Source: a virus | Taxonomy: Duplodnaviria; Heunggongvirae; Uroviricota; Caudoviricetes | DNA length: 64,000 nt | Virus record (IMG/VR): IMGVR_UViG_2724679293_000007 | Span: 34,885-98,884 of that record | Strand: one strand, 5' to 3' | Shown: in pieces, positions 1 through 64,000 of the stretch | Numbering within the stretch: position 1 is the stretch's first letter | Layout: the number at the start of each line of letters is the position of its first letter | The notes under the pieces: generated by a model | What the model saw: only the letters and a program-made list of their open reading frames with translations | Told to the model about the DNA's origin: nothing | Databases searched by the model: none | Made by a program: the position numbers and the translations under genes

Positions 1-1539
1 TAACGAATTGCTGATACCGAATAATCGGCACCATTTTTTCACGTCGGCAACAGGCATTCGAACAAAATGCGCAAGCACTTGAACAAGCTGTTCATCCTGG
101 GGATCTGTACGGGAAAGCAGCCTGATCAGATGAATAATGTCTTTGATGCCGGATGCCCGATGTAATAGCAAGCTGGTATATGGAGCAACACCGTTGTAAC
201 TACCGCCAGAAGCTGACTCGAAAAGACCGCCAGATATCCCTTGCATACCTTCGTTTTCCAGTTCCTGAGATACTTGGCGAAGGATATCCTGTAACGACAC
301 ATCGCCGCCGCCAAACATATCCCCGAGCGCCTGGCCCTGGTGCTGTAACTCATCATTGATACGTTGCGCCATCAACTTAAAGGCGGTGGCCATACGCTTC
401 GCGCTACGGTTATTCGCGACGATGAACAACGCGAGTGCTTTCACTTCCGGGGCCGTTTCGCTGAACATATCCCCCTGAGCAATAACATCGGTAATATGCT
501 GGCCTGACTCCTTCGATTGCCTTACCAGGTCTACCGCATCTTTCAATGCCGCCAGCGCCTTTTTATCGAGGCTATCCGCTGTCTCAATGCCATCAACAAT
601 AGTTGTCACAGCCTGCTTGTGCGCTTCTCCTGATAAAGCCTGCATCTGGACAAAATCATTGGCTGCCGCATTAAGCGCCGTCAGAACATTACGCATATCC
701 GGATCAGGTTCTTCTGCAACCATCCTTACCAGGCGCGCATCCTTATATGCCTTGGCAAAGATCGCGTTTTGTATACGGTCAACAAGTTGCCGCGTTGGTC
801 GCCCATCTTCCGTTACAAGGCCAGCAGCCTGTGTGGCACCAACTTGCGTCATGAATCCGCGAATAAACGCGTCATTACTGCGGCTAAGCAGATCTCCGCT
901 TTCTGACGGATTAAACAGCGCCATCATCGCCGGTGTTATGCTGTCGGCATCAACAAAAGCCTTTTCACTGGCTGCCATTTCCTGAAGATCAGAAATATTT
1001 GAGTCCTTGGCAAACTGAACGCGGTCAACCTTAGTTAACCGGCGGCGCACCAGTACAGGAGCCGTCATTGATTCAACCTTTTCAGGTCGTATGCCGAATT
1101 CGGTCGCATGTTCAATCAGGTACTCACGATACCGATCCGCATTGCCGTCCTGATAGGCTTTAATGATTCCCATGGTCCGTCCATTACCTGACTCAACGGC
1201 ATTGTCCTCACCAATTATCGGCGCGCCATGGCTGGATAAACCGGAATCGGTAAGCTGAGCAGGCCGCAAATCTTTGGATATCTGGTTAACCTGAAGAAGG
1301 CTGGATGCGCGGGTCCGGTCGCGCGGCTGAAGTTCCTGGGGATAGTCAGGATTAATTTTCCCATCCAGAGTATTGGATACCAAAAGAGCTGAGGCATCGA
1401 CGATATCAAACGCTGTTTTTACCTCGTCTCCCTTCGCTGTCACCACATACGAAACCCGCCCATAATCGGGCAGGTTCTTAAGCAGCTCGATCAGCGTTTC
1501 TATGCTGGTGGCAATTACCACCTGATCGCTTAAGCTCAT
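1..1539 (-). CDS. large Dar-operon virion protein (DdrB-like); ATG near 1537-1539, 3' end beyond left window edge (partial)
   Basis: Own translation of the minus strand from the ATG at ~1539 gives >500 codons without a stop to position 1; not in the ORF track because it is incomplete. Lies downstream of the darA-like gene. Confidence 0.55.
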   Translation of the reverse strand, partial: MSLSDQVVIATSIETLIELLKNLPDYGRVSYVVTAKGDEVKTAFDIVDASALLVSNTLDGKINPDYPQELQPRDRTRASSLLQVNQISKDLRPAQLTDSGLSSHGAPIIGEDNAVESGNGRTMGIIKAYQDGNADRYREYLIEHATEFGIRPEKVESMTAPVLVRRRLTKVDRVQFAKDSNISDLQEMAASEKAFVDADSITPAMMALFNPSESGDLLSRSNDAFIRGFMTQVGATQAAGLVTEDGRPTRQLVDRIQNAIFAKAYKDARLVRMVAEEPDPDMRNVLTALNAAANDFVQMQALSGEAHKQAVTTIVDGIETADSLDKKALAALKDAVDLVRQSKESGQHITDVIAQGDMFSETAPEVKALALFIVANNRSAKRMATAFKLMAQRINDELQHQGQALGDMFGGGDVSLQDILRQVSQELENEGMQGISGGLFESASGGSYNGVAPYTSLLLHRASGIKDIIHLIRLLSRTDPQDEQLVQVLAHFVRMPVADVKKWCRLFGISNSL

Positions 1540-1551
1540 CCCTGTTACGCC

Positions 1552-1917
1552 TTATGCTGCCTCTTCAATGTTGGCGGCTATCCATGCCGCCGTGTGCTGT
1601 TTAACCTGGTCCAGGTCGATGTATGTGCCAACATATTGACTCAAGTCCTGCAAGGTACCGATAAATGCATCTGTGCTCTGATCGACGAATTTATCAGCCA
1701 GGAAATCAGCAACCAGTTTTGGCACACCATCATGTTCCGAAGGTTGTTTTTCCTCGCCACTACCACCGCCGGACGCGCCGTACCCCATCTGTTGCATGAT
1801 CTGGTCAATTTCATCGCTGATATCCAGCAACTCCATGCCACTCGCGGTAGCAGCTTTGGACATCAGAGAATCCAACTTGTCGCTGAGGTCCATTAACTCA
1901 ATAGCTGATAGTGTCAT
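1552..1917 (-). CDS. small acidic protein downstream of darA (DdrA-like)
   Basis: 121-aa ORF, start overlaps darA stop (operon coupling); name by P1 synteny only. Confidence 0.5.
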   Translation of the reverse strand: MTLSAIELMDLSDKLDSLMSKAATASGMELLDISDEIDQIMQQMGYGASGGGSGEEKQPSEHDGVPKLVADFLADKFVDQSTDAFIGTLQDLSQYVGTYIDLDQVKQHTAAWIAANIEEAA

Positions 1918-3833
1918 GCCGCTACCCCCGCTTTCTGGATTGCTACCAGCAGATCAGCCAGGTGGCGAGCAGCGCCATTAACCAGCTCTTCGTTTTCCTC
2001 AAAACGCCCGGCAGCCTGAAGGGCTGCAATCGCTTCCCGGACATTACCCCGGGCGTTACGGATCTCCGCCATGTCAGTGCTTTGCATATCCATCACGTTA
2101 TTGAGATATTCAATGGCTTTATTAGCCTCTGCATCTGCTTCGCTAACCGTTTCATCAGGCTGTGCCGGGGCAGGTTCTGGCTGAGTAATCTCACCGACTT
2201 CGGCCTGCAATGCATTGATCATGCTCTGCACCATTTTCTCGGTGCCAGCGCCCCCCGGAAACGCAATATTGGGGAAAGTTTTTTGAAACTGAGTTTTCAG
2301 CATTACGCGGAACTCGTCTGGTGAGCTGGTGGCCAGCTCCAGAGCTTTTTGTGCATATTTGCCAAACGGACCATTAGTAAGTGTCTTCGCCAGGAAGTCG
2401 AAAGAATCCTCGCGAGGCAATAACTTCAGGTCGTACTCACTCATTTGCTGATCAGAAAGCGGGGTATCGTAAGTAGCAATGCCGTAGCGTGCATATTCAT
2501 AATACGGGTCACCTTCATCAGGGCGCGGCAGAATTGCTTTGTTACCTTCAGGTATTGCGCCAGGGGCCGCCGGACGCATTTGCAGGGCATATCGATATGC
2601 ACCTACAGAGACTTCTGGTTCAGGCGAAGAGCTACCGGTATCCTCCGCTGGTTCAGGTTCGACGTTTTCCGGTTTATGTTCTTCTGGTTGGACCAGGTAT
2701 TCCGATACATTACCCGCTTTATAGGCTTTAAACAGCTTGCCGATCGCATCTGCCATGTCCACACCCTGTATGGATTTAGCCTTGATCATGTACACGCTGC
2801 CATCCGAATCGGTTAACTGGATATACCCTTCGCCGTCCTCAATGAATTGCTTCATTGATGCACCATTACTGAGCGTCACTTCCCCGTTCATATGCATACG
2901 ATTTTTGATACTGGCAAGGCGATCCATCATCGCGCGAGAGTGTCCACCAGTCATCCCTGCAGGAGCAATGGTATCGCGCCCACCAGTGCGATTGAGCTGA
3001 TCAATCTCCGTCTGCAAACGCTCATTCTCTTCATAAAGAGAATCCGCTTCCGATGCAACAGCGTTAATTTTCTGCTCCAGATCTGCCTTCTGCCCTTCTA
3101 CCGCTGCCACCTGATCCACGAGGTCGCTCATGGCATCCTCTTTCTGGTCACTGTCAGCCTGTAGTTGGGTTATTTCATCAACAAGGGCTTTTTTCTTCTT
3201 CTGCGCACGCTGGAATTTTGCCGAGTTTTTCTCTGCAAGGTTGGCAAGTTTCATGGTGACCTGCGCCAGCGTCATATCACGTCCACTCATCGGAGCAACT
3301 GTGTGAGTAACGTCTTTTTTATTCAGTAAGAACTGGAAAGCAACCAGCGTATCGCTATTGGTGATCCGGTTTTCCGCTGTCGGGCTATGAAACAGAATGC
3401 TGATAGTCTGACCATCACTGAGCGGAATAATGGCTGGCAAGACCGGCAGCCCGTTAACGTTACGTGCCCGGCCAATTTCAGCGCCGCCGATCGCGCGCGC
3501 GCCGCTCTGGGCCACATCCCCCGTTTTATCACTCCCCGCAGAGATTCCGGTACCATTCAGCTTCTGGTTCAATGCCCGGACAAATGCCTGCATGGTCCGG
3601 TGTAACTGCAAACGAGTAGAACTAATCGCCTCCAGTAAATCCGTAGCACACCAGTGGATCGGCGTGTCATAGAAGAACGTAGCCTCGATTTCCTCCAGGG
3701 TGTTGGATTCCGTCATCAGATAGCGGTCCTCACCGGCCATTAATGCGCGATATTCATCATCAGTCACTGGCGGGGGAAGCACGTCAAGCCCAGGCTTGAT
3801 CGTCACCCCTTTATTGATATTGAACTGTTCCAT
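1914..3833 (-). CDS. darA: DarA-like antirestriction internal head protein
   Basis: 639-aa ORF with central coiled-coil; position between the lysis genes and the large downstream ORF matches the P1 dar operon; upstream paralog fragment (Hdf) shares a motif (AEKNSAKFQRAQ vs ARKNSAKFQKSL). Confidence 0.65.
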   Translation of the reverse strand: MEQFNINKGVTIKPGLDVLPPPVTDDEYRALMAGEDRYLMTESNTLEEIEATFFYDTPIHWCATDLLEAISSTRLQLHRTMQAFVRALNQKLNGTGISAGSDKTGDVAQSGARAIGGAEIGRARNVNGLPVLPAIIPLSDGQTISILFHSPTAENRITNSDTLVAFQFLLNKKDVTHTVAPMSGRDMTLAQVTMKLANLAEKNSAKFQRAQKKKKALVDEITQLQADSDQKEDAMSDLVDQVAAVEGQKADLEQKINAVASEADSLYEENERLQTEIDQLNRTGGRDTIAPAGMTGGHSRAMMDRLASIKNRMHMNGEVTLSNGASMKQFIEDGEGYIQLTDSDGSVYMIKAKSIQGVDMADAIGKLFKAYKAGNVSEYLVQPEEHKPENVEPEPAEDTGSSSPEPEVSVGAYRYALQMRPAAPGAIPEGNKAILPRPDEGDPYYEYARYGIATYDTPLSDQQMSEYDLKLLPREDSFDFLAKTLTNGPFGKYAQKALELATSSPDEFRVMLKTQFQKTFPNIAFPGGAGTEKMVQSMINALQAEVGEITQPEPAPAQPDETVSEADAEANKAIEYLNNVMDMQSTDMAEIRNARGNVREAIAALQAAGRFEENEELVNGAARHLADLLVAIQKAGVAA

Positions 3834-3834
3834 G

Positions 3835-4446
3835 TTAATTTCCTGCTTTCAGTTGCTTAAGACGGCGTTTGAGTTCGCCATTTCTGGCCTTTTCGTTATT
3901 GAGTCGGCCTGTCTCCTTATCCAGCTTCGCCCGCAAATCAGTGATCTGCTGTTGATTGAAAGACACCGAATTCTGCGCGGACTTATAAGCGGCAACCACC
4001 TGAGCATTCCGCTGTTTTGCTTCTTGCAGGCGCTGAAAGTTGGATTTAACTGCCGGTTTCTTGTCTACCGGATTGGCTACACGCTTCGCTTTGGCGATCA
4101 GTGATTTCTGGAATTTTGCGGAGTTTTTGCGGGCCGCCTGTCCCATGACGGTACCAAGCGTCTTGATATCCGGCGACTGAGCGTTAGGAATAGCTTTTCC
4201 ATTCAGTTTCACAGACGATATATCGCCAGTATCGTTTACCTGTATGGCAAGGATTTGTCCGTCGTTAAGAACCAGCTTTGCGGTTTTAACTTTAACGCCA
4301 TCTTTCGTTGTTGCGCGGTTGCTGGAGTCAACCTCAATTACCGTAACCCCGGTTTTATTGATCGCCGCGATAAGGGATTTCAGCCCCTTTTCATTAACCT
4401 GGTCAAAATCGACCGTTGCATACTTATTTTTCGTCATCTGACACAT
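3835..4446 (-). CDS. hdf: Hdf-like protein (homolog of a DarA segment)
   Basis: 203-aa ORF; internal similarity to the darA product visible by eye; operon position. Confidence 0.6.
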   Translation of the reverse strand: MCQMTKNKYATVDFDQVNEKGLKSLIAAINKTGVTVIEVDSSNRATTKDGVKVKTAKLVLNDGQILAIQVNDTGDISSVKLNGKAIPNAQSPDIKTLGTVMGQAARKNSAKFQKSLIAKAKRVANPVDKKPAVKSNFQRLQEAKQRNAQVVAAYKSAQNSVSFNQQQITDLRAKLDKETGRLNNEKARNGELKRRLKQLKAGN

Positions 4447-4867
4447 CCTGTGCGAGATTTATTACGTAACTTCTGCGGATTTGCTGAGTAACAGGGAAAA
4501 TCCGATACAACGGGTTAATGAACGAGTCGCCATGCGTAACCATGACGTTGAAATGCCACAGTCGCTCTCCTTTACCCATATATTCAGTGGGTATGTACAA
4601 CCATTCACTGTTTTCGCCCTGTTCAGCCGACGTCAGACAACGTTGTTCGCCTTCAATCACTGTCGTCGGCTTCTGAACATCGCGGATCCAATATCTGACC
4701 GTTGCGCCGCGCAAAAACGGGAATTTAGACCGGTATTTGAACGGCACCCGGATGAAACCCGGTTTAATTTCCACATCACCAAGTTCTAAATGCGTGATGT
4801 CCTTGCGTTTTAGCAAATAGCGATCGGCTAAGGCTAACGCAAGAACGCATACACCCCAGCCAATCAT
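4424..4867 (-). CDS. lysis regulator (LydB-like), N-terminal hydrophobic segment
   Basis: 147-aa ORF overlapping the holin-like gene stop; hydrophobic N-terminus MIGWGVCVLALALA; name by synteny. Confidence 0.45.
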   Translation of the reverse strand: MIGWGVCVLALALADRYLLKRKDITHLELGDVEIKPGFIRVPFKYRSKFPFLRGATVRYWIRDVQKPTTVIEGEQRCLTSAEQGENSEWLYIPTEYMGKGERLWHFNVMVTHGDSFINPLYRIFPVTQQIRRSYVINLAQDVSDDEK

Positions 4868-5193
4868 TTCCCGCCTCCCTTTTTCACCAAACTTGTAAGA
4901 ACATTCAGAATGCTATCGATATTCACTCGTTTCATCCCTGAAATCACCTCATGACCGTTATTGCTGGCTATCGTTACCATTAAGTACGTAATTGATAACT
5001 CCCAGCCCTCGTGTTGCCCCAATAGGTACGCCACCGCGCCAGCTGTCACTGCAACAAAGATCTCCGTAACCAATCCCAACAAATTGCCAGACTGGCGACC
5101 GTCTCGGACATCCATCAGGAACGTGCCTATCCCACCAATTACTGAAAGCAGGAGCGCAATAGCAACTGGAGCTAATTCCTGTGTGTCAAGCAC
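4864..5193 (-). CDS. holin-like small membrane protein (LydA-like), GTG start
   Basis: 109 aa with 2-3 predicted TM helices; GTG start preceded by AGGAGGG. Confidence 0.55.
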   Translation of the reverse strand: MLDTQELAPVAIALLLSVIGGIGTFLMDVRDGRQSGNLLGLVTEIFVAVTAGAVAYLLGQHEGWELSITYLMVTIASNNGHEVISGMKRVNIDSILNVLTSLVKKGGGK

Positions 5194-5253
5194 AAGTTCC
5201 CTCCTACGTTGTCAGGAGGTAATGGTATGCAAAGTAACTTCTCATCTGGTTGT

Positions 5254-5538
5254 TCATAATTTGCCAATACATTCGTAAATCAAGTGAAAAACCCATATTT
5301 TGGTTATTCTTAATACAAAATGGCTATTCCAACTACATATCAAAAAAGCAACCACATCCAAAAATGAGTTTCCCCACTGAACTTCTGCAAGACAAAAACC
5401 AACAAAACCACCTTTTATGGCAAGCAGCCATGCTTCAAGCCAATGTAAAAAACATGGCTTATAAGCTCCACGCCTAACTCCAGTAAGAAATAAATAGGTT
5501 CCACTAATAATGGACATTAAAAAAATCAAAATCTGCAT
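5254..5538 (-). CDS. small hydrophobic membrane protein
   Basis: 94-aa ORF in an AT-rich stretch; strong RBS (GGGAGGAG) 4 nt before ATG; hydrophobic throughout. Confidence 0.45.
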   Translation of the reverse strand: MQILIFLMSIISGTYLFLTGVRRGAYKPCFLHWLEAWLLAIKGGFVGFCLAEVQWGNSFLDVVAFLICSWNSHFVLRITKIWVFHLIYECIGKL

Positions 5539-5659
5539 AAGCTCCTCCCGGATCTAACAAAAATCAAGCAGGAACCTATTCAGATTGTTATTTCTGTGCA
5601 TAACGCTTTGTTCTTTAAAATTCGCAGACTCATAAGAACAACGCATTAGAGTAAAAATC

Positions 5660-6220
5660 ATGCTGATCGGCTATGTACGCGTATCAACAAATGAACAAAA
5701 CACTGCTTTGCAACGAAATGCCCTTGAAAGCGCAGGATGTGAGCTAATTTTTGAGGATAAGGCGAGCGGCAAAAAGACTGAACGCCCTGGGCTAAAAAAG
5801 GTTTTGCGTATGCTTTCCAGAGGTGACACCCTGGTCGTATGGAAGTTAGATCGTCTTGGGCGCAGCATGCGTCACTTGGTTGTGCTGGTGGAAGAGCTGC
5901 GTGACAGAGGAATTAATTTCCGGAGTCTCACTGACTCTATCGACACCAGTACACCAATGGGGCGCTTTTTCTTTCACGTAATGGGGGCGCTGGCAGAAAT
6001 GGAACGTGAGCTTATCGTTGAACGTACACGCGCTGGACTTGATGCAGCTCGCGCAGAAGGTCGTATAGGTGGGCGTCGGCCTAAATACCAAGAAGAAACA
6101 TGGCAGCAAATGCGGCGATTGCTCGAGAAGGGCATCCCCCGTAAGCAGGTTGCAATCATCTATGATGTGGCTGTTTCCACGCTTTATAAGAAGTTTCCGG
6201 CGTCATCATTTCAATCCTAA
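5660..6220 (+). CDS. cin: Cin-type serine DNA invertase (Hin/Gin/Pin/Cin family)
   Basis: 186 aa; N-terminal [13 protein letters not shown] with catalytic Ser, resolvase core, C-terminal HTH; immediately followed by a cix-like site and the inverted repeats. Confidence 0.95.
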
Positions 6221-6237
6221 ACCTTGGTTTAAGAGAA
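6212..6237. other. cixL-like crossover site (26 bp, imperfect dyad around central TT)
   Basis: caatcctaaacc-tt-ggtttaagagaa overlaps the cin stop; the right half matches the hix/gix/cix half-site family (TTCTCTTAAACC on the other strand). Confidence 0.7.
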
Positions 6238-6804
6238 CTTGGCACAAGCGGTGAAAAGATCCCCCTGTTGAGCACGGCTAACACATGGAGCGCACGCCAG
6301 ACTTTCAACGGTGGGATCACCGGGGCGCTGGCGGGGAACGCCGACACCGCGACGAAATTAAAAACAGCCAGAAACATTAATGGCGTCAGGTTCGATGGTT
6401 CGGCTGACATTAATATCAATACTCTGGTATCTCGCGGTCGCGTAACGGCCCTGGAGGCGAATGCACAGGGAACATCCGGGATTCAGCTGTATGAGGCATA
6501 CAACAATGGCTACCCTTCCCCCTATGGCAATGTGCTTCACCTTAAAGGTGCCACCGCTGCTGGCGAAGGTGAGTTATTCATTGGCTGGAGTGGCACGAGC
6601 GGTGCCCATGCGCCCGTACATATCCGTTCGCGGCGGGATACTGATTCTGCCAACTGGTCTGAATGGGCGCAGGTCTATACGTCAAAAGATTCAATTCCCG
6701 GCGTCAATGCCAAAGGGAATCAGGACACCTCTGGTAATGCGGCTACAGCGACCAAGTTGCAGACAGCATGTACTATCAATGGCGTCTCGTTTGATGGTTC
6801 TAAA
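6226..6804. repeat. left inverted repeat of the invertible segment (~579 bp)
   Basis: Reverse-complement near-identity with 11087..11665; the track ORFs 6461..6832(+) and 11074..11430(-) translate identically over ~116 aa. Confidence 0.85.
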
Positions 6805-7884
6805 GATATTGAACTTAACCCACGGTCTATAGGCACAATCAACTCCACAACAATGTCTTTTAGTGGTGGTGCAGGATGGTTCAAGCTGGCAACTGTAACC
6901 ATGCCGCAGGCAAGTTCTGTTGTTTCAATTACGTTGATTGGTGGCGCGGGATTTAACGTGGGGTCACCTCAACAGGCAGGTATATCTGAACTTGTTTTGC
7001 GTGCAGGTAACGGTAATCCGAAGGGGATTACTGGTGCTTTATGGCAGCGCACATCGGCAGGGTTTACAAATTTTGCGTGGGTCAATACTTCTGGTGACAC
7101 TTACGATATTTACGTTGCTATTGGAAATTATGCGACTGGTGTAAATATTCAATGGGATTATACCAGTAATGCCAGCGTAACGATTCATACTTCACCAGCA
7201 TATTCTGCTAATAAGCCGGAAGGATTAACGGACGGTTCTGTTTATTCGCTGTATATTTCGCCGCATGAACTTTATCCGGTTGGCGCACCGATCCCTTGGC
7301 CATCAGATACCGTTCCGTCTGGTTATGCCCTGATGCAGGGGCAGACTTTTGACAAATCTGCATACCCGAAACTTGCAGCCGCTTATCCGTCAGGTGCGAT
7401 CCCTGATATGCGTAGCTGGACGATTAAGGGCAAGCCCGCCAGTGGTCGTGCAGTATTGTCTCAGGAACAGGACGGCATTAAATCGCACACCCACAGCGCC
7501 AGTGCATCCAGTACGGATTTGGGGACGAAAACCACATCGTCGTTTGATTACGGTACTAAAACGACCAGTTCATTTGATTACGGCACAAAAACTACGAATA
7601 GCGCTGGAAATCATTCACACAATATACCTGTTGGTCACACTGGCGCGGGGAATGGTGTATCAGCCGGTTATAACGCTGCGTTAGGTACTGGTACCACGTC
7701 GAGCGCAGGAGGGCATGCTCACAATGTATATATCGGTGCCCATAACCACACTATCGGCATTGGTGCTCATGCCCATTCTGTCATTATTGGTCCCCACGGA
7801 CACACCATCACCGTTAACGCTACGGGTAACGAAGAAAACACCGTAAAAAACATCGCATTTAACTATATTGTGAGGCTTGCATAA
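6226..7884 (+). CDS. alternative tail-fibre C-terminal cassette Sv' (repeat-encoded common part plus variable end); not fused to the constant S part in this orientation
   Basis: ORF 6268..7884; its first ~179 aa are identical to an internal stretch of the 1003-aa fibre ORF; distal part is Gly/His-rich with short repeats; no upstream promoter or constant region in this orientation. Confidence 0.8.
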
Positions 7885-8462
7885 TGACATTCAGAATGAG
7901 TGAACAATCACGGACCATAAAAATTTATAATCTACTGGCTGGAACCAATGAGTTTATTGGTGAAGGTGATGCATACATTCCACCTCATACAGGTCTGCCT
8001 GCAAACAGTACCGATATTGCCCCGCCAGATATTCCGGCTGGCTTCGTGGCCGTTTTCAACAGTGATGAGGCATCGTGGAATCTCGTTGAAGACCATCGGG
8101 GAAAAACCGTCTATGACGTGGCTTCCGGCGACGCGTTATTTATTTCTGAACTTGGCCCATTACCGGAAAATGTCACCTGGTTATCCCCGGAAGGGGAGTT
8201 TCAGAAGTGGAACGGCACAGCCTGGGTGAAAGATGCAGAAGCAGAAAAACTGTTCCGGATCCGGAAGGCGGAAGAAACAAAAAACAGCCTGATGCAGATG
8301 GCCAGTGAGCATATTGCGCCACTTCAGGATGCCGTAGATTTGGATATTGCGACGGAGGAAGAGGCATCGTTACTGACTGCATGGAAGACATATCGGGTAT
8401 TGTTGAATCGTGTTGATACAGCAGTAGCAGCGGATGTTGAGTGGCCAGTCGCCCCGCAATAA
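7884..8462 (+). CDS. tail fibre assembly chaperone U'
   Basis: 192-aa ORF with ATG overlapping the Sv' stop; position and size typical of the U/U' chaperone. Confidence 0.8.
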
Positions 8463-8467
8463 AAAGA

Positions 8468-8497
8468 TAAAGCCATCGATAGAAATATTGATGGCTT
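8468..8497. terminator. bidirectional hairpin between the convergent U' and acyltransferase genes
   Basis: aaagccatc-N12-gatggcttt with a T-rich tract on either strand. Confidence 0.45.
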
Positions 8498-8505
8498 TAT
8501 GTACT

Positions 8506-9078
8506 CTATTTATACAATACAACACCGCTCTTTTTAGTAATATATGTGCAGTTCGATGGTATATCTTTATTTATAAAAGACATTGCACCTATTTTTACAT
8601 TATCCCCAATTTTACGTGATAATCCAATGATGCAACAATTAGCTCCGATATCAACGTTATTACCAATTTTTACTCTTGAACCAGGCATGTCACCATCTAT
8701 CTGTCCAATGGTAGTATTCTGCCGTAACACCAGATTTTCACCAGCATCAACAGCAAAATGAACAACAATTCCAGCATGATGGGGAATTGTTAACCCTTTT
8801 CCAATATTTGCGCCCAATCCAATTTCACAACCAAATTTGTTAATTATTTTACTGTTTAACTTTTTGGCTGCTTTCTTATGTAATTTATTACCATTAATAT
8901 GCATTTCATTAGCCAATCTCCACCAGAAAAGAAAATTCCGATTGCGCTGCCTCTTCTCTCTTAATAGTCGCCAAACATCCATTTTTTCACGCCTGATGAC
9001 TTCAGCCATCCAATAGCTCAATAGAGCTTTTGAATTCCCAAAGATGACAAAGTGAATAGCTATTAAGTAACATAACAT
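8506..9078 (-). CDS. hexapeptide-repeat (left-handed beta-helix) acyltransferase, serine/sugar O-acetyltransferase-like; start uncertain (M1, M24 or M33)
   Basis: Imperfect hexapeptide repeats ...IGLGANIGKGLTIPHHAGIVVHFAVDAGENLVL...IGNNVDIGANCCIIGL...IGDNVKIGAMSFI...; markedly AT-rich with a ~490 bp AT-rich leader. Confidence 0.8.
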   Translation of the reverse strand: MLCYLIAIHFVIFGNSKALLSYWMAEVIRREKMDVWRLLREKRQRNRNFLFWWRLANEMHINGNKLHKKAAKKLNSKIINKFGCEIGLGANIGKGLTIPHHAGIVVHFAVDAGENLVLRQNTTIGQIDGDMPGSRVKIGNNVDIGANCCIIGLSRKIGDNVKIGAMSFINKDIPSNCTYITKKSGVVLYK

Positions 9079-9566
9079 ATTGCAATTGCCTATATTTTTG
9101 GTTTCTATGGTTATATATCGACATTATAATTAAAACAATAAGCATCAGTGTGTTACTGCGTTCCTGCTAAACTAAACCAACGCACAATGTAAACACAAAT
9201 ATTAATTTTAAACTGAGCACTAAAGGGATGTCAATATTGTATTGATAATAAGTTGCAAGATTGCCACTACTTTCTATATTTTGGGATGCAATAATTTATA
9301 TTTTATCTATTCAGTGTTTCTTTGGGCTTATTAAGGATGTCATTATTAATTTATGGCTTGCCATTTCTATACATATCTATTAAAAATTTTGATTTGTCTA
9401 TTGAAAATAGATTTAATTGATTGGTTTAATTTTTACATGACGCTCTTTAATATAACTTCAGGTATATTAAAGCACATGCATTATATCCAGAGAAAATCAA
9501 CAAAATTGTTAGCCCTTATTTGTTGGGCTTATAGATATTAATTAAGGCCCGATCCCGGGCCTTTCC

Positions 9567-10100
9567 TCATTCCGGTTTTTCTGGAAACGTTACTGGCAGG
9601 ATGGAGGTATCTGTAGATTCGACTTTCTGCGCATATAGCATCCACTCGGTTAATTTCTGTTTATTCTCATCGGAAATGATGCCCAGCCGTAGCTGTGAGT
9701 CCCACAGTTGGGTTTTATCCCTGACAAGTTGCAACAGGCTTTGCTTTTCATTCTCTGCCTGCTGCCTCTGTTCTTCCTCGGTGTAAGTTCGCTTTATCAC
9801 TACGCCATCTTTGAACATCCATTTACCCGAAATATCAGCCCGGCGATTTGCTGTAATATCAGGTAATTCAACGACGCTTGCGCCTTCCGGATTAATTGCT
9901 GAAACATCCTTTTCAATACAAATAATAACGCCGTTACGGTCATAGACCATTTTCAATGTGTCTGGCTGGAAATTCTTTTGTTCCTCATACCAGTTTTTTC
10001 CATCATCTGAATAAAGCCATTTGATGTTAAATTGCTTTGTTAGCTGGTATTGCTCTTTTGTTTTAGGGTTGCCAGCAGTAATTTTTTTTAAGTGCATCAT
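9567..10100 (-). CDS. tail fibre assembly chaperone U
   Basis: 177-aa ORF starting 2 nt after the fibre gene stop. Confidence 0.85.
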   Translation of the reverse strand: MMHLKKITAGNPKTKEQYQLTKQFNIKWLYSDDGKNWYEEQKNFQPDTLKMVYDRNGVIICIEKDVSAINPEGASVVELPDITANRRADISGKWMFKDGVVIKRTYTEEEQRQQAENEKQSLLQLVRDKTQLWDSQLRLGIISDENKQKLTEWMLYAQKVESTDTSILPVTFPEKPE

Positions 10101-10102
10101 CG

Positions 10103-13027
10103 TTAAATACTCCCCGCGTTATACCACGTCCCATTAATGCAATACTGAATTGGCCTTGCCTGAGTTGTATCAATTAATTCATCACGGTTTCCGTTAACTG
10201 AACCCGTAACGACATAACCTGACCTGTCAGACCAGCCGGGACCATTCCATGTCTGAACAGATGACAGACCGCCCAGGCGAATACCTGTAATAAACCTTGA
10301 GTTACATTCTGCCTGCGTATATGCACCAACATCCCCCGCAGAGGGTTTGCGGGTTGTGGTATAAAACTCTGACCAGTTAGCTTCAAAGCCATAACCATCA
10401 CGCGCTGAACGATAAAAGATACCGCCGTTCTTATAATTCACGCGGAACTGTACAGCAGGGCAACTCCCCGCATTCATATTAAAGTGGAGGATTAATGTCG
10501 ATGCACCACTGGTATCTGCATCATAAACACCGCTATTCCAGTTCCAGCCAACAGCTTTATCATTTGCAACCCTGCTTCCTGTTTGCCCTAAAGCAAATGC
10601 AGGCTGCTGGTTTTTCGTATTGTAGTCTCTTCGCCAGCCAGGAGCATAAGCATCACCATGATTAATATAAGTGAATTGAGCGTTAGTGATTCCGCCGCCG
10701 CTGGACGTACTCGGAGTAGTAACGCGTATGGTCATTGCGCCGCGAGTGCCAATAACTTCCACCACAGCACCTGCAAGACAAATATTTCCGCAACCTGTAT
10801 CTGTAATGACCTTATTATTTGCATAAGCCCATGAGCCTTTGCACATCCAGTAAGGATGGTTAAATGCCCCCTGACTCTCCAGCCACGAAATAAATTGCGC
10901 AGTTGTCCAGACCTGACTATCGCCACCAATATCCACCCATGCGCTATATGCGCGGCAGGCACCAATATTTTTGGTGAAGGTATCTTTTCCCGGAATATCT
11001 GCGCCGTTCTGGTTTTTCTGTAATGCTCCTGCGGCTAATTCTACGGTTTGCTCAAGATTTAAATCTTCCGCCGTTAGCTCAATGTTTTTAGAACCATCAA
11101 ACGAGACGCCATTGATAGTACATGCTGTCTGCAACTTGGTCGCTGTAGCCGCATTACCAGAGGTGTCCTGATTCCCTTTGGCATTGACGCCGGGAATTGA
11201 ATCTTTTGACGTATAGACCTGCGCCCATTCAGACCAGTTGGCAGAATCAGTATCCCGCCGCGAACGGATATGTACGGGCGCATGGGCACCGCTCGTGCCA
11301 CTCCAGCCAATGAATAACTCACCTTCGCCAGCAGCGGTGGCACCTTTAAGGTGAAGCACATTGCCATAGGGGGAAGGGTAGCCATTGTTGTATGCCTCAT
11401 ACAGCTGAATCCCGGATGTTCCCTGTGCATTCGCCTCCAGGGCCGTTACGCGACCGCGAGATACCAGAGTATTGATATTAATGTCAGCCGAACCATCGAA
11501 CCTGACGCCATTAATGTTTCTGGCTGTTTTTAATTTCGTCGCGGTGTCGGCGTTCCCCGCCAGCGCCCCGGTGATCCCGCCGTTGAAAGTCTGGCGCGCA
11601 CTCCATGTGTTAGCCGTGCTCAACAGGGGGATCTTTTCACCGCTGGTACCGAGTTCTCTTAAACCAAGGTATTGGATAACGGCTAGTGTGCTTGTTTTAG
11701 CCAGAATATCGCGACCGACTGACGTTAAATCAGTCTGCGCTACCGTATCCTTACCGGTGAAATAAGGCAGTTTGTTTGCACCAGTCGCAAGGCCAGCGAG
11801 CGCGGTTAAAGTTGCATCCAGAGGCTGTTTGCCTGCCAGCGCATTTGTCATTGTTGTCGCAAAGTTCGGGTCATTGCCAAGTGCTGCGGCAAGCTCATTC
11901 AGGGTATCAAGAGCTTCTGGTGATGAACCAACCAATGCGGATATGGCAGCTCTTACATAAGCGGTCGTAGCAATCTGCGTATTATTTGTGCCCTGTGCGG
12001 CGGTCGGCGCAGTAGGGACACCCGTTAATGCAGGGCTTGCCAAAGGCGCTTTGAGAGCCAAGGCATTGTTGATAGTTGTGCTGAAATTCTGGTCGTTATT
12101 GATCGCAGCCGCTATTTCTTTCAGCGTATCCAGTGTGCCAGGCGCACCGTTGATAAGTGCAGTTATAGCTGCCTTAACAAAGGCTGTATTTGCGATCTGC
12201 GTGCTGTTTGTACCTTGCGCTGCCGTCGGCGCGGTTGGCGTTCCTGTCAGACTCGGGCTTTCTATTGGCGCTTTGGTATCAGCAAGATCTTTTACAGACT
12301 TAACGGCTTTAGGGGTCGCCGCCATTGTTTCGCTGTCGCTGTTAGTTTCGCTACTGAGCTGAACTAATCCCTTTTGCGTTGTGCTTGCATCCTGCGCCGT
12401 ATACTTGCTTTTTGCCAGATCGTAGGCTTTTTTAACCGCCAGCGAACTTGCAGCAACATCACTTCTGGTACTGGTTACAGAGTCTGAAATATCAATGCCG
12501 ATCGTGCGGTTAATACGCTCGGATGTATCAATCATCTCCTGGGTAATGGCAGATACGCCAGCAGGGATATTCACCGTACAAACAAGCAGTTCCCCATCTC
12601 CCAACTGATATGAATCGGTATAGGTTCTGGTAACAAATTCAGCCGCATGAATATGTGACGCTGTATTAACCTGATAGGTATCCCCTCCAAGGAGATATCT
12701 TCCCTTCAGCACAATTGCATATTTCTTACCTGCGCTAAGTGCAAGAGAAATATCCTTACGATGCTGAATAGTTACCTGGTAGAATTCACCAATATCAACT
12801 GACGCAGCGCCAGCAGTTTTATCACCATCCACTGAGGTGATTAACAGGTTCATCCCACCGCCAGGCTTAGGTAAGAAACCGGCATAAAATCCCGGGTCAA
12901 CAATCCCCCTGAATTTTCGGTTTAGCGCGGCTGACAGATATGGTTCGTGGTATTGCACATCAGCCACCAGAGCCAACGACTCGGGTGATGGGTAAGTAAC
13001 CGATGTAACAACTGTAACGTCATTCAT
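10103..13027 (-). CDS. tail fibre S (constant N-terminal part fused across cixR and the right repeat to the Sv variable end); start taken at the second in-frame ATG
   Basis: Track ORF 10103..13114; the ATG at 13027 has an AAGGA RBS and avoids a 76-nt overlap with the upstream gene; Ala/Thr-rich repeats typical of fibres. Confidence 0.9.
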   Translation of the reverse strand: MNDVTVVTSVTYPSPESLALVADVQYHEPYLSAALNRKFRGIVDPGFYAGFLPKPGGGMNLLITSVDGDKTAGAASVDIGEFYQVTIQHRKDISLALSAGKKYAIVLKGRYLLGGDTYQVNTASHIHAAEFVTRTYTDSYQLGDGELLVCTVNIPAGVSAITQEMIDTSERINRTIGIDISDSVTSTRSDVAASSLAVKKAYDLAKSKYTAQDASTTQKGLVQLSSETNSDSETMAATPKAVKSVKDLADTKAPIESPSLTGTPTAPTAAQGTNSTQIANTAFVKAAITALINGAPGTLDTLKEIAAAINNDQNFSTTINNALALKAPLASPALTGVPTAPTAAQGTNNTQIATTAYVRAAISALVGSSPEALDTLNELAAALGNDPNFATTMTNALAGKQPLDATLTALAGLATGANKLPYFTGKDTVAQTDLTSVGRDILAKTSTLAVIQYLGLRELGTSGEKIPLLSTANTWSARQTFNGGITGALAGNADTATKLKTARNINGVRFDGSADININTLVSRGRVTALEANAQGTSGIQLYEAYNNGYPSPYGNVLHLKGATAAGEGELFIGWSGTSGAHAPVHIRSRRDTDSANWSEWAQVYTSKDSIPGVNAKGNQDTSGNAATATKLQTACTINGVSFDGSKNIELTAEDLNLEQTVELAAGALQKNQNGADIPGKDTFTKNIGACRAYSAWVDIGGDSQVWTTAQFISWLESQGAFNHPYWMCKGSWAYANNKVITDTGCGNICLAGAVVEVIGTRGAMTIRVTTPSTSSGGGITNAQFTYINHGDAYAPGWRRDYNTKNQQPAFALGQTGSRVANDKAVGWNWNSGVYDADTSGASTLILHFNMNAGSCPAVQFRVNYKNGGIFYRSARDGYGFEANWSEFYTTTRKPSAGDVGAYTQAECNSRFITGIRLGGLSSVQTWNGPGWSDRSGYVVTGSVNGNRDELIDTTQARPIQYCINGTWYNAGSI
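11087..11665. repeat. right inverted repeat of the invertible segment
   Basis: Reverse complement of 6226..6804; identity ends at the ...GATGGTTCTAAA junction. Confidence 0.85.
11654..11679. other. cixR-like crossover site
   Basis: ttctcttaaacc-aa-ggtattggataa; the homology between the two repeat copies begins here. Confidence 0.7.
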
Positions 13028-13038
13028 CAAGCATATCC

Positions 13039-13473
13039 TTATGCTGTAGTCGTGTTTATGGCCATAACTGCGGTATATGTTTTGCCCACATACAGCGAGT
13101 CTTCCTGGACACAAATAATGGCGATTGGCTTGTTCTCGTTATCCAGTACAACCAGAGTGTTGAATGGGTAGTTTTTCCCTTCCTGCAACTGGCTTTGATC
13201 AAGGTCCATTCGGACAGTAATTATCCCACCTGAGTAGGTTGGCACGAGGTTGATGGTGCAAAATTGACTGGTTAGTTCTGCCAGATCGAAAGCCTTTGGC
13301 AGTTCTCCAATCTCATAAGTGCCATCTCCTTTCTTAGTAACCAGCGAACTGGTACCGAAAACGGCCTTGCTGATTAAAAATCGAGAGCCTTTGTTAATGG
13401 ACGATTCAGCGCGCCGCTGATAGTAATAGTCCAACAACTGACTCTTATAGAGGTTTGTTGAGACGTCAGACAT
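13039..13473 (-). CDS. tail-fibre-associated protein (R-like)
   Basis: 144-aa ORF immediately upstream of S; name by synteny. Confidence 0.6.
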   Translation of the reverse strand: MSDVSTNLYKSQLLDYYYQRRAESSINKGSRFLISKAVFGTSSLVTKKGDGTYEIGELPKAFDLAELTSQFCTINLVPTYSGGIITVRMDLDQSQLQEGKNYPFNTLVVLDNENKPIAIICVQEDSLYVGKTYTAVMAINTTTA

Positions 13474-13551
13474 GATTTTCCCTAATCAATGTTGTGAAGC
13501 CTCATTGTAAGATAAGTAACTTGTCACCCCGCCCTGCGGACGGGGTGATTG

Positions 13552-14391
13552 TCAGGCATCGCTATCCAGCAGCAAATCATCTGCGCGGGTGCGATCAAAC
13601 GTAGGCGTCGATTTCACAATAGTGCCGCCCGGCGTTGCAGTGATCGGGGCGCTAATCGAGGTAACTCCAGTAAGCGAAGTTGTATCCGAAGTTTCAAACC
13701 AGCAGTACGCTTTTTCGGTATCAGAAATCTCGTTCAAAGTGATCATGTCGGCGTGTTCATTTACAACAACCGACAAATAGAGCGTAAGCCCATCAAACAC
13801 TATATGCAGTGGCAGTAGAGGCTTTACGAACTGATTAAACTTTCTGAGAATTTCTTCTGTAATTGCGGACTGATCTATCGTGCCAGTAATCCCCATTGTC
13901 CGGGCCAGGTCGTTTATGGGAATACTGATCATCCCTCTGGAAGTCAGAAACATCTCGCCGAATGTGCCGCCGGTAGTCTCCAGTGTGCTTTCTGGTATTA
14001 GAACCGTGCCATAGGGATGACGCTCAAGGTCCACCGGTGCATATATCGGATCCCATAAAACAGAAATACCGTTAAATTCGCGGTAAATTGTCTGGTTTAT
14101 AGGGCGTTCAGTCCCCTTAAAGTGAATCTCATCAAGACGCTGTTGTAACAACATCGGAACGGAAGATGAGTTCGACGTTCTGATAGTAAAGAACTGGCCA
14201 AGTTCATTTGTCCTGGTCTCCAGATCCTCCTTGCTCATGGAAAAAATAGACTTCCGGTTGGTAATTCTCTCCAACCATGGGTCAACAAAGGTATCCATCA
14301 TTGACTGAACCAAATCAGCTAATGATTTATAGAGCAATGACTTTTGCTTAGCTGATGTAAGCCGGTTATTAAACCAGGAACGCTGCATCAC
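13552..14391 (-). CDS. baseplate/tail structural protein
   Basis: 279-aa ORF, start overlaps the upstream gene stop. Confidence 0.55.
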   Translation of the reverse strand: MMQRSWFNNRLTSAKQKSLLYKSLADLVQSMMDTFVDPWLERITNRKSIFSMSKEDLETRTNELGQFFTIRTSNSSSVPMLLQQRLDEIHFKGTERPINQTIYREFNGISVLWDPIYAPVDLERHPYGTVLIPESTLETTGGTFGEMFLTSRGMISIPINDLARTMGITGTIDQSAITEEILRKFNQFVKPLLPLHIVFDGLTLYLSVVVNEHADMITLNEISDTEKAYCWFETSDTTSLTGVTSISAPITATPGGTIVKSTPTFDRTRADDLLLDSDA

Positions 14392-15821
14392 TCCTCCTCA
14401 TACGAAATATTAAAGGTGGAGTTTTCTGTATCCAGATAAACGAAATCGTAAAAGCCGTTGGACTCATTCCACTCGACAAATTCCAGATAAAAGTCGCGGA
14501 AATAACCCAGCGTTTCGATAAACGCCCAAACGTCTTTTTTCTTAATCAGGATGTACTTTCCGACGCGGTTCGGATCAAAGAAAGTTGAGTCGCGCCCAAA
14601 TTTTGTTTCCAGTGCCGACTTCAGCTCATCGGTCACATTCTCAATGGTCAGGCTTGCCGATATCCGTCCGGTGATGGTTATCTTAAATGGTAGTTTTCTG
14701 ACCTCTTTATAAGAGAATTTCTTGTTCAGTTCATTCGGTACCTTCTTAAAGGCAGTCAGGATCATTTCTTCAAGCTCTGACTGGCTTTTATTTGGATGCC
14801 ATCCTGAAATAAATATCTTATTGATATTCTGAACATTATAAGCACCATCTAATTTCTCTTGCTGGCCTTCGCCCCATGCCTTTACCCAGGACAGCCCCGG
14901 GATGTTACGAACCAGAAAATACGTATAGTCCCCGCCCCATACGACCTGATCATCATAGGCAAGGTAATATTGTGCACGGTTACGTGTGATCTCCGTTGTT
15001 TCAGCATCGGTACCTGCGGTTATAGGTGTCGTTGTCTTAACTGAAATCAAATTAGCTAAATTAGCCGCAGAATCGACAGGCGTCAGGTTTTGGCCAGCAA
15101 CCAGGGTTATATCGCCGTTGGTGCACCATACCTTAAGCGTAATTGTCGAGCCTTCTGGCGGTATTTGCCCAATTAGCCCATCGCCGAATCGAACCCCCAA
15201 CTGCTCGGATGGTTTATAAAACTCAACGTAGACCTGGCTTTTACTACCGGCTAACCGGAACATAGTGCTGGAAGACCACTGCGTGGTCTTACCATCGGTC
15301 GTCACGAATACTTCCAGCTTATAGCAGACAGCAGTGAGAGCCTTTGATAACACGACTTCCAGAAATTCTTTGGCTGCCGTAACGGTATATGTCACCTCCT
15401 GGATTTCCAACTGTGCCACTTCTACCGTACCGGTGCCGTCAACCAACCTGCATACATCCATAGTCATGTAAGGGTACTGGTCGTCAGATATTAAAGGCAT
15501 GTTTTTGGGGATTACCGCTGGGGCATCTTCACTTGTGGCGGTGATCTCAATCATCCCCGATGACGGTGTTGGCTTGGTACCAACGTAACTATTCGTTTCT
15601 GCCGCTGCCAGGATAGAGGAACGCCGCGTCGCGGTCGATATAAAGCCTTCAGCCAGCGCCGCATCGGCATACTGAAAGCACCTGTAGACAATCTGGGTAA
15701 TAAACAATGTCAGCATCGAGACAAATTGAGAGCCGACAAACTTCGACCAGAATGAATCTTTCTCGACAAGCTCTTCAAACTCTGCACGAATACTGTCTTT
15801 AGTCGGTGTTGTTTTACTCAT
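14388..15821 (-). CDS. baseplate wedge protein (J-like)
   Basis: 477-aa ORF in the tail morphogenesis operon; overlapping start/stop. Confidence 0.6.
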   Translation of the reverse strand: MSKTTPTKDSIRAEFEELVEKDSFWSKFVGSQFVSMLTLFITQIVYRCFQYADAALAEGFISTATRRSSILAAAETNSYVGTKPTPSSGMIEITATSEDAPAVIPKNMPLISDDQYPYMTMDVCRLVDGTGTVEVAQLEIQEVTYTVTAAKEFLEVVLSKALTAVCYKLEVFVTTDGKTTQWSSSTMFRLAGSKSQVYVEFYKPSEQLGVRFGDGLIGQIPPEGSTITLKVWCTNGDITLVAGQNLTPVDSAANLANLISVKTTTPITAGTDAETTEITRNRAQYYLAYDDQVVWGGDYTYFLVRNIPGLSWVKAWGEGQQEKLDGAYNVQNINKIFISGWHPNKSQSELEEMILTAFKKVPNELNKKFSYKEVRKLPFKITITGRISASLTIENVTDELKSALETKFGRDSTFFDPNRVGKYILIKKKDVWAFIETLGYFRDFYLEFVEWNESNGFYDFVYLDTENSTFNISYEEE

Positions 15822-16177
15822 AGCACCACGTCCTGTGTGATAGTTATATCCCTGATACGAATGGATATTTTCAACTTATCAAAAGCATCTCCCTCGGCTA
15901 CTGACAAGCCAGAAATCGGTATGTCAGGTAAATCTACCGTCAGTTTTTGCAACAGCATTGCCTCAACCGCAATTTGAACATGCGACAAGTTGGTCGGTTC
16001 GTGTTTAAACTGCGGTAAAACATTGCCCCATGACGGATCTCCGTATACCTCACCCTGATAAGTGTTCAGCCACTCATATAAACGAGCGCCCCAGGCCTCC
16101 TCCTGGGACTCATACGTTTTTACGCCGGATAACTCCAGCGTCAGTAAAGGATCAATTTCGTTATTGTTGGCCATCAA
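15818..16177 (-). CDS. small baseplate protein
   Basis: 119-aa ORF overlapping the sit stop and the next start. Confidence 0.5.
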   Translation of the reverse strand: MMANNNEIDPLLTLELSGVKTYESQEEAWGARLYEWLNTYQGEVYGDPSWGNVLPQFKHEPTNLSHVQIAVEAMLLQKLTVDLPDIPISGLSVAEGDAFDKLKISIRIRDITITQDVVL

Positions 16178-19100
16178 TCAACTCTCGCGTAGTCATTCAT
16201 CAACGGATCATCAATTGACAGTGGCACCGTGCGCATAACGCCCGGTTGAGGCGTGCTGACCTTTACGACAGTTCCCTGGCCTTTCGCCGAGTCTTTAGTG
16301 TGCTCTTCAATCCTGGCAAGCAATGAGGTCATCTGCGCAAACAGCCGCTTCGTTTCACCATCAAGTGAAACGGTATTATCAGCCAACTGCATTGTCGGCT
16401 TGGCACCGGAGCCGCCAAGGTCACTAATAACCTGTCCGTCTATCTGCATACGACCGGTTGGTTGCTGCAAATCGTTGGCGGCAGTCGTCACCTGGGACGT
16501 GGAGGCTGGTTGAGGAGAATTATTTGAGCGCATTCCCCGGGCATTAATGAGTTTGTCATACAGCCCATCAATCCCCATTTGTGCACCGAGTTGGTCAAAG
16601 TAACTTGAGTTGTTTGCTACCGGACGTGCCTCTTCAACTGGCATAGGTGTATCAACATACACATTGCCAGCTGCCGTTGCGGTTCCCCTTCCTCGTGCAC
16701 GTTCTTCGAGGGTTCCCTGAACGACTTCCCGACGCATCCCCCGGCCATTCATGAATTTGTTGACCAGATCGTTAACGCCAACAGCATTGCCGATTTTGTC
16801 TACCAGACCGCCTTTCTCAAACGGGCTATCACCAGGGGTAAACGCCAGGCCAGTAGACTGATCGATAACGGCGTTATCAGGCAGTGGTCCCCTCACTCCA
16901 TATTGCGCCCCACCCTGTGCTCCTGCTCCAGGTGTATAGATTTCACCACCCAAATAGCGAGCACGATGAGTATTGACCTTGATCGCGTACTCACGGTTTT
17001 CTTTCGATAAGTCACCTGTGCCTTTTTTCCACTTATTGATAGTGCCAAACCCAGCGTTATATGCAGTGATGGCCTCGTTTAAGTCTCCATTGGCTTGCTT
17101 CAGATACTTGCTCATGAGAAGAGCCGCAGCTTCTGCCGATTTCACAGGATCAAATGCATCCGGTTCCGATATCCCTGTCTCTTTACGAGCAATACTCGTG
17201 AACTGGAACATCCCGAGTGCGCCACCACTTAACTTTCCATCTGGTGATCTTGTAAGCGGAGACTTTGCGTTAGGATCCCCTCCTGATTCAGTTGCAGCAA
17301 TCGCGTAAAGAGTGCCTTCTGGAAGACCATATTTATTCTCTAGTTCAGCAAAATATGGAGCCAACTTATCGAGATTTGCCTTACCTTCAGCGCCAAGACT
17401 TCCTACTTTTACATCCAAGTTGCCATTGTTGTAGGTATCCGCAGCTTTCTGAATATCATTCCTGGTTCCAGTAGTATTACGCGACGATGATGACGAGCTA
17501 TTTTGACCAATGGCTTTATCAATTTTCTGCAACGCGCGATTGCCCGTTTCTACGGCATTTGCATTGATAATCTGATTAGCAGTTTCTTTAACTGTTTTAT
17601 TGCTATCTTTCGCCGTATCTAAGGATGCATTTACAACACGAGTGACAATATTAGCCTTTTTAGGGGTATATTCAGTCTTAGGAGCATTGCCCTCCTGACG
17701 TTCTTTAGCAGGTGTTTTTAATTCAGGTGTAACCTCTTTCGCATCCGCTTTATTGACTAGCTTTGATGCAACCCAGGCCACAGGGGTGCTCTGAACAGCG
17801 GCATCAGCAACCTCACCTGAAAGCTCTTTTGCGGCACTCCATAGATTACTGCCAGCCTCTTTAATGTATTTCCCCGGGTTCTTAATGAAATCAATTGCAC
17901 TATCAATTGCATCACTGAAAACCTTTTTCAGGTTATCGACAGTAAAGAAGTCTTTGATGGCGTCTAATTTTTCGTTCAGACTCTTGGTTGTGTCACTGAA
18001 CCAGGCTGAAATAGCATCGCCAATCTTGGCTGTGTAATCGTTGAATGTTGTGGATATGGTGTCACCAAGGTTAGAAATGTATGTTTCTAAATTGGTAATC
18101 CCACTATCAATGGCCTGTGCAATACTTTCCGTCGAAAATGATTGCAACATATTGCCGATATCCTCAAATCCAAGTGATTTGAGAACGCCACCAATGGCAC
18201 TGCTAATACCAGATACCAGTCCTCCCATATCGAGAACGTTAGCCAGTGTATAAGCCGCTTTTTGCTGAAAAGATGGATCTTCCCCATCCTTAAGCCCAAA
18301 GGTCCGACGTTGTGCTTCTGTATCATTCCAACCGGTTACCGCATCATAGATACCTCCAACCACCGTGCCGACTAGCGGAATTGCGCGTAAAACCCCCTTT
18401 GCAAGTGCCTTAACACCTAGTTTCCCCAATCCCTTAGTTGCAAGTTTTCCGGCACCGCGAGTAGCCAATTCGCCAGCTTCTTTGGCAGCAGCTTTTTTCC
18501 CACCAAAGCCCAATAAGCTTGCAACTTTTTTTATACCTAAAGCGCCTAGTGCCATCGAGCCAACTTTCTTTAGTGCCCCACGGCCAAAAATGAGGGAAGC
18601 AATACCACCGGCCCCCTTCCCTAACAGGCTAAATAATTTGGACAGCAAGCCGCCCTTCTTTTTCCCGGTGTTTTTGGCTATCTGATCAAGGGCGCTGAGA
18701 ATCTTGTCATTGCCCTCTTTAATTTCGCTGGTCTGATCCTGAAGTTCCTGAACCGTCCGTTTTTGGGTGTTAACCTGAACGACATCGGCACTACTTTGCG
18801 ATTTACGCCTAAAAAAACCTTTTTTACGGCTGTTATCGTCATTGCCACGAATCACATCGGCAATAGACTTTCTGGCACCATTAAGCGATCCGCCAACTTC
18901 TTTTGATATCCCGCCAAGCTCTTTTCCCGCTGCCCACAATGGGCCAGCAACGGCATAACCTAAAGCATCGACGGCACGAGTCTCTGAAGGGTTACCTATA
19001 CCTTCAGCTACTTTTGACAGTTTTTTTAATAAACCTGATTCAGCATTTAGACGCTCATCATCCTCTTTGCGCCTGGTCTTTTCAGCGCGTTCAGCACGGG

Positions 19101-19602
19101 CATCTTCCGCTGCGGCCTTACTCCCTGACTTTCCAATAAAACGACCACGCGCATCGCGTTGGTTTTGGCTTTTTTGCGTACCGCCTTTTTGACCGAACAT
19201 TTCGCGGGCGTGTTCGGCTGCTTCGGTCCGTTGCGCCTTTACATCTTCTGTTATAGCCTTCCTGCCTCGTTTTTTACCCTTTCGCGTAGTTGATTTGGCC
19301 TGCGGTTCCTGTAGAGCAACATCCTCCTGAACTACACGAGGAACGTCCCCTAAATTAAGCCGTTTCATTGCCTCAACAATAGGGTCCACTGATGGCGCAT
19401 TGGCCACAAAGTCTGGCCGGGAATTTTCGATTGTGCGATTTAATGCCGACACACTGCGAGAGACAGGATCAACAGTTGCAACGCGTCCCCCTTTCAAATC
19501 TTCAACAGCTTCCCGGATACCTGCAAGCTCTTCCAGCTCTTTTGCGCTGGCGGTTTCAACTGTCCTTATAACATCGTCAATGTTGGCGTTTTTTCTTTCC
19601 AT
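16174..19602 (-). CDS. sit: tape-measure-type injection protein with lytic transglycosylase (SLT) domain, Sit-like
   Basis: 1142 aa; Gly/Ala/Lys-rich repeats; C-proximal SLT signature ...AIAATESGGDPNA...GALGMFQF...AYNAG... Confidence 0.85.
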   Translation of the reverse strand: MERKNANIDDVIRTVETASAKELEELAGIREAVEDLKGGRVATVDPVSRSVSALNRTIENSRPDFVANAPSVDPIVEAMKRLNLGDVPRVVQEDVALQEPQAKSTTRKGKKRGRKAITEDVKAQRTEAAEHAREMFGQKGGTQKSQNQRDARGRFIGKSGSKAAAEDARAERAEKTRRKEDDERLNAESGLLKKLSKVAEGIGNPSETRAVDALGYAVAGPLWAAGKELGGISKEVGGSLNGARKSIADVIRGNDDNSRKKGFFRRKSQSSADVVQVNTQKRTVQELQDQTSEIKEGNDKILSALDQIAKNTGKKKGGLLSKLFSLLGKGAGGIASLIFGRGALKKVGSMALGALGIKKVASLLGFGGKKAAAKEAGELATRGAGKLATKGLGKLGVKALAKGVLRAIPLVGTVVGGIYDAVTGWNDTEAQRRTFGLKDGEDPSFQQKAAYTLANVLDMGGLVSGISSAIGGVLKSLGFEDIGNMLQSFSTESIAQAIDSGITNLETYISNLGDTISTTFNDYTAKIGDAISAWFSDTTKSLNEKLDAIKDFFTVDNLKKVFSDAIDSAIDFIKNPGKYIKEAGSNLWSAAKELSGEVADAAVQSTPVAWVASKLVNKADAKEVTPELKTPAKERQEGNAPKTEYTPKKANIVTRVVNASLDTAKDSNKTVKETANQIINANAVETGNRALQKIDKAIGQNSSSSSSRNTTGTRNDIQKAADTYNNGNLDVKVGSLGAEGKANLDKLAPYFAELENKYGLPEGTLYAIAATESGGDPNAKSPLTRSPDGKLSGGALGMFQFTSIARKETGISEPDAFDPVKSAEAAALLMSKYLKQANGDLNEAITAYNAGFGTINKWKKGTGDLSKENREYAIKVNTHRARYLGGEIYTPGAGAQGGAQYGVRGPLPDNAVIDQSTGLAFTPGDSPFEKGGLVDKIGNAVGVNDLVNKFMNGRGMRREVVQGTLEERARGRGTATAAGNVYVDTPMPVEEARPVANNSSYFDQLGAQMGIDGLYDKLINARGMRSNNSPQPASTSQVTTAANDLQQPTGRMQIDGQVISDLGGSGAKPTMQLADNTVSLDGETKRLFAQMTSLLARIEEHTKDSAKGQGTVVKVSTPQPGVMRTVPLSIDDPLMNDYARVD

Positions 19603-19683
19603 GATCTTATCGCCTACCGTTTCGGTTTAAGTTTTTCTTCCAGTTTCTCCAACAGGAAAAACGCATAGGATTCAGTAAGCCTT

Positions 19684-20565
19684 TCAGCGTCCTGAATCGG
19701 TATACCCCCATACAAAACCAGGTTGGACACTAAGGTCTGATAGCTTTTCAATCCCCACCTGTGGAATGAAGTCGGTAGCCCGAAAGGGCACCCACAGACG
19801 GGTATATGCACCCTCTGTGGACTCCTTTTTATCCTGATTTGGGCATTTATGCGGCGGGAGACGAAGACGCATTTCACCTTTATCGATGTAGCACGGTAAA
19901 CCATGTTCGAGCTTTTCATGAGCCAGTCGGATGTGTGCCGCCAGCTTCATAAATTCAGTATCAATGGCCATCCGTTTAATCGTTTCATAACGACGCTCAG
20001 CCTGATCTTCACGAGTACCGCTAACATCGTTATAAAGCTCACACTGATAAGCGAATTCCCAAAAACGCAAATCAACGATCGCTTCTTTGAATTCCGCGTC
20101 GTCTTCAGGTGGCAATGCTGCACGGCGCATCTCCAGCATTTCCATTGCCCAACCATCAAGCGGCACGATACGCCATTGATAAGGTACTCCCTCTACAGAC
20201 ACCTCAATATCGTCAATGAAAGGTTCCACTTCCAGGACCTGGATATCTTCAGCCAGAGCATTCATATCACAATCGTAATAATGCTCTTTACCACAATGTT
20301 TACAGGTGTAGGTGAATGTCTCGACCGGTGTTTCACGGGAGCCGGTAAATATCCACCATAACGCGGTAATCCGGTCCTGCGCCGTCCATGTCAGGGGATC
20401 ATGTTTCGCGGGTTCAGCCAGCAAGGCTTTTAAATACGCCGTTGTCTGTTGTTCTTGTTCCTCCGGTGTTATCGAGTTGAAACGCATCGCATCAGCAATA
20501 TTTGGCTGACGGAACTGGATCAATTCAGTTGGCCGCGATGGTAGCGGGAAAAGAGGTAAAAGCAT
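19684..20565 (-). CDS. virion morphogenesis protein with zinc-ribbon motif
   Basis: 293-aa ORF; CKHCG...C..C motif; tail operon context. Confidence 0.5.
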   Translation of the reverse strand: MLLPLFPLPSRPTELIQFRQPNIADAMRFNSITPEEQEQQTTAYLKALLAEPAKHDPLTWTAQDRITALWWIFTGSRETPVETFTYTCKHCGKEHYYDCDMNALAEDIQVLEVEPFIDDIEVSVEGVPYQWRIVPLDGWAMEMLEMRRAALPPEDDAEFKEAIVDLRFWEFAYQCELYNDVSGTREDQAERRYETIKRMAIDTEFMKLAAHIRLAHEKLEHGLPCYIDKGEMRLRLPPHKCPNQDKKESTEGAYTRLWVPFRATDFIPQVGIEKLSDLSVQPGFVWGYTDSGR

Positions 20566-20579
20566 CCTTGCTCCTTAAT

Positions 20580-21191
20580 TCAAAGAGAAAAGCTAAAGCC
20601 CAGAAGGGAAGCCAAAGAACTTGAGGATTGGTTAAACGTGCTGTGCAATGCGAAGGTCATTGGGAATGACTTAAATTCAGTAACCTGATCTCGCGCATAG
20701 GTGACATCGCCGGTAGTGACCGGGAATACCGTCATCTCATTTTCCAGTTTGGTTAAACCGGAAGACAGTAACCGATAAATACGCACATTGAGCAAATATT
20801 TAGACGGTATATTCCCGGTACCGTCCGGATTGATCACCCGACTTTTTGCCGTCTTAAACCAGTCCAAAACGAGGCCATCAACGGTATCCCTGACCATCAT
20901 TGTTATCTGCCCAGGCGAACGCTCCGTTGGTTGAAGGATATTCCCTCCGCCGATTTTAATCGTTTCATATTCGATGCTGTAATCGTGGTAGGTAATATCT
21001 TTGGCAAAGAAGTCTGCCCCCTCCAGTCCATCAACTTCGACAGAGAACTGCCATCCTTGCGCGAACAACATTTTGTTCATGATGATTGACGTCAGCTTAC
21101 CAACTTCCCGCTCACCAACGCCGGAGCCAAATAATGTCGTCGTTAATGCCGAAGATACATAAGACTTTACTGATGCAACATTAAGTCCCAT
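20580..21191 (-). CDS. tail structural protein (possible tube)
   Basis: 203-aa ORF in the tail operon. Confidence 0.5.
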   Translation of the reverse strand: MGLNVASVKSYVSSALTTTLFGSGVGEREVGKLTSIIMNKMLFAQGWQFSVEVDGLEGADFFAKDITYHDYSIEYETIKIGGGNILQPTERSPGQITMMVRDTVDGLVLDWFKTAKSRVINPDGTGNIPSKYLLNVRIYRLLSSGLTKLENEMTVFPVTTGDVTYARDQVTEFKSFPMTFALHSTFNQSSSSLASLLGFSFSL

Positions 21192-21201
21192 ATCAACGAC
21201 C

Positions 21202-21808
<607 letters not shown>

Positions 21809-21921
21809 GTTGTCATTTGTTACCGGTCAGTCTACACATTTCAGATGCTGCGTTAAAAAACCCAAGTACTTCAAGTAGCACATCGTCATCAACACCCAGC
21901 CCCAAGATACGGTGATAAAAT

Positions 21922-22989
21922 TCAAGCCTTAAGAGGCTTTGTGTATGTTCGTGTAATCCATCCAGTAATAAACTCGTCCCCTGATTTAACCTGCACGAAA
22001 AGCCATTGGCGATCTTTTTTATCTAAAACAGCCACTATAGTATTTTTGCCAATGCATTCAATCACCTCACTATTTATAGAAGGACTGACGTGTAATCTTA
22101 CGTTCTCACCAGTTATAAAACGAAAACCATTGAGATCTTCCCAACTAATTTCTTTGTTTTCTTTAATTAATTGTTGTTTTGATATTGGTTTATCCTCAAA
22201 CAGAGATATAAAATATGATTCTGCCTTGTGTATTCCCAGCAAGGTTTTCTCTTTTCCGTAATCAATAAAAGCACCAAACACAACTTGAGAAAATATAACC
22301 ATTAGTAACCATTGCAGTGGATAAGGAAGCTCTTTAAATGAATCAACAAACTTTGAGCTAGGTTTATTTAATCCTTTATTTTGAACATTACTTTTGGTGT
22401 GTGATGTTTCAGTAGCACCTTCAGCATAAGCCTGCGCAATAGATGAAATCCCCTGCTCTATTATTTGATGTAATGAAGCATTTCTTGTTCTAGCATAGTG
22501 ATCTAGTACTTTCTTTATGTCTTGGCTTACATCTGTTTTATAACTTGCACTTTGTTGTAATTCTTTAAGTATCGCTTGCATGTTATTTAAACCAGCTTGC
22601 TTATTAAGCACCTCAAGCTGTTTTCGTAATGGCATAGCTATTTCGGCCTGTTTCCTTAGCATTTGAATATATCTATTTGCGTCATGAGGGAAAAGAGCCT
22701 GAGTCTGTTTCTGTAAAATCGCGATATGTTCACGATACTTGCTGCCTATTCCAGCCAAGTTCGGCATACTAGCCAATTGTTTTCGAAGAGAGTTACTAAT
22801 TACAGCTTGTCTATTCAATCTTGTCATATTTTGAAAAGAATGTTTTTCTATTCCTAATTGTTTTTGCAAGATCGCTACGTGATCTTTGTATGATGGAATG
22901 AGCACTGACTGTTTATACAGTAACTTCAACTCATTAGAATTAGTAATTTTTGTCATATTATTCCATTTATATAATAGAATATTACGCAA
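21922..22989 (-). CDS. accessory bitopic protein: N-terminal ~50-aa tandem repeats, one TM helix, C-terminal SH3b-like domain; TTG start in track, true start uncertain
   Basis: AT-rich; repeats HVAILQKQ...LRKQ twice; hydrophobic PLQWLLMVIFSQVVFGAFI; C-terminal SH3-like strand pattern. Confidence 0.65.
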   Translation of the reverse strand: MRNILLYKWNNMTKITNSNELKLLYKQSVLIPSYKDHVAILQKQLGIEKHSFQNMTRLNRQAVISNSLRKQLASMPNLAGIGSKYREHIAILQKQTQALFPHDANRYIQMLRKQAEIAMPLRKQLEVLNKQAGLNNMQAILKELQQSASYKTDVSQDIKKVLDHYARTRNASLHQIIEQGISSIAQAYAEGATETSHTKSNVQNKGLNKPSSKFVDSFKELPYPLQWLLMVIFSQVVFGAFIDYGKEKTLLGIHKAESYFISLFEDKPISKQQLIKENKEISWEDLNGFRFITGENVRLHVSPSINSEVIECIGKNTIVAVLDKKDRQWLFVQVKSGDEFITGWITRTYTKPLKA

Positions 22990-23030
22990 CCAATGTTTTA
23001 TTGATTGCGTTAATCTTTAACACAGAAAGA

Positions 23031-23507
23031 TCATTTGCCTCGTTTAATACATCCATCCATTTTGGCTTGTTGATACAACTTACTTAGCCCAGAAAGAGGG
23101 AATGTAGCAATTTTTTCATTATCAACATAAGCATCAATCATATTAGCATTTGAATCTGCTGCATCTTGCCAAAAGGCATACCACCAAGAATCTCCAACCA
23201 TTGATCCAAGATTGCTAAAAGGATATTGCTCACCATCTATAGTTAATACTATTTTATTCTTGTCAGCATTATACTCTTTTTTATTATTCGACGAACTTAG
23301 CAACAAGCCTAAACTACCTGCACTATCTGGTGAACCATACATGAATCCCATATCACATAAAAAACTTATCTTATCACCATTATGATTATGGATTGTATAT
23401 TCTCTCCCCCCTCTCTCTTCAATTACATTCCATTGTAGAGGATCAATTTTTGCAAATGTTCCTGCTGAAACTAACGATACAAATAATAAAAACCATCTCA
23501 TATTCAT
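23031..23507 (-). CDS. accessory secreted/periplasmic protein with signal peptide
   Basis: N-terminus MNMRWFLLFVSLVSAGTFA; two Cys; AT-rich. Confidence 0.7.
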   Translation of the reverse strand: MNMRWFLLFVSLVSAGTFAKIDPLQWNVIEERGGREYTIHNHNGDKISFLCDMGFMYGSPDSAGSLGLLLSSSNNKKEYNADKNKIVLTIDGEQYPFSNLGSMVGDSWWYAFWQDAADSNANMIDAYVDNEKIATFPLSGLSKLYQQAKMDGCIKRGK

Positions 23508-23529
23508 TCTTTTCGCTTCTTATCTGTAA

Positions 23530-23880
23530 TTATTCTGCAATATCATTTGCCCATTGCACGGCAGCAAAATGAGTACCCAAACCACTCAGGAAAGCAATTA
23601 CCCCCAAAACAATACTTGCTGCTGTTGATTCAAACAAAGTACCAATACTATAGCCAATAGCTCCCCATACTAAGCTAAATACAATCATCAATGGTATTGC
23701 CAGAAATTTTATTCTTAAACTAAAAATCAGTCCAAGAAAAGAACCGCCAAAGGCCCACCATGATTTAGACATTAAACCTATCAGTATTGACAGAATTCCT
23801 ATTTCAATAAAGAGAATATTAGATTGCTCTTCATTGAATTTCGCATTTGTTACACCTTTACGAACATGTTCAGATGACAT
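23530..23880 (-). CDS. accessory small polytopic inner-membrane protein (~4 TM)
   Basis: 116 aa with four hydrophobic helices; first gene of the three-gene cassette. Confidence 0.65.
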   Translation of the reverse strand: MSSEHVRKGVTNAKFNEEQSNILFIEIGILSILIGLMSKSWWAFGGSFLGLIFSLRIKFLAIPLMIVFSLVWGAIGYSIGTLFESTAASIVLGVIAFLSGLGTHFAAVQWANDIAE

Positions 23881-24027
23881 GATTAACTATCTCCTGCCAC
23901 AGATAAAACGCCTTAAAATAACATTTTGTAGCATAAAGTTTCACCATGCAATGGTCAAAATCTTTGACCCATATCAATTAAACTCATACATTTTAGTTAC
24001 CAGGGAAATAATTTACATGGTTGCAAG

Positions 24028-24044
24028 TTGCTCTAATTATTTTA
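24028..24044 (+). promoter_or_regulatory. C1-operator-like site at the head of immI (14/17 match to ATTGCTCTAATAAATTT)
   Basis: GTTGCTCTAATTATTTT in the intergenic region between the cassette and icd/ant. Confidence 0.45.
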
Positions 24045-24170
24045 TTTTTTTAGCTTCATATGCTACATTAACTTGCTTGCGTGCTAATGCATTTTCGGTT
24101 TATCCTAAACAGGCATCTTAGTAAAACGGATGCCGGGATTGGAACCCCGGATAATGCAAAAGGCGACACA

Positions 24171-24192
24171 GACGCCAAAAGCGTCTTTTTTT
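24171..24192 (+). terminator. rho-independent terminator/attenuator in the immI leader
   Basis: gacgccaaaagcgtc followed by TTTTTTT. Confidence 0.45.
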
Positions 24193-24199
24193 GTGTCAT

Positions 24200-24340
24200 G
24201 CCATCGCACAGCCATACGTAGCACATAGCTCCGAGATCAATGGTAGTGCTGGCTGGGCTGCCGAAAGGCAGGCCGGTTCCCTTTTGCGCCGGTAGTTCCA
24301 ACCCAGTCAGTGCTACCGCCATTGAGATTGGAACCTCACG
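24200..24340 (+). ncRNA. immI leader with c4-type antisense repressor RNA candidate
   Basis: Non-coding leader upstream of icd with mutually complementary segments (gtagtgctggctggg ... cccagtcagtgctac), as expected for the c4 RNA and its target sites; exact ends not determinable here. Confidence 0.35.
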
Positions 24341-24377
24341 CGGTAGCTCCTTAAATTAGCAAAAGGAGGCTGCCATT

Positions 24378-24599
24378 GTGGCTACTATCCCTACCCCTAC
24401 TCATCCTGAATTTATCTGGCGCTTTTACTCCTGCCAAAAACACCACTATCACTTCGTTATCGCAGCAACAGAAGACGAAGCACGCTCTCAATTGCCTGAT
24501 GGCCCCTGCATTTTTACTGCCCGTTTTTCAACTAACTCGCGCAATTCACTTAGTTACTGGAACCTCCCCTTCTCTGCCGACGTTCAGGGGGGTTTATGA
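24378..24599 (+). CDS. icd: Icd-like small protein overlapping the ant start (GTG start)
   Basis: 73-aa ORF with AAGGAGG RBS; stop overlaps the ant ATG. Confidence 0.55.
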   Translation: MATIPTPTHPEFIWRFYSCQKHHYHFVIAATEDEARSQLPDGPCIFTARFSTNSRNSLSYWNLPFSADVQGGL

Positions 24600-25639
24600 A
24601 AAAACCTCTCGTCACCCGGAATGAAATAGCCGAAGCGATCGCCCTGCATACTGCCTGTATGCCGACACGGGAGATCCCCGGCGCAATTGCCAACTATTTC
24701 ATGATAACCAAGCGTTTTTATACCCGGATAGATAAGGCTGTGATCAACAGGCTACTGATAGCCGAGATCAGGGATTATTTGATTGAACAAGGACGTCTAC
24801 GTTACGCAACAGTGGCAGCAGAAATGAGAAAGGAGGCACATAGAATGACCGGTAATAATTTGAATGTTGAAAAACCAGCACCTGTTGCTTCAGCTACGCC
24901 AGCACCAGCCGTGAATGTCATCCCCAACACCGGAGACACAATCGACAGCCAAACATTGTTGAAGATGGTCAATGAGGCACGCAAGTTATGTGGAGAACCA
25001 TTGGTTAGAAACAATAAATTCATCGAAAAAATACTCGACGAATTAGAAGGTGAGGACGGTTACACAAAAAGTGCAACCGTGCCGCCAGGTGGCGGTACGC
25101 CTATGGTTGTCATAACCATGACCTACAAACAAGCCCTGCGAGTTGCCGCGCGCGAGTCAAAAGCGGTCCGCCGTTCGCTGATCGACAAACTGGAAGAATT
25201 GCAGCAGGCAAACTCCCCTGCCCCATCGATCCCCCAAACATTACCAGAAGCCCTACGCCTGGCTGCCGAGTTAGCAGAACAGAAAATGCAGTTGGAACAA
25301 CAGCTGGTGGCCGCAGCCCCTAAAGTCGATTTTGCCGACCGGGTATCAGTGGCCAATGGAATCCTGATCGGGAACTTTGCAAAGGTCGTTGGACTTAAGC
25401 AAAACGCCCTTTTCTCATGGTTGCGCCAGAACGGCATTCTCATGGCTTTTGGTGCGCGCAAAAACGTACCGCGCCAGCAGTACATTAATGCCGGGTATTT
25501 CACGGTGAAAGAAGTGGTGCTGGATGATGAAAATGGCTACCAGATACGGCTGACGCCCCAATTAACGGGTAAAGGCCAGCAGTGGTTAACTCGCAAGCTA
25601 CTTGATGCTGGTTTGTTAAAACCAGTAGCAATAGGTTAA
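24596..25639 (+). CDS. ant1: antirepressor Ant (Ant1; C-terminal Ant/KilAC-type domain)
   Basis: 347 aa; C-terminal ~130 aa closely similar to the C-terminus of the downstream KilA-like protein. Confidence 0.75.
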   Translation: MKKPLVTRNEIAEAIALHTACMPTREIPGAIANYFMITKRFYTRIDKAVINRLLIAEIRDYLIEQGRLRYATVAAEMRKEAHRMTGNNLNVEKPAPVASATPAPAVNVIPNTGDTIDSQTLLKMVNEARKLCGEPLVRNNKFIEKILDELEGEDGYTKSATVPPGGGTPMVVITMTYKQALRVAARESKAVRRSLIDKLEELQQANSPAPSIPQTLPEALRLAAELAEQKMQLEQQLVAAAPKVDFADRVSVANGILIGNFAKVVGLKQNALFSWLRQNGILMAFGARKNVPRQQYINAGYFTVKEVVLDDENGYQIRLTPQLTGKGQQWLTRKLLDAGLLKPVAIG

Positions 25640-25716
25640 TAAAAGAAAAAACCTGCCAGCAAACTGGCAGGTTTCTGAGCAGATCGTCCAACCCGATCTG
25701 GATCGAGTTAGAAAAA

Positions 25717-25733
25717 TTTGCTCTAATAAATTT
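25717..25733 (+). promoter_or_regulatory. C1 operator (16/17 match) upstream of kilA-repL
   Basis: TTTGCTCTAATAAATTT about 70 nt upstream of the kilA start. Confidence 0.7.
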
Positions 25734-25802
25734 CGTTTTCTAAGTGCAAAGAATCACCATTTCGAGCTGGTGATTGAAGGTTGATGCAAATTTGGAGAAA
25801 AA

Positions 25803-26603
25803 ATGCAACAAACATTCAATGCGGATATGAATATATCAAACCTTCATCAAAATGTCGATCCTTCAACCACTCTGCCCGTTATTTGTGGTGTTGAAATTAC
25901 GACCGACCGCGCTGGCCGTTACAACCTTAATGCTCTACACAGAGCGAGCGGACTCGGTGCCCATAAAGCGCCAGCTCAATGGCTAAGAACGCTGTCAGCT
26001 AAACAGCTCATCGAAGAGCTTGAAAAAGAAACTATGCAGAATTGCATAGTTTCGTTCGAAGGCCGTGGCGGCGGCACTTTTGCCCATGAATTGCTCGCTG
26101 TGGAGTACGCAGGCTGGATTTCTCCCGCGTTTCGGCTGAAGGTAAACCAGACATTTATCGACTATCGAGCTGGAAGATTACAACCTGCTATTCCGCAGAG
26201 TCTCCCTGAAGCTCTCCGTTTGGCTGCCGACCTGGCAGAGCAAAAGCAACGGCTGGAGCAAAAAATGCTTATGGATGCACCTAAAGTCGAATTCGCCGAA
26301 CGCGTTGCTACCGCCAGCGGGGTTCTAATCGGCAACTATGCCAAAGTGCTCGGCCTGGGCCAAAACTATCTCTTCACCTGGTTGCGTGATAACGGAATTC
26401 TGATCGCAACCGGAGAACGCAGGAACGTCCCCAAACAAGAATACATCTCCCGTGGGTATTTCCCCCTTAAAGAAACCGTGATCGATACAAGCAATGGAAG
26501 CAGGATTTCTTTCACGACTCGTATAACCGGCAAAGGTCAGCAGTGGCTGATGAAGCGATTGCTTGATGCTGGTGTGCTGGTACCTGTCGCGGCAACGCGC
26601 TAA
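25803..26603 (+). CDS. kilA: KilA (KilA-N domain plus Ant-like C-terminal domain)
   Basis: 266 aa; N-terminal KilA-N-like region; C-terminal domain paralogous to Ant. Confidence 0.75.
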   Translation: MQQTFNADMNISNLHQNVDPSTTLPVICGVEITTDRAGRYNLNALHRASGLGAHKAPAQWLRTLSAKQLIEELEKETMQNCIVSFEGRGGGTFAHELLAVEYAGWISPAFRLKVNQTFIDYRAGRLQPAIPQSLPEALRLAADLAEQKQRLEQKMLMDAPKVEFAERVATASGVLIGNYAKVLGLGQNYLFTWLRDNGILIATGERRNVPKQEYISRGYFPLKETVIDTSNGSRISFTTRITGKGQQWLMKRLLDAGVLVPVAATR

Positions 26604-26632
26604 CAGACGTAGTAAGAACCACCAGCATTGTA

Positions 26633-27478
26633 ATGCTGGCTAAAGTCACTTTCCTGAGCTGTATAACGATGAGCGATTTTACTTTTTCTGGCTATGAATT
26701 GGCCTGCTTTGTAACACACTCCGGTCTATCCCGTAGCGCCGGGCATATCCTGTCGCAATGTGCAAATCTCGCGGCAACAACCAGTGAATACTTCATTCAC
26801 AAGCCTCACCGCCTGATCGCGGCAGAAACTGGTTATAGCCAATCAACCGTCGTTCGTGCATTCCGTGAAGCTGTAAACAAAGGAATCCTGTCTGTAGAGA
26901 TTGTTATCGGCGATCACCGTGAACGTCGCGCTAACCTGTACCGGTTTACACCATCCTTTTTGGCCTTCGCACAACAAGCCAAAAATGCGCTGATTGAAAG
27001 CAAATTAAAGATCTCTTCAGCGGCAACCAAGGTTAAAGCTGTTCTCGCTAAGACATTGGCTTTATTTAATTTTTTATCCACACCCCCATGTCAAAATGAT
27101 ACCCCCTCCCCCTGTCAGGATGACGTGGCAATAAAGAATAAGAAGTCACAAGTTAAAAAAACAAAAAGATCAGTTTCCGGCGGTGCCGGAACGAGCAGAC
27201 TCAAAAAATTGACTTCATGGATCGCTGAGGCAAAAGCAAAGGCTGACAATCTGCGGTTATCCAAAAAACGCGCTCAAAAACATGAGTTCAAGCAGAAAGT
27301 AGAGGCGGCAGCGCGGAAATATGCTTACCTGAAGAACAAGCGTTCTCCTGATATTTGCGGGATATCAAACTTCGATAATCTGCCGCATTGCATGACGGTA
27401 AACAAAGCTCTTAATGCGGTTTTAGCCAAAAATAAAGATAACGAACAATGGGGTATACCGGCAGGATTCAGAGGGTGA
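26633..27478 (+). CDS. repL: RepL-like lytic replication initiator
   Basis: 281 aa directly after kilA; N-terminal winged-helix-like segment; name by synteny and size. Confidence 0.65.
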   Translation: MLAKVTFLSCITMSDFTFSGYELACFVTHSGLSRSAGHILSQCANLAATTSEYFIHKPHRLIAAETGYSQSTVVRAFREAVNKGILSVEIVIGDHRERRANLYRFTPSFLAFAQQAKNALIESKLKISSAATKVKAVLAKTLALFNFLSTPPCQNDTPSPCQDDVAIKNKKSQVKKTKRSVSGGAGTSRLKKLTSWIAEAKAKADNLRLSKKRAQKHEFKQKVEAAARKYAYLKNKRSPDICGISNFDNLPHCMTVNKALNAVLAKNKDNEQWGIPAGFRG

Positions 27479-27528
27479 TAGATTGCTCTAATCTGGAGTC
27501 ACCTGGCGTTTTCAGTTTGAGGTCGGAG

Positions 27529-27774
27529 ATGCAATCTGATTTTTTACAGTTAGCGATCGCTTTTGCAGGATATGTTTGTATTGGCTTCTGTGTATACATG
27601 ATCAGCCGAAAAATGCTTGTCGATATCGACCGCAAAGAACGAGCAGAGGAGATCTTAGTATGGATTTTCTTTGGCGCGGTCTGGCCATTAGGGATCATGT
27701 TTGCTGCAACATTTCTTCTGATGTGGATATTCACCCTTCCAGGTGATTTCTATAGAAAAAAAGCCAGACATTGA
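27529..27774 (+). CDS. small two-TM membrane protein
   Basis: Internal ATG with GGAG RBS inside track ORF 27448..27774. Confidence 0.45.
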   Translation: MQSDFLQLAIAFAGYVCIGFCVYMISRKMLVDIDRKERAEEILVWIFFGAVWPLGIMFAATFLLMWIFTLPGDFYRKKARH

Positions 27775-27897
27775 TACAATCGTTGCGGGTGCTTGAGGCT
27801 ATCTGCTTCAGGCATGACCCGAAAAGCAGATAGAAGAAAGCCCCAGATAACATTACGCGTCCTGCAAGACGCTTAACATTAATCTGAGGCCATATCT

Positions 27898-28104
27898 ATG
27901 CTTAGCATACGTAGATTAGCCTCTTACCGACCAAAAGGTCAAGGAGAAGCAGGCTATGAAGCAGCAAAAAGCGATGTTAATCGCTCTGATCGTCATCTGT
28001 TTAACCGTCATTGTGACGGCACTGGTAACGAGGAAAGACCTCTGCGAGGTACGAATCCGAACCGGCCAGACGGAGGTCACTGTCTTCACAGCCTACGAAT
28101 CTGA
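27898..28104 (+). CDS. mok-like overlapping frame of the hok locus
   Basis: 68-aa ORF overlapping hok in another frame, as in hok/mok/sok loci. Confidence 0.4.
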   Translation: MLSIRRLASYRPKGQGEAGYEAAKSDVNRSDRHLFNRHCDGTGNEERPLRGTNPNRPDGGHCLHSLRI

Positions 28105-28111
28105 AAGGTAA
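27956..28111 (+). CDS. hok: Hok/Gef-family type I toxin (51 aa)
   Basis: Own translation MKQQKAMLIALIVICLTVIVTALVTRKDLCEVRIRTGQTEVTVFTAYESER matches the Hok/Gef signature (TM helix, LTRKxLCE(I/V)R, AYES); missed by the 60-aa track cutoff. Confidence 0.9.
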   Translation: MKQQKAMLIALIVICLTVIVTALVTRKDLCEVRIRTGQTEVTVFTAYESER

Positions 28112-28411
28112 GAGACCTGGCGGGGAGTGATCCCCGCCACTCTTCGTGTGTCTGGTAACCTCAATGCACCCTTTTCTCCCCAATAGTGTAAAACACAATG
28201 AAGTAGAAGGAGTTATTTCACATCATGCAAAGATTCAGACCATATCTCCCAATAGCCTTCGCGACATGATGACTTTCAGAAATATCTAGCTGTTAACAAA
28301 ATTCCATACTTGCTTTGCTAATACCACCTAGATTATATATGGAAAAATACACCTAAAACTTAAACAAATTATATCCACAACAAACATCCATCTATTAGGA
28401 TTAAAATTAAT

Positions 28412-28439
28412 TTAATAATAAATAATACAACACCGGTTC
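28412..28439 (-). terminator. rho-independent terminator of the MazG-like gene
   Basis: On the minus strand: caccggttt-N11-aaaccggtg followed by a T-rich tract. Confidence 0.5.
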
Positions 28440-28465
28440 ATTTTCTAACAAACCGGTGGGCACCA

Positions 28466-29458
28466 TTATTGGAATAACTTACTGATTACATTAAAAACAT
28501 TAAGGGCGTTACTTGCCACACTAGACATCTTGGCTGAATTTTTTTCGATTGAGTCAAGAACACTTTCGACTTCCGATAAAGTTCTTCTGCTATCTGCATC
28601 TTTTCCTGAGTCTATCGCATCTTTAATTGCAGATATAGCAGACTCTAAATTCTCCTTAAACTCACCTGTCGTCTCATCCTTCAAGAGAAGTTCTAACTCT
28701 TGTTTAAGTTTTTCCAATGATGCTCTTTTCTCATCAGTTTTACTAATCTTCCCTGAATAACTGACACAAACACATTCTCTTTTATTGCAGACAGGACAAC
28801 CATTTAGATAATAACTTTCAAACGCCTCGCCAAGATCATCATCTTTAAAAATAATCCCCCATAAAGAAAACAACCAAGCATATATATCAGCACACTCTTC
28901 ATGAAGATTTTCTTTGTTGTAATTTTTATCTTCAATTGATTTAGCATAAGCCTCTTGCAACTCACCCAACTCTTCGAATAACCTGGATGAATGATAAAAC
29001 CCACCAAAAGTAGACCAAATGGTTCTATTCGACGGATAGATATCATTAATCATTCGTGGCGCATAAGGCGGAAATTGCATAGGTTTAATAGCGTTATATT
29101 TATTGAAAAGCTCATCTTTAATTCCTTTTGCGCTTCTTATTTTCTCTGGCTTTCTGTGTGTTTGAGAACAGGAACAAGGCGCCCCTAAGCAATAAGGACA
29201 GCAACTAGGGAATTTTTTATAAAATGCTTCCTGTGGTTGTATTTCAAGTTTATCACAGATTGCAAAAAGCCAAGACAATGCTTCTATATAGGTATTTTTT
29301 AATAATTCTTTATCCTGATTACCATCACGAATAAACTCACGTGTTAAATAAGCTGTTTTCCTTGTCAGATAAGAGTACATATACTCAAATGATTTTTCTT
29401 CATTTTTTTTGCTGTAAATACCTACAATAATATTGCTCATATCATTGATACGTAACAT
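28466..29458 (-). CDS. tandem MazG-like (all-alpha NTP pyrophosphohydrolase-like) protein with two Cys clusters and acidic coiled-coil C-terminus
   Basis: Start at internal ATG with AAGAGGA RBS; second module has the EExxE...EExxD signature (FEELGELQEAY...HEECADIYAWLF); both modules end in CPxC...CxC; AT-rich with its own terminator. Confidence 0.7.
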   Translation of the reverse strand: MLRINDMSNIIVGIYSKKNEEKSFEYMYSYLTRKTAYLTREFIRDGNQDKELLKNTYIEALSWLFAICDKLEIQPQEAFYKKFPSCCPYCLGAPCSCSQTHRKPEKIRSAKGIKDELFNKYNAIKPMQFPPYAPRMINDIYPSNRTIWSTFGGFYHSSRLFEELGELQEAYAKSIEDKNYNKENLHEECADIYAWLFSLWGIIFKDDDLGEAFESYYLNGCPVCNKRECVCVSYSGKISKTDEKRASLEKLKQELELLLKDETTGEFKENLESAISAIKDAIDSGKDADSRRTLSEVESVLDSIEKNSAKMSSVASNALNVFNVISKLFQ

Positions 29459-29755
29459 GACATTCCTCTTAAATAAGCCAATACTTCCTAGAACCATATA
29501 TGCTTCGACAAAGATTAACGGACATCTTGCCTTCACAAACTTTGACGCTACATAAATTTAACCATGTGCATACTAAATATTTAAGGTAGAAAAGTATAGG
29601 AGTATTTATTAATAGGTAACTGTTAGTTTACACTCACTTCATACCAGAGTATTTACAAGATGTTATTTTACTCTATTCGCTAGGCGGTGGAATGCGGTTG
29701 TATCAAGGGGAGGTAAACCTCCCCCGAAGAAGATTAAAAGTACAAGGGATAACAC

Positions 29756-30265
29756 TTAATCCCACTCAATCCAGTTGTAGACGATACGAAGTGACGGGCG
29801 CACAGCGGCAGTCACATCTTCGGTACTAAAGTCGATTGCATCACTGTAGATTTTGCAGTCCAACATTTCAATTGTTGTAGCAGCTTTTGTCACAGCGTTA
29901 ACCCCGGAAGATTTGGATTCAGGGGTAGCAGCCATCGTGATATCAACATAGTCCTTCGCCGCAATGCGATCTTTAATGAACTGAAGAATATCGCCTTCGA
30001 TAGTCTCCACGCACTGGACCTGGATTTCCCCAGAGTTTCGAATTGGACCGTGCTGATTGAACTTCACACCATTCGGACCATAGTCCTCCACATCCTCGCG
30101 GGTCATTTCAGGAATTTGCGACGTGCGAACCAGTACGCTGATATCTTCATGGCCTGCAAAAGTGAGCTGGAATTCAGAAGATACCAGTCGTTCGCCTTTG
30201 GCCGCGTTGGCAGTATAGCGGCCCTTAATAAATTTACGGTTTCCCTTAGTGTTATTGTGCCCCAT
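29756..30265 (-). CDS. tail structural protein (tube-like)
   Basis: 169-aa ORF at the start of the minus-strand virion block. Confidence 0.5.
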   Translation of the reverse strand: MGHNNTKGNRKFIKGRYTANAAKGERLVSSEFQLTFAGHEDISVLVRTSQIPEMTREDVEDYGPNGVKFNQHGPIRNSGEIQVQCVETIEGDILQFIKDRIAAKDYVDITMAATPESKSSGVNAVTKAATTIEMLDCKIYSDAIDFSTEDVTAAVRPSLRIVYNWIEWD

Positions 30266-30276
30266 ATAAAATCCTT

Positions 30277-30858
30277 TTACTGGAACGCCCGAACAATATC
30301 GGAGCTGTTATATATCGAAGAACCGGTCAACTGGAGGTTGACGGTGTTTTTCAGGAAATGCCCATTGCTGTCCCTGGGTGCATCGAGATCGAAACTTATG
30401 TCCTGGATAGCGACATCAATGATGTTGATCCGGCGACCAATGTTTAGCGTCACACGCTCCGGGATTCGACCACCAATACTGGCATCTTTAAGTTCCGGGC
30501 TAATCATCGCTGACAATGCGGCGATAGCTCCTGAAACCTCCGTGAATGGGTCAAACAAAGCGATGAAAGTTACTGGCAGCGTGAAAGTCGGCGGTGTTCC
30601 CCCCTCCCAAACCATTAAGCTGTTCCAACGGGCCACCGACGTTGTTTCAGTACCAACCTGCGCAAAACCACTGAAAGCACCAGCAACAGACCCCATGGAC
30701 ATACCGGTAAACGGCGCTTCCCAATTCTGGGCCATGTTCATTGCTGCCCCCTGGCTGATATATCCGGTAACCTGGTACTGAGAGTTCGTTAAAGTAACTT
30801 TCAGAAATGGCGATACACCATCAGCCTGGCTGTAAACCCCATAAGGTATAGGTGCCAT
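30277..30858 (-). CDS. virion structural protein
   Basis: 193-aa ORF, tightly packed with neighbours. Confidence 0.5.
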   Translation of the reverse strand: MAPIPYGVYSQADGVSPFLKVTLTNSQYQVTGYISQGAAMNMAQNWEAPFTGMSMGSVAGAFSGFAQVGTETTSVARWNSLMVWEGGTPPTFTLPVTFIALFDPFTEVSGAIAALSAMISPELKDASIGGRIPERVTLNIGRRINIIDVAIQDISFDLDAPRDSNGHFLKNTVNLQLTGSSIYNSSDIVRAFQ

Positions 30859-30893
30859 TCAAGTTAAAGGCCGGAGTTCTCCGGCCTCCTCCT

Positions 30894-31709
30894 TTAGCCA
30901 AGGCGCTTACGGCGCAGTTTCATTGACTTTTTGCGGGCAAGTTTTGCCGCGCCGGTCTGGGCTTTTCGACGCGCTTTTTTCAGCGCCGATTTTTGAGCCG
31001 CAGTCAGACGTTTTTTCCGCAGGCGTTTACGGATGAGTTTGATCTCACCGTTACGAACAACCTTCTTAAATGCTTCAGTCAGCATTTCATCAGAAGTGCC
31101 AGCAACAACAAACGCCGCTTCCAGTTCGTCGCGGTCGTCGCTATCTAAGCCAGCGATAGAGGCACCAACATCAGCAGCAGCGTCGTCGTCTTCATCGTCA
31201 GCCAGTGCTTCGATCATGTCATCATCTACACCGCATGCTGCGAGGAAGTCAGCAACATTTGCCCATGCTTCGTTATAGGCATCGTCCTGTTCTTCTGTAA
31301 CTTCGGAGTCGTCGTCATCAGAGATACCAGCGATAGCCTGAACGAAACCATCAAGGGAGTCGAAAGTCAGATCACCGCTATCAGCCCAGGCGAAAACGGC
31401 ATCGGCCGCATCACTCAACGCATTCTGCATCGCACTTCGATTTGCAGCTTCCAGAATCATCTGGTGCGCCTGTTCAACGGTCCATTCTTTACCGTCTTTC
31501 TCTTCCAGGATTTGCTCAGGAGCCGGATCAGATGGAACGTTATCGTTAGTCTGTGCCGCCGGTTCCGGATTATTATTAATAACCGGATCTGTTGGCGGTT
31601 CGGCGCTTGCTCGGGCAGACTCCATCAGCTGCACAGGATCAGAGTTCAAAGCGAAACGGGACAGTCCATTCCCCAAAAATGCCCCGGATTGAAAAAAGTT
31701 TTTGCTCAT
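30894..31709 (-). CDS. highly acidic protein with strongly basic C-terminal tail (scaffold or internal protein-like)
   Basis: 271 aa; Asp/Glu-rich core, Lys/Arg-rich last ~50 aa. Confidence 0.5.
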   Translation of the reverse strand: MSKNFFQSGAFLGNGLSRFALNSDPVQLMESARASAEPPTDPVINNNPEPAAQTNDNVPSDPAPEQILEEKDGKEWTVEQAHQMILEAANRSAMQNALSDAADAVFAWADSGDLTFDSLDGFVQAIAGISDDDDSEVTEEQDDAYNEAWANVADFLAACGVDDDMIEALADDEDDDAAADVGASIAGLDSDDRDELEAAFVVAGTSDEMLTEAFKKVVRNGEIKLIRKRLRKKRLTAAQKSALKKARRKAQTGAAKLARKKSMKLRRKRLG

Positions 31710-31718
31710 TGTATTCCC

Positions 31719-33308
31719 TTACTTAATAAGCAGCGGTACGCCCTGGATACGACGGGCTACGCCAGTCGGGCAGCAGGCCCAGACTGCTTCCCATTTATCG
31801 AATTCCGCCTGCGTAACTTTCAGCACATACGGTTCTGTACCGTCAGCATCAGGATCACGAGGAGCCACCAGAGCGCCGGAGGCGACAAAGCGATCTAAAA
31901 GTTTGGTCATCCCTTTAGTCAGACCAGCCGCAGTAATACCGTCCGGGCTATGCTTCATCTGTCGGGCTAACTGGACAAAGAAACGGCTGATTGCATTCAT
32001 CAGGGATGGGACGTGCTGGAAGTGCAGATAGTTATCCTGCGTGCAGCAAGTTAAAGCATCGTCGATGATCATCTGGCCAGAGGTGCCAACAGATACTTTA
32101 TTGAGACGGCCCTTGACCATTGCTTCTTCGTCCGGGGTATCTTCCGGATACAGCGGTTGAATTGACGCACGAGCAATGACGGCACGTTCTTCACCAGCCG
32201 GTGAGTAATGCCAACCGCCGACATCAGAGTTTTTCTTGACGCCACGAGCTTTCGCCGCATACGCCGAGCCAGACAGACCGAAGACCACACGGGATTGGGT
32301 CCATTTGTCTTTGCAGGAGAACGGGAAGTGATAGACAGCACAGCTTACATAATCGGTACCAAGTAAACCGGTATCTTCAACAGCAGAGATCGCTTCCGTG
32401 TACGTCAATGTCGGTTTGACATCAAAGAAGCCATCAATCAGGCGATCTGCACAGATTTTACCTAATGCGGTGATAGCCGCATTGTCATAGCAGCCCAAGC
32501 CAAGAACAGCGGTGTACATGTACGGCGCATTGTTCAGCACTTTCACCGCACGCAGGTACGCAGCGGTTGAGATTTTCGACTGATCACCGTTGGTACCACC
32601 AGTGAACGCCAACGATTTTTTGTTTGTTACTTTCGCTGTAGAAATCAGATCTTCATTAACAACCGCGCGCAGATATTTAGAACGGGCTTCCAGAGCCGTA
32701 GGCAGATAACACAAGCGGCCCATGTCATCTTTCGCTTCTTCCGCCAAAGACACAGTGTGTGTCTCCAGGGTCGTTACCACACCGAGCGAAGTCGTCTGGG
32801 TCAGTTTTAAGAGGAAGCGTTCATTACCCGCGCTGTCCGCTGTTGCCGTTTCGATGGTTAACTCACGGGTAGGTGAAATACACGGATCACCATCATCAAC
32901 GTAGATAGCAAAGGCTTCGCCGCTATCAAGTTCAATTTCAGAACCATATGGCAACGCACTGTAAGCCGGTTCGCCTGATTCATCGAACATAATAATCGGG
33001 AACTTCGCATCATCCGGAACAGCACGGACAACATAACCAGACGTTTGCTGAATAGCTTCGTACACATGGCGAATTGGTTCGAACTGTGAGCCGGAAGACG
33101 GCTTCAGCGGTTCGCCGAGAACATCTTCGTAATTGGACTCAGTAACCGCAAGAACAGTAAACGGCTTGCCACGCGCAAATACGCCAATACCAGCCCACAA
33201 GCTGCTATTTAATGCAACACCGGTAGATAACGTAGCATCGGCATTGATCGGGCTAACCGCGACGCCGGATGCATTACCTAATGACTGTTGAATTGAATAT
33301 TGAGACAT
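31719..33308 (-). CDS. tail sheath protein (P1 gene 22 position)
   Basis: 529 aa; size and position relative to the head gene and parS. Confidence 0.6.
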   Translation of the reverse strand: MSQYSIQQSLGNASGVAVSPINADATLSTGVALNSSLWAGIGVFARGKPFTVLAVTESNYEDVLGEPLKPSSGSQFEPIRHVYEAIQQTSGYVVRAVPDDAKFPIIMFDESGEPAYSALPYGSEIELDSGEAFAIYVDDGDPCISPTRELTIETATADSAGNERFLLKLTQTTSLGVVTTLETHTVSLAEEAKDDMGRLCYLPTALEARSKYLRAVVNEDLISTAKVTNKKSLAFTGGTNGDQSKISTAAYLRAVKVLNNAPYMYTAVLGLGCYDNAAITALGKICADRLIDGFFDVKPTLTYTEAISAVEDTGLLGTDYVSCAVYHFPFSCKDKWTQSRVVFGLSGSAYAAKARGVKKNSDVGGWHYSPAGEERAVIARASIQPLYPEDTPDEEAMVKGRLNKVSVGTSGQMIIDDALTCCTQDNYLHFQHVPSLMNAISRFFVQLARQMKHSPDGITAAGLTKGMTKLLDRFVASGALVAPRDPDADGTEPYVLKVTQAEFDKWEAVWACCPTGVARRIQGVPLLIK

Positions 33309-33368
33309 AACTTTCCCTGTTATGCGCCCCGCACGGGGGCGCTATGTTAAACGGAGAACTTCCCCTGA

Positions 33369-35096
33369 TTACTCAGAGTCACCGGCATCAATCGTGTCGC
33401 CGCTTATGAAGTTAAGCCCGCCTTTTTTGGCCATTGTCAGCGTTACACGAGTGAAGTAATCAGCGCCGTTGCGTGGGTGCATATCGTTGATAGCCGAACC
33501 CCACAGTGTGGTACGGTTGACCAGCGCCGGAGTGGTCGGATGCTGGAACGGGATAGCCGGGACAGCATCACCAGTCACGAAGCCTGCTTTACCCGGATTT
33601 TCATCACGGACGTAGCACAGCACATCCATCGAGCTGAACTGAATGTTCTCTGTCGTTAAGTTCTTACAAATACCAGCAGGTACTTCGTACACTTTCACGT
33701 TACCGAACAGGGTACCGATGTAGTGAACATACGGAGTCTGGATATAGTCTTCGGCTGGCTGGAAGAAATCCTTCGGCAACTGTTTGAAGAAAGATGCTGC
33801 ATCAGCACCAGCAAACATCCCCATCGCACCAGAAGATTTAACGCGCTCAATAATGTCGCGATATACAGTCTGGAATTTGCCACGAATGATGGTTGCCCAT
33901 ACATCAAAGGACTGGTTAACCGGCAGAGCGATGTCAAAGGTGTCGGTCGCAAGAGTACGCCAGATCATGATGCGAAGACGCAGCATATCCTGTTCATGAG
34001 ACAGGTATTCCTTCAGGGTGCGGAACTGTAGGGAACCCAGGTCCAGACCAAATTCACGCTGTGCTTCATACGCCGCCTGTACCGTGTGCTCAGCCGCGAT
34101 AACGAACTGGCTTGGGAACAGGGTGTATTTCTTCATTTCGTGGTTGATCAGCGGGATCAGCTCAGGAGCGGCTTCAATATTGATTTCCGTCTCAATTGCG
34201 ATCTCAGTGCCTTTATCCGGCGCTTTGGAGAACGACAGGGCAATCTGACCAATGTTGTAGTTCAGAGAGCAGGTAACAGTGATTTGCTCACCAGCAGCAT
34301 TAGTAAACGAGTGAAGTAGGCTGCCGGAACCGTTATCAACAACAGACTTAATACGGTTAACGTAGATGTTAGTGCGACCTTTTCGGATTGGTACATTCTG
34401 GCCTTCGAAGTCTTCCATCTTGAAGGTTGCGGTTTTGCTGGTGCCATCGGAGCTTGCCACCAGCACATAGCGGCGGCGTAACTGGCTGTACACACCGACG
34501 GATTGCATGTCCAGAACATCACCAGCAGCATAAGAACCAAAAGAGGAACCTGCCACGTTAAAGACTTCATAGATGTCGGACTGGTCACGCGTAACCGGAA
34601 TGAAGGTACACGCATCAGCGGTAGCTGCCCCCAACTGAACAGGCAGGATCATCGCGAGGAATAAAGGCAGACGCATAACACCGTCAGAAACGCTCATCAT
34701 CTCTGCTGCGACGGATTCCAGCATCGCTTTATTAGTGGCATCCATGCTATTGCGGGTGGACTCAATCAGGCAGTTTTCCAGCGTCTGGTGGCAGGAGGCC
34801 AGAATTTCCGGACGCGGCATAGATTTATGTGCTGCGGCGTAGTCAGCCAGTGCACTTGCCCACGCGGTAGCAATTTGAGCGGTGGCATTATCAGAGATAC
34901 CCGCAAAAATTGGGTCTTTACGTGCAGCTTCAAGGATAGATGCGGCACGCGCGGCATCATCTTTGATGAATTGGTTATCAGTACCGAACTGTGCTGTACT
35001 TGCCCAGCCAAGAACGGCTTTAGAGCGTTTTGCGATATCTGCAATACGATTCTGGTATTCGCGTAAGTTACTCAAGTTACTCTTCCTTAAACACAA
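33369..35096 (-). CDS. major head protein (P1 gene 23 position); start codon uncertain (TTG in track)
   Basis: 575-aa ORF adjacent to parS as in P1; followed by a hairpin. Confidence 0.55.
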   Translation of the reverse strand: MCLRKSNLSNLREYQNRIADIAKRSKAVLGWASTAQFGTDNQFIKDDAARAASILEAARKDPIFAGISDNATAQIATAWASALADYAAAHKSMPRPEILASCHQTLENCLIESTRNSMDATNKAMLESVAAEMMSVSDGVMRLPLFLAMILPVQLGAATADACTFIPVTRDQSDIYEVFNVAGSSFGSYAAGDVLDMQSVGVYSQLRRRYVLVASSDGTSKTATFKMEDFEGQNVPIRKGRTNIYVNRIKSVVDNGSGSLLHSFTNAAGEQITVTCSLNYNIGQIALSFSKAPDKGTEIAIETEINIEAAPELIPLINHEMKKYTLFPSQFVIAAEHTVQAAYEAQREFGLDLGSLQFRTLKEYLSHEQDMLRLRIMIWRTLATDTFDIALPVNQSFDVWATIIRGKFQTVYRDIIERVKSSGAMGMFAGADAASFFKQLPKDFFQPAEDYIQTPYVHYIGTLFGNVKVYEVPAGICKNLTTENIQFSSMDVLCYVRDENPGKAGFVTGDAVPAIPFQHPTTPALVNRTTLWGSAINDMHPRNGADYFTRVTLTMAKKGGLNFISGDTIDAGDSE

Positions 35097-35099
35097 GGC

Positions 35100-35339
35100 A
35101 CTTGTGTGAATCCCTTTTCGGAAGAGATTTTATTGAAAGTCACTTGTTGACTTTCTCGCGAAAAGTAATTTTTTAAATTTTTTGTGCGGGGAAGTGGACG
35201 GTGAATGCAGGCGTTAAATCGTGGGAATTTCAGTCTGAAATTCTCCTAAAAAACACATGCAAATCATAATGTTAGCAATGAAATTGGTGCGGGACATTTT
35301 AGGAAGGGGAGGGGCTAACACCACCTCCCACCAGCGGGA
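35100..35339. other. parS centromere region downstream of parB
   Basis: Contains the perfect palindrome gaatttcag-t-ctgaaattc (heptamer ParB box pair) and an AT-rich stretch; position immediately after the parB stop. Confidence 0.5.
35135..35155 (-). promoter_or_regulatory. candidate late-promoter element (palindrome gaaagtca-cttgt-tgactttc) upstream of the head gene
   Basis: Shares the core TCAACAA(A/G)TGACT (gene strand) with sites upstream of two other late operons at ~21812 and ~54301. Confidence 0.3.
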
Positions 35340-36305
35340 TTATTCCCCAGCAGACATTTTCCCAATGATTTTTTTTATTGCTTCGTCAATTTCAGTTTGC
35401 ACTTCAGACGGGAGTCTGGAGAACTCGTAGGCGACAACCCGTTTTTTCGGATCGGACTTCTTTCGAGCATATTGGCGACGGTCAGAGAAGTCTCGCAGCT
35501 TCTCAACCACCACAGATTTAACCGGCGCGGGCTTCAGGCTTTTGCTTTCCGCTTTGAAGATAGCCAGTATCTTCGCTTTATCCTCTTTCGCGCCCTCAGT
35601 CTCTGCAATTCGTTCGCGCACCGTATCAACCAGCTCTTCAATAGGCACGCTTTTAGCGTTGGCATCCTCGGAGATCTGGAGCAGTAACTGGTAATCTGGC
35701 AGGGCGAGATCGCTGGCAACAGGGAAGACAGCAATCATCTCATCCGGCACCGCTGCCGCCTGGAACGCGCGCGTAACTTTAGCCTTTGAAATGTTCTCAG
35801 CGCGGGCGATCTCTTCTTTGGTCATGCTCTTACCATACATAACCTCGAAGCGTTTACCCAGTTCGCGCAGGGTGTGTTCGCGGGCTGTCTGGATATCAAT
35901 GGCCAGCTGGCGTGCATCCGCCAGGCTGATCTCATCTTTCGTCACCAGAATCTCAAATTTCGTTTCATTGAAGATACACGCAGCGCGGCGACGTGATCCG
36001 TCCAATACCTCAATGCGCTCCCCAACCATACGACCGATAGCCGGGAAGAACTGTTGCAATTTAATGGTGCGGGAAATATCGCTTACCGACTCAGGGGTGA
36101 GCAGAGACTGATCGCGGCCGTTAACTGCCGGGTCAACGAACGTGCGCGACTCAATCTCACCACTCAGCACAACGGTAAGCAAAAATTTAGCCTGGCGGCC
36201 AGATTTTAGGGTAAAGGTTTTGGTGCCTTCACTGCCTTCAAGCATGCGAGCAAACTCGGAGCTATTCTTGCCCAGCACTCGTCCACGGGAAACTATTTTT
36301 TTCAT
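35340..36305 (-). CDS. parB: ParB centromere-binding protein (type Ia partition)
   Basis: 321 aa; conserved ...RDQ..LTP.S...I..TI..QQF.PAIG...G.RIE.LDGSRRRA... block as in P1 ParB. Confidence 0.9.
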   Translation of the reverse strand: MKKIVSRGRVLGKNSSEFARMLEGSEGTKTFTLKSGRQAKFLLTVVLSGEIESRTFVDPAVNGRDQSLLTPESVSDISRTIKLQQFFPAIGRMVGERIEVLDGSRRRAACIFNETKFEILVTKDEISLADARQLAIDIQTAREHTLRELGKRFEVMYGKSMTKEEIARAENISKAKVTRAFQAAAVPDEMIAVFPVASDLALPDYQLLLQISEDANAKSVPIEELVDTVRERIAETEGAKEDKAKILAIFKAESKSLKPAPVKSVVVEKLRDFSDRRQYARKKSDPKKRVVAYEFSRLPSEVQTEIDEAIKKIIGKMSAGE

Positions 36306-37513
36306 GCCGCCTCACCCCTAACAAACTCAATTCGATCAAACACAGCCTTAGTGAAACGCTCGGCCTCGGTTCGAGCCTTCTTCAGCGCCTCTGCACTGCC
36401 TGGATACGATTGCGGGTTGGCACTGATTACGGTGTCGAAAGACTCGCCGCATCGCTCAAATCCATCCAGACGAGGTAGAGAAGAGTCCAGAATGTTGCTG
36501 GCGTAAACCTCACGCGCAAGGCTGTGTGATGTCTCGTGATCGCGCTTGCCGGTCATCTTCGACATAAAACCAATGCTGGCGCTTAAACGCGGTTCTACGC
36601 CTTCCTCCTCCAGTTGCTCCAGCATTTCTGGCAGACGGGTGAGATATTTCAGTGTTGAGTGGAAGTCAACCTGGGCTGGTGGGGTAGGGGTAAGCAGCAA
36701 ATCGCTGGCCGCCAGACCGTTGAGCAGGAACGGATCCAGGTGTGGACCGGTATCAATAAAGATAAAGTCATAATCATCCGCAACACGATCAATGATATTG
36801 CGTCGAAGGATTTCGTACTGATTTTGTCCGGGAAGATGCTCTTCAACCAGCTCTTTCCATTGGCTGGCAACAAAGCCATCGTCGATAGAGGCTGGAATCA
36901 CGTCTACGCCAGGAACGATGGTCGGACGAATCACCTCTTTGCGTAGCGTCTCCGCGTCCAGGTCGTTCAGCATCGCCTGCGCGGCGGTTTCCAGGATGGA
37001 ACCAATACTGTGAGTATGGTCGAGGAACATTGTGCTGGATGCCTGAGGGTCAAGGTCAATTACCAGAATGCGCAGATCGTGACGCAGTAAATCCTGATGC
37101 ACACGCAGAGCGTGCGCCAACGTGACTGTGGAAACCGTTTTGGATACGCCACCCTTCAGGTTTACGACAAAAATAACGTAAGGCGATTTGTGAATGTCGC
37201 GATATTTTGGGATCTTACGGTGGGCATAGATATCAATGACGTTCTGGATGGTCAGCGCGTACTGTTCAACGTTACCGACCTGTTTCTTGTTGAACTGGTA
37301 CCCATCATCTTCCATCTCTTTGATGGCCTGCTCCACAATGCGGCGGCTCAGCTTCGGCAACTTTGCCACAGCGTTACGAGTGAACGTCTGATAATACTCG
37401 GTCTGATTGAACTCTTTGCGCTGATCTTCAATATCCTGACTCATGGCCTTAAGTAATGCGCTTGCACGAAGAGCTATGGTGCCGACACCGCCGTAATCGC
37501 GTTTCATCATCAT
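36302..37513 (-). CDS. parA: ParA partition ATPase (type Ia)
   Basis: 403 aa; deviant Walker A KGGVSKTVSTV and long stretches matching P1 ParA (YVIF..NLKGGVSKTVSTV.LAHA, RILVIDLDPQ, LPRLDGFERCGESFDTVISANP). Confidence 0.95.
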   Translation of the reverse strand: MMMKRDYGGVGTIALRASALLKAMSQDIEDQRKEFNQTEYYQTFTRNAVAKLPKLSRRIVEQAIKEMEDDGYQFNKKQVGNVEQYALTIQNVIDIYAHRKIPKYRDIHKSPYVIFVVNLKGGVSKTVSTVTLAHALRVHQDLLRHDLRILVIDLDPQASSTMFLDHTHSIGSILETAAQAMLNDLDAETLRKEVIRPTIVPGVDVIPASIDDGFVASQWKELVEEHLPGQNQYEILRRNIIDRVADDYDFIFIDTGPHLDPFLLNGLAASDLLLTPTPPAQVDFHSTLKYLTRLPEMLEQLEEEGVEPRLSASIGFMSKMTGKRDHETSHSLAREVYASNILDSSLPRLDGFERCGESFDTVISANPQSYPGSAEALKKARTEAERFTKAVFDRIEFVRGEAA

Positions 37514-37620
37514 CTCCTTATCATTTCGTATGAGTGAATTGTACGTTTGATTCTGCTACGTGCAACTTATTTTGATTCGTGCGTAAATTATTGCACGTAA
37601 AGAAATAGCGATGAGGCTAT

Positions 37621-37908
37621 TAGATGTGTGCTGGAGGGATGATGCAGGACCAGAATGTGCGATAGAGGGAAGTCGCATTGAATTATGTGTTGTGGAGGGA
37701 TCGCTGGTATCAAATATGTGCGCTGAAGGGAAAGATAGAAGATTAGATGTGCGCTGGAGGGAAACTTGGATGGTTAGATGTGTGCTGGAGGGAATGTCTG
37801 GGCAAACTGCGTGGCGCAACCCTCCAGCGCACACCAAAAACAGGAAAATGGGCAGGCATTCCCGGCAGCGCACATTTTTCAAATGCAGCTGCCCTCCAGC
37901 ACACACTT
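37621..37908. repeat. incA: nine 19-bp iterons (GATGTGTGCTGGAGGGAAA family), six direct and three inverted
   Basis: Repeats read directly at ~31-bp spacing downstream of repA. Confidence 0.9.
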
Positions 37909-38767
37909 ATTCGGGAAGTTTCAGCTTTGGATTGCGAGAATGGACGATTACAAAACTTTCCCGGCCTTTCTTCTCAATTGAACAGTCGAGATAGCCGATT
38001 GTTTTAAGCTGTTCTATCGCTTTCTTAATGATACGGTTTTGCTCGCCAACAGCTGACTGCAAAGCCAGGCGCTCACGGATTCGCGCGAACGATAGCGGCA
38101 ACGGGTTCTGCGGAAGGCTTTCGATGAAAGTGTAAATGGCTTGTGCAGCTTCTTTCTTCGGAAGAGCACGCAAGGCGTGGTGTTGCAACAGAACGCGATA
38201 ATCAAGCTGGAACAGCTCCCAGAGCTTCGAATCGGCCTCCAGCTCTATCAGATCAAGGTCAGCATCAAAACGCCCGACCTTCAGCAGACCAGTCTGATAG
38301 CCGCCTTTAGCATCTTTTCCGCGCTTAAAAGCGATACCCTTGTTACGCAAGCGTCCAAGTGATTCATGAATGGTTAAACGCAGTTTCGCATCCAGACGTT
38401 TTGAGGGGAAACCACAGGCTTTAGCGAACTCCTGAAACGATAACTGGATGGTGTTTGAAGACAAGCCGTATTTGCTGAACGCGTAGATGACACCGATCCA
38501 CGTTTTGAAATCAGTATCCATATCGAGTCGAGGACCGGTGATTTTAATATCATCGTAACCCTCGGCTTTAGCTATCTCCAGCTGGGAAAACGCTTTGGTG
38601 GCATCAATCTCTTTACTTTCTCCTTTGCTCTTTGATGGCTTCGGAACGAATACCCCCAAGCGCATCAACGCTACAGGCTGCACAGTGTTGTTTGAATTAA
38701 CTGTTAGTTCTTTTGCCTTACTTTCAATGTCTGCGTAAAGAATATCGGAGATAAATGATTGATTCAT
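37907..38767 (-). CDS. repA: RepA plasmid replication initiator
   Basis: 286 aa, N-terminus MNQSFISDILYADIESKAKELTVNSNN... recognised as P1 RepA; flanked by iteron arrays. Confidence 0.95.
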   Translation of the reverse strand: MNQSFISDILYADIESKAKELTVNSNNTVQPVALMRLGVFVPKPSKSKGESKEIDATKAFSQLEIAKAEGYDDIKITGPRLDMDTDFKTWIGVIYAFSKYGLSSNTIQLSFQEFAKACGFPSKRLDAKLRLTIHESLGRLRNKGIAFKRGKDAKGGYQTGLLKVGRFDADLDLIELEADSKLWELFQLDYRVLLQHHALRALPKKEAAQAIYTFIESLPQNPLPLSFARIRERLALQSAVGEQNRIIKKAIEQLKTIGYLDCSIEKKGRESFVIVHSRNPKLKLPE

Positions 38768-38822
38768 ATTACTTTTTCCGAATTATGTGGATAGTTTTTA
38801 TAAGTGATGATAACTACCCAGG

Positions 38823-38938
38823 CTTTCCCGTCAGCACACATCCTATATCCCGCCAGCACACATTAGCAACCCGTCAGCACACATTTTTATCCCGCCAGCA
38901 CACATCGTTTTCCCTCCAGCACACATCGCGATACACTT
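38823..38938. repeat. incC: five iterons upstream of repA (origin iterons)
   Basis: Five copies of CC(C/G)(T/C)CAGCACACAT... at ~21-bp spacing. Confidence 0.9.
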
Positions 38939-38939
38939 C

Positions 38940-39040
38940 TAGGCCAGACGTGGCGCGGCCTGCAACGATCAGGGATCTATATGGATCTAATTGGGATCTG
39001 TATGGACCTAATTATTGGATCTATCCAGTGGATAATGTGG
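38940..39040. other. oriR core: GATC (Dam site) cluster plus two DnaA boxes
   Basis: gatctatatggatctaattgggatctg...ggatct followed by agtggataa and tgtggataa. Confidence 0.75.
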
Positions 39041-39085
39041 ATAAGTGAAAAACCGGCCAACAAAGCCGGTTGGAAGGAAGCTGTA

Positions 39086-39478
39086 TTATTCTATGCTTTC
39101 GATGAGAAGACCATGTTCATAACATTTAAGCTCATCGCCTTCGTACAGGAATTGGTATCCAATACCACCATCTTCATGGACATTAGGGAATAACTCATAA
39201 CTCACTGAAGAGCAAATCACACCAATACAGCGATCAACGCCTTCTCGTTCTTCAGTGCTGAAAAAATCCTCTTCGGTAAGAACATGAGTACATTGCTCAT
39301 CAGCATAGGTCGGAAATACATGCTCAATGCAATCCGGGTGTTTTAAACCAAGCTGATCGGCAAGCTCGAAAGCACGACGGTATTGTTCAGATCCTAGCTT
39401 GCCAACAGTGATTTGCTCAATTTTGTAGATTGAAGTCGCTTTGTTGATAGTTTGCTTTACTGTTACTTTATCAGACAT
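39086..39478 (-). CDS. hypothetical protein
   Basis: 130-aa ORF, first gene after oriR on the minus strand. Confidence 0.5.
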   Translation of the reverse strand: MSDKVTVKQTINKATSIYKIEQITVGKLGSEQYRRAFELADQLGLKHPDCIEHVFPTYADEQCTHVLTEEDFFSTEEREGVDRCIGVICSSVSYELFPNVHEDGGIGYQFLYEGDELKCYEHGLLIESIE

Positions 39479-39489
39479 AAAAATCCCTT

Positions 39490-39741
39490 TTAGTTACCGC
39501 TAATAGCTCGGTTGTAATCATTAACGTTGCGATTCTTCCTGTTAATCCCCATCAGCATCGTTTCTGTATCGAGGATATACGCTGGCAGATCATCAAAATA
39601 TTCACTGCTAAACTCTGGCATCCTGCACATAAATGCACTTTTTGGGTCAGGGTGGTTAACCTTTGTCGGCGTCGGCGTTAAATTCGCTGATCGACTCCCG
39701 GAGCAACCGCTGAGTGTCAGCAGGAATACGCTGGCGAACAT
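39490..39741 (-). CDS. small lipoprotein
   Basis: Internal start gives MFASVFLLTLSGC (lipobox LSGC). Confidence 0.55.
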   Translation of the reverse strand: MFASVFLLTLSGCSGSRSANLTPTPTKVNHPDPKSAFMCRMPEFSSEYFDDLPAYILDTETMLMGINRKNRNVNDYNRAISGN

Positions 39742-40078
39742 TACCCGCCGCAACCAGTTGTTTCTGAACTTCAGCTTTTCGTTCCATTTGCCCGTCAGCA
39801 TATTTGGCTTGTTCTGATTCATTTTTCACTTCCTGGCTGTGAAAATGTTGCTCTGCTTTGTTCATCGTCTCAATGGTCTGGTTAAGATCCATTATTGACT
39901 TATCACGTTCCTTAACAGCCTGATCAAGACTGCCAATTTTCTCCATGGCTTGCTTTAGCTGATGACGTTCCCATGCAAACCCAGCACCAACAAGTGCGCA
40001 AATCAGAACAAGAACACCAGTAGCAGCATGTTTCTCCTTCAAAGACAAAGCTGTTTTTAACGTAGAAAAGAATGACAT
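39656..40078 (-). CDS. membrane-anchored coiled-coil protein
   Basis: Internal start; one N-terminal TM helix then charged helical region; overlaps the lipoprotein gene by ~85 nt. Confidence 0.45.
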   Translation of the reverse strand: MSFFSTLKTALSLKEKHAATGVLVLICALVGAGFAWERHQLKQAMEKIGSLDQAVKERDKSIMDLNQTIETMNKAEQHFHSQEVKNESEQAKYADGQMERKAEVQKQLVAAGNVRQRIPADTQRLLRESISEFNADADKG

Positions 40079-40117
40079 GTCTTCCTCCTGAAGAAAAATT
40101 ATCAATGAAGTCCTTTG

Positions 40118-40906
40118 TTACTGTGCCGCTTTGTTTAATTCATCAAGAACAGAATCAGGAACCAAAGCGGCAACTGCGCTGGCTGTGCTGGCCTTATTTG
40201 CTGATGCTTCCGCAAGCGCGGTACCGATAGCATGGTTATAAGCAGTTATGGCTACGTTGGCGCTTTCATTCGCTCGTTCATACTGCTGTTGTAACGCAGT
40301 TGTGGGCGCTGTTGTCTGGTTGAAAACAACCCCAAACTGTTCAGTTGCTACTTTCAGAGATTCAATTTGCTCTTCTGTTAGTGCTGGTGGGGGAGTGGCA
40401 GTGCCGCCGCCTGAACCAGAGCCTGACGAGCTTCCTGAGCCAGTGTTAAGGGTCTGGTTAATCTCCCCCATAGCAGCGACTAAACTTGATGTATTAAGCG
40501 CGTTAACAGCGTCCTCAAGCGATTTAGTAATATTCACATCACCAATGGCAATAGAGATCGGCAGTTCTGAAACTTCTCGCTCATTAGCACGGCAGTAAAC
40601 ATCCCAACCAATATCGAGTTGAAGCAGCATTGACAGATCGGCATAACCAGCCAACAGGTCCGCGTGCTTAGTTGCCAGTTCTCCAATGTTCGTTAAGCCG
40701 GTTGTGGTTGTTCTGATCGTTGAAACATAGCTGGTAATAGTGTCAGGATAGACAATTGTATCCAGAATTAATCCGGTCAATTCTTCTGCAAGCAGTTTTG
40801 CTGTGTTAGCACTGTTTCGTGCCGATGTTATGGCACCAGGTGTTTTCATCCCACCGGCGGCGGCCAATTTTTTATATGCGGATAACTGGTAGTCTTTTTC
40901 CAGCAT
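40118..40906 (-). CDS. Gly/Ser/Thr-rich hypothetical protein
   Basis: Internal ATG of track ORF 40118..40963; low-complexity GSGSSSGSGSGGG linker. Confidence 0.5.
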   Translation of the reverse strand: MLEKDYQLSAYKKLAAAGGMKTPGAITSARNSANTAKLLAEELTGLILDTIVYPDTITSYVSTIRTTTTGLTNIGELATKHADLLAGYADLSMLLQLDIGWDVYCRANEREVSELPISIAIGDVNITKSLEDAVNALNTSSLVAAMGEINQTLNTGSGSSSGSGSGGGTATPPPALTEEQIESLKVATEQFGVVFNQTTAPTTALQQQYERANESANVAITAYNHAIGTALAEASANKASTASAVAALVPDSVLDELNKAAQ

Positions 40907-40914
40907 GATATCTC

Positions 40915-41199
40915 CTAACTTACCTGAACCAGGCCGTCTCCGGACGCTACGGTAGATCCGCATGAAACAGGGTCACCAACGCATACGATCCCTTTACCAT
41001 TGACGGTAAACCATGCCCTGGTTGATATAGCTTGCCCACCGTGCGTACTGTTTCCATCGGTATGCTGTGCATATTGCTTACCATCAACTAACACTTCGAC
41101 TCCGTTGACTTTAAGTAGTGGTTCACTCTCTACAGGAGGCCTGGATGGGAATCCTCCGTGCCCCGAACAAATGCTGTCTTTTGTTGCAATACTTGCCAC
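40915..41199 (-). CDS. small Gly/His/Cys-containing protein, possibly PAAR-like
   Basis: 94 aa with CSGHGG...THGG...CVGDPVSCG pattern; assignment tentative. Confidence 0.4.
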   Translation of the reverse strand: MASIATKDSICSGHGGFPSRPPVESEPLLKVNGVEVLVDGKQYAQHTDGNSTHGGQAISTRAWFTVNGKGIVCVGDPVSCGSTVASGDGLVQVS

Positions 41200-41280
41200 G
41201 CCATCACCAATTATTTGCTCTGATTTTCGTTATTTTAACTTAAGTTATTTGTGGGCTGTATGGCGTTTACTTATTACAAA

Positions 41281-41297
41281 ATTGCTCTAATAAATAT
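41281..41297 (+). promoter_or_regulatory. C1 operator (16/17) upstream of the hrdC-dmt operon
   Basis: ATTGCTCTAATAAATAT. Confidence 0.7.
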
Positions 41298-41368
41298 TGT
41301 TTTTTGTGTCGTATTTTCGGTACCATTCAGCCATCGCCCTTCAATGGGCATTTGTTTGGAGTCGTCAG

Positions 41369-41653
41369 ATGCAGATGGAGCTAATAAGCCGCAAAGAGTT
41401 CGATAGCCGTGTAACCAGCGGTGAACTCGACAACTTGCAGGCTATCAAGGTGAAAGAAGGCTTTTGCCTCATTGGGAATCAGAGCGGAACAAATCGCGTT
41501 TTTATGCTTCGCCGTACGGATTTGAAGCCATTTGTCTGGAAGAACGAAATTGGTCCCAGCTCATACGCTCAAACGAGGGGGTGCCACAACCTGGCCTTTT
41601 TCTACAAAGACGAGCTTTCTGTGGTTGATATTCAAGGGTTACAACATGTTTAA
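41369..41653 (+). CDS. small protein upstream of hrdC
   Basis: Internal ATG with GGAG RBS in track ORF 41297..41653. Confidence 0.4.
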
Positions 41654-42551
41654 GCACTGGAAAAACATTACTATTTATAAACTTTCTCGTGAGGCGGATC
41701 TGACCGACTTAGAAGATAAAAAGAAAATGATCCTTTTCACGCCATGCGGTAGTCAGGATATGGCCAAGTTCGGTTTTGTATCGCCATTTGGTGATAATTC
41801 CGAAGTTATCGCTATGCATGGAAATGGTTTTATCCTTGTTGAAGCAAAGCGCGAAACAAAAATTCTTCCCCCGCCGGTTATCCAGCGAGCTATTCAAGAA
41901 AAAATTGAAAAACTTGAGCAAGAACAAGCGCGTAAACTGAAGAAAACAGAGAAGGACTCCCTGAAAGACGAAGTTCTGCATTCTCTTCTTCCACGGGCTT
42001 TTTCAAAGTTTTCTGTTATCCAGGCGATCTACGACGGTTCAACTAAACGTATCTATATCAATGCCAGCGCGCGGCAGGCAGAAGATATGCTCGCGCTTAT
42101 GCGTAAGTCTCTGGGTTCTCTTCCTGTTGTTCCCCTGAGTGTTGAAAATCCCATTGAATTAACGCTGACCGACTGGGTACGTGATGGTAGTGCTCCACAG
42201 GGATTTCAAATGGGGGATGCGGCAGAACTTAAGGCAGTGCTTGAGGATGGCGGTATTGCCCGAGTGAAAAAGCAGGATTTGGGAAGCGATGAAATTTCCA
42301 CACACCTGGAAGCTGGCAAGCTCGTCACTAAGTTGGCACTCGACTGGCAGAACCGCATTAAATTTACACTGGACCATAACTTCAGCCTTACCAGCGTCAA
42401 ATTTGCGGATGAATTGCTTGAGCAGAACTCTGATATTGATAGTGAAGATGTTGCGCAGCGACTGGACGCAGATTTCTTCCTGTTGACCAGTGAAATTTCG
42501 TGCCTGGTTGATGCTCTGGTAAATGCCCTTGGTGGAGAGGCTAAGCAGTGA
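41646..42551 (+). CDS. hrdC: RdgC-like recombination-associated protein
   Basis: From internal Met: [16 protein letters not shown]...[19 protein letters not shown]...[29 protein letters not shown]... co-linear with E. coli RdgC. Confidence 0.9.
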
Positions 42552-44566
42552 AAGAGCTGTGCTATGGATCTGTTTGCAGTGGAATTGAAGCCGCGAGTAT
42601 TGCCTGGGAACCGTTGGGTATGCGTCCGGCGTGGTTTGCTGAAATCGAGCCTTTTCCATCTGCCGTTCTTGCGCACCGCTGGCCCCATGTCGCCAACCTT
42701 GGCGACATGACAAAACTTGCCAAAAAAGTCCTGGCTGGGGAAATCGAATCCCCTGATGTGCTCGTCGGGGGAACACCTTGTCAGGCATTCAGTATCGCGG
42801 GATTAGGTGGTGGGCTTGATGATGAGCGTGGCGCGCTAACTTTAAAGTATGTGGAGCTTGCAAATGCAATTGACGACAAACGGGCTGAGTCATTTCTCAA
42901 ACCAGCAGTTATCGTCTGGGAAAATGTCCCAGGAGTCTTGTCATCGGCAGATAACGCCTTCGGATGTTTCCTTGCCGGATTGGCTGGAGAAGATGCGCCA
43001 TTCGAACCAGGTGATCGACCTGAATCAGGAAAAAGTAACGCGTTCTGGCGGTGGGATGTCAAAACCGGTTGCCATGCTCCAAAGTGGCCGCAGTGTGGTT
43101 GTATTTATGGACCGCAGCGAAAAGTGGCCTGGAGAATCCTTGATGCCCAATACTTCGGAGTGGCACAACGACGCCGACGCGTGTTTGTTGTCGCAAGTGC
43201 TCGAACAGACCTCGATCCCGCAACGGTACTTTTTGAGTTCGAAGGCGTGCGCCGGAATATTGCGCCGAGCAGAGGCGAGGGGAAGGAAACTACCAGATAT
43301 ACTTCAAACATCGCTATCAGAACTTGCGATGATACAAACATAATTGCCATGGCACATGGGCAAGGAGGGGCTGAGATAAAAACCGATAATTCGGCACCAA
43401 CTTTGACATGTAACCATGAAGCACCAATTGTATTGCTCGGCGACGGTAGAATGCGCCGTCTTACCCCTGTCGAATGTGAAAGGCTGCAAGGTTTTCCTGA
43501 TGGACATACATTGATCCCTACGGAAAAGCGTAAAAAAGTTTCTTCAGATGAACTGGCATACCTTCGCAAAAACTATCCTGATTTGAGCGAAGAAGAGGCC
43601 GCGATGCTTGCAGCTGACGGACCGCGTTACAAAGCGATCGGCAATAGTATGGCGATACCAGTAATGCGCTGGATTGGCGATCGGATTACCAAGGCTGCAT
43701 GTCGGCAGAATGAAGGGAATGAAACAAAAGAGCGAAAAGTTAAACCAGCGGCAGAATTCGAACGGTCCATATTCAAATGGGCTGGTGGAAAATTTGGTGT
43801 TCTGGAACAAATCTTTCGCTATTTGCCAGAAGGGAAGCGCCTGATTGAACCTTTTGTCGGTGGCGGAGCTGTCTTCATGAATGCCGGATACAAGGAAAAT
43901 CTGCTAAATGATGTGAATGCTGACCTGATTAACTTTTACAAGACTTTGCAACGTGAGGAACGTTCACTTATCACTCTGGCGCATCGGTTTTTCCAGGACT
44001 ACAACACACAGGAAGGATACCTGGCAGTACGGAATGCGTTTAACAAACAAGTCTATGATGATTTACATCGCGCAGCGGCGTTTTTGTTCCTGAACCGACA
44101 TTGTTTTAACGGATTGACGCGTTACAACCAGGCCGGTGAGTTCAATGTCGGTTATGGGAAGTATAAAACTCCGTATTTCCCATTGCAGGAGATGGAAGCC
44201 TTCCTTGGTGCGGAAGGGCGTTCTGAGTTTGTATGTGGTGATTTTGCTGCGGTGATTGAAGCTGCCGGAGAAGGAGATGTCATTTTTTGCGATCCGCCAT
44301 ATGAACCGCTTCCAAATACAGAGGGATTCACGAACTATTCCGGTCATGACTTTAAGTTTGAAGAGCAAAAACGCCTGGTGTCTCTGTTGACGGATGCTCA
44401 TCGCCGAGGTGCAAAGGTTCTCATTACTAACAGTGGCGCGCCAAACATCAGAGAGCTTTATCATGACAATGGCTTCAGAGTGGAACCTCTTTTTGCCAGA
44501 CGTTCTGTGTCTTGTAAGGGGGACACTCGAGGTGTTGCTCATGACGTTTTAGGTATATTGCTCTAA
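42548..44566 (+). CDS. dmt: bifunctional DNA methyltransferase: N-terminal C5-cytosine MTase motifs, C-terminal Dam-like N6-adenine MTase
   Basis: [13 protein letters not shown] (motif IV, PCQ), VIVWENVPG (ENV); later EPFVGGGAV and FCDPPYEP (DPPY). Confidence 0.9.
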
Positions 44567-44573
44567 TAAATTT
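44557..44573 (+). promoter_or_regulatory. C1 operator, perfect match to ATTGCTCTAATAAATTT, overlapping the dmt stop codon
   Basis: Seen directly; directly followed by its own partial reverse complement (TTTATTAG). Confidence 0.8.
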
Positions 44574-44589
44574 ATTAGTGTAATATCGC

Positions 44590-44773
44590 CTCAATGAATC
44601 GTGATTTATAGAGCGATTTAGCTGTTAGCCGCGACAGGCGCGGCGGTAAGCATGGCTGGGCCTAGTCCTCCCAGACAAACCACCGAGTTGCCAGGTTGAC
44701 CATGCGCCTAAGTGGCAACGCCGAAGTGCGTTACGAGCTTCCAGTTTGCCCATCTTCGGGTGGGCGTTTTTTT
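44590..44773 (+). ncRNA. candidate structured small RNA (first unit of the ban-operon leader)
   Basis: Four successive hairpins (gccgcg/cgcggc; ctggg/cccag; gttgcca/tggcaac; terminator) and no ORF >15 codons. Confidence 0.35.
44748..44773 (+). terminator. rho-independent terminator
   Basis: gcccatcttcgggtgggc followed by GTTTTTTT. Confidence 0.6.
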
Positions 44774-44929
44774 CAGGGTTTTCGTCATGGTTAGCGACTT
44801 TGCGGCGGTTTAGAAACTGACCATTAAAGTAAATGCAAACGATAATCTGATGATGGTAGCGGCCTAAGAAGCCAGACGCCACGGGGTATGAGTCGTCCCC
44901 CGTCAAAAAATCGACCACAGAGTGTCCCC

Positions 44930-45545
44930 GTCTGTGTATTAGGGAACGGGGAGGCACAACAGGTAAGGGCATTCTCCCTTATGGGGCTTGGCTTAAATGC
45001 ATCGAGTGCTCTTACCGTTGTGATGAAGTGCAGCTCTTTGAAGCAACCAGAAGATAAGCATCTGGCTTCACAACATAAACCGCAGGAACGACCAATAAAC
45101 GGTAGTCCGTATGGAGAACACCCCGTTGAGGAAGAGGCCTGGCCGGAACCGTAACCGGCACTACAACGTTGAGAACATTGGCGTAACGGGGTCATATCCC
45201 AATCTATGAATAAATGTCGCGAGGCAGCGTGACAACCAGTGTTCTCAACATTGTGGTGAATGCACAGGCTGATGTGCCGCAACTACAGTAGTGCGCGCTT
45301 TGCGGGGCTTGCTACAACCCTGTGTCGGAGTTCAGCACCGACCATCACAGTTTGATTCTCTGGCATGAGCATAACGCTGAAATAAGTCCAGTCTGGTGCG
45401 GTCTGATCACCCGCCGTTAGCTCCACGAAACGGAGCACGTAACAGGTAAGAGCATTCTCCTGTAACGGGTTCATATCCCAATCTACAGGTCCACCAAGAA
45501 TGCTCTTTCCGTTGCGGTGAATGCGGCTAAGCGCACGCGGGGAAA
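44930..45545 (+). repeat. three paralogous structured elements (~100 nt each) in a non-coding leader
   Basis: Units at ~44955-45040, ~45160-45280, ~45440-45540 share a 14-bp stem (ggtaagRgcattctcc or gttgagaacattgg with its complement), a loop module aacgggKtcatatcccaatcta (units 2 and 3) and a 3' motif gttgYGRtgaaKtgc. Confidence 0.5.
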
Positions 45546-45665
45546 TGGTTATATCTGTCCATTATTTCTCCTTGTTTCCCCGTCCACGGTAGATAACCAG
45601 CCAAAGGATACCGGGAGGCACCCGGCACCGCAGCTTTTTTATTCGTTAAATAATGGAGTGAGAGG

Positions 45666-45902
45666 ATGCAGAACAATCCGAACAAATGTCGAACGCTATG
45701 GGTGCGGTTATATATTTATGCCGTCCTCTGTTTGATTGTGTCACTGGTTCTGTATGTTTGGCTTTTGCCAAATATGATCTCATCTAACAGCACAATACTT
45801 GTATTGTTGGGAGTCCTTCTCGCGCTCATTTACCCGGCTTTCGCAGTAGTCTTTTTTCGTGAAAAAACCAGGAAATTAATTAATGAAAAAAACGTTGATT
45901 AG
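45666..45902 (+). CDS. small two-TM membrane protein preceding the SPFH lipoprotein
   Basis: 78 aa; GGAG-type RBS; overlaps the next gene start. Confidence 0.5.
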   Translation: MQNNPNKCRTLWVRLYIYAVLCLIVSLVLYVWLLPNMISSNSTILVLLGVLLALIYPAFAVVFFREKTRKLINEKNVD

Positions 45903-46710
45903 TGCAGCGATTATTTTGGGTTCTTTATGTCTGACCGGATGCGATCGGGTAGAGCCAGGTAACGTAGGGATCAAAGTAAATAAGCTGGGGGATGATAAAG
46001 GTATCGGTGAAGTAGTTGGCGTTGGTCGCTACTGGACAGGCTTGAATACTGAAGTTTATATCTTCCCGACCTTTAAGCAAATGAAGACATACGATGAGCC
46101 GTTCAGCTTCCAGATGAGCGACGGAACAACCATTGGTTACCACATCGGCGTAGCCTACAAGGTTGATCCAGCAAAAGTCACAACGGTATTTCAGACCTAT
46201 CGCAAAGGTGTAGATGATATTACTGATACCGATCTACGCCAGAAGGTTGCAGATGCTCTGAACCGGTTAGCCAGCAAAATGACCACCGACAAATTTATCG
46301 ACGGTGGCAAATCTGAATTGCTTGATGCAGCCCTTAAAGACATTCAGGAAGAAATGACGCCAATCGGCATTCAGGTGATGAGCCTCTCTTATGTAGGTAA
46401 GCCAGAATACCCGCCAACAGTTATTGACAGTATTAACGCCAAAGTCACGGCAAACCAAAAAACCCTGCAACGCGAGCAAGAGGTCAAACAACGTGAAGCA
46501 GAGGCCAACATGCTGCGCGCGGAAGCTGCCGGACAGGCTGATGCTATTCGCACAAAAGCCCAGGCCGAAGCTGATGCCATTCGTTTACGTGGTGAAGCTC
46601 TGCGCCAGAACCCCGGTGTTATGGAGTTGGAAGCGATCAACAAATGGAACGGTACATTACCGCAGTATATGACCAGTAATACCGCTGTTCCGTTTGTTCC
46701 GGTGAAATAA
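45883..46710 (+). CDS. SPFH (band-7/prohibitin-like) domain lipoprotein
   Basis: Lipobox LCLTGC; SPFH-like core; C-terminal Ala/Glu/Arg-rich coiled coil (REAEANMLRAEAAGQADAIRTKAQAEADAIRLRGEALRQ). Confidence 0.8.
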   Translation: MKKTLISAAIILGSLCLTGCDRVEPGNVGIKVNKLGDDKGIGEVVGVGRYWTGLNTEVYIFPTFKQMKTYDEPFSFQMSDGTTIGYHIGVAYKVDPAKVTTVFQTYRKGVDDITDTDLRQKVADALNRLASKMTTDKFIDGGKSELLDAALKDIQEEMTPIGIQVMSLSYVGKPEYPPTVIDSINAKVTANQKTLQREQEVKQREAEANMLRAEAAGQADAIRTKAQAEADAIRLRGEALRQNPGVMELEAINKWNGTLPQYMTSNTAVPFVPVK

Positions 46711-46737
46711 AAGTGTAAGCAAAATTGGCAGTAATCC

Positions 46738-46813
46738 GGCCCTTTAGCTCAGTGGTTAGAGCTGGCGACTCATAATCGCACGGTCACCGGTTCAAGTCCG
46801 GTAGGGGCCACCA
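46738..46813 (+). tRNA. tRNA with anticodon CAU, ileX-like (tRNA-Ile2; Met not excluded)
   Basis: Cloverleaf folded by hand: acceptor GGCCCTT/AGGGGCC, D-arm GCTC-AGTGGTTA-GAGC, anticodon loop CTCATAA, T-arm ACCGG-TTCAAGT-CCGGT, encoded CCA; near-identical to E. coli ileX as recalled. Confidence 0.9.
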
Positions 46814-47093
46814 CATTTGGTTGTAACACGGCGTCTGGCACATGCGTCGTTAGCGGTCTGGTGACGTTAAAAGGGGGGAACCTTGCCCCTAGCTCAGGCA
46901 ACGAACCAGGTAGCCGGAATGTGCAAGCCACCGTTTGTTGTTTTTCGGGTAAAGGGATTCACCATCCTGGCGATTCGGTGTGACAGCCGGGAAGAGTCCG
47001 GCGCATTAATCCTGATTTTCTGGTGATGACTCATATCGTTAGGAGTGATTTGAGTATGCCGATTATATCTGACATTCAGCACACCAGGATGGA

Positions 47094-48464
47094 GTGTTAA
47101 TGTCTGCATCCCCTCTTGAATCCATGCCAAATTCCCTTAGTGCAGAACAAGCTGTGCTTGGTGGCTTAATGCTTGATAACTGCCGCTGGGATGAAGTTGC
47201 AGATCGTATAGTTGCTGATGATTTTTATACCAGTGCTCATCGTGAAATTTTCAGTGAGATGGAGAGGTTATTAAGTCATGGCAAACCGATTGATTTGATA
47301 ACACTTGCTGAAGCACTTGAACAGAACGGTAAATTAGAACGCGCCGGTGGTTTTGCGTACCTTGCGGAGATGTCAAAGAACACGCCCAGCGCGGCAAATA
47401 TTTGTGCTTATGCGGATATCGTTCGTGAACGCGCGGTTGTTCGTGAAATGATTTCCGTCGCAAATGAAATAGCCGAAGCTGGATATGTGCAGGATGGCAG
47501 GGGCAGCAATGAATTGCTGGATATGGCCGAGCGCCGCGTTTTTGAAATAGCTGAAAAACGACAAAAGAGCGGTAGTGGTCCAAAAGATATCGCCAGCATT
47601 CTCGATGCAACGGTATCTCGCATAGAAGAGTTGTTTCAGCGACCGCATGATGGTGTAACGGGGCTTGATACCGGATTTACCGATCTCAATAAGAAGACGG
47701 CAGGACTTCAGCCGTCCGATCTCATTATTGTCGCCGCCCGCCCATCGATGGGGAAGACCACGTTTGCGATGAATCTCGTCGAAAATGCCGCAGTTCGTAA
47801 CGATAAGCCCGTATTGGTTTTTAGCCTTGAGATGCCGAGCCACCAGCTGATGATGCGCTCACTGGCTTCTCTTGCACGCGTTGATCAGACTCGTATTAGA
47901 ACGGGGCAACTTAACGATGATGATTGGGCGCGGGTTTCTGGCGCAATGGGTATTCTGTTGGACAAGCAGAATATTTTTATTGATGACTCAAGCGCCCTGA
48001 CGCCGACAGAGCTACGTTCCCGCGCTCGTCGTGTTTATAAAGAAAATGGTGGTTTGAGCATGATTATGATCGACTACCTGCAACTTATGCGCGTCCCCGA
48101 GCTGCAAGATAACCGAACGCTGGAAATTGCCGAGATTTCTCGCTCACTGAAGGCGTTGGCGAAGGAATTACAAGTACCGGTGGTGGCATTGTCACAACTT
48201 AATCGATCGCTTGAACAGCGTGCGGACAAACGACCGGTAAATTCAGATTTACGTGAATCAGGAGCAATTGAGCAGGACGCAGACCTGATTATGTTTCTGT
48301 ATCGCGACGAAGTTTATCACCCGGATAGCGAAATGAAGGGCATTGCCGAGGTAATTATCGGAAAGCAACGAAATGGCCCAATTGGCACGGTGAGATTGGC
48401 TTTTAACGGCCAATACTCACGGTTTGATAACTATGCCGGTGCTGACTGGCAAGAGGATTATTAA
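47094..48464 (+). CDS. ban: DnaB-family replicative helicase (Ban)
   Basis: 456 aa; DnaB N-terminal domain and RecA-like core with Walker A (PSMGKTTF). Confidence 0.95.
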   Translation: MLMSASPLESMPNSLSAEQAVLGGLMLDNCRWDEVADRIVADDFYTSAHREIFSEMERLLSHGKPIDLITLAEALEQNGKLERAGGFAYLAEMSKNTPSAANICAYADIVRERAVVREMISVANEIAEAGYVQDGRGSNELLDMAERRVFEIAEKRQKSGSGPKDIASILDATVSRIEELFQRPHDGVTGLDTGFTDLNKKTAGLQPSDLIIVAARPSMGKTTFAMNLVENAAVRNDKPVLVFSLEMPSHQLMMRSLASLARVDQTRIRTGQLNDDDWARVSGAMGILLDKQNIFIDDSSALTPTELRSRARRVYKENGGLSMIMIDYLQLMRVPELQDNRTLEIAEISRSLKALAKELQVPVVALSQLNRSLEQRADKRPVNSDLRESGAIEQDADLIMFLYRDEVYHPDSEMKGIAEVIIGKQRNGPIGTVRLAFNGQYSRFDNYAGADWQEDY

Positions 48465-49462
48465 TGCAATGGAATGAGGAAAAGCCGATGAACATCCTGA
48501 TCATTGGGCGAAAATTTGCAGCCATCAGTGATGTGAAAACATATACGGAAATGTGGTCTTATAACCTGGCCTGCGCCTTTAGTGAGGCAGGGGTAACATT
48601 GCAATACCATCGTCCATATTCCCCTGGCGTCGAAAGCCCCGAGGATTATGTTGAAGCTGTGTTGACTGCTGCGACAGCATGTTCTGCGAAGGCCATTTTG
48701 GCACCAGGATTGAGGTATTTTACTACGGTACCCAGGGAAATAGGCATGCAACTGTGTCGCCGATTCTCTGGATGGGTAGCCCAGGTATATGACGGTTCTA
48801 TGCTGGATTCGGCACCAGTCGATATTACTTTTACTGTCCGCGATGATACCTGGCGGTACCTGGATAATCCCGGTCGGTTAGAACGTCATAATCGCTTTAA
48901 CAAACATGTTGGATGGGCAGCGAATCAGGAGCTGTTCCATCTGGAAACCAAAACAGACGATGTTCTGCGTATTTTTGTAGACCACGCTGCATTTGATGTT
49001 AGTGGTTTTGATCACTCCTTAAGTATCCTTATGAACCTTCAGCGTCTGACCGTTCCGTATGAGGCCAGAACGTTGACTGATGACGGATTGGTTACCATTG
49101 ATCCGGGGAATATTTCGGTAACTCCATACAGGCGGACGCCGGTGCCAGCAACCGAATTTGCAGCTGAATTGTGTAAGAGTGACGTTTTTATCGTTACGCA
49201 TCCCGAAAGCCTTGGATTAACTGTTCTTGAGGCGGCAATGTGCGGGGCGTTGGTATTAACGCCTCCCGATTGCCTTCCGCCAGATCGCCTGGCTTTGGTG
49301 AACCATATGGTTATCAAGTCGCGGATTGATTGGGATGAGGTTATTGCTCGCGTTGATCGCGTGAAAAATGCTGAAAAGGTCCAGTGTCACACCTGGTCGG
49401 CAATTGCGGAAAAGATGCTTGAGACGTTTATCACGCAGAAACCGTCGTGCGGTAACGGATAA
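48464..49462 (+). CDS. hypothetical protein downstream of ban with a glycosyltransferase-like C-terminal motif
   Basis: 332 aa; ...VTHPESLGLTVLEAAMCGALVLTP... resembles the GT-B E-x7-E region; start overlaps the ban stop. Confidence 0.55.
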   Translation: MQWNEEKPMNILIIGRKFAAISDVKTYTEMWSYNLACAFSEAGVTLQYHRPYSPGVESPEDYVEAVLTAATACSAKAILAPGLRYFTTVPREIGMQLCRRFSGWVAQVYDGSMLDSAPVDITFTVRDDTWRYLDNPGRLERHNRFNKHVGWAANQELFHLETKTDDVLRIFVDHAAFDVSGFDHSLSILMNLQRLTVPYEARTLTDDGLVTIDPGNISVTPYRRTPVPATEFAAELCKSDVFIVTHPESLGLTVLEAAMCGALVLTPPDCLPPDRLALVNHMVIKSRIDWDEVIARVDRVKNAEKVQCHTWSAIAEKMLETFITQKPSCGNG

Positions 49463-49508
49463 AAAATTGAACCCGTCATAACAGAAAAGCCCGAACGCCG
49501 GGCTTTTC

Positions 49509-52655
<3,147 letters not shown>

Positions 52656-62575: not shown

Positions 62576-63324
62576 GCGAAATTAATTACCAGGCACTGCG
62601 TGAGGCGGCGGAACGTGCAATTCCAGCAATGGAACGCCTGTTAATGTTGCCAGCTGATGATGATTTGTTAAGTGAACAGGAACTTAAAGATTACGGTGTG
62701 GATATTGATGCGCTCAACGCCTTCAAATTTCTGACCGGACCAGAAACCGTGCTGGCGCTGCTGGATGAACGGGAAAGAAACCAGCAATACATAAAACGCC
62801 GCGATCAGGAGAACGAGGATATTGCGCTAACGGTAGGGAAGCTGAGAGTTGAGCTTGAGGAAGTAAAACAACACGCTGAAGAATTATCCGAAACCAAGGC
62901 TGTTCGTAACCAATGGCGGCCAGATATTTGCCCAATAACCGGACGTGCATTTTTCATGTGGATTGAGCATCCAACATTGGGAAATGTGCCGACATATGGT
63001 GGCCCATTAGATAGTTACACCATTCCAACAAAGGACGGTGACGGTGAGTTTTCATGTGAGCGTTACGATCATGATTTTGGCGGTTGGGTAGAAAGCGAAT
63101 GTCTTGGGTTATATCTGATTGATGATAGAGAACAATGCAGGGTCTACGAACTGGAGGAACGCGTTAAGGAACTGGATGCTCGGGAAATATCGCTCCCGGA
63201 ACGTAGCAGCATGCTTCATCGAACAGATTTTCACGATGATTACCAAACGGTAATGGCATACAAAGTTTCTGAAGTCATCGCTGCAATCCGCGCCGCAGGC
63301 ATTCGCATCAAAGGAGGTGAGTAA
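62572..63324 (+). CDS. Ead/Ea22-like protein (paralog)
   Basis: N-terminus ...NYQALREAAERAIP...; coiled-coil middle. Confidence 0.55.
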   Translation: MSEINYQALREAAERAIPAMERLLMLPADDDLLSEQELKDYGVDIDALNAFKFLTGPETVLALLDERERNQQYIKRRDQENEDIALTVGKLRVELEEVKQHAEELSETKAVRNQWRPDICPITGRAFFMWIEHPTLGNVPTYGGPLDSYTIPTKDGDGEFSCERYDHDFGGWVESECLGLYLIDDREQCRVYELEERVKELDAREISLPERSSMLHRTDFHDDYQTVMAYKVSEVIAAIRAAGIRIKGGE

Positions 63325-63500
63325 TGCGTGTGGCATGTATCGGCTTGTTACCGTACCCGACTCGTTTTTGGGCTTCTGCGCTAATTGCAAAGCCACATGT
63401 CCTGATGGCTGACAACATCATCCCGGCACCAAAGCGCCGCCATACCGGTATTGCAGCGGCACGACGAGCAGCAAAGAGACGCAGGAGAGCAAAGCGATGA
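63324..63500 (+). CDS. small basic protein (58 aa)
   Basis: Own translation MRVACIGLLPYPTRFWASALIAKPHVLMADNIIPAPKRRHTGIAAARRAAKRRRRAKR; AAGGAGG RBS; start and stop overlap neighbours; below the track cutoff. Confidence 0.35.
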   Translation: MRVACIGLLPYPTRFWASALIAKPHVLMADNIIPAPKRRHTGIAAARRAAKRRRRAKR

Positions 63501-63691
63501 AAAACCGTAAAGCAAAGATTCTGTTAGTTCGTAGAAACGCTCCTGGCGTCTGGCAGTGGGTGAGACTCAGCAACCGACGGATGGGGTTGATGAAATATTA
63601 CGGGATGATGGATTGTGGTTTTTGCAAAAAGCCCAGCGCGGCGCAAAACCGCTGGAAAAACCACTGTTATCTGCGCACTAAAGGAGAGTGA
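63497..63691 (+). CDS. small hypothetical protein with C..C motif
   Basis: 64-aa ORF, ATG overlaps the previous stop. Confidence 0.4.
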   Translation: MKNRKAKILLVRRNAPGVWQWVRLSNRRMGLMKYYGMMDCGFCKKPSAAQNRWKNHCYLRTKGE

Positions 63692-63692
63692 G

Positions 63693-64000
63693 ATGGCGTT
63701 AACACACCGCGAACTCTGTCAGATTGCGTACAAGTTCCTTAAGCGCAACGGGTTCAAGGTTTGCTTTCATGACCGCTTTATAGCTGTAACCAGCACCGGA
63801 GAACAGCCAGATGCTATGGGATTCAGAAGTTCAGCATCATGCTTGATAGAGGCGAAGTGTTCTCGTGCTGACTTGTTGGCAGATAGAAAAAAGCGTTTCC
63901 GTAAAAATCCGTCTCTTGGAATGGGCGACTGGCGATTCTTTATTAGTGAGCCGGGAATTATTTCAATTGAGGATTTACCACCTGGCTGGGGATTACTTCA
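63693..64000 (+). CDS. hypothetical protein, possible PD-(D/E)xK-type nuclease; 3' end beyond right window edge (partial)
   Basis: Own translation from the ATG at ~63693: MALTHRELCQIAYKFLKRNGFKVCF...DAMGF...IEAKCSRAD... runs open to the window end. Confidence 0.45.
   Translation, partial: MALTHRELCQIAYKFLKRNGFKVCFHDRFIAVTSTGEQPDAMGFRSSASCLIEAKCSRADLLADRKKRFRKNPSLGMGDWRFFISEPGIISIEDLPPGWGLL

Follow-up and report, generated by a model that had tools for sequence, protein, structure and literature searches.

The region studied lies in the window (the whole 64,000-nt stretch of DNA that was analyzed, to which all coordinates refer unless labeled as P1 or lambda positions), downstream of a promoter and operator, Pban/Oban, mapped by 99% identity to annotated P1 features 68651-68696. 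Three repeat-bearing units occupy the leader that starts there, upstream of a tRNA at 46738 and of ban (Table 1). The units hence lie in a C1-controlled Pban leader of the P1 type, as an earlier interpretation made without database searches (here, the sequence-only reading) had proposed. A tmRNA-like module precedes unit 1, inter-unit modules B1 and B2 separate the units, and an STnc100-like module, B3, follows unit 3. The segment 45005-45474 corresponds to P1 69572-70041 (NC_005856), where two minus-strand CDS, plp and upl, are annotated.

Table 1. Features of the Pban leader region (positions in the 64,000-nt window)
Feature	Position	Strand	Basis or remark
Pban promoter and C1 operator Oban (ATTGCTCTAATAAATTT)	44557-44586	+	Leader transcript start
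dicF-like region of P1 annotation	44681-44775	+	P1 misc_feature 68791-68892
Terminator-like hairpin GCCCATCTTCGGGTGGGC	44749-44766	+	End of dicF-like region, plus a T run
tmRNA-like module	44776-44953	+	Alignment with three unrelated phages
Hairpin of tmRNA-like module	44807-44822	+	
Resume-like context ATAAAT		+	
10-codon tag frame	44835-44867	+	GCA..TAA, ANDNLMMVAA-stop
Pseudoknot-like folds	~44881-44916 and ~44916-44953	+	
ORF matching P1 plp	44824-45282	-	152 aa
Unit 1, connector hairpin	44955-45022	+	R1 match, fold, repeats
Unit 1 lower helix	CACAAC 44955-44960 with GTTGTG 45017-45022	+	Bulged A at 44961
Unit 1 upper helix	44962-44974 with 45004-45016	+	Apical insert 44975-45003
Inter-unit module B1	45017-45167	+	Starts GTTGTGATGAAGTGC
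B1 3' end		+	Hairpin CCGG-AACCGTAA-CCGG, then CACTACAAC
Unit 2, 23-bp helix	45159-45258 (45159-45181 with 45236-45258)	+	Repeat I1, fold
Unit 2 interior, anticodon-like hairpin	Stem 45182-45185 with 45205-45208	+	Core ACGGGGTCATATCCCAATC, 45186-45204
Unit 2 interior, second hairpin	45216-45233	+	
Inter-unit module B2	45251-45443	+	Starts ATTGTGGTGAAT
B2 hairpin GCACA-GGCTGA-TGTGC	45262-45277	+	
ORF matching P1 upl	45283-45474	-	63 aa
B2 T-arm-shaped hairpin GCTCC-ACGAAAC-GGAGC	45420-45436	+	Then 7 nt, ACGTAAC
Unit 3, connector hairpin	45438-45516	+	R1 match, fold, repeats I2, D2, D3
Unit 3 lower helix	CGTAAC 45438-45443 with GTTGCG 45511-45516	+	Bulged A at 45444
Unit 3 upper helix	45445-45458 with 45497-45510	+	
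Unit 3 insert, anticodon-like hairpin	45459-45489	+	Core ACGGGTTCATATCCCAATC, 45465-45483, then TCCACCA
Module B3, STnc100-like	45511-45640	+	Rfam RF02076
B3 closing helix	TGCGGTG 45513-45519 with CACCGCA 45626-45632	+	Then GAAT, inner hairpins
B3 hairpin CCGGG-AGGCA-CCCGG	45611-45625	+	
B3 T run	45635-45640	+	Just upstream of gene at 45666

The three related units that the sequence-only reading had placed here were recovered with every listed feature, inverted and direct repeats as well as folds. The inverted repeats are the two arms of the upper helix in unit 1, of the 23-nt helix in unit 2 (87% complementary) and of the 14-nt upper helix in unit 3 (93%); the arms of units 1 and 3 can also pair across units (repeats I3 and I4). 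The shared parts were as described: units 1 and 3 have a common 5' arm (direct repeat D2, AACAGGTAAGRGCATTCTCC), units 2 and 3 a common loop module (D3, GTAACGGGKTCATATCCCAATCTA, 96% identity), and all three carry D1, i.e., the 3' arm plus GTTGYGRTGAA. Small 5' and 3' hairpins were likewise found, both in B2. These repeats are real and well above chance, since the same elements were found again in more than 100 independent viral contigs. On the plus strand the units fold at -35.6 (unit 1), -47.1 (unit 2) and -41.9 kcal/mol (unit 3), with z values of the minimum free energy against dinucleotide shuffles of -2.3, -4.9 and -4.75, respectively; the minus-strand fold was weaker for each. The helices, 19 to 23 bp, exceed the stem length first reported. 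In units 1 and 3 a lower 6-bp helix (YRCAAC/GTTGYR), set off by the bulged A, brings the total to 19 to 20 bp.

In agreement with the earlier view that the units are not tRNAs, neither ARAGORN nor the Rfam tRNA model (RF00005) predicted any tRNA within 44560-45665. Rfam searches with units 1 to 3, at the gathering score and at E up to 10, returned only microRNA-model noise, attributable to the long stems. The model of the Y RNA-like YrlA (RF02553) gave no match to the window even at E as high as 10, and a weak YrlA match in P1 overlies two genuine tRNAs. Absent from Rfam, too, are the three modules described below, i.e., the connector hairpin, the initiator-tRNA anticodon-arm module and the tag module. 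The statement that no described element matches the units holds only in part, given the plp and upl annotation in P1, the subthreshold likeness of the segment after unit 3 to STnc100 and an orthologue in lambda.

Units 1 and 3 are members of a widespread, unannotated phage family of long RNA hairpins, here called connector hairpins, which reside in tRNA-bearing untranslated leaders of P1-like and lambda-like phages. A covariance model, R1, built from 42 lambdoid viral contigs with P1-like sequences excluded, matched unit 3 at 62.0 bits (E 4.9e-13, 45436-45526, plus strand) and unit 1 at 53.5 bits (E 5.9e-11, 44953-45032, plus strand only). The same model gave 60.7 bits for a hairpin of phage lambda directly after tR' (NC_001416, about 44,785-44,872) and 41.9 bits for SfV; minus-strand scores were 24 bits or less. 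The family consensus consists of a lower helix of 6 to 7 bp (YRCAAC with GTTGYR) plus an unpaired A and an upper helix (GGUAAGRGCAUUS with SARUGCUCUUWCC, about 13 bp) in which a U.U mismatch is conserved, the order in R1 being YRCAAC, A, the two upper strands around the apical insert, GUUGYG and GUGAA. The helix, bulged A and U.U mismatch included, is nearly invariant across more than 100 viral contigs, and its arms recur in P1-like, lambdoid and Ackermannviridae phages otherwise devoid of nucleotide similarity. The connectors sit in the Pban leader in P1-like phage-plasmids and, in lambdoid phages, downstream of tR' and ahead of the lysis genes in the Q-dependent late leader. In a Klebsiella phage, the stretch from Q to the holin gene holds a cluster of four tRNA genes (Asn-Phe-Thr-Arg) and, after it, the connector; the same Asn-Thr tRNA pair occupies this slot in phage 21.

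Comparative alignment, which the sequence-only reading had put forward as a check, brought out compensatory changes. Among 91 distinct connector copies, 86% of cells in the helix were paired, versus 36 to 62% in slid registers, and G.U pairs numbered 173 versus 18 A.C, figures in which variation of the 3' arm is understated by a search pattern that partly fixed that arm. Compensatory pairs included GC59/CG14/UG6/UA5 and UG65/UA14/CG10; in a further alignment (A1), 98% of cells were paired versus 37 to 70% when slid. The P1 and window versions of unit 1 themselves show compensatory differences. A tRNA lies within 1.5 kb of 70 connector copies, and in every case the two have the same orientation (70:0). 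Covariation, the G.U versus A.C asymmetry and tRNA co-orientation identify the units as plus-strand structured RNA, as had been surmised.

Sorted by sequence, the apical inserts make up 57 unrelated groups; they are weakly structured (median z -0.66) and, for the most part, are not kept between close relatives. A T-arm-like hairpin occurs in 8 of the 57 groups, versus 0.1 expected, and tRNA-like inserts, in which D-arm and T-arm are present and the anticodon arm is not, occur in P1 unit 1, L098 and L124. Upstream of the helix, a perfect 5-bp hairpin ends exactly 7 nt before the bulged A in 36% (39) of 108 contexts, as opposed to 0 to 6% at any other offset, and 29 of these 39 correctly spaced hairpins have a 7-nt loop.

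Unit 2 has only the loop module and the 3' motif in common with units 1 and 3 and is a diverged relative, not a close paralogue; the proposed set of three paralogues therefore holds for units 1 and 3 and has to be qualified for unit 2. R1 matched only its 3' motif (45242-45265, 15.3 bits, E 0.14), and its arms, compared by eye, are about 75% like those of the family, with compensatory changes. Its architecture is that of SfV-type units, i.e., a long helix, an anticodon-like hairpin and a second hairpin. These covary: tested on SfV-type sequences alone against the stated structure, 9 pairs were compensatory and 93.9% of cells were paired, a value reached in 1 of 500 shuffles.

The loop module itself (ACGGG-NNCAUAN-NCCAAUC) was found in at least 119 viral contigs, and its closing stem covaries in at least eight versions. 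The commonest form (48 loci, SfV included) holds CGGGCUCAUAACCC and thereby matches the anticodon stem-loop of E. coli metZ over 14 nt (CGGGCTCATAACCC), the three G-C pairs among them. Units 2 and 3 have three consecutive G-C pairs (GGG/CCC) closing a 7-nt loop with CAU at positions 34 to 36. The exact initiator loop CUCAUAA, present in SfV-type and L008-type copies, is not that of the window units, where the loops read GUCAUAU (unit 2) and UUCAUAU (unit 3) and differ at positions 32 and 38. The loop common to units 2 and 3 represents a variant of this module, which in its commonest form has the exact initiator-tRNA anticodon stem-loop.

Among the segments between the units, the two ends of B1 are complementary at 8 of 9 positions and, by analogy with STnc100, would form a closing helix; some inter-unit segments lack one or both complementary ends. 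The GRCTGA-loop hairpin, of which B2 has a copy, covaries between phages. B3 scored 33.0 bits against STnc100 (RF02076; E 4.8e-05, model positions 31-147 of 206) and the P1 copy 33.4 bits, short of the 47 bits or more and full-model match that define membership. Within 45513-45632, B3 shares with STnc100 the closing helix, the GAAU linker, the first hairpin and the CCGGGAGGCACCCGG hairpin; 30 model positions at the start and 59 at the end have no counterpart, and the likeness does not extend to units 1 to 3. The Rfam scan suggested earlier thus left units 1 to 3 unmatched and produced this subthreshold resemblance. The minimum-energy fold of B3 closes the same helix as the STnc100 model, whose consensus has a 7-bp closing helix from the same GGUG...CACC ends. 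STnc100 is found in late leaders of Fels-1 and Stx phages, and experimental detection of the RNA is on record. With STnc100, the PasD prophage sRNAs are among the nearest described systems.

The tmRNA-like module upstream of unit 1, the 3' part of which had been noticed as a "small 5' hairpin", carries a 10-codon frame with a resume codon, no start codon, a terminal stop and a degron-like peptide. Its likeness to tmRNA lies in this start-less frame (GCA AAC GA...stop), in peptides resembling ANDENYALAA and in covarying pseudoknots after the frame. The 130 elements collected encode 17 different tags, every one of 10 codons, with Ala codons that vary at the third position. Both stems of the downstream pseudoknot change together with their partners (CAAGG/UGAGG/CGGGG and CCGA/CCAG/CCAA), as counted on the commoner form from other phages; on that form the module has the flanking pseudoknots expected of a tmRNA, while the window form, also present in P1, Bp4 and phiEa2809, was assigned by eye only. 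The module differs from tmRNA, including the two-piece (permuted) type, in that no tRNA-like domain (acceptor stem with 3' CCA, T-arm) was found for it, and acceptor pairings sought by eye in Bp4, L316 and L299 were not consistent. Rfam tmRNA families scored 11 to 33.5 bits, all below gathering scores (tmRNA_permuted, 25 to 33.5 bits; gathering score, 47), ARAGORN, run on the window and on 373 loci, detected no tmRNA, and only at the two ends of its tag frame does the module resemble E. coli ssrA. A T-arm-like hairpin forms the end of the module in many other phages; the window and P1 have the second pseudoknot at that place, the T-arm-like hairpin being located in the insert of unit 0, which is lost from the window. 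All forms then continue with a 7-nt CACAAC strand and an unpaired A. The P1 module lacks a 5' GUUGYG.

Compared with the closest plasmid, the window is missing 439 nt that carry a fourth unit, tRNA-Asn and tRNA-Thr. The slot suspected of housing additional P1 tRNA genes is indeed theirs: P1 has trnA and trnT exactly there, the P1 segment deleted from the window carries tRNA-Asn and tRNA-Thr, and trnA and trnT are absent from the window owing to deletion of these 439 nt between direct repeats of 17 nt. In SJ46, a deletion lies between the two loop modules, and the hybrid unit has lost stem complementarity. The insert of unit 1 is swapped between the near-identical P1 and window sequences, and the CUS-3 annotation places "boundary sequences" on both sides of this region.

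We favor, with a probability of roughly 0.55, the reading that the units connect tRNA-shaped RNAs as hairpins of the RNase III/RNase P type and mark cut sites in the leader. RNase III would cut the duplex, the predicted 19- to 23-bp helices, which the pair counts support, agreeing with the about two turns (20 bp or more, mostly Watson-Crick) that the enzyme takes, while the T-arm-shaped upstream hairpin, stacked on the lower helix, may offer RNase P a tRNA-minihelix-like substrate. The products would be the segments between connectors, i.e., real tRNAs, STnc100-like sRNAs and the tmRNA-like RNA. Since all connectors have a common lower-helix sequence, each released segment would begin with GUUGYGG and end with CCRCAAC-A, ends that might refold into an acceptor-like stem of 7 to 9 bp. 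Most apical inserts would be unconstrained spacers that collect tRNA-gene fragments, and at least one would be a conserved module in its own right, the putative initiator-tRNA anticodon-arm mimic of units 2 and 3; for unit 2 and the SfV-type units, the interiors of which are conserved and covary, reading the insert as a spacer is wrong. At the DNA level, the repeated arms also serve as recombination points by which units and tRNA genes are added or removed.

Daniels, Subbarao, Blattner and Lozeron reportedly described RNase III processing sites in the lambda late (pR') leader in 1988. Those sites probably correspond to the connector hairpin, as a full-scoring copy, a long imperfect duplex in a phage leader, is present there; in the global fold of the lambda leader, the hairpin was not isolated as a single uninterrupted helix owing to the bulge and the mismatch. 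The E. coli K-12 prophage DLP12 has no connector copy, and K-12 RNase III maps are consequently of no use here. The family-wide picture of invariant arms, a hypervariable insert, several copies in P1 and a link to tRNA was absent from the searchable literature. Long stems formed by flanking sequences are also known from rRNA operons, RNase III-excised intervening sequences of 23S rRNA and T7 early-mRNA sites; there, too, the stems mark cuts in a polycistronic noncoding precursor, and the excised or apical parts accept any sequence. In contrast to the rRNA stems and T7 sites, the connectors reuse one nearly invariant stem between every product and have a tRNA-like geometry (T-arm-shaped hairpin, 7-nt strand and unpaired A). 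Arm conservation far stricter than a generic RNase III site needs, down to the U.U mismatch and the bulged A, hints at a specific partner or recent horizontal spread. What the units share with tRNA, circularly permuted tRNA genes and decoys of the YrlA type are pieces like a T-arm or a D-arm, an acceptor-like helix of 7 bp with its unpaired A and the anticodon-arm mimic; a complete cloverleaf and an encoded CCA are missing.

The connector reading has to be set against others that place the function elsewhere or deny it. That the DNA codes for minus-strand Plp and Upl, with the repeats as paralogous coding sequence, is extremely improbable in spite of open frames of 152 and 63 codons, the P1 annotation and the existence of PHROGs families derived from ORFs of this kind: across 12 P1-like sequences, the variable sites, 14 in all, are distributed 4/7/3 over codon positions 1/2/3, with no third-position excess, and the ORFs are truncated, replaced or deleted in five lineages (the window, P7, D6, SJ46 and Ro157c2YLVW). 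The PHROG match of the plp-like ORF spans only 23 residues, the same DNA is homologous to the noncoding lambda late leader, and the G.U versus A.C bias is that of the plus strand. These data show no coding signature and suggest that plp and upl, which lie on the opposite strand of the same DNA and are not conserved among P1-like phages, are annotation artifacts. It is quite improbable that the arms are mainly short-homology "linkers" for modular phage exchange, without RNA signals; deletions exactly at the repeats, the swapped unit 1 insert and the CUS-3 "boundary sequences" agree with this idea, but homology alone yields no inverted-repeat complementarity, plus-strand G.U pairs, compensatory changes or fixed tRNA orientation. 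A linker role can, besides, coexist with an RNA role. The tRNA fragments in the inserts, the frequent repeat-to-repeat deletions and replacements among P1-like phages and SJ46, which exists nonetheless with its unpaired hybrid stem, could also speak of a functionless graveyard of decaying tRNA genes and recombination scars, its repeats kept by duplication and shuffling. This we deem very unlikely in view of near-invariant arms in dissimilar phages, compensatory changes with plus-strand G.U bias, strict tRNA co-orientation and precise T-arm-like spacing.

Less unlikely, yet doubtful, is the possibility that the stem is the scaffold and the apical insert the product, as in a primary microRNA transcript, cleavage freeing small tRNA-mimic RNAs. 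In units 2 and 3 the product would be a candidate initiator anticodon-arm decoy titrating a factor that recognizes tRNAfMet, candidates being VapC-type anticodon nucleases, MetRS or the IF3/30S P site. The recurrence of the loop module, its metZ identity, the covariation of its closing stem and of the SfV-type unit and the other tRNA-like inserts argue for it; against it, most inserts are weakly structured and unconserved between close relatives, the window loops depart from CUCAUAA, the loop module also occurs outside connector hairpins (L008), and no paper describing an initiator anticodon-arm mimic was found in the literature. Rather unlikely is a reading of the whole leader as tRNA-shaped RNAs with one shared acceptor-like helix, head to tail, joined by excisable hairpins. 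The tag module, with its hairpin, 10-codon ANDxxxxxAA frame and pseudoknots, would then serve as coding part in a two-piece tmRNA of a new and differently permuted kind, the next RNA supplying its missing 5' acceptor strand GUUGYGG across the connector lower helix, and the anticodon-arm hairpins of units 2 and 3 might act as decoys against tRNAfMet-directed nucleases or as initiation modulators.

Known element classes were rejected as well. Integron attC sites have YRCAAC/GTTGYR ends and an extrahelical base, but the core here misfits GTTRRRY, an integrase and a cassette ORF are both absent, and the plus-strand G.U pairs indicate RNA. MITE/ERIC-type small noncoding mobile elements with terminal inverted repeats do not account for interiors that are unrelated between copies. 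Hammerhead and other small ribozymes had no Rfam matches, CUGAUG sitting in a hairpin loop. Retrons, diversity-generating retroelements (DGR) and CRISPR mimics were dismissed for want of a reverse transcriptase and a direct-repeat array. For boxA/nut-like antitermination, UGCUCUUU in the 3' arm equals the rrn boxA core, but the arm is sequestered in a 20-bp helix; the identity is an unexplained coincidence.

Phage tRNA genes are a current topic, both as codon supply and as a means to evade tRNA-targeting defenses. According to an explicit statement in the phage L genome paper, their mode of expression from long untranslated leaders is not known. Our data point to a reusable, sequence-conserved RNA connector that accompanies tRNA genes in P1-like and lambdoid phages, with one copy in lambda itself; they suggest that two annotated genes of P1 are artifacts, and the connector repeats explain a hotspot of modular variation among phage-plasmids. 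The two unannotated RNA modules, the anticodon-arm mimic and the tmRNA-like tag template, could bear on the conflict between phage and host over translation. If the whole-leader reading were true, a machinery of their own for ribosome rescue, tagging and tRNA mimicry would be present in very different phages (P1, lambdoid siphoviruses, Ackermannviridae and N4-like podoviruses).

The window is a P1-like phage-plasmid, and its ban operon leader (44560-45670) matches the Escherichia coli plasmid AP026755.1 at 100% identity in two pieces and phage P1 at ~98% identity, likewise always in two pieces. At the junction 44970/44971, the window lacks 439 nt present in AP026755.1 (L002 1912-2350), a relative that is otherwise identical, and this junction is split by the 439 nt in all 12 best PLSDB matches listed. 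Comparison with AP026755.1 and P1 showed that the piece is flanked by two copies of a 17-nt direct repeat, GCACAACAGGTAAGGGC, and contains a fourth unit ("unit 0"), a spacer, tRNA-Asn, and tRNA-Thr. The sequence-only reading had guessed that the three repeated hairpins of this leader (units 1 to 3) occupy the slot where P1 carries additional tRNA genes; this was exactly right, as the missing 439 nt carry the two tRNA genes in AP026755.1 and P1. Its assignment of the region to a C1-controlled leader agrees with the promoters and operator of the P1 record.

Two minus-strand ORFs in the leader correspond to P1 plp and upl. In 12 P1-like sequences, the 14 sites that vary are distributed 4/7/3 over codon positions 1/2/3; in the window, P7, D6, SJ46, and Ro157c2YLVW, the ORFs have been cut short, replaced, or deleted; and the underlying DNA is homologous to the lambda non-coding leader. 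On these grounds plp and upl are most likely not genes. Immediately downstream, P1 tciA, tciB, and tciC are replaced by a small membrane protein (phrog_1130) and a 275-aa lipoprotein (phrog_200), the latter labelled "serine protease" in the AP026755.1 annotation. The tRNA called Met(CAT) by ARAGORN corresponds to P1 trnI, which is an ileX-type tRNA-Ile2 (anticodon arm GGCGA-CTCATAA-TCGCA) and the commonest CAU tRNA among related loci. Elsewhere in the window, gathering-level Rfam matches were obtained to IS009 (192.7 bits), to isrK with the adjoining C4 antisense RNA, a pair that is the P1 immI region, and to the sok antitoxin RNA (113.9 bits).

Features of the leader and other regions, with fold energies, z scores, and scores of the connector covariance model (positions are window coordinates)
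Feature	Position	Source or counterpart	Fold (kcal/mol)	z, + strand	z, - strand	Model (bits; E)
IS009	8227-8425	Rfam
isrK and C4 antisense RNA	24113-24323	Rfam
sok	27787-27961	Rfam
C1-controlled promoters and operator of ban operon	44557-44586	P1 record
Leader, left piece	44560-44970	P1 68670-69079
"dicF-like region"	~44681-44782	P1 record
Tag module	44776-44953
Tag frame GCA..TAA (ANDNLMMVAA)	44835-44867	alignment
plp, upl (two minus-strand CDS)	44824-45282, 45283-45474	P1 record, corresponding stretch
tRNA-Asn, tRNA-Thr		P1 record, corresponding stretch
Unit 1	44955-45022		-35.6	-2.3	-1.3	53.5; 5.9e-11
Leader, right piece	45005-45632	P1 69572-70199
Unit 2	45159-45258		-47.1	-4.9	-3.6
T-arm-like hairpin	45420-45436
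Unit 3	45438-45516		-41.9	-4.75	-3.5	62.0; 4.9e-13
Part of 3' arm, with boxA core	45501-45508
STnc100-like segment	45513-45632	Rfam
Membrane protein and lipoprotein genes	45666-46710	P1 tciA, tciB, tciC
tRNA-Ile2	46738-46813	P1 trnI
tRNA-Ile(CAU) and ban	downstream of the leader	P1 record
P1 unit 1						48.3; 1.1e-09
Lambda hairpin						60.7; 1.1e-12
SfV hairpin						41.9; 4.2e-08
Any minus-strand match						<=24

A repeat search found the repeats and stems of the three units as they had been described. Units 1 and 3 each consist of a lower helix (CACAAC with GTTGTG and CGTAAC with GTTGCG, respectively), an unpaired A, and an upper helix pairing GGTAAGRGCATTC with GARTGCTCTTWCC, whereas the 23-bp helix of unit 2 has arms unlike theirs. 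When viral contigs were scanned for the 3' arm plus 3' motif, at least 119 stretches were recovered, and the matches listed share the frame CACAAC-A-GGTAAGAGCATTG, insert, CAGTGCTCTTTCC-GTTGTG-GTGAAT, usually followed by the hairpin GCGCA-GGCTGA-TGCGC. Among the 91 distinct copies in these matches, 86% of helix cells are paired, compared to 36 to 62% in slid registers, with true compensatory change at several helix pairs and a conserved U.U mismatch at one position. G.U pairs fill 173 cells versus 18 for A.C, an excess expected only with + strand folding, identifying this as the folded strand. In 42 lambdoid copies, a formal count gave 98% paired cells (37 to 70% when slid), and a covariance model built from these copies, with P1-like sequences left out, recovered units 1 and 3 (see the table) but assigned unit 2 no significant membership. 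Of the three units proposed as paralogs, units 1 and 3 are hence members of this connector hairpin family, while unit 2 is a relative that falls below model significance. Unit 1 of P1 and that of the window differ by compensatory arm changes (GGGCAUUC/GAGUGCUC versus GGGUAUUU/AAGUACCC) and have wholly different inserts. Among the copies in the matches listed, co-orientation with a tRNA within 1.5 kb was 70 versus 0. The units are therefore conserved + strand RNA helices, co-oriented with tRNAs in untranslated leaders, and the compensatory pairs and G.U bias bear out the original view of them as structured RNA. In 185,579 species-representative genomes, credible matches were confined to Enterobacterales (45 pattern matches seen versus ~60 expected by chance).

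The 3' arm of the hairpin contains UGCUCUUU (in unit 3, within TGCTCTTT), the boxA core known from rrn antitermination; a 5-bp hairpin follows ~12 nt later, an arrangement like that of a nut site. This reading was not adopted because UGCUCUUU is sequestered in the helix.

The family also occurs in other phages. In lambda, ~400 nt between the tR' terminator and gene S are untranslated, and the hairpin lies in this stretch, directly 3' of the terminator; in phage 21, the corresponding slot is occupied by tRNA-Asn and tRNA-Thr, a pair also found in P1; and in a lambdoid phage of Klebsiella a cluster of four tRNA genes (Asn-Phe-Thr-Arg) and then the hairpin lie between Q and the holin gene. SfV has, downstream of cI, a small connector version together with an STnc100-like segment and an element like unit 2, and a version found in the Erwinia phage phiEa2809 (Ackermannviridae) covaries. 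According to the phage L genome paper, the late operon has tRNA genes at its 5' end, and whether these are cut out of the late mRNA was not known.

Some of the inserts and flanks have tRNA-like features. In the matches listed, 88 distinct inserts fall into 57 unrelated sequence groups (median, 53 nt), are weakly structured (median z, -0.66), and include a T-arm-like hairpin in 8 of the 57 groups compared to 0.1 expected. Some are tRNA-like without an anticodon arm, and that of P1 unit 1 reads GCGA-CGUCGGAGA-UCGC, 13 nt, AGGG-UUCGAAU-CCCU. Given this diversity, the weak structure, and the complete difference of a given unit's insert between close relatives, most inserts look like unconstrained spacers gathering tRNA-gene debris. 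Of 108 distinct upstream contexts, 36% have a perfect 5-bp hairpin placed so that exactly 7 nt separate its end from the unpaired A (0 to 6% at any other offset), with a 7-nt loop in 29 of 39; this is the geometry of a tRNA T-arm, 7-nt acceptor strand, and discriminator base. The window has an exact fit before unit 3 (GCTCC-ACGAAAC-GGAGC, ACGTAAC, A), and the remaining contexts include real tRNA 3' ends (n = 15) and terminators (n = 11). On the downstream side, a 5-nt linker leads into a 5-bp hairpin with a 6-nt loop in 53 of 130 contexts, the stem of this hairpin covarying (GCACA/UGUGC, GCGCA/UGCGC, GCGUA/UACGU, UCGCA/UGCGA) around a fixed GRCUGA. Since all connectors have the lower-helix sequence in common, the segments between units start with GUUGYGG, end with CCRCAAC-A, and can self-close. 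The Rfam consensus of STnc100, a prophage sRNA of late leaders that has been detected by RT-qPCR, has this same design: a closing helix of 7 bp is followed by the linker GAAU and a first hairpin, and the last hairpin directly adjoins the 3' strand; the window segment scored 33 bits against it, below the gathering score of 47.

Units 2 and 3 have in common a loop module resembling an anticodon arm. Among the matches listed in a scan with ACGGGNNCATANNCCAATC, the commonest variant (at least 48 loci, SfV among them) contains CGGGCTCATAACCC, which is identical to 14 nt of the E. coli initiator tRNA (metZ) in its anticodon stem-loop, the three G-C pairs included, and the neighbouring phage tRNA(CAU) genes are of the Ile2, not the initiator, type. 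The module's closing stem covaries in at least eight versions, and the window loops, GUCAUAU and UUCAUAU, are variants of CUCAUAA. In SfV-type copies, the anticodon-like arm and a second hairpin meet a 20-bp helix in a three-way junction. This structure has 34 pairs, and 93.9% of its cells are paired (35 to 55% when slid); nine of the pairs are compensatory, and 1 of 500 shuffles was as high. The architecture of unit 2 is the same, although its arms differ, and unit 3 holds the module inside a family-type connector. One might speculate that the module is a decoy for factors reading the initiator anticodon arm.

The tag module, just 5' of unit 1, is ~73% identical to intergenic stretches that lie next to tRNA genes, without annotation, in widely differing phages (Klebsiella MK54, Erwinia phiEa2809, and E. 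coli Bp4) and is common to P1, lambdoid Klebsiella phages, Ackermannviridae, and N4-like phages. The module is tmRNA-like and comprises a hairpin, a resume-like context, a 10-codon frame, and two pseudoknot-like folds. In the alignment, an invariant core, TTTAGAAAC..ACCA..AA..TAAAT, precedes the frame GCA AAC GA..., which has exactly 10 codons plus a stop. The 130 elements encode 17 different tags, each of 10 codons, with Ala codons varying at the wobble position, no start codon in any, and an in-frame UAG eight codons upstream in all. Besides ANDNLMMVAA of the window, the aligned tags are ANEEMYLAVA, ANDNEFKVAA, and ANDDVVLMAA; the tag of E. coli tmRNA is ANDENYALAA, and similarity to ssrA is confined to the two ends of the frame. 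The downstream pseudoknot covaries in both stems, as counted on the commoner form of other phages rather than the window's own. Five phages scored 25 to 33.5 bits with Rfam tmRNA_permuted (gathering score, 47), and ARAGORN detected no tRNA-like domain of the module in the window or related loci. A near-consensus promoter-like TTGACA-17 nt-TAGATT precedes it in many lambdoid Klebsiella and Escherichia phages (e.g., MK54, L283 ~660-700), suggesting that the RNA is transcribed independently in them. Connector arms flank the module in many phages. It could conceivably work with the connector as a permuted two-piece tmRNA. In Bp4, ARAGORN calls a tRNA-Ala(CGC) and a tRNA-Cys(ACA) on either side of the module (L285 510-581 and 873-951); neither is recognised by the Rfam tRNA model, and with D- and T-arm-like parts and poor acceptor pairing they may be partners that resemble tRNAs rather than true tRNAs. 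Two sub-threshold group I intron matches (L316 2821-3573; 30 to 33 bits, gathering score 50) lie in an N4-like viral contig in which the module is likewise present.

The role best supported for the family, to which unit 2 is related, is probably that of processing connectors in tRNA-bearing leaders. RNase III would naturally accept a 19- to 23-bp duplex as substrate; stacking of the T-arm-shaped hairpin on the lower helix would give a shape like the minihelix substrates of RNase P, to which the upper hairpin could contribute leader and trailer; and the released segments would be tRNA-shaped RNAs. We predict that the RNase III sites reported for the lambda late leader fall in its copy of the hairpin. 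Phage leader processing hairpins are a known kind of element. Neither Rfam nor the searchable literature yielded a description of a reusable conserved connector with tRNA-like geometry and hypervariable inserts, nor of the initiator-anticodon mimic or the neighbouring tag template.

The repeats double as recombination points, as indicated by the deletion in the window and by another in Salmonella phage SJ46 (L006 ~1660-1760), where loss of the DNA between the two copies of the loop module left a single unit with the 5' arm of unit 2 and the 3' arm of unit 3. This hybrid has no long helix (minimum free energy, -32.6 versus ~-53 kcal/mol) and is a ready-made natural mutant. The initial observation is confirmed, and the family to which it belongs is far wider than the window.

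Follow-up and report, generated by a model that had tools for sequence, protein, structure and literature searches.

An SPFH lipoprotein and a small membrane protein occupy the tciABC position in the ban operon of a P1-type phage-plasmid

Overview

On the evidence of its sequence, the stretch analysed here (the window, 64,000 nt of the IMG/VR record IMGVR_UViG_2724679293_000007) contains the repressor-controlled ban (helicase) operon of a P1-type phage-plasmid, in which two overlapping genes, encoding a 78-aa membrane protein and an SPFH lipoprotein, lie where P1 carries tciABC. We identify the pair as real genes under purifying selection and as a module that recurs in P1-, D6-, P2-, lambda- and N4-like phages and in jumbo phages. 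Our best guess is that the pair is an early-expressed device at the inner membrane and the cell envelope. The explanation taken as a whole, in which a translationally coupled pair in the tciABC slot of a P1-family ban operon would be made early and would condition or protect the inner membrane, seems to us evenly balanced in probability.

Architecture of the ban operon

The features of the locus are as follows.

44557–44584, + strand: bivalent C1 operator (P1 Oban/Op72ab) that overlaps the ban promoters, at the 3' end of dmt (which ends at 44566)
44681–44782, + strand: dicF-like region, mapping onto the P1 'dicF-like region' (1682–1783 of the P1 segment, L001)
44954–44970, no strand: 17-bp repeat GCACAACAGGTAAGGGC in one copy, marking the site of a 439-bp deletion (from comparison with AP026755.1)
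45283–45474, − strand: upl homologue, 63 aa (phrog_14500, E 8e-49; P1 annotation)
45511–45638, + strand: conserved structured leader RNA (partial likeness to Rfam STnc100; RNAalifold covariation)
45666–45902, + strand: 78-aa predicted inner-membrane helical-hairpin protein, the SPFH partner (phrog_1130, E 6e-16)
45883–46710, + strand: 275-aa SPFH/Band 7 lipoprotein (phrog_200, E 2e-113; Pfam Band_7, E 1e-30)
46738–46813, + strand: trnI, tRNA-Ile2 with anticodon CAU, lysidine type (ARAGORN; Rfam tRNA, 64.7 bits)
47100–48464, + strand: ban, DnaB-type replicative helicase (Pfam DnaB and DnaB_C, the latter with E 6e-108; NCBIfam replicative helicase models)
48464–49462, + strand: dbn, putative glycosyltransferase and last gene of the co-directional block (phrog_2518, E 1e-238)

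The closest reference is the ban operon of P1 itself (NC_005856: Oban, dicF-like region, trnA, trnT, plp/upl, tciABC, trnI, ban, dbn). The window runs from the C1 operator and promoter at the end of dmt through the dicF-like region with its terminator, the emptied site of a tRNA island, upl/plp, the structured leader RNA and a variable slot to trnI, ban and dbn; the operator, dicF-like region, upl/plp, leader RNA, trnI, ban and dbn follow the same order as in P1, with 97–99% nucleotide identity. The 78-aa ORF, SPFH lipoprotein, tRNA (CAU) and ban listed in the initial annotation were each located, all co-directional on the + strand, with 27 nt between the SPFH gene and the tRNA and 286 nt between the tRNA and ban. 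Its assignment of the locus to the ban operon of a P1-like element likewise agrees with the position of the C1 operator and with the P1 gene order. The ban region is 99% identical to P1 ban, whose annotation places the start at ATG 47100 rather than at GTG 47094, as in the ORF list. The name dbn is also taken from the P1 annotation, and its product has a weak Pfam match to glycosyltransferase group 1.

The C1 operator consists of a perfect ATTGCTCTAATAAATTT at 44557–44573 and an inverted copy with two mismatches at 44568–44584, and its position is that of P1 Obanab (1558–1585 of the P1 segment). Eight C1-operator sites were observed in the window, with 0.26 expected. According to the P1 record, Oban controls ban, which lies 2.5 kb downstream.

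Comparison with P1 by blastn yielded three blocks, with window positions 45005–45640 aligned to 2463–3098 of the P1 segment and the 78-aa/SPFH pair exactly at the site of tciABC. The window differs from P1 in carrying this pair instead of tciA-tciB-tciC and in having lost trnA and trnT together with the 3' end of plp. We identify the latter loss as a real deletion upstream of the pair, of 439 bp between 17-bp repeats, that removed tRNA-Asn and tRNA-Thr. The E. coli plasmid AP026755.1 is 100% identical to the window on both sides of this one deletion, and the part missing from the window (2672–3110 of the AP026755.1 segment, L005) carries tRNA-Asn (2940–3015) and tRNA-Thr (3018–3093). The best matches in PLSDB and among complete E. 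coli genomes all retain a tRNA island at this site. The plp homologue adjoins upl and, with its 3' end lost to the deletion, reads on as a 152-aa ORF (44824–45282). P1 Plp had initially been equated with the SPFH lipoprotein, but it is a 125-aa minus-strand ORF further upstream.

The SPFH lipoprotein and its small partner

The ORF of the 78-aa protein has GGAG 7 nt upstream and overlaps the SPFH ORF by 20 nt. Compared with the 71%-identical copy of an S. diarizonae relative (L013), its reading frame has a dN/dS of 0.205 and the two alternative frames give about 1.6, so that an ORF whose reality had been made to depend on conservation proves to be conserved and under purifying selection. For the SPFH gene, dN/dS is 0.016 relative to L012. 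Hydropathy peaks at residues 15–35 and 43–64 mark two hydrophobic segments in the 78-aa protein, and its AlphaFold model contains helices at 5–38 and 43–77 and no beta strand. The protein carries positive charges at either end, which suggests that its N- and C-termini lie in the cytoplasm, and a short conserved periplasmic turn with the consensus LLPxMISxxxT is predicted. PHROG places its family in the category 'moron, auxiliary metabolic gene and host takeover'. No PADLOC model matched either this protein or the SPFH protein.

In the SPFH protein, Band_7 (PF01145) scores 107.6 bits against a cutoff of 23.6 over residues 22–208. The AlphaFold model (pLDDT 78) has an alpha/beta SPFH domain followed by a long coiled-coil helix, a single Ala/Glu/Arg-rich helix at 178–242, and with this model Foldseek matched, over the full length, complexes of prohibitin, HflK/C, erlin, stomatin and flotillin (E 1e-13 to 1e-8) and of QmcA. 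Its N-terminus, MKKTLISAAIILGSLCLTGC, consists of MKK, a hydrophobic stretch and the lipobox L17-T18-G19-C20, with Asp at +2. The description as an SPFH/band-7 lipoprotein is thus upheld by the Band_7 match, the SPFH-fold model, the Foldseek matches and the lipobox. Across homologues, G19 and C20 are (nearly) invariant. Asp21 is found in the copies of the window, P88, Stx/PPompW and 7t3, and Tyr takes its place in phages S6 and SABI.

The protein is probably cleaved and lipidated at Cys20, and Asp at +2 should retain it on the periplasmic face of the inner membrane; given the Tyr that follows the lipidated Cys in S6 and SABI, inner-membrane retention may not be general. It probably forms a closed ring or cage by way of its long C-terminal helix, as do all SPFH proteins solved as complexes, and such a cage may lie over a membrane patch containing the 78-aa partner.

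Distribution of the pair

A homologue of the 78-aa gene lies upstream of, and overlaps, the SPFH gene in phages S6, P88, SABI and 7t3 and in a PPompW prophage, and the same arrangement was found in 73 of the 80 IMG/VR loci. The stop-to-start overlap recurs in unrelated phage types, and the two genes would be translationally coupled, with the 78-aa gene first and the SPFH gene second. Phage records with a relative of the SPFH gene number 795. Homologous pairs are also present in strictly virulent N4-like and jumbo phages, which makes a role tied to lysogeny unlikely and exclusion only one of several possible early functions.

In P1-like plasmids, tciABC is a variable region, lost by nearly half of them (PMC9603915). 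PLSDB contains the SPFH cassette in 189 plasmids and tciABC in 191; about half of the sequenced P1-like plasmids therefore carry the SPFH version, and the arrangement of the window is ordinary. The same cassette occupies the same position, with 98–100% identity, in phages RCS47 (NC_042128), vB_EcoM-813R1 and Ro157c2YLVW and in plasmid AP026755.1, all of which keep the tRNA-Asn/tRNA-Thr island that the window lacks. In cassette-bearing records the SPFH gene is labelled a lipoprotein, an SPFH domain protein or a 'serine protease', and the 78-aa gene is often unannotated.

The tRNA of the operon

The only tRNA in the window, trnI, is identified by its sequence features as an AUA-decoding tRNA-Ile2 of the lysidine-dependent type. 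It has the same sequence as P1 trnI and is 89.5% identical to K-12 tRNA-Ile (CAU); every match carries the PGAP label tRNA-Ile, and K-12 has only two matching places. Positions 1–7 (GGCCCTT) and 66–72 (AGGGGCC) include C4:G69 and C5:G68, which are identity pairs of E. coli TilS (PMC11947777). G1-C72 is paired, the anticodon stem (GGCGA) is without three G-C pairs, and identity is 71% to elongator tRNA-Met and 63% to the initiator. The TilS identity pairs, the paired G1-C72 and the identity to K-12 tRNA-Ile bear out the original reading as tRNA-Ile(CAU) and exclude an initiator or elongator Met type. The anticodon CAU, the anticodon loop, C4:G69 and C5:G68 are shared with E. coli tRNA-Ile2 (ileX/ileY), from which trnI differs by eight substitutions, mostly paired changes in the T-arm; A43 gives G27-A43 instead of G27-U43. 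AUA accounts for 10.9 per 1000 codons and 18% of the Ile codons in the window ORFs, and trnI would supply its decoding.

The leader RNA and the dicB slot

Upstream of the pair, the initial annotation had noted a weak hairpin and a T-run. Both exist (CCGGGAGGCACCCGG at 45610–45624; T-run at 45633–45638), and the hairpin is the 3' stem-loop of a conserved structured RNA. The terminator scan made no call at this hairpin and T-run, and the local fold around them is not unusual (z = −1.45). The leader contains a 25-nt invariant core (45516–45540) that is present in at least 119 viral contigs, and an RNAalifold analysis of 69 distinct leader copies, including that of the window, predicted five helices in common, comprising 29 pairs of which 9 show compensatory changes. 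Rfam STnc100 (RF02076) matches at 33 bits, below its gathering score of 47, and covers model positions 31–147 of 206; relatives of the leader give similar scores.

The leader RNA corresponds to the dicF-dicB intergenic element of lambdoid prophages, an unnamed family. In lambdoid loci the core follows DicF, detected above the gathering score of the Rfam model, and precedes either a PGAP-annotated dicB or other small ORFs. Given that this RNA sits between dicF and dicB in lambdoid prophages, the 78-aa/SPFH pair can be said to occupy the 'dicB slot'. Among IMG/VR P1-like contigs, three alternative first genes begin 150–159 nt after the start of the core: P1 tciA, a P7-type terB that is 30% identical to tciA, and the 78-aa gene.

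The plan shared with the dicBF operon of Qin and other lambdoid prophages comprises a repressor-controlled promoter, a small RNA with a terminator, the same structured RNA and, some 20–40 nt downstream of it, a small effector gene. In the window, the terminator scan called a strong intrinsic terminator in the dicF-like region (stem 44747–44766, then TTTTTTT), and its hairpin GTTGCCA...TGGCAAC parallels the GTTGTCA...TGACAAC found 5' of DicF in lambdoid loci. However, the Rfam DicF model (RF00039) has no match in the window at E ≤ 1, the distance from the dicF-like RNA to the leader is about 740 nt (1180 nt where relatives have retained the tRNAs) compared with about 10 nt in lambdoid loci, and the effector is the SPFH pair, not DicB. 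The slot argument is one of guilt by position, not of homology.

DicB blocks phage DNA entry through ManYZ. In related elements the same slot would hold other effectors of the inner membrane or of division, such as DicB and the TerB-like TciA; PMC6832061 reports phage protection by DicB through inhibition of inner-membrane receptor proteins. By analogy with DicB and TciA, the most likely role of the pair is to condition or protect the infected cell's inner membrane, possibly through superinfection exclusion or envelope stabilization, and a role in replication is unlikely. A bolder proposal, which we put forward only tentatively, is that the leader RNA is a portable mark of an 'effector slot' common to lambdoid dicBF and P1-family ban operons. 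The pair would then be the functional counterpart of DicB/TciA, made early and acting at the inner membrane to block the entry of superinfecting phage or colicin or to hold the envelope together until lysis.

Expression of the pair

Co-regulation of the pair with ban under C1 is inferred from homology. Since it lies downstream of a C1-repressed promoter, the pair would be expected to stay off in the lysogen and, once the phage is induced or infects a cell, to be produced early along with tRNA-Ile2 and the Ban helicase. There are, however, two terminator-like structures between the operator and the pair, and the pair might merely lie between the ban promoter and ban, with the leader RNA and T-run ending upstream transcription and the pair and ban expressed independently. 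The T-run directly 3' of the closing helix of the leader and the strong terminator after the dicF-like RNA both favour such a separation. So do the D6-like plasmids, in which the pair occurs in a different neighbourhood without ban downstream, and the S. diarizonae relative, which has a C1-operator-like ATTGCTCTAAT just before its helicase gene, a hairpin after the SPFH gene and no tRNA, so that pair and helicase may be separate units there. Nevertheless, neither P1 nor the S. diarizonae relative nor any lambdoid copy has the T-run, and a scan for sigma-70-like promoters from the leader to the pair found none. The control of ban by Oban across 2.5 kb in the P1 record also argues against independent expression, as does the homologous dicBF operon of Qin, in which read-through of the DicF terminator gives a ydfABC-dicFB-ydfD transcript and an internal promoter was not found (PMC10448788). 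We consider independent expression unlikely.

Other functional readings

The SPFH domains of HflK and HflC face the periplasm. This is also the side of the inner membrane predicted for the domains of the phage protein, and a periplasm-facing cage might capture or exclude host FtsH and thereby change how fast membrane or regulatory proteins are turned over while the phage develops. The overall fold and helix match those of HflK/HflC, the FtsH-modulating SPFH cage of E. coli. Of the solved structures, HflK is the one that the sequence profile matches best (E 4e-4); both HflK and HflC rank near the top of the fold matches, and the NCBIfam hflC and hflK models give weak hits (E 9e-6 and 4e-5). Identity is, however, only 17–18%, the NCBIfam scores fall well short of the equivalog cutoffs (24.7 against 134.4 for hflC and 23.3 against 159.4 for hflK), and prohibitin, erlin and stomatin match equally well. 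There is one SPFH gene instead of two paralogues, with a lipobox and no transmembrane helix. P1 development is not known to depend on FtsH, and we regard mimicry of, or competition with, HflK/C as quite unlikely.

Lysogenic conversion, in which the prophage-made lipoprotein would alter the host surface or virulence, has a precedent in PM0222 of Pasteurella multocida, an HflK/C-like SPFH protein from a prophage island that is reported to be released in outer-membrane vesicles, to signal via TLR1/2 and to contribute to virulence (PMC9872710). The 'moron' category of the small partner's family also fits. We nonetheless find this reading improbable. A perfect C1 operator precedes the pair, and the operon is one that P1 lysogens keep repressed; strictly virulent phages have homologous pairs too; and Asp at +2 favours inner-membrane retention over surface exposure.

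SPFH genes commonly adjoin NfeD genes, as in E. coli QmcA-YbbJ, and QmcA faces the cytoplasm. The locus resembles such operons (QmcA-YbbJ, PDB 8z5g) in the SPFH fold and long helix and in the small membrane-protein gene that lies beside the scaffold gene, co-directional and overlapping. Unlike QmcA, which has a transmembrane anchor, the SPFH protein here is predicted to be exported and lipid-anchored, and its partner lacks an NfeD domain. A canonical SPFH-NfeD microdomain pair, in a ban operon compacted by gene loss between Plp and ban, is highly improbable, and both of its parts are refuted: the NfeD-like partner proposed initially has no Pfam NfeD (PF01957) match at E ≤ 0.1, and its 78 residues, modelled as two helices without a strand, leave no room for the C-terminal beta-barrel (OB-fold), while of the supposed compaction only the absence of tciA, tciB and tciC stands, since the cassette (1088 bp, 45641–46728) is 372 bp longer than the 716-bp tciABC that it replaces and P1 Plp is a different ORF.

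Implications

As it stands, this analysis amounts to routine annotation of a region that varies among P1-like phage-plasmids. It identifies what replaces tciABC in about half of the P1-like plasmids, and it puts right what is probably a wrong label for the SPFH lipoprotein, Plp or, in several records, 'serine protease'. The SPFH lipoprotein and its mini membrane partner are among the more widespread accessory modules of phages, and the dicB-type slot in which they lie offers a concrete hypothesis for their function. If this hypothesis is true, it would provide the first function for a module found in hundreds of phages, both temperate and virulent.

Organization of the locus

Region 44500–49600 of the window matched P1-family phages over its full length at 98–99% identity (RCS47, vB_EcoM-813R1 and several 'phage P1' records), and 42300–47500 was 100% identical to the Escherichia coli O165:H25 plasmid AP026755.1, one deletion excepted. 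P1 itself (NC_005856) covered just 78% of 44500–49600, and blastn against it gave three blocks of homology. The features named in the initial annotation, i.e. a 78-aa ORF, an SPFH lipoprotein, a tRNA with anticodon CAU and ban, were all present, and the observation is sound; the tight spacing described there holds for most of the array but not between the tRNA and ban, which are 286 nt apart. The same architecture is already present in hundreds of sequenced P1-like elements, where it is mostly annotated.

Features of the locus, in window coordinates (homology blocks from blastn and P1 annotation)
44001–44970: block 1, P1 locus 1002–1970; end of dmt, C1 operator Oban, ban promoters and 'dicF-like region'
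44824–45282, minus strand: truncated plp (P1 homology)
45005–45640: block 2, P1 locus 2463–3098; the minus-strand ORFs plp and upl
45283–45474, minus strand: upl (P1 homology)
45666–45902, plus strand: 78-aa ORF, overlapping the 275-aa ORF by 20 nt
45883–46710, plus strand: 275-aa ORF, SPFH; Band_7 domain (107.6 bits, cutoff 23.6)
46729–49600: block 3, P1 locus 3815–6686; trnI, ban and dbn
46738–46813: trnI, anticodon CAU, the sole tRNA in the window
47100–48464: ban, 3' of the tRNA; ATG start at 47100 by P1 annotation

A cassette exchanged at the tciABC position

The pair formed by the 78-aa and SPFH genes, with its flanks (45641–46728, 1088 bp), lies exactly at the position of tciA-tciB-tciC in P1 (716 bp), as located by blastn. 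The locus had been read as a compacted variant of P1, which is wrong at this point: a cassette longer than tciABC has been swapped in. The SPFH lipoprotein had also been taken for P1 Plp, which is instead a 125-aa minus-strand ORF upstream of this slot. Homology between the window and P1 breaks directly after a conserved structured RNA, hereafter the leader RNA, and again 10 nt before trnI; therefore, the swapped segment is bounded by two structured-RNA genes. Whichever cassette a P1-like contig carries, its first gene, be it tciA (P1), terB (P7-type, 30% identical to tciA) or the 78-aa gene, begins 150–159 nt past the start of the leader core. The exchange is common: counting plasmids with at least 80% of either segment, 189 in PLSDB carry this cassette and 191 carry tciABC. 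A survey of P1-like phage-plasmids described tciABC as a highly variable region missing from nearly half of the plasmids and did not name its replacement (PMC9603915), and our literature search found no paper joining 'P1-like' with 'SPFH'.

The leader RNA, the pair and the CAU tRNA also form one block in a D6-like phage-plasmid (L012, NZ_CP086483, 2355–3801), where the neighbourhood differs and, unlike in the window, no ban lies downstream. Between these two copies, the small gene hardly differs over its first 64 codons (dS 0.04), while dS reaches 0.49 in the SPFH gene, and this disparity indicates a recombination point within the module.

The real deletion at this locus is upstream of the slot, beyond the interval that the initial annotation covered. 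The window lacks 439 bp that AP026755.1 has; with them went tRNA-Asn, tRNA-Thr and the 3'-terminal part of plp. A 17-bp direct repeat, GCACAACAGGTAAGGGC, flanks the missing stretch, and one copy is left at 44954–44970 (compare 2656–3110 of the plasmid locus, L005). In every one of the best matches in PLSDB and complete E. coli genomes, the repeats still enclose a tRNA island, and the emptied site was seen in none of them; the content of the island varies among relatives (Asn-Thr, Tyr-Arg-Thr or Tyr-Thr-Asn). The plp reading frame is rich in Cys, with family matches confined to P1-like phages. The predicted upl promoters of P1 sit within tciA (L001, 3114–3173), a gene that the window lacks; either upl is expressed otherwise or the prediction is wrong.

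The leader RNA and its lambdoid counterparts

The weak hairpin and T-run noted initially 5' of the pair both exist, but the hairpin, CCGGGAGGCACCCGG, is the final stem-loop of a larger conserved structured RNA at 45511–45632, closed by the helix GUUGCGGUG/CACCGCAGC. This leader RNA is about 120–150 nt long, and its invariant 25-nt core, GGTGAATGCGGCTAAGCGCACGCGG, was found in at least 119 viral contigs (L016–L134). Using RNAalifold on 69 distinct copies, we obtained 29 pairs in five helices, 9 of them with compensatory changes, several in 12–25 sequences. Candidate roles for the RNA are leader, processing site and stabiliser. Rfam returned a partial STnc100 match under the gathering score in the window, P1 and the D6-like and Salmonella diarizonae relatives; given that lambdoid loci also stay below that score, the leader is not a recognised STnc100 member. 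The reading of hairpin and T-run mainly as a terminator was dropped: the terminator scan gave no call, the fold was not unusual (z = -1.45) and the T-run is not conserved. As the T-run is present in the window and the D6-like copy and absent from P1, the S. diarizonae plasmid and all lambdoid copies, a conserved terminator role is unlikely.

In lambdoid contigs, the leader element begins about 10 nt 3' of the DicF terminator and ends about 20–40 nt 5' of PGAP-annotated dicB or of small ORFs of 77, 94 or 283 aa. DicF scored above its Rfam gathering score in these loci, and the same model gave no match in the P1-type 'dicF-like region'. Both have in common the hairpin preceding DicF, with a compensatory change. 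Given that this hairpin and the leader element are shared, the ban operon leader resembles the dicBF operon, and the pair stands in the position of dicB in lambdoid operons.

Expression of the pair, trnI and ban

The Oban operator is intact in the window, and the P1 record states that ban is controlled by Oban. In the Qin prophage, one repressor-controlled promoter transcribes the dicBF operon (PMC10448788). By analogy, we infer that lifting C1 would lead to joint production of the pair, trnI and ban. The pair could instead be an independent transcription unit: against co-expression with ban stand a strong terminator at 44747–44773, the T-run at 45633–45638 and, in the S. diarizonae P1-like plasmid (L013), which has no tRNA here, a C1-operator-like site, ATTGCTCTAAT, just before the helicase gene. 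We nevertheless consider an independent unit unlikely and retain joint expression, although the L013 helicase may be separately controlled, judging from that site. L013, a diverged relative, does carry the pair; at about 4545–4813, its SPFH gene is followed by a hairpin, and ATTGCTCTAAT immediately precedes the start of the helicase gene. Six more C1-operator-like sites, with 1–3 mismatches, lie at 24027, 25717, 41281, 57958, 58007 and 60100 of the window. Including the two of Oban, there are eight against 0.26 expected by chance, as would be expected of a P1-type immunity network.

The tRNA was correctly assigned as tRNA-Ile rather than tRNA-Met. Its sequence equals that of P1 trnI, shares 89.5% identity with K-12 tRNA-Ile (CAU) and matches just two places in K-12, and all its matches are named tRNA-Ile by PGAP. 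It has C4:G69 and C5:G68, the pairs by which E. coli TilS tells tRNA-Ile2 from tRNA-Met (PMC11947777); G1-C72 is paired, and the three G-C pairs of the initiator anticodon stem are missing. Among its differences from the host tRNA is A43, by which G27-U43 becomes G27-A43. Across 57 window ORFs, AUA reaches 10.9 per 1000 codons, or 18% of all Ile codons; in E. coli K-12 the values are roughly 4–5 per 1000 and 7–8%. None of the 18 Ile codons of the SPFH gene is AUA.

The two proteins of the pair

The larger protein is an SPFH/band-7 protein with a lipobox, as first proposed: Band_7 scores 107.6 bits, and a lipobox, L-T-G-C, closes the N-terminal sequence MKKTLISAAIILGSLCLTGC. Its gene is under strong purifying selection, with 67 synonymous differences from the D6-like copy against 5 non-synonymous ones (dN/dS 0.016). 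The predicted mature protein starts Cys-Asp-Arg, and Asp at position +2 of an E. coli lipoprotein favours inner-membrane retention, as the established +2 rule has it. In phages S6 and SABI, by contrast, the SPFH lipoprotein has Tyr at +2. Relatives occur in 795 phage records, including Staphylococcus, Pseudomonas, Enterococcus and Halorubrum viruses, and the papers covered by our search that mention phage SPFH genes just list them, giving no function. In the protein model (pLDDT 78), the SPFH domain leads into a helix of 65 residues. In Foldseek, it aligns over its full length with cage-forming prohibitin, HflK/C, erlin, stomatin and flotillin complexes (E 1e-13 to 1e-8) and also with QmcA of the QmcA-YbbJ complex, and the sequence profile extends to HflK (E 4e-4). 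We regard a mimic of FtsH/HflKC as improbable; scores for NCBIfam hflC and hflK were far under their cutoffs, so the protein is not an HflK/C orthologue.

The 78-aa ORF proved to be a genuine gene and to be linked to its SPFH neighbour. Against the L013 copy (71% identical), it shows 29 synonymous and 30 non-synonymous differences in frame (dN/dS 0.205), with dN/dS of about 1.6 in the other two frames; L013 was used instead of L012 because that part of L012, with merely 4 differences over 64 codons, is a recent recombinant and uninformative. The protein matches phrog_1130 ('membrane protein', E 6e-16), and homologues with 22–46% identity lie directly 5' of, and overlap, the SPFH gene in N4-like Erwinia phage S6, P2-like P88, Enterobacter phage SABI and jumbo Salmonella phage 7t3. 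Left out was locus L009 (Klebsiella phage K17alpha62), whose annotation could not be used. In 73 of the 80 IMG/VR loci examined, which all contain close SPFH relatives (at least 92% identity) and cover few independent lineages, a two-segment ORF of 62–78 aa has its stop 1–20 nt beyond the SPFH start. Conserved residues fall in the turn between the hydrophobic segments (LLPxMISxxxT) and in a Pro-Ala of the second segment. The suggestion of an NfeD-like partner was wrong. There was no Pfam NfeD match at E ≤ 0.1, the AlphaFold model (modest pLDDT, 68) has two helices (5–38 and 43–77) and zero strands, and 78 residues with two membrane helices leave no space for the NfeD beta-barrel. PADLOC gave no meaningful match for either protein.

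In the lambdoid PPompW prophage (L010), an unannotated 62-aa two-segment ORF (2316–2504) overlaps the SPFH gene start in the same layout and is a diverged homologue of the 78-aa protein. The record is that of the Stx2a-converting phage Stx2_14744 (LC567820), with its SPFH gene annotated as 'serine protease'. In phage P88 (L007, 3630–3827), isrK and C4 antisense RNA matches, both exceeding Rfam gathering scores, lie directly 3' of the pair, followed by a 'derepression protein' gene.

Proposed function

We propose that the pair is an early-made inner-membrane device, in which a lipid-anchored periplasmic SPFH ring would sit over a membrane patch holding the hairpin partner and would protect or condition the infected cell's envelope. 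DicB, as outlined in one report (PMC6832061), inhibits inner-membrane receptor proteins and so guards cells against phages, and TciA resembles TerB, whose family has been connected with inhibition of phages and resistance to colicins (PMC9603915). It is because these proteins share the slot that we suggest an envelope-protecting role; the argument is positional, and the commitment to it is ours. A lysogenic-conversion lipoprotein resembling Pasteurella PM0222 (PMC9872710) is very improbable: virulent phages carry the pair too, which speaks against a function specific to lysogens. Most worth pursuing are the shared leader RNA and the slot, both of them beyond what was originally claimed.
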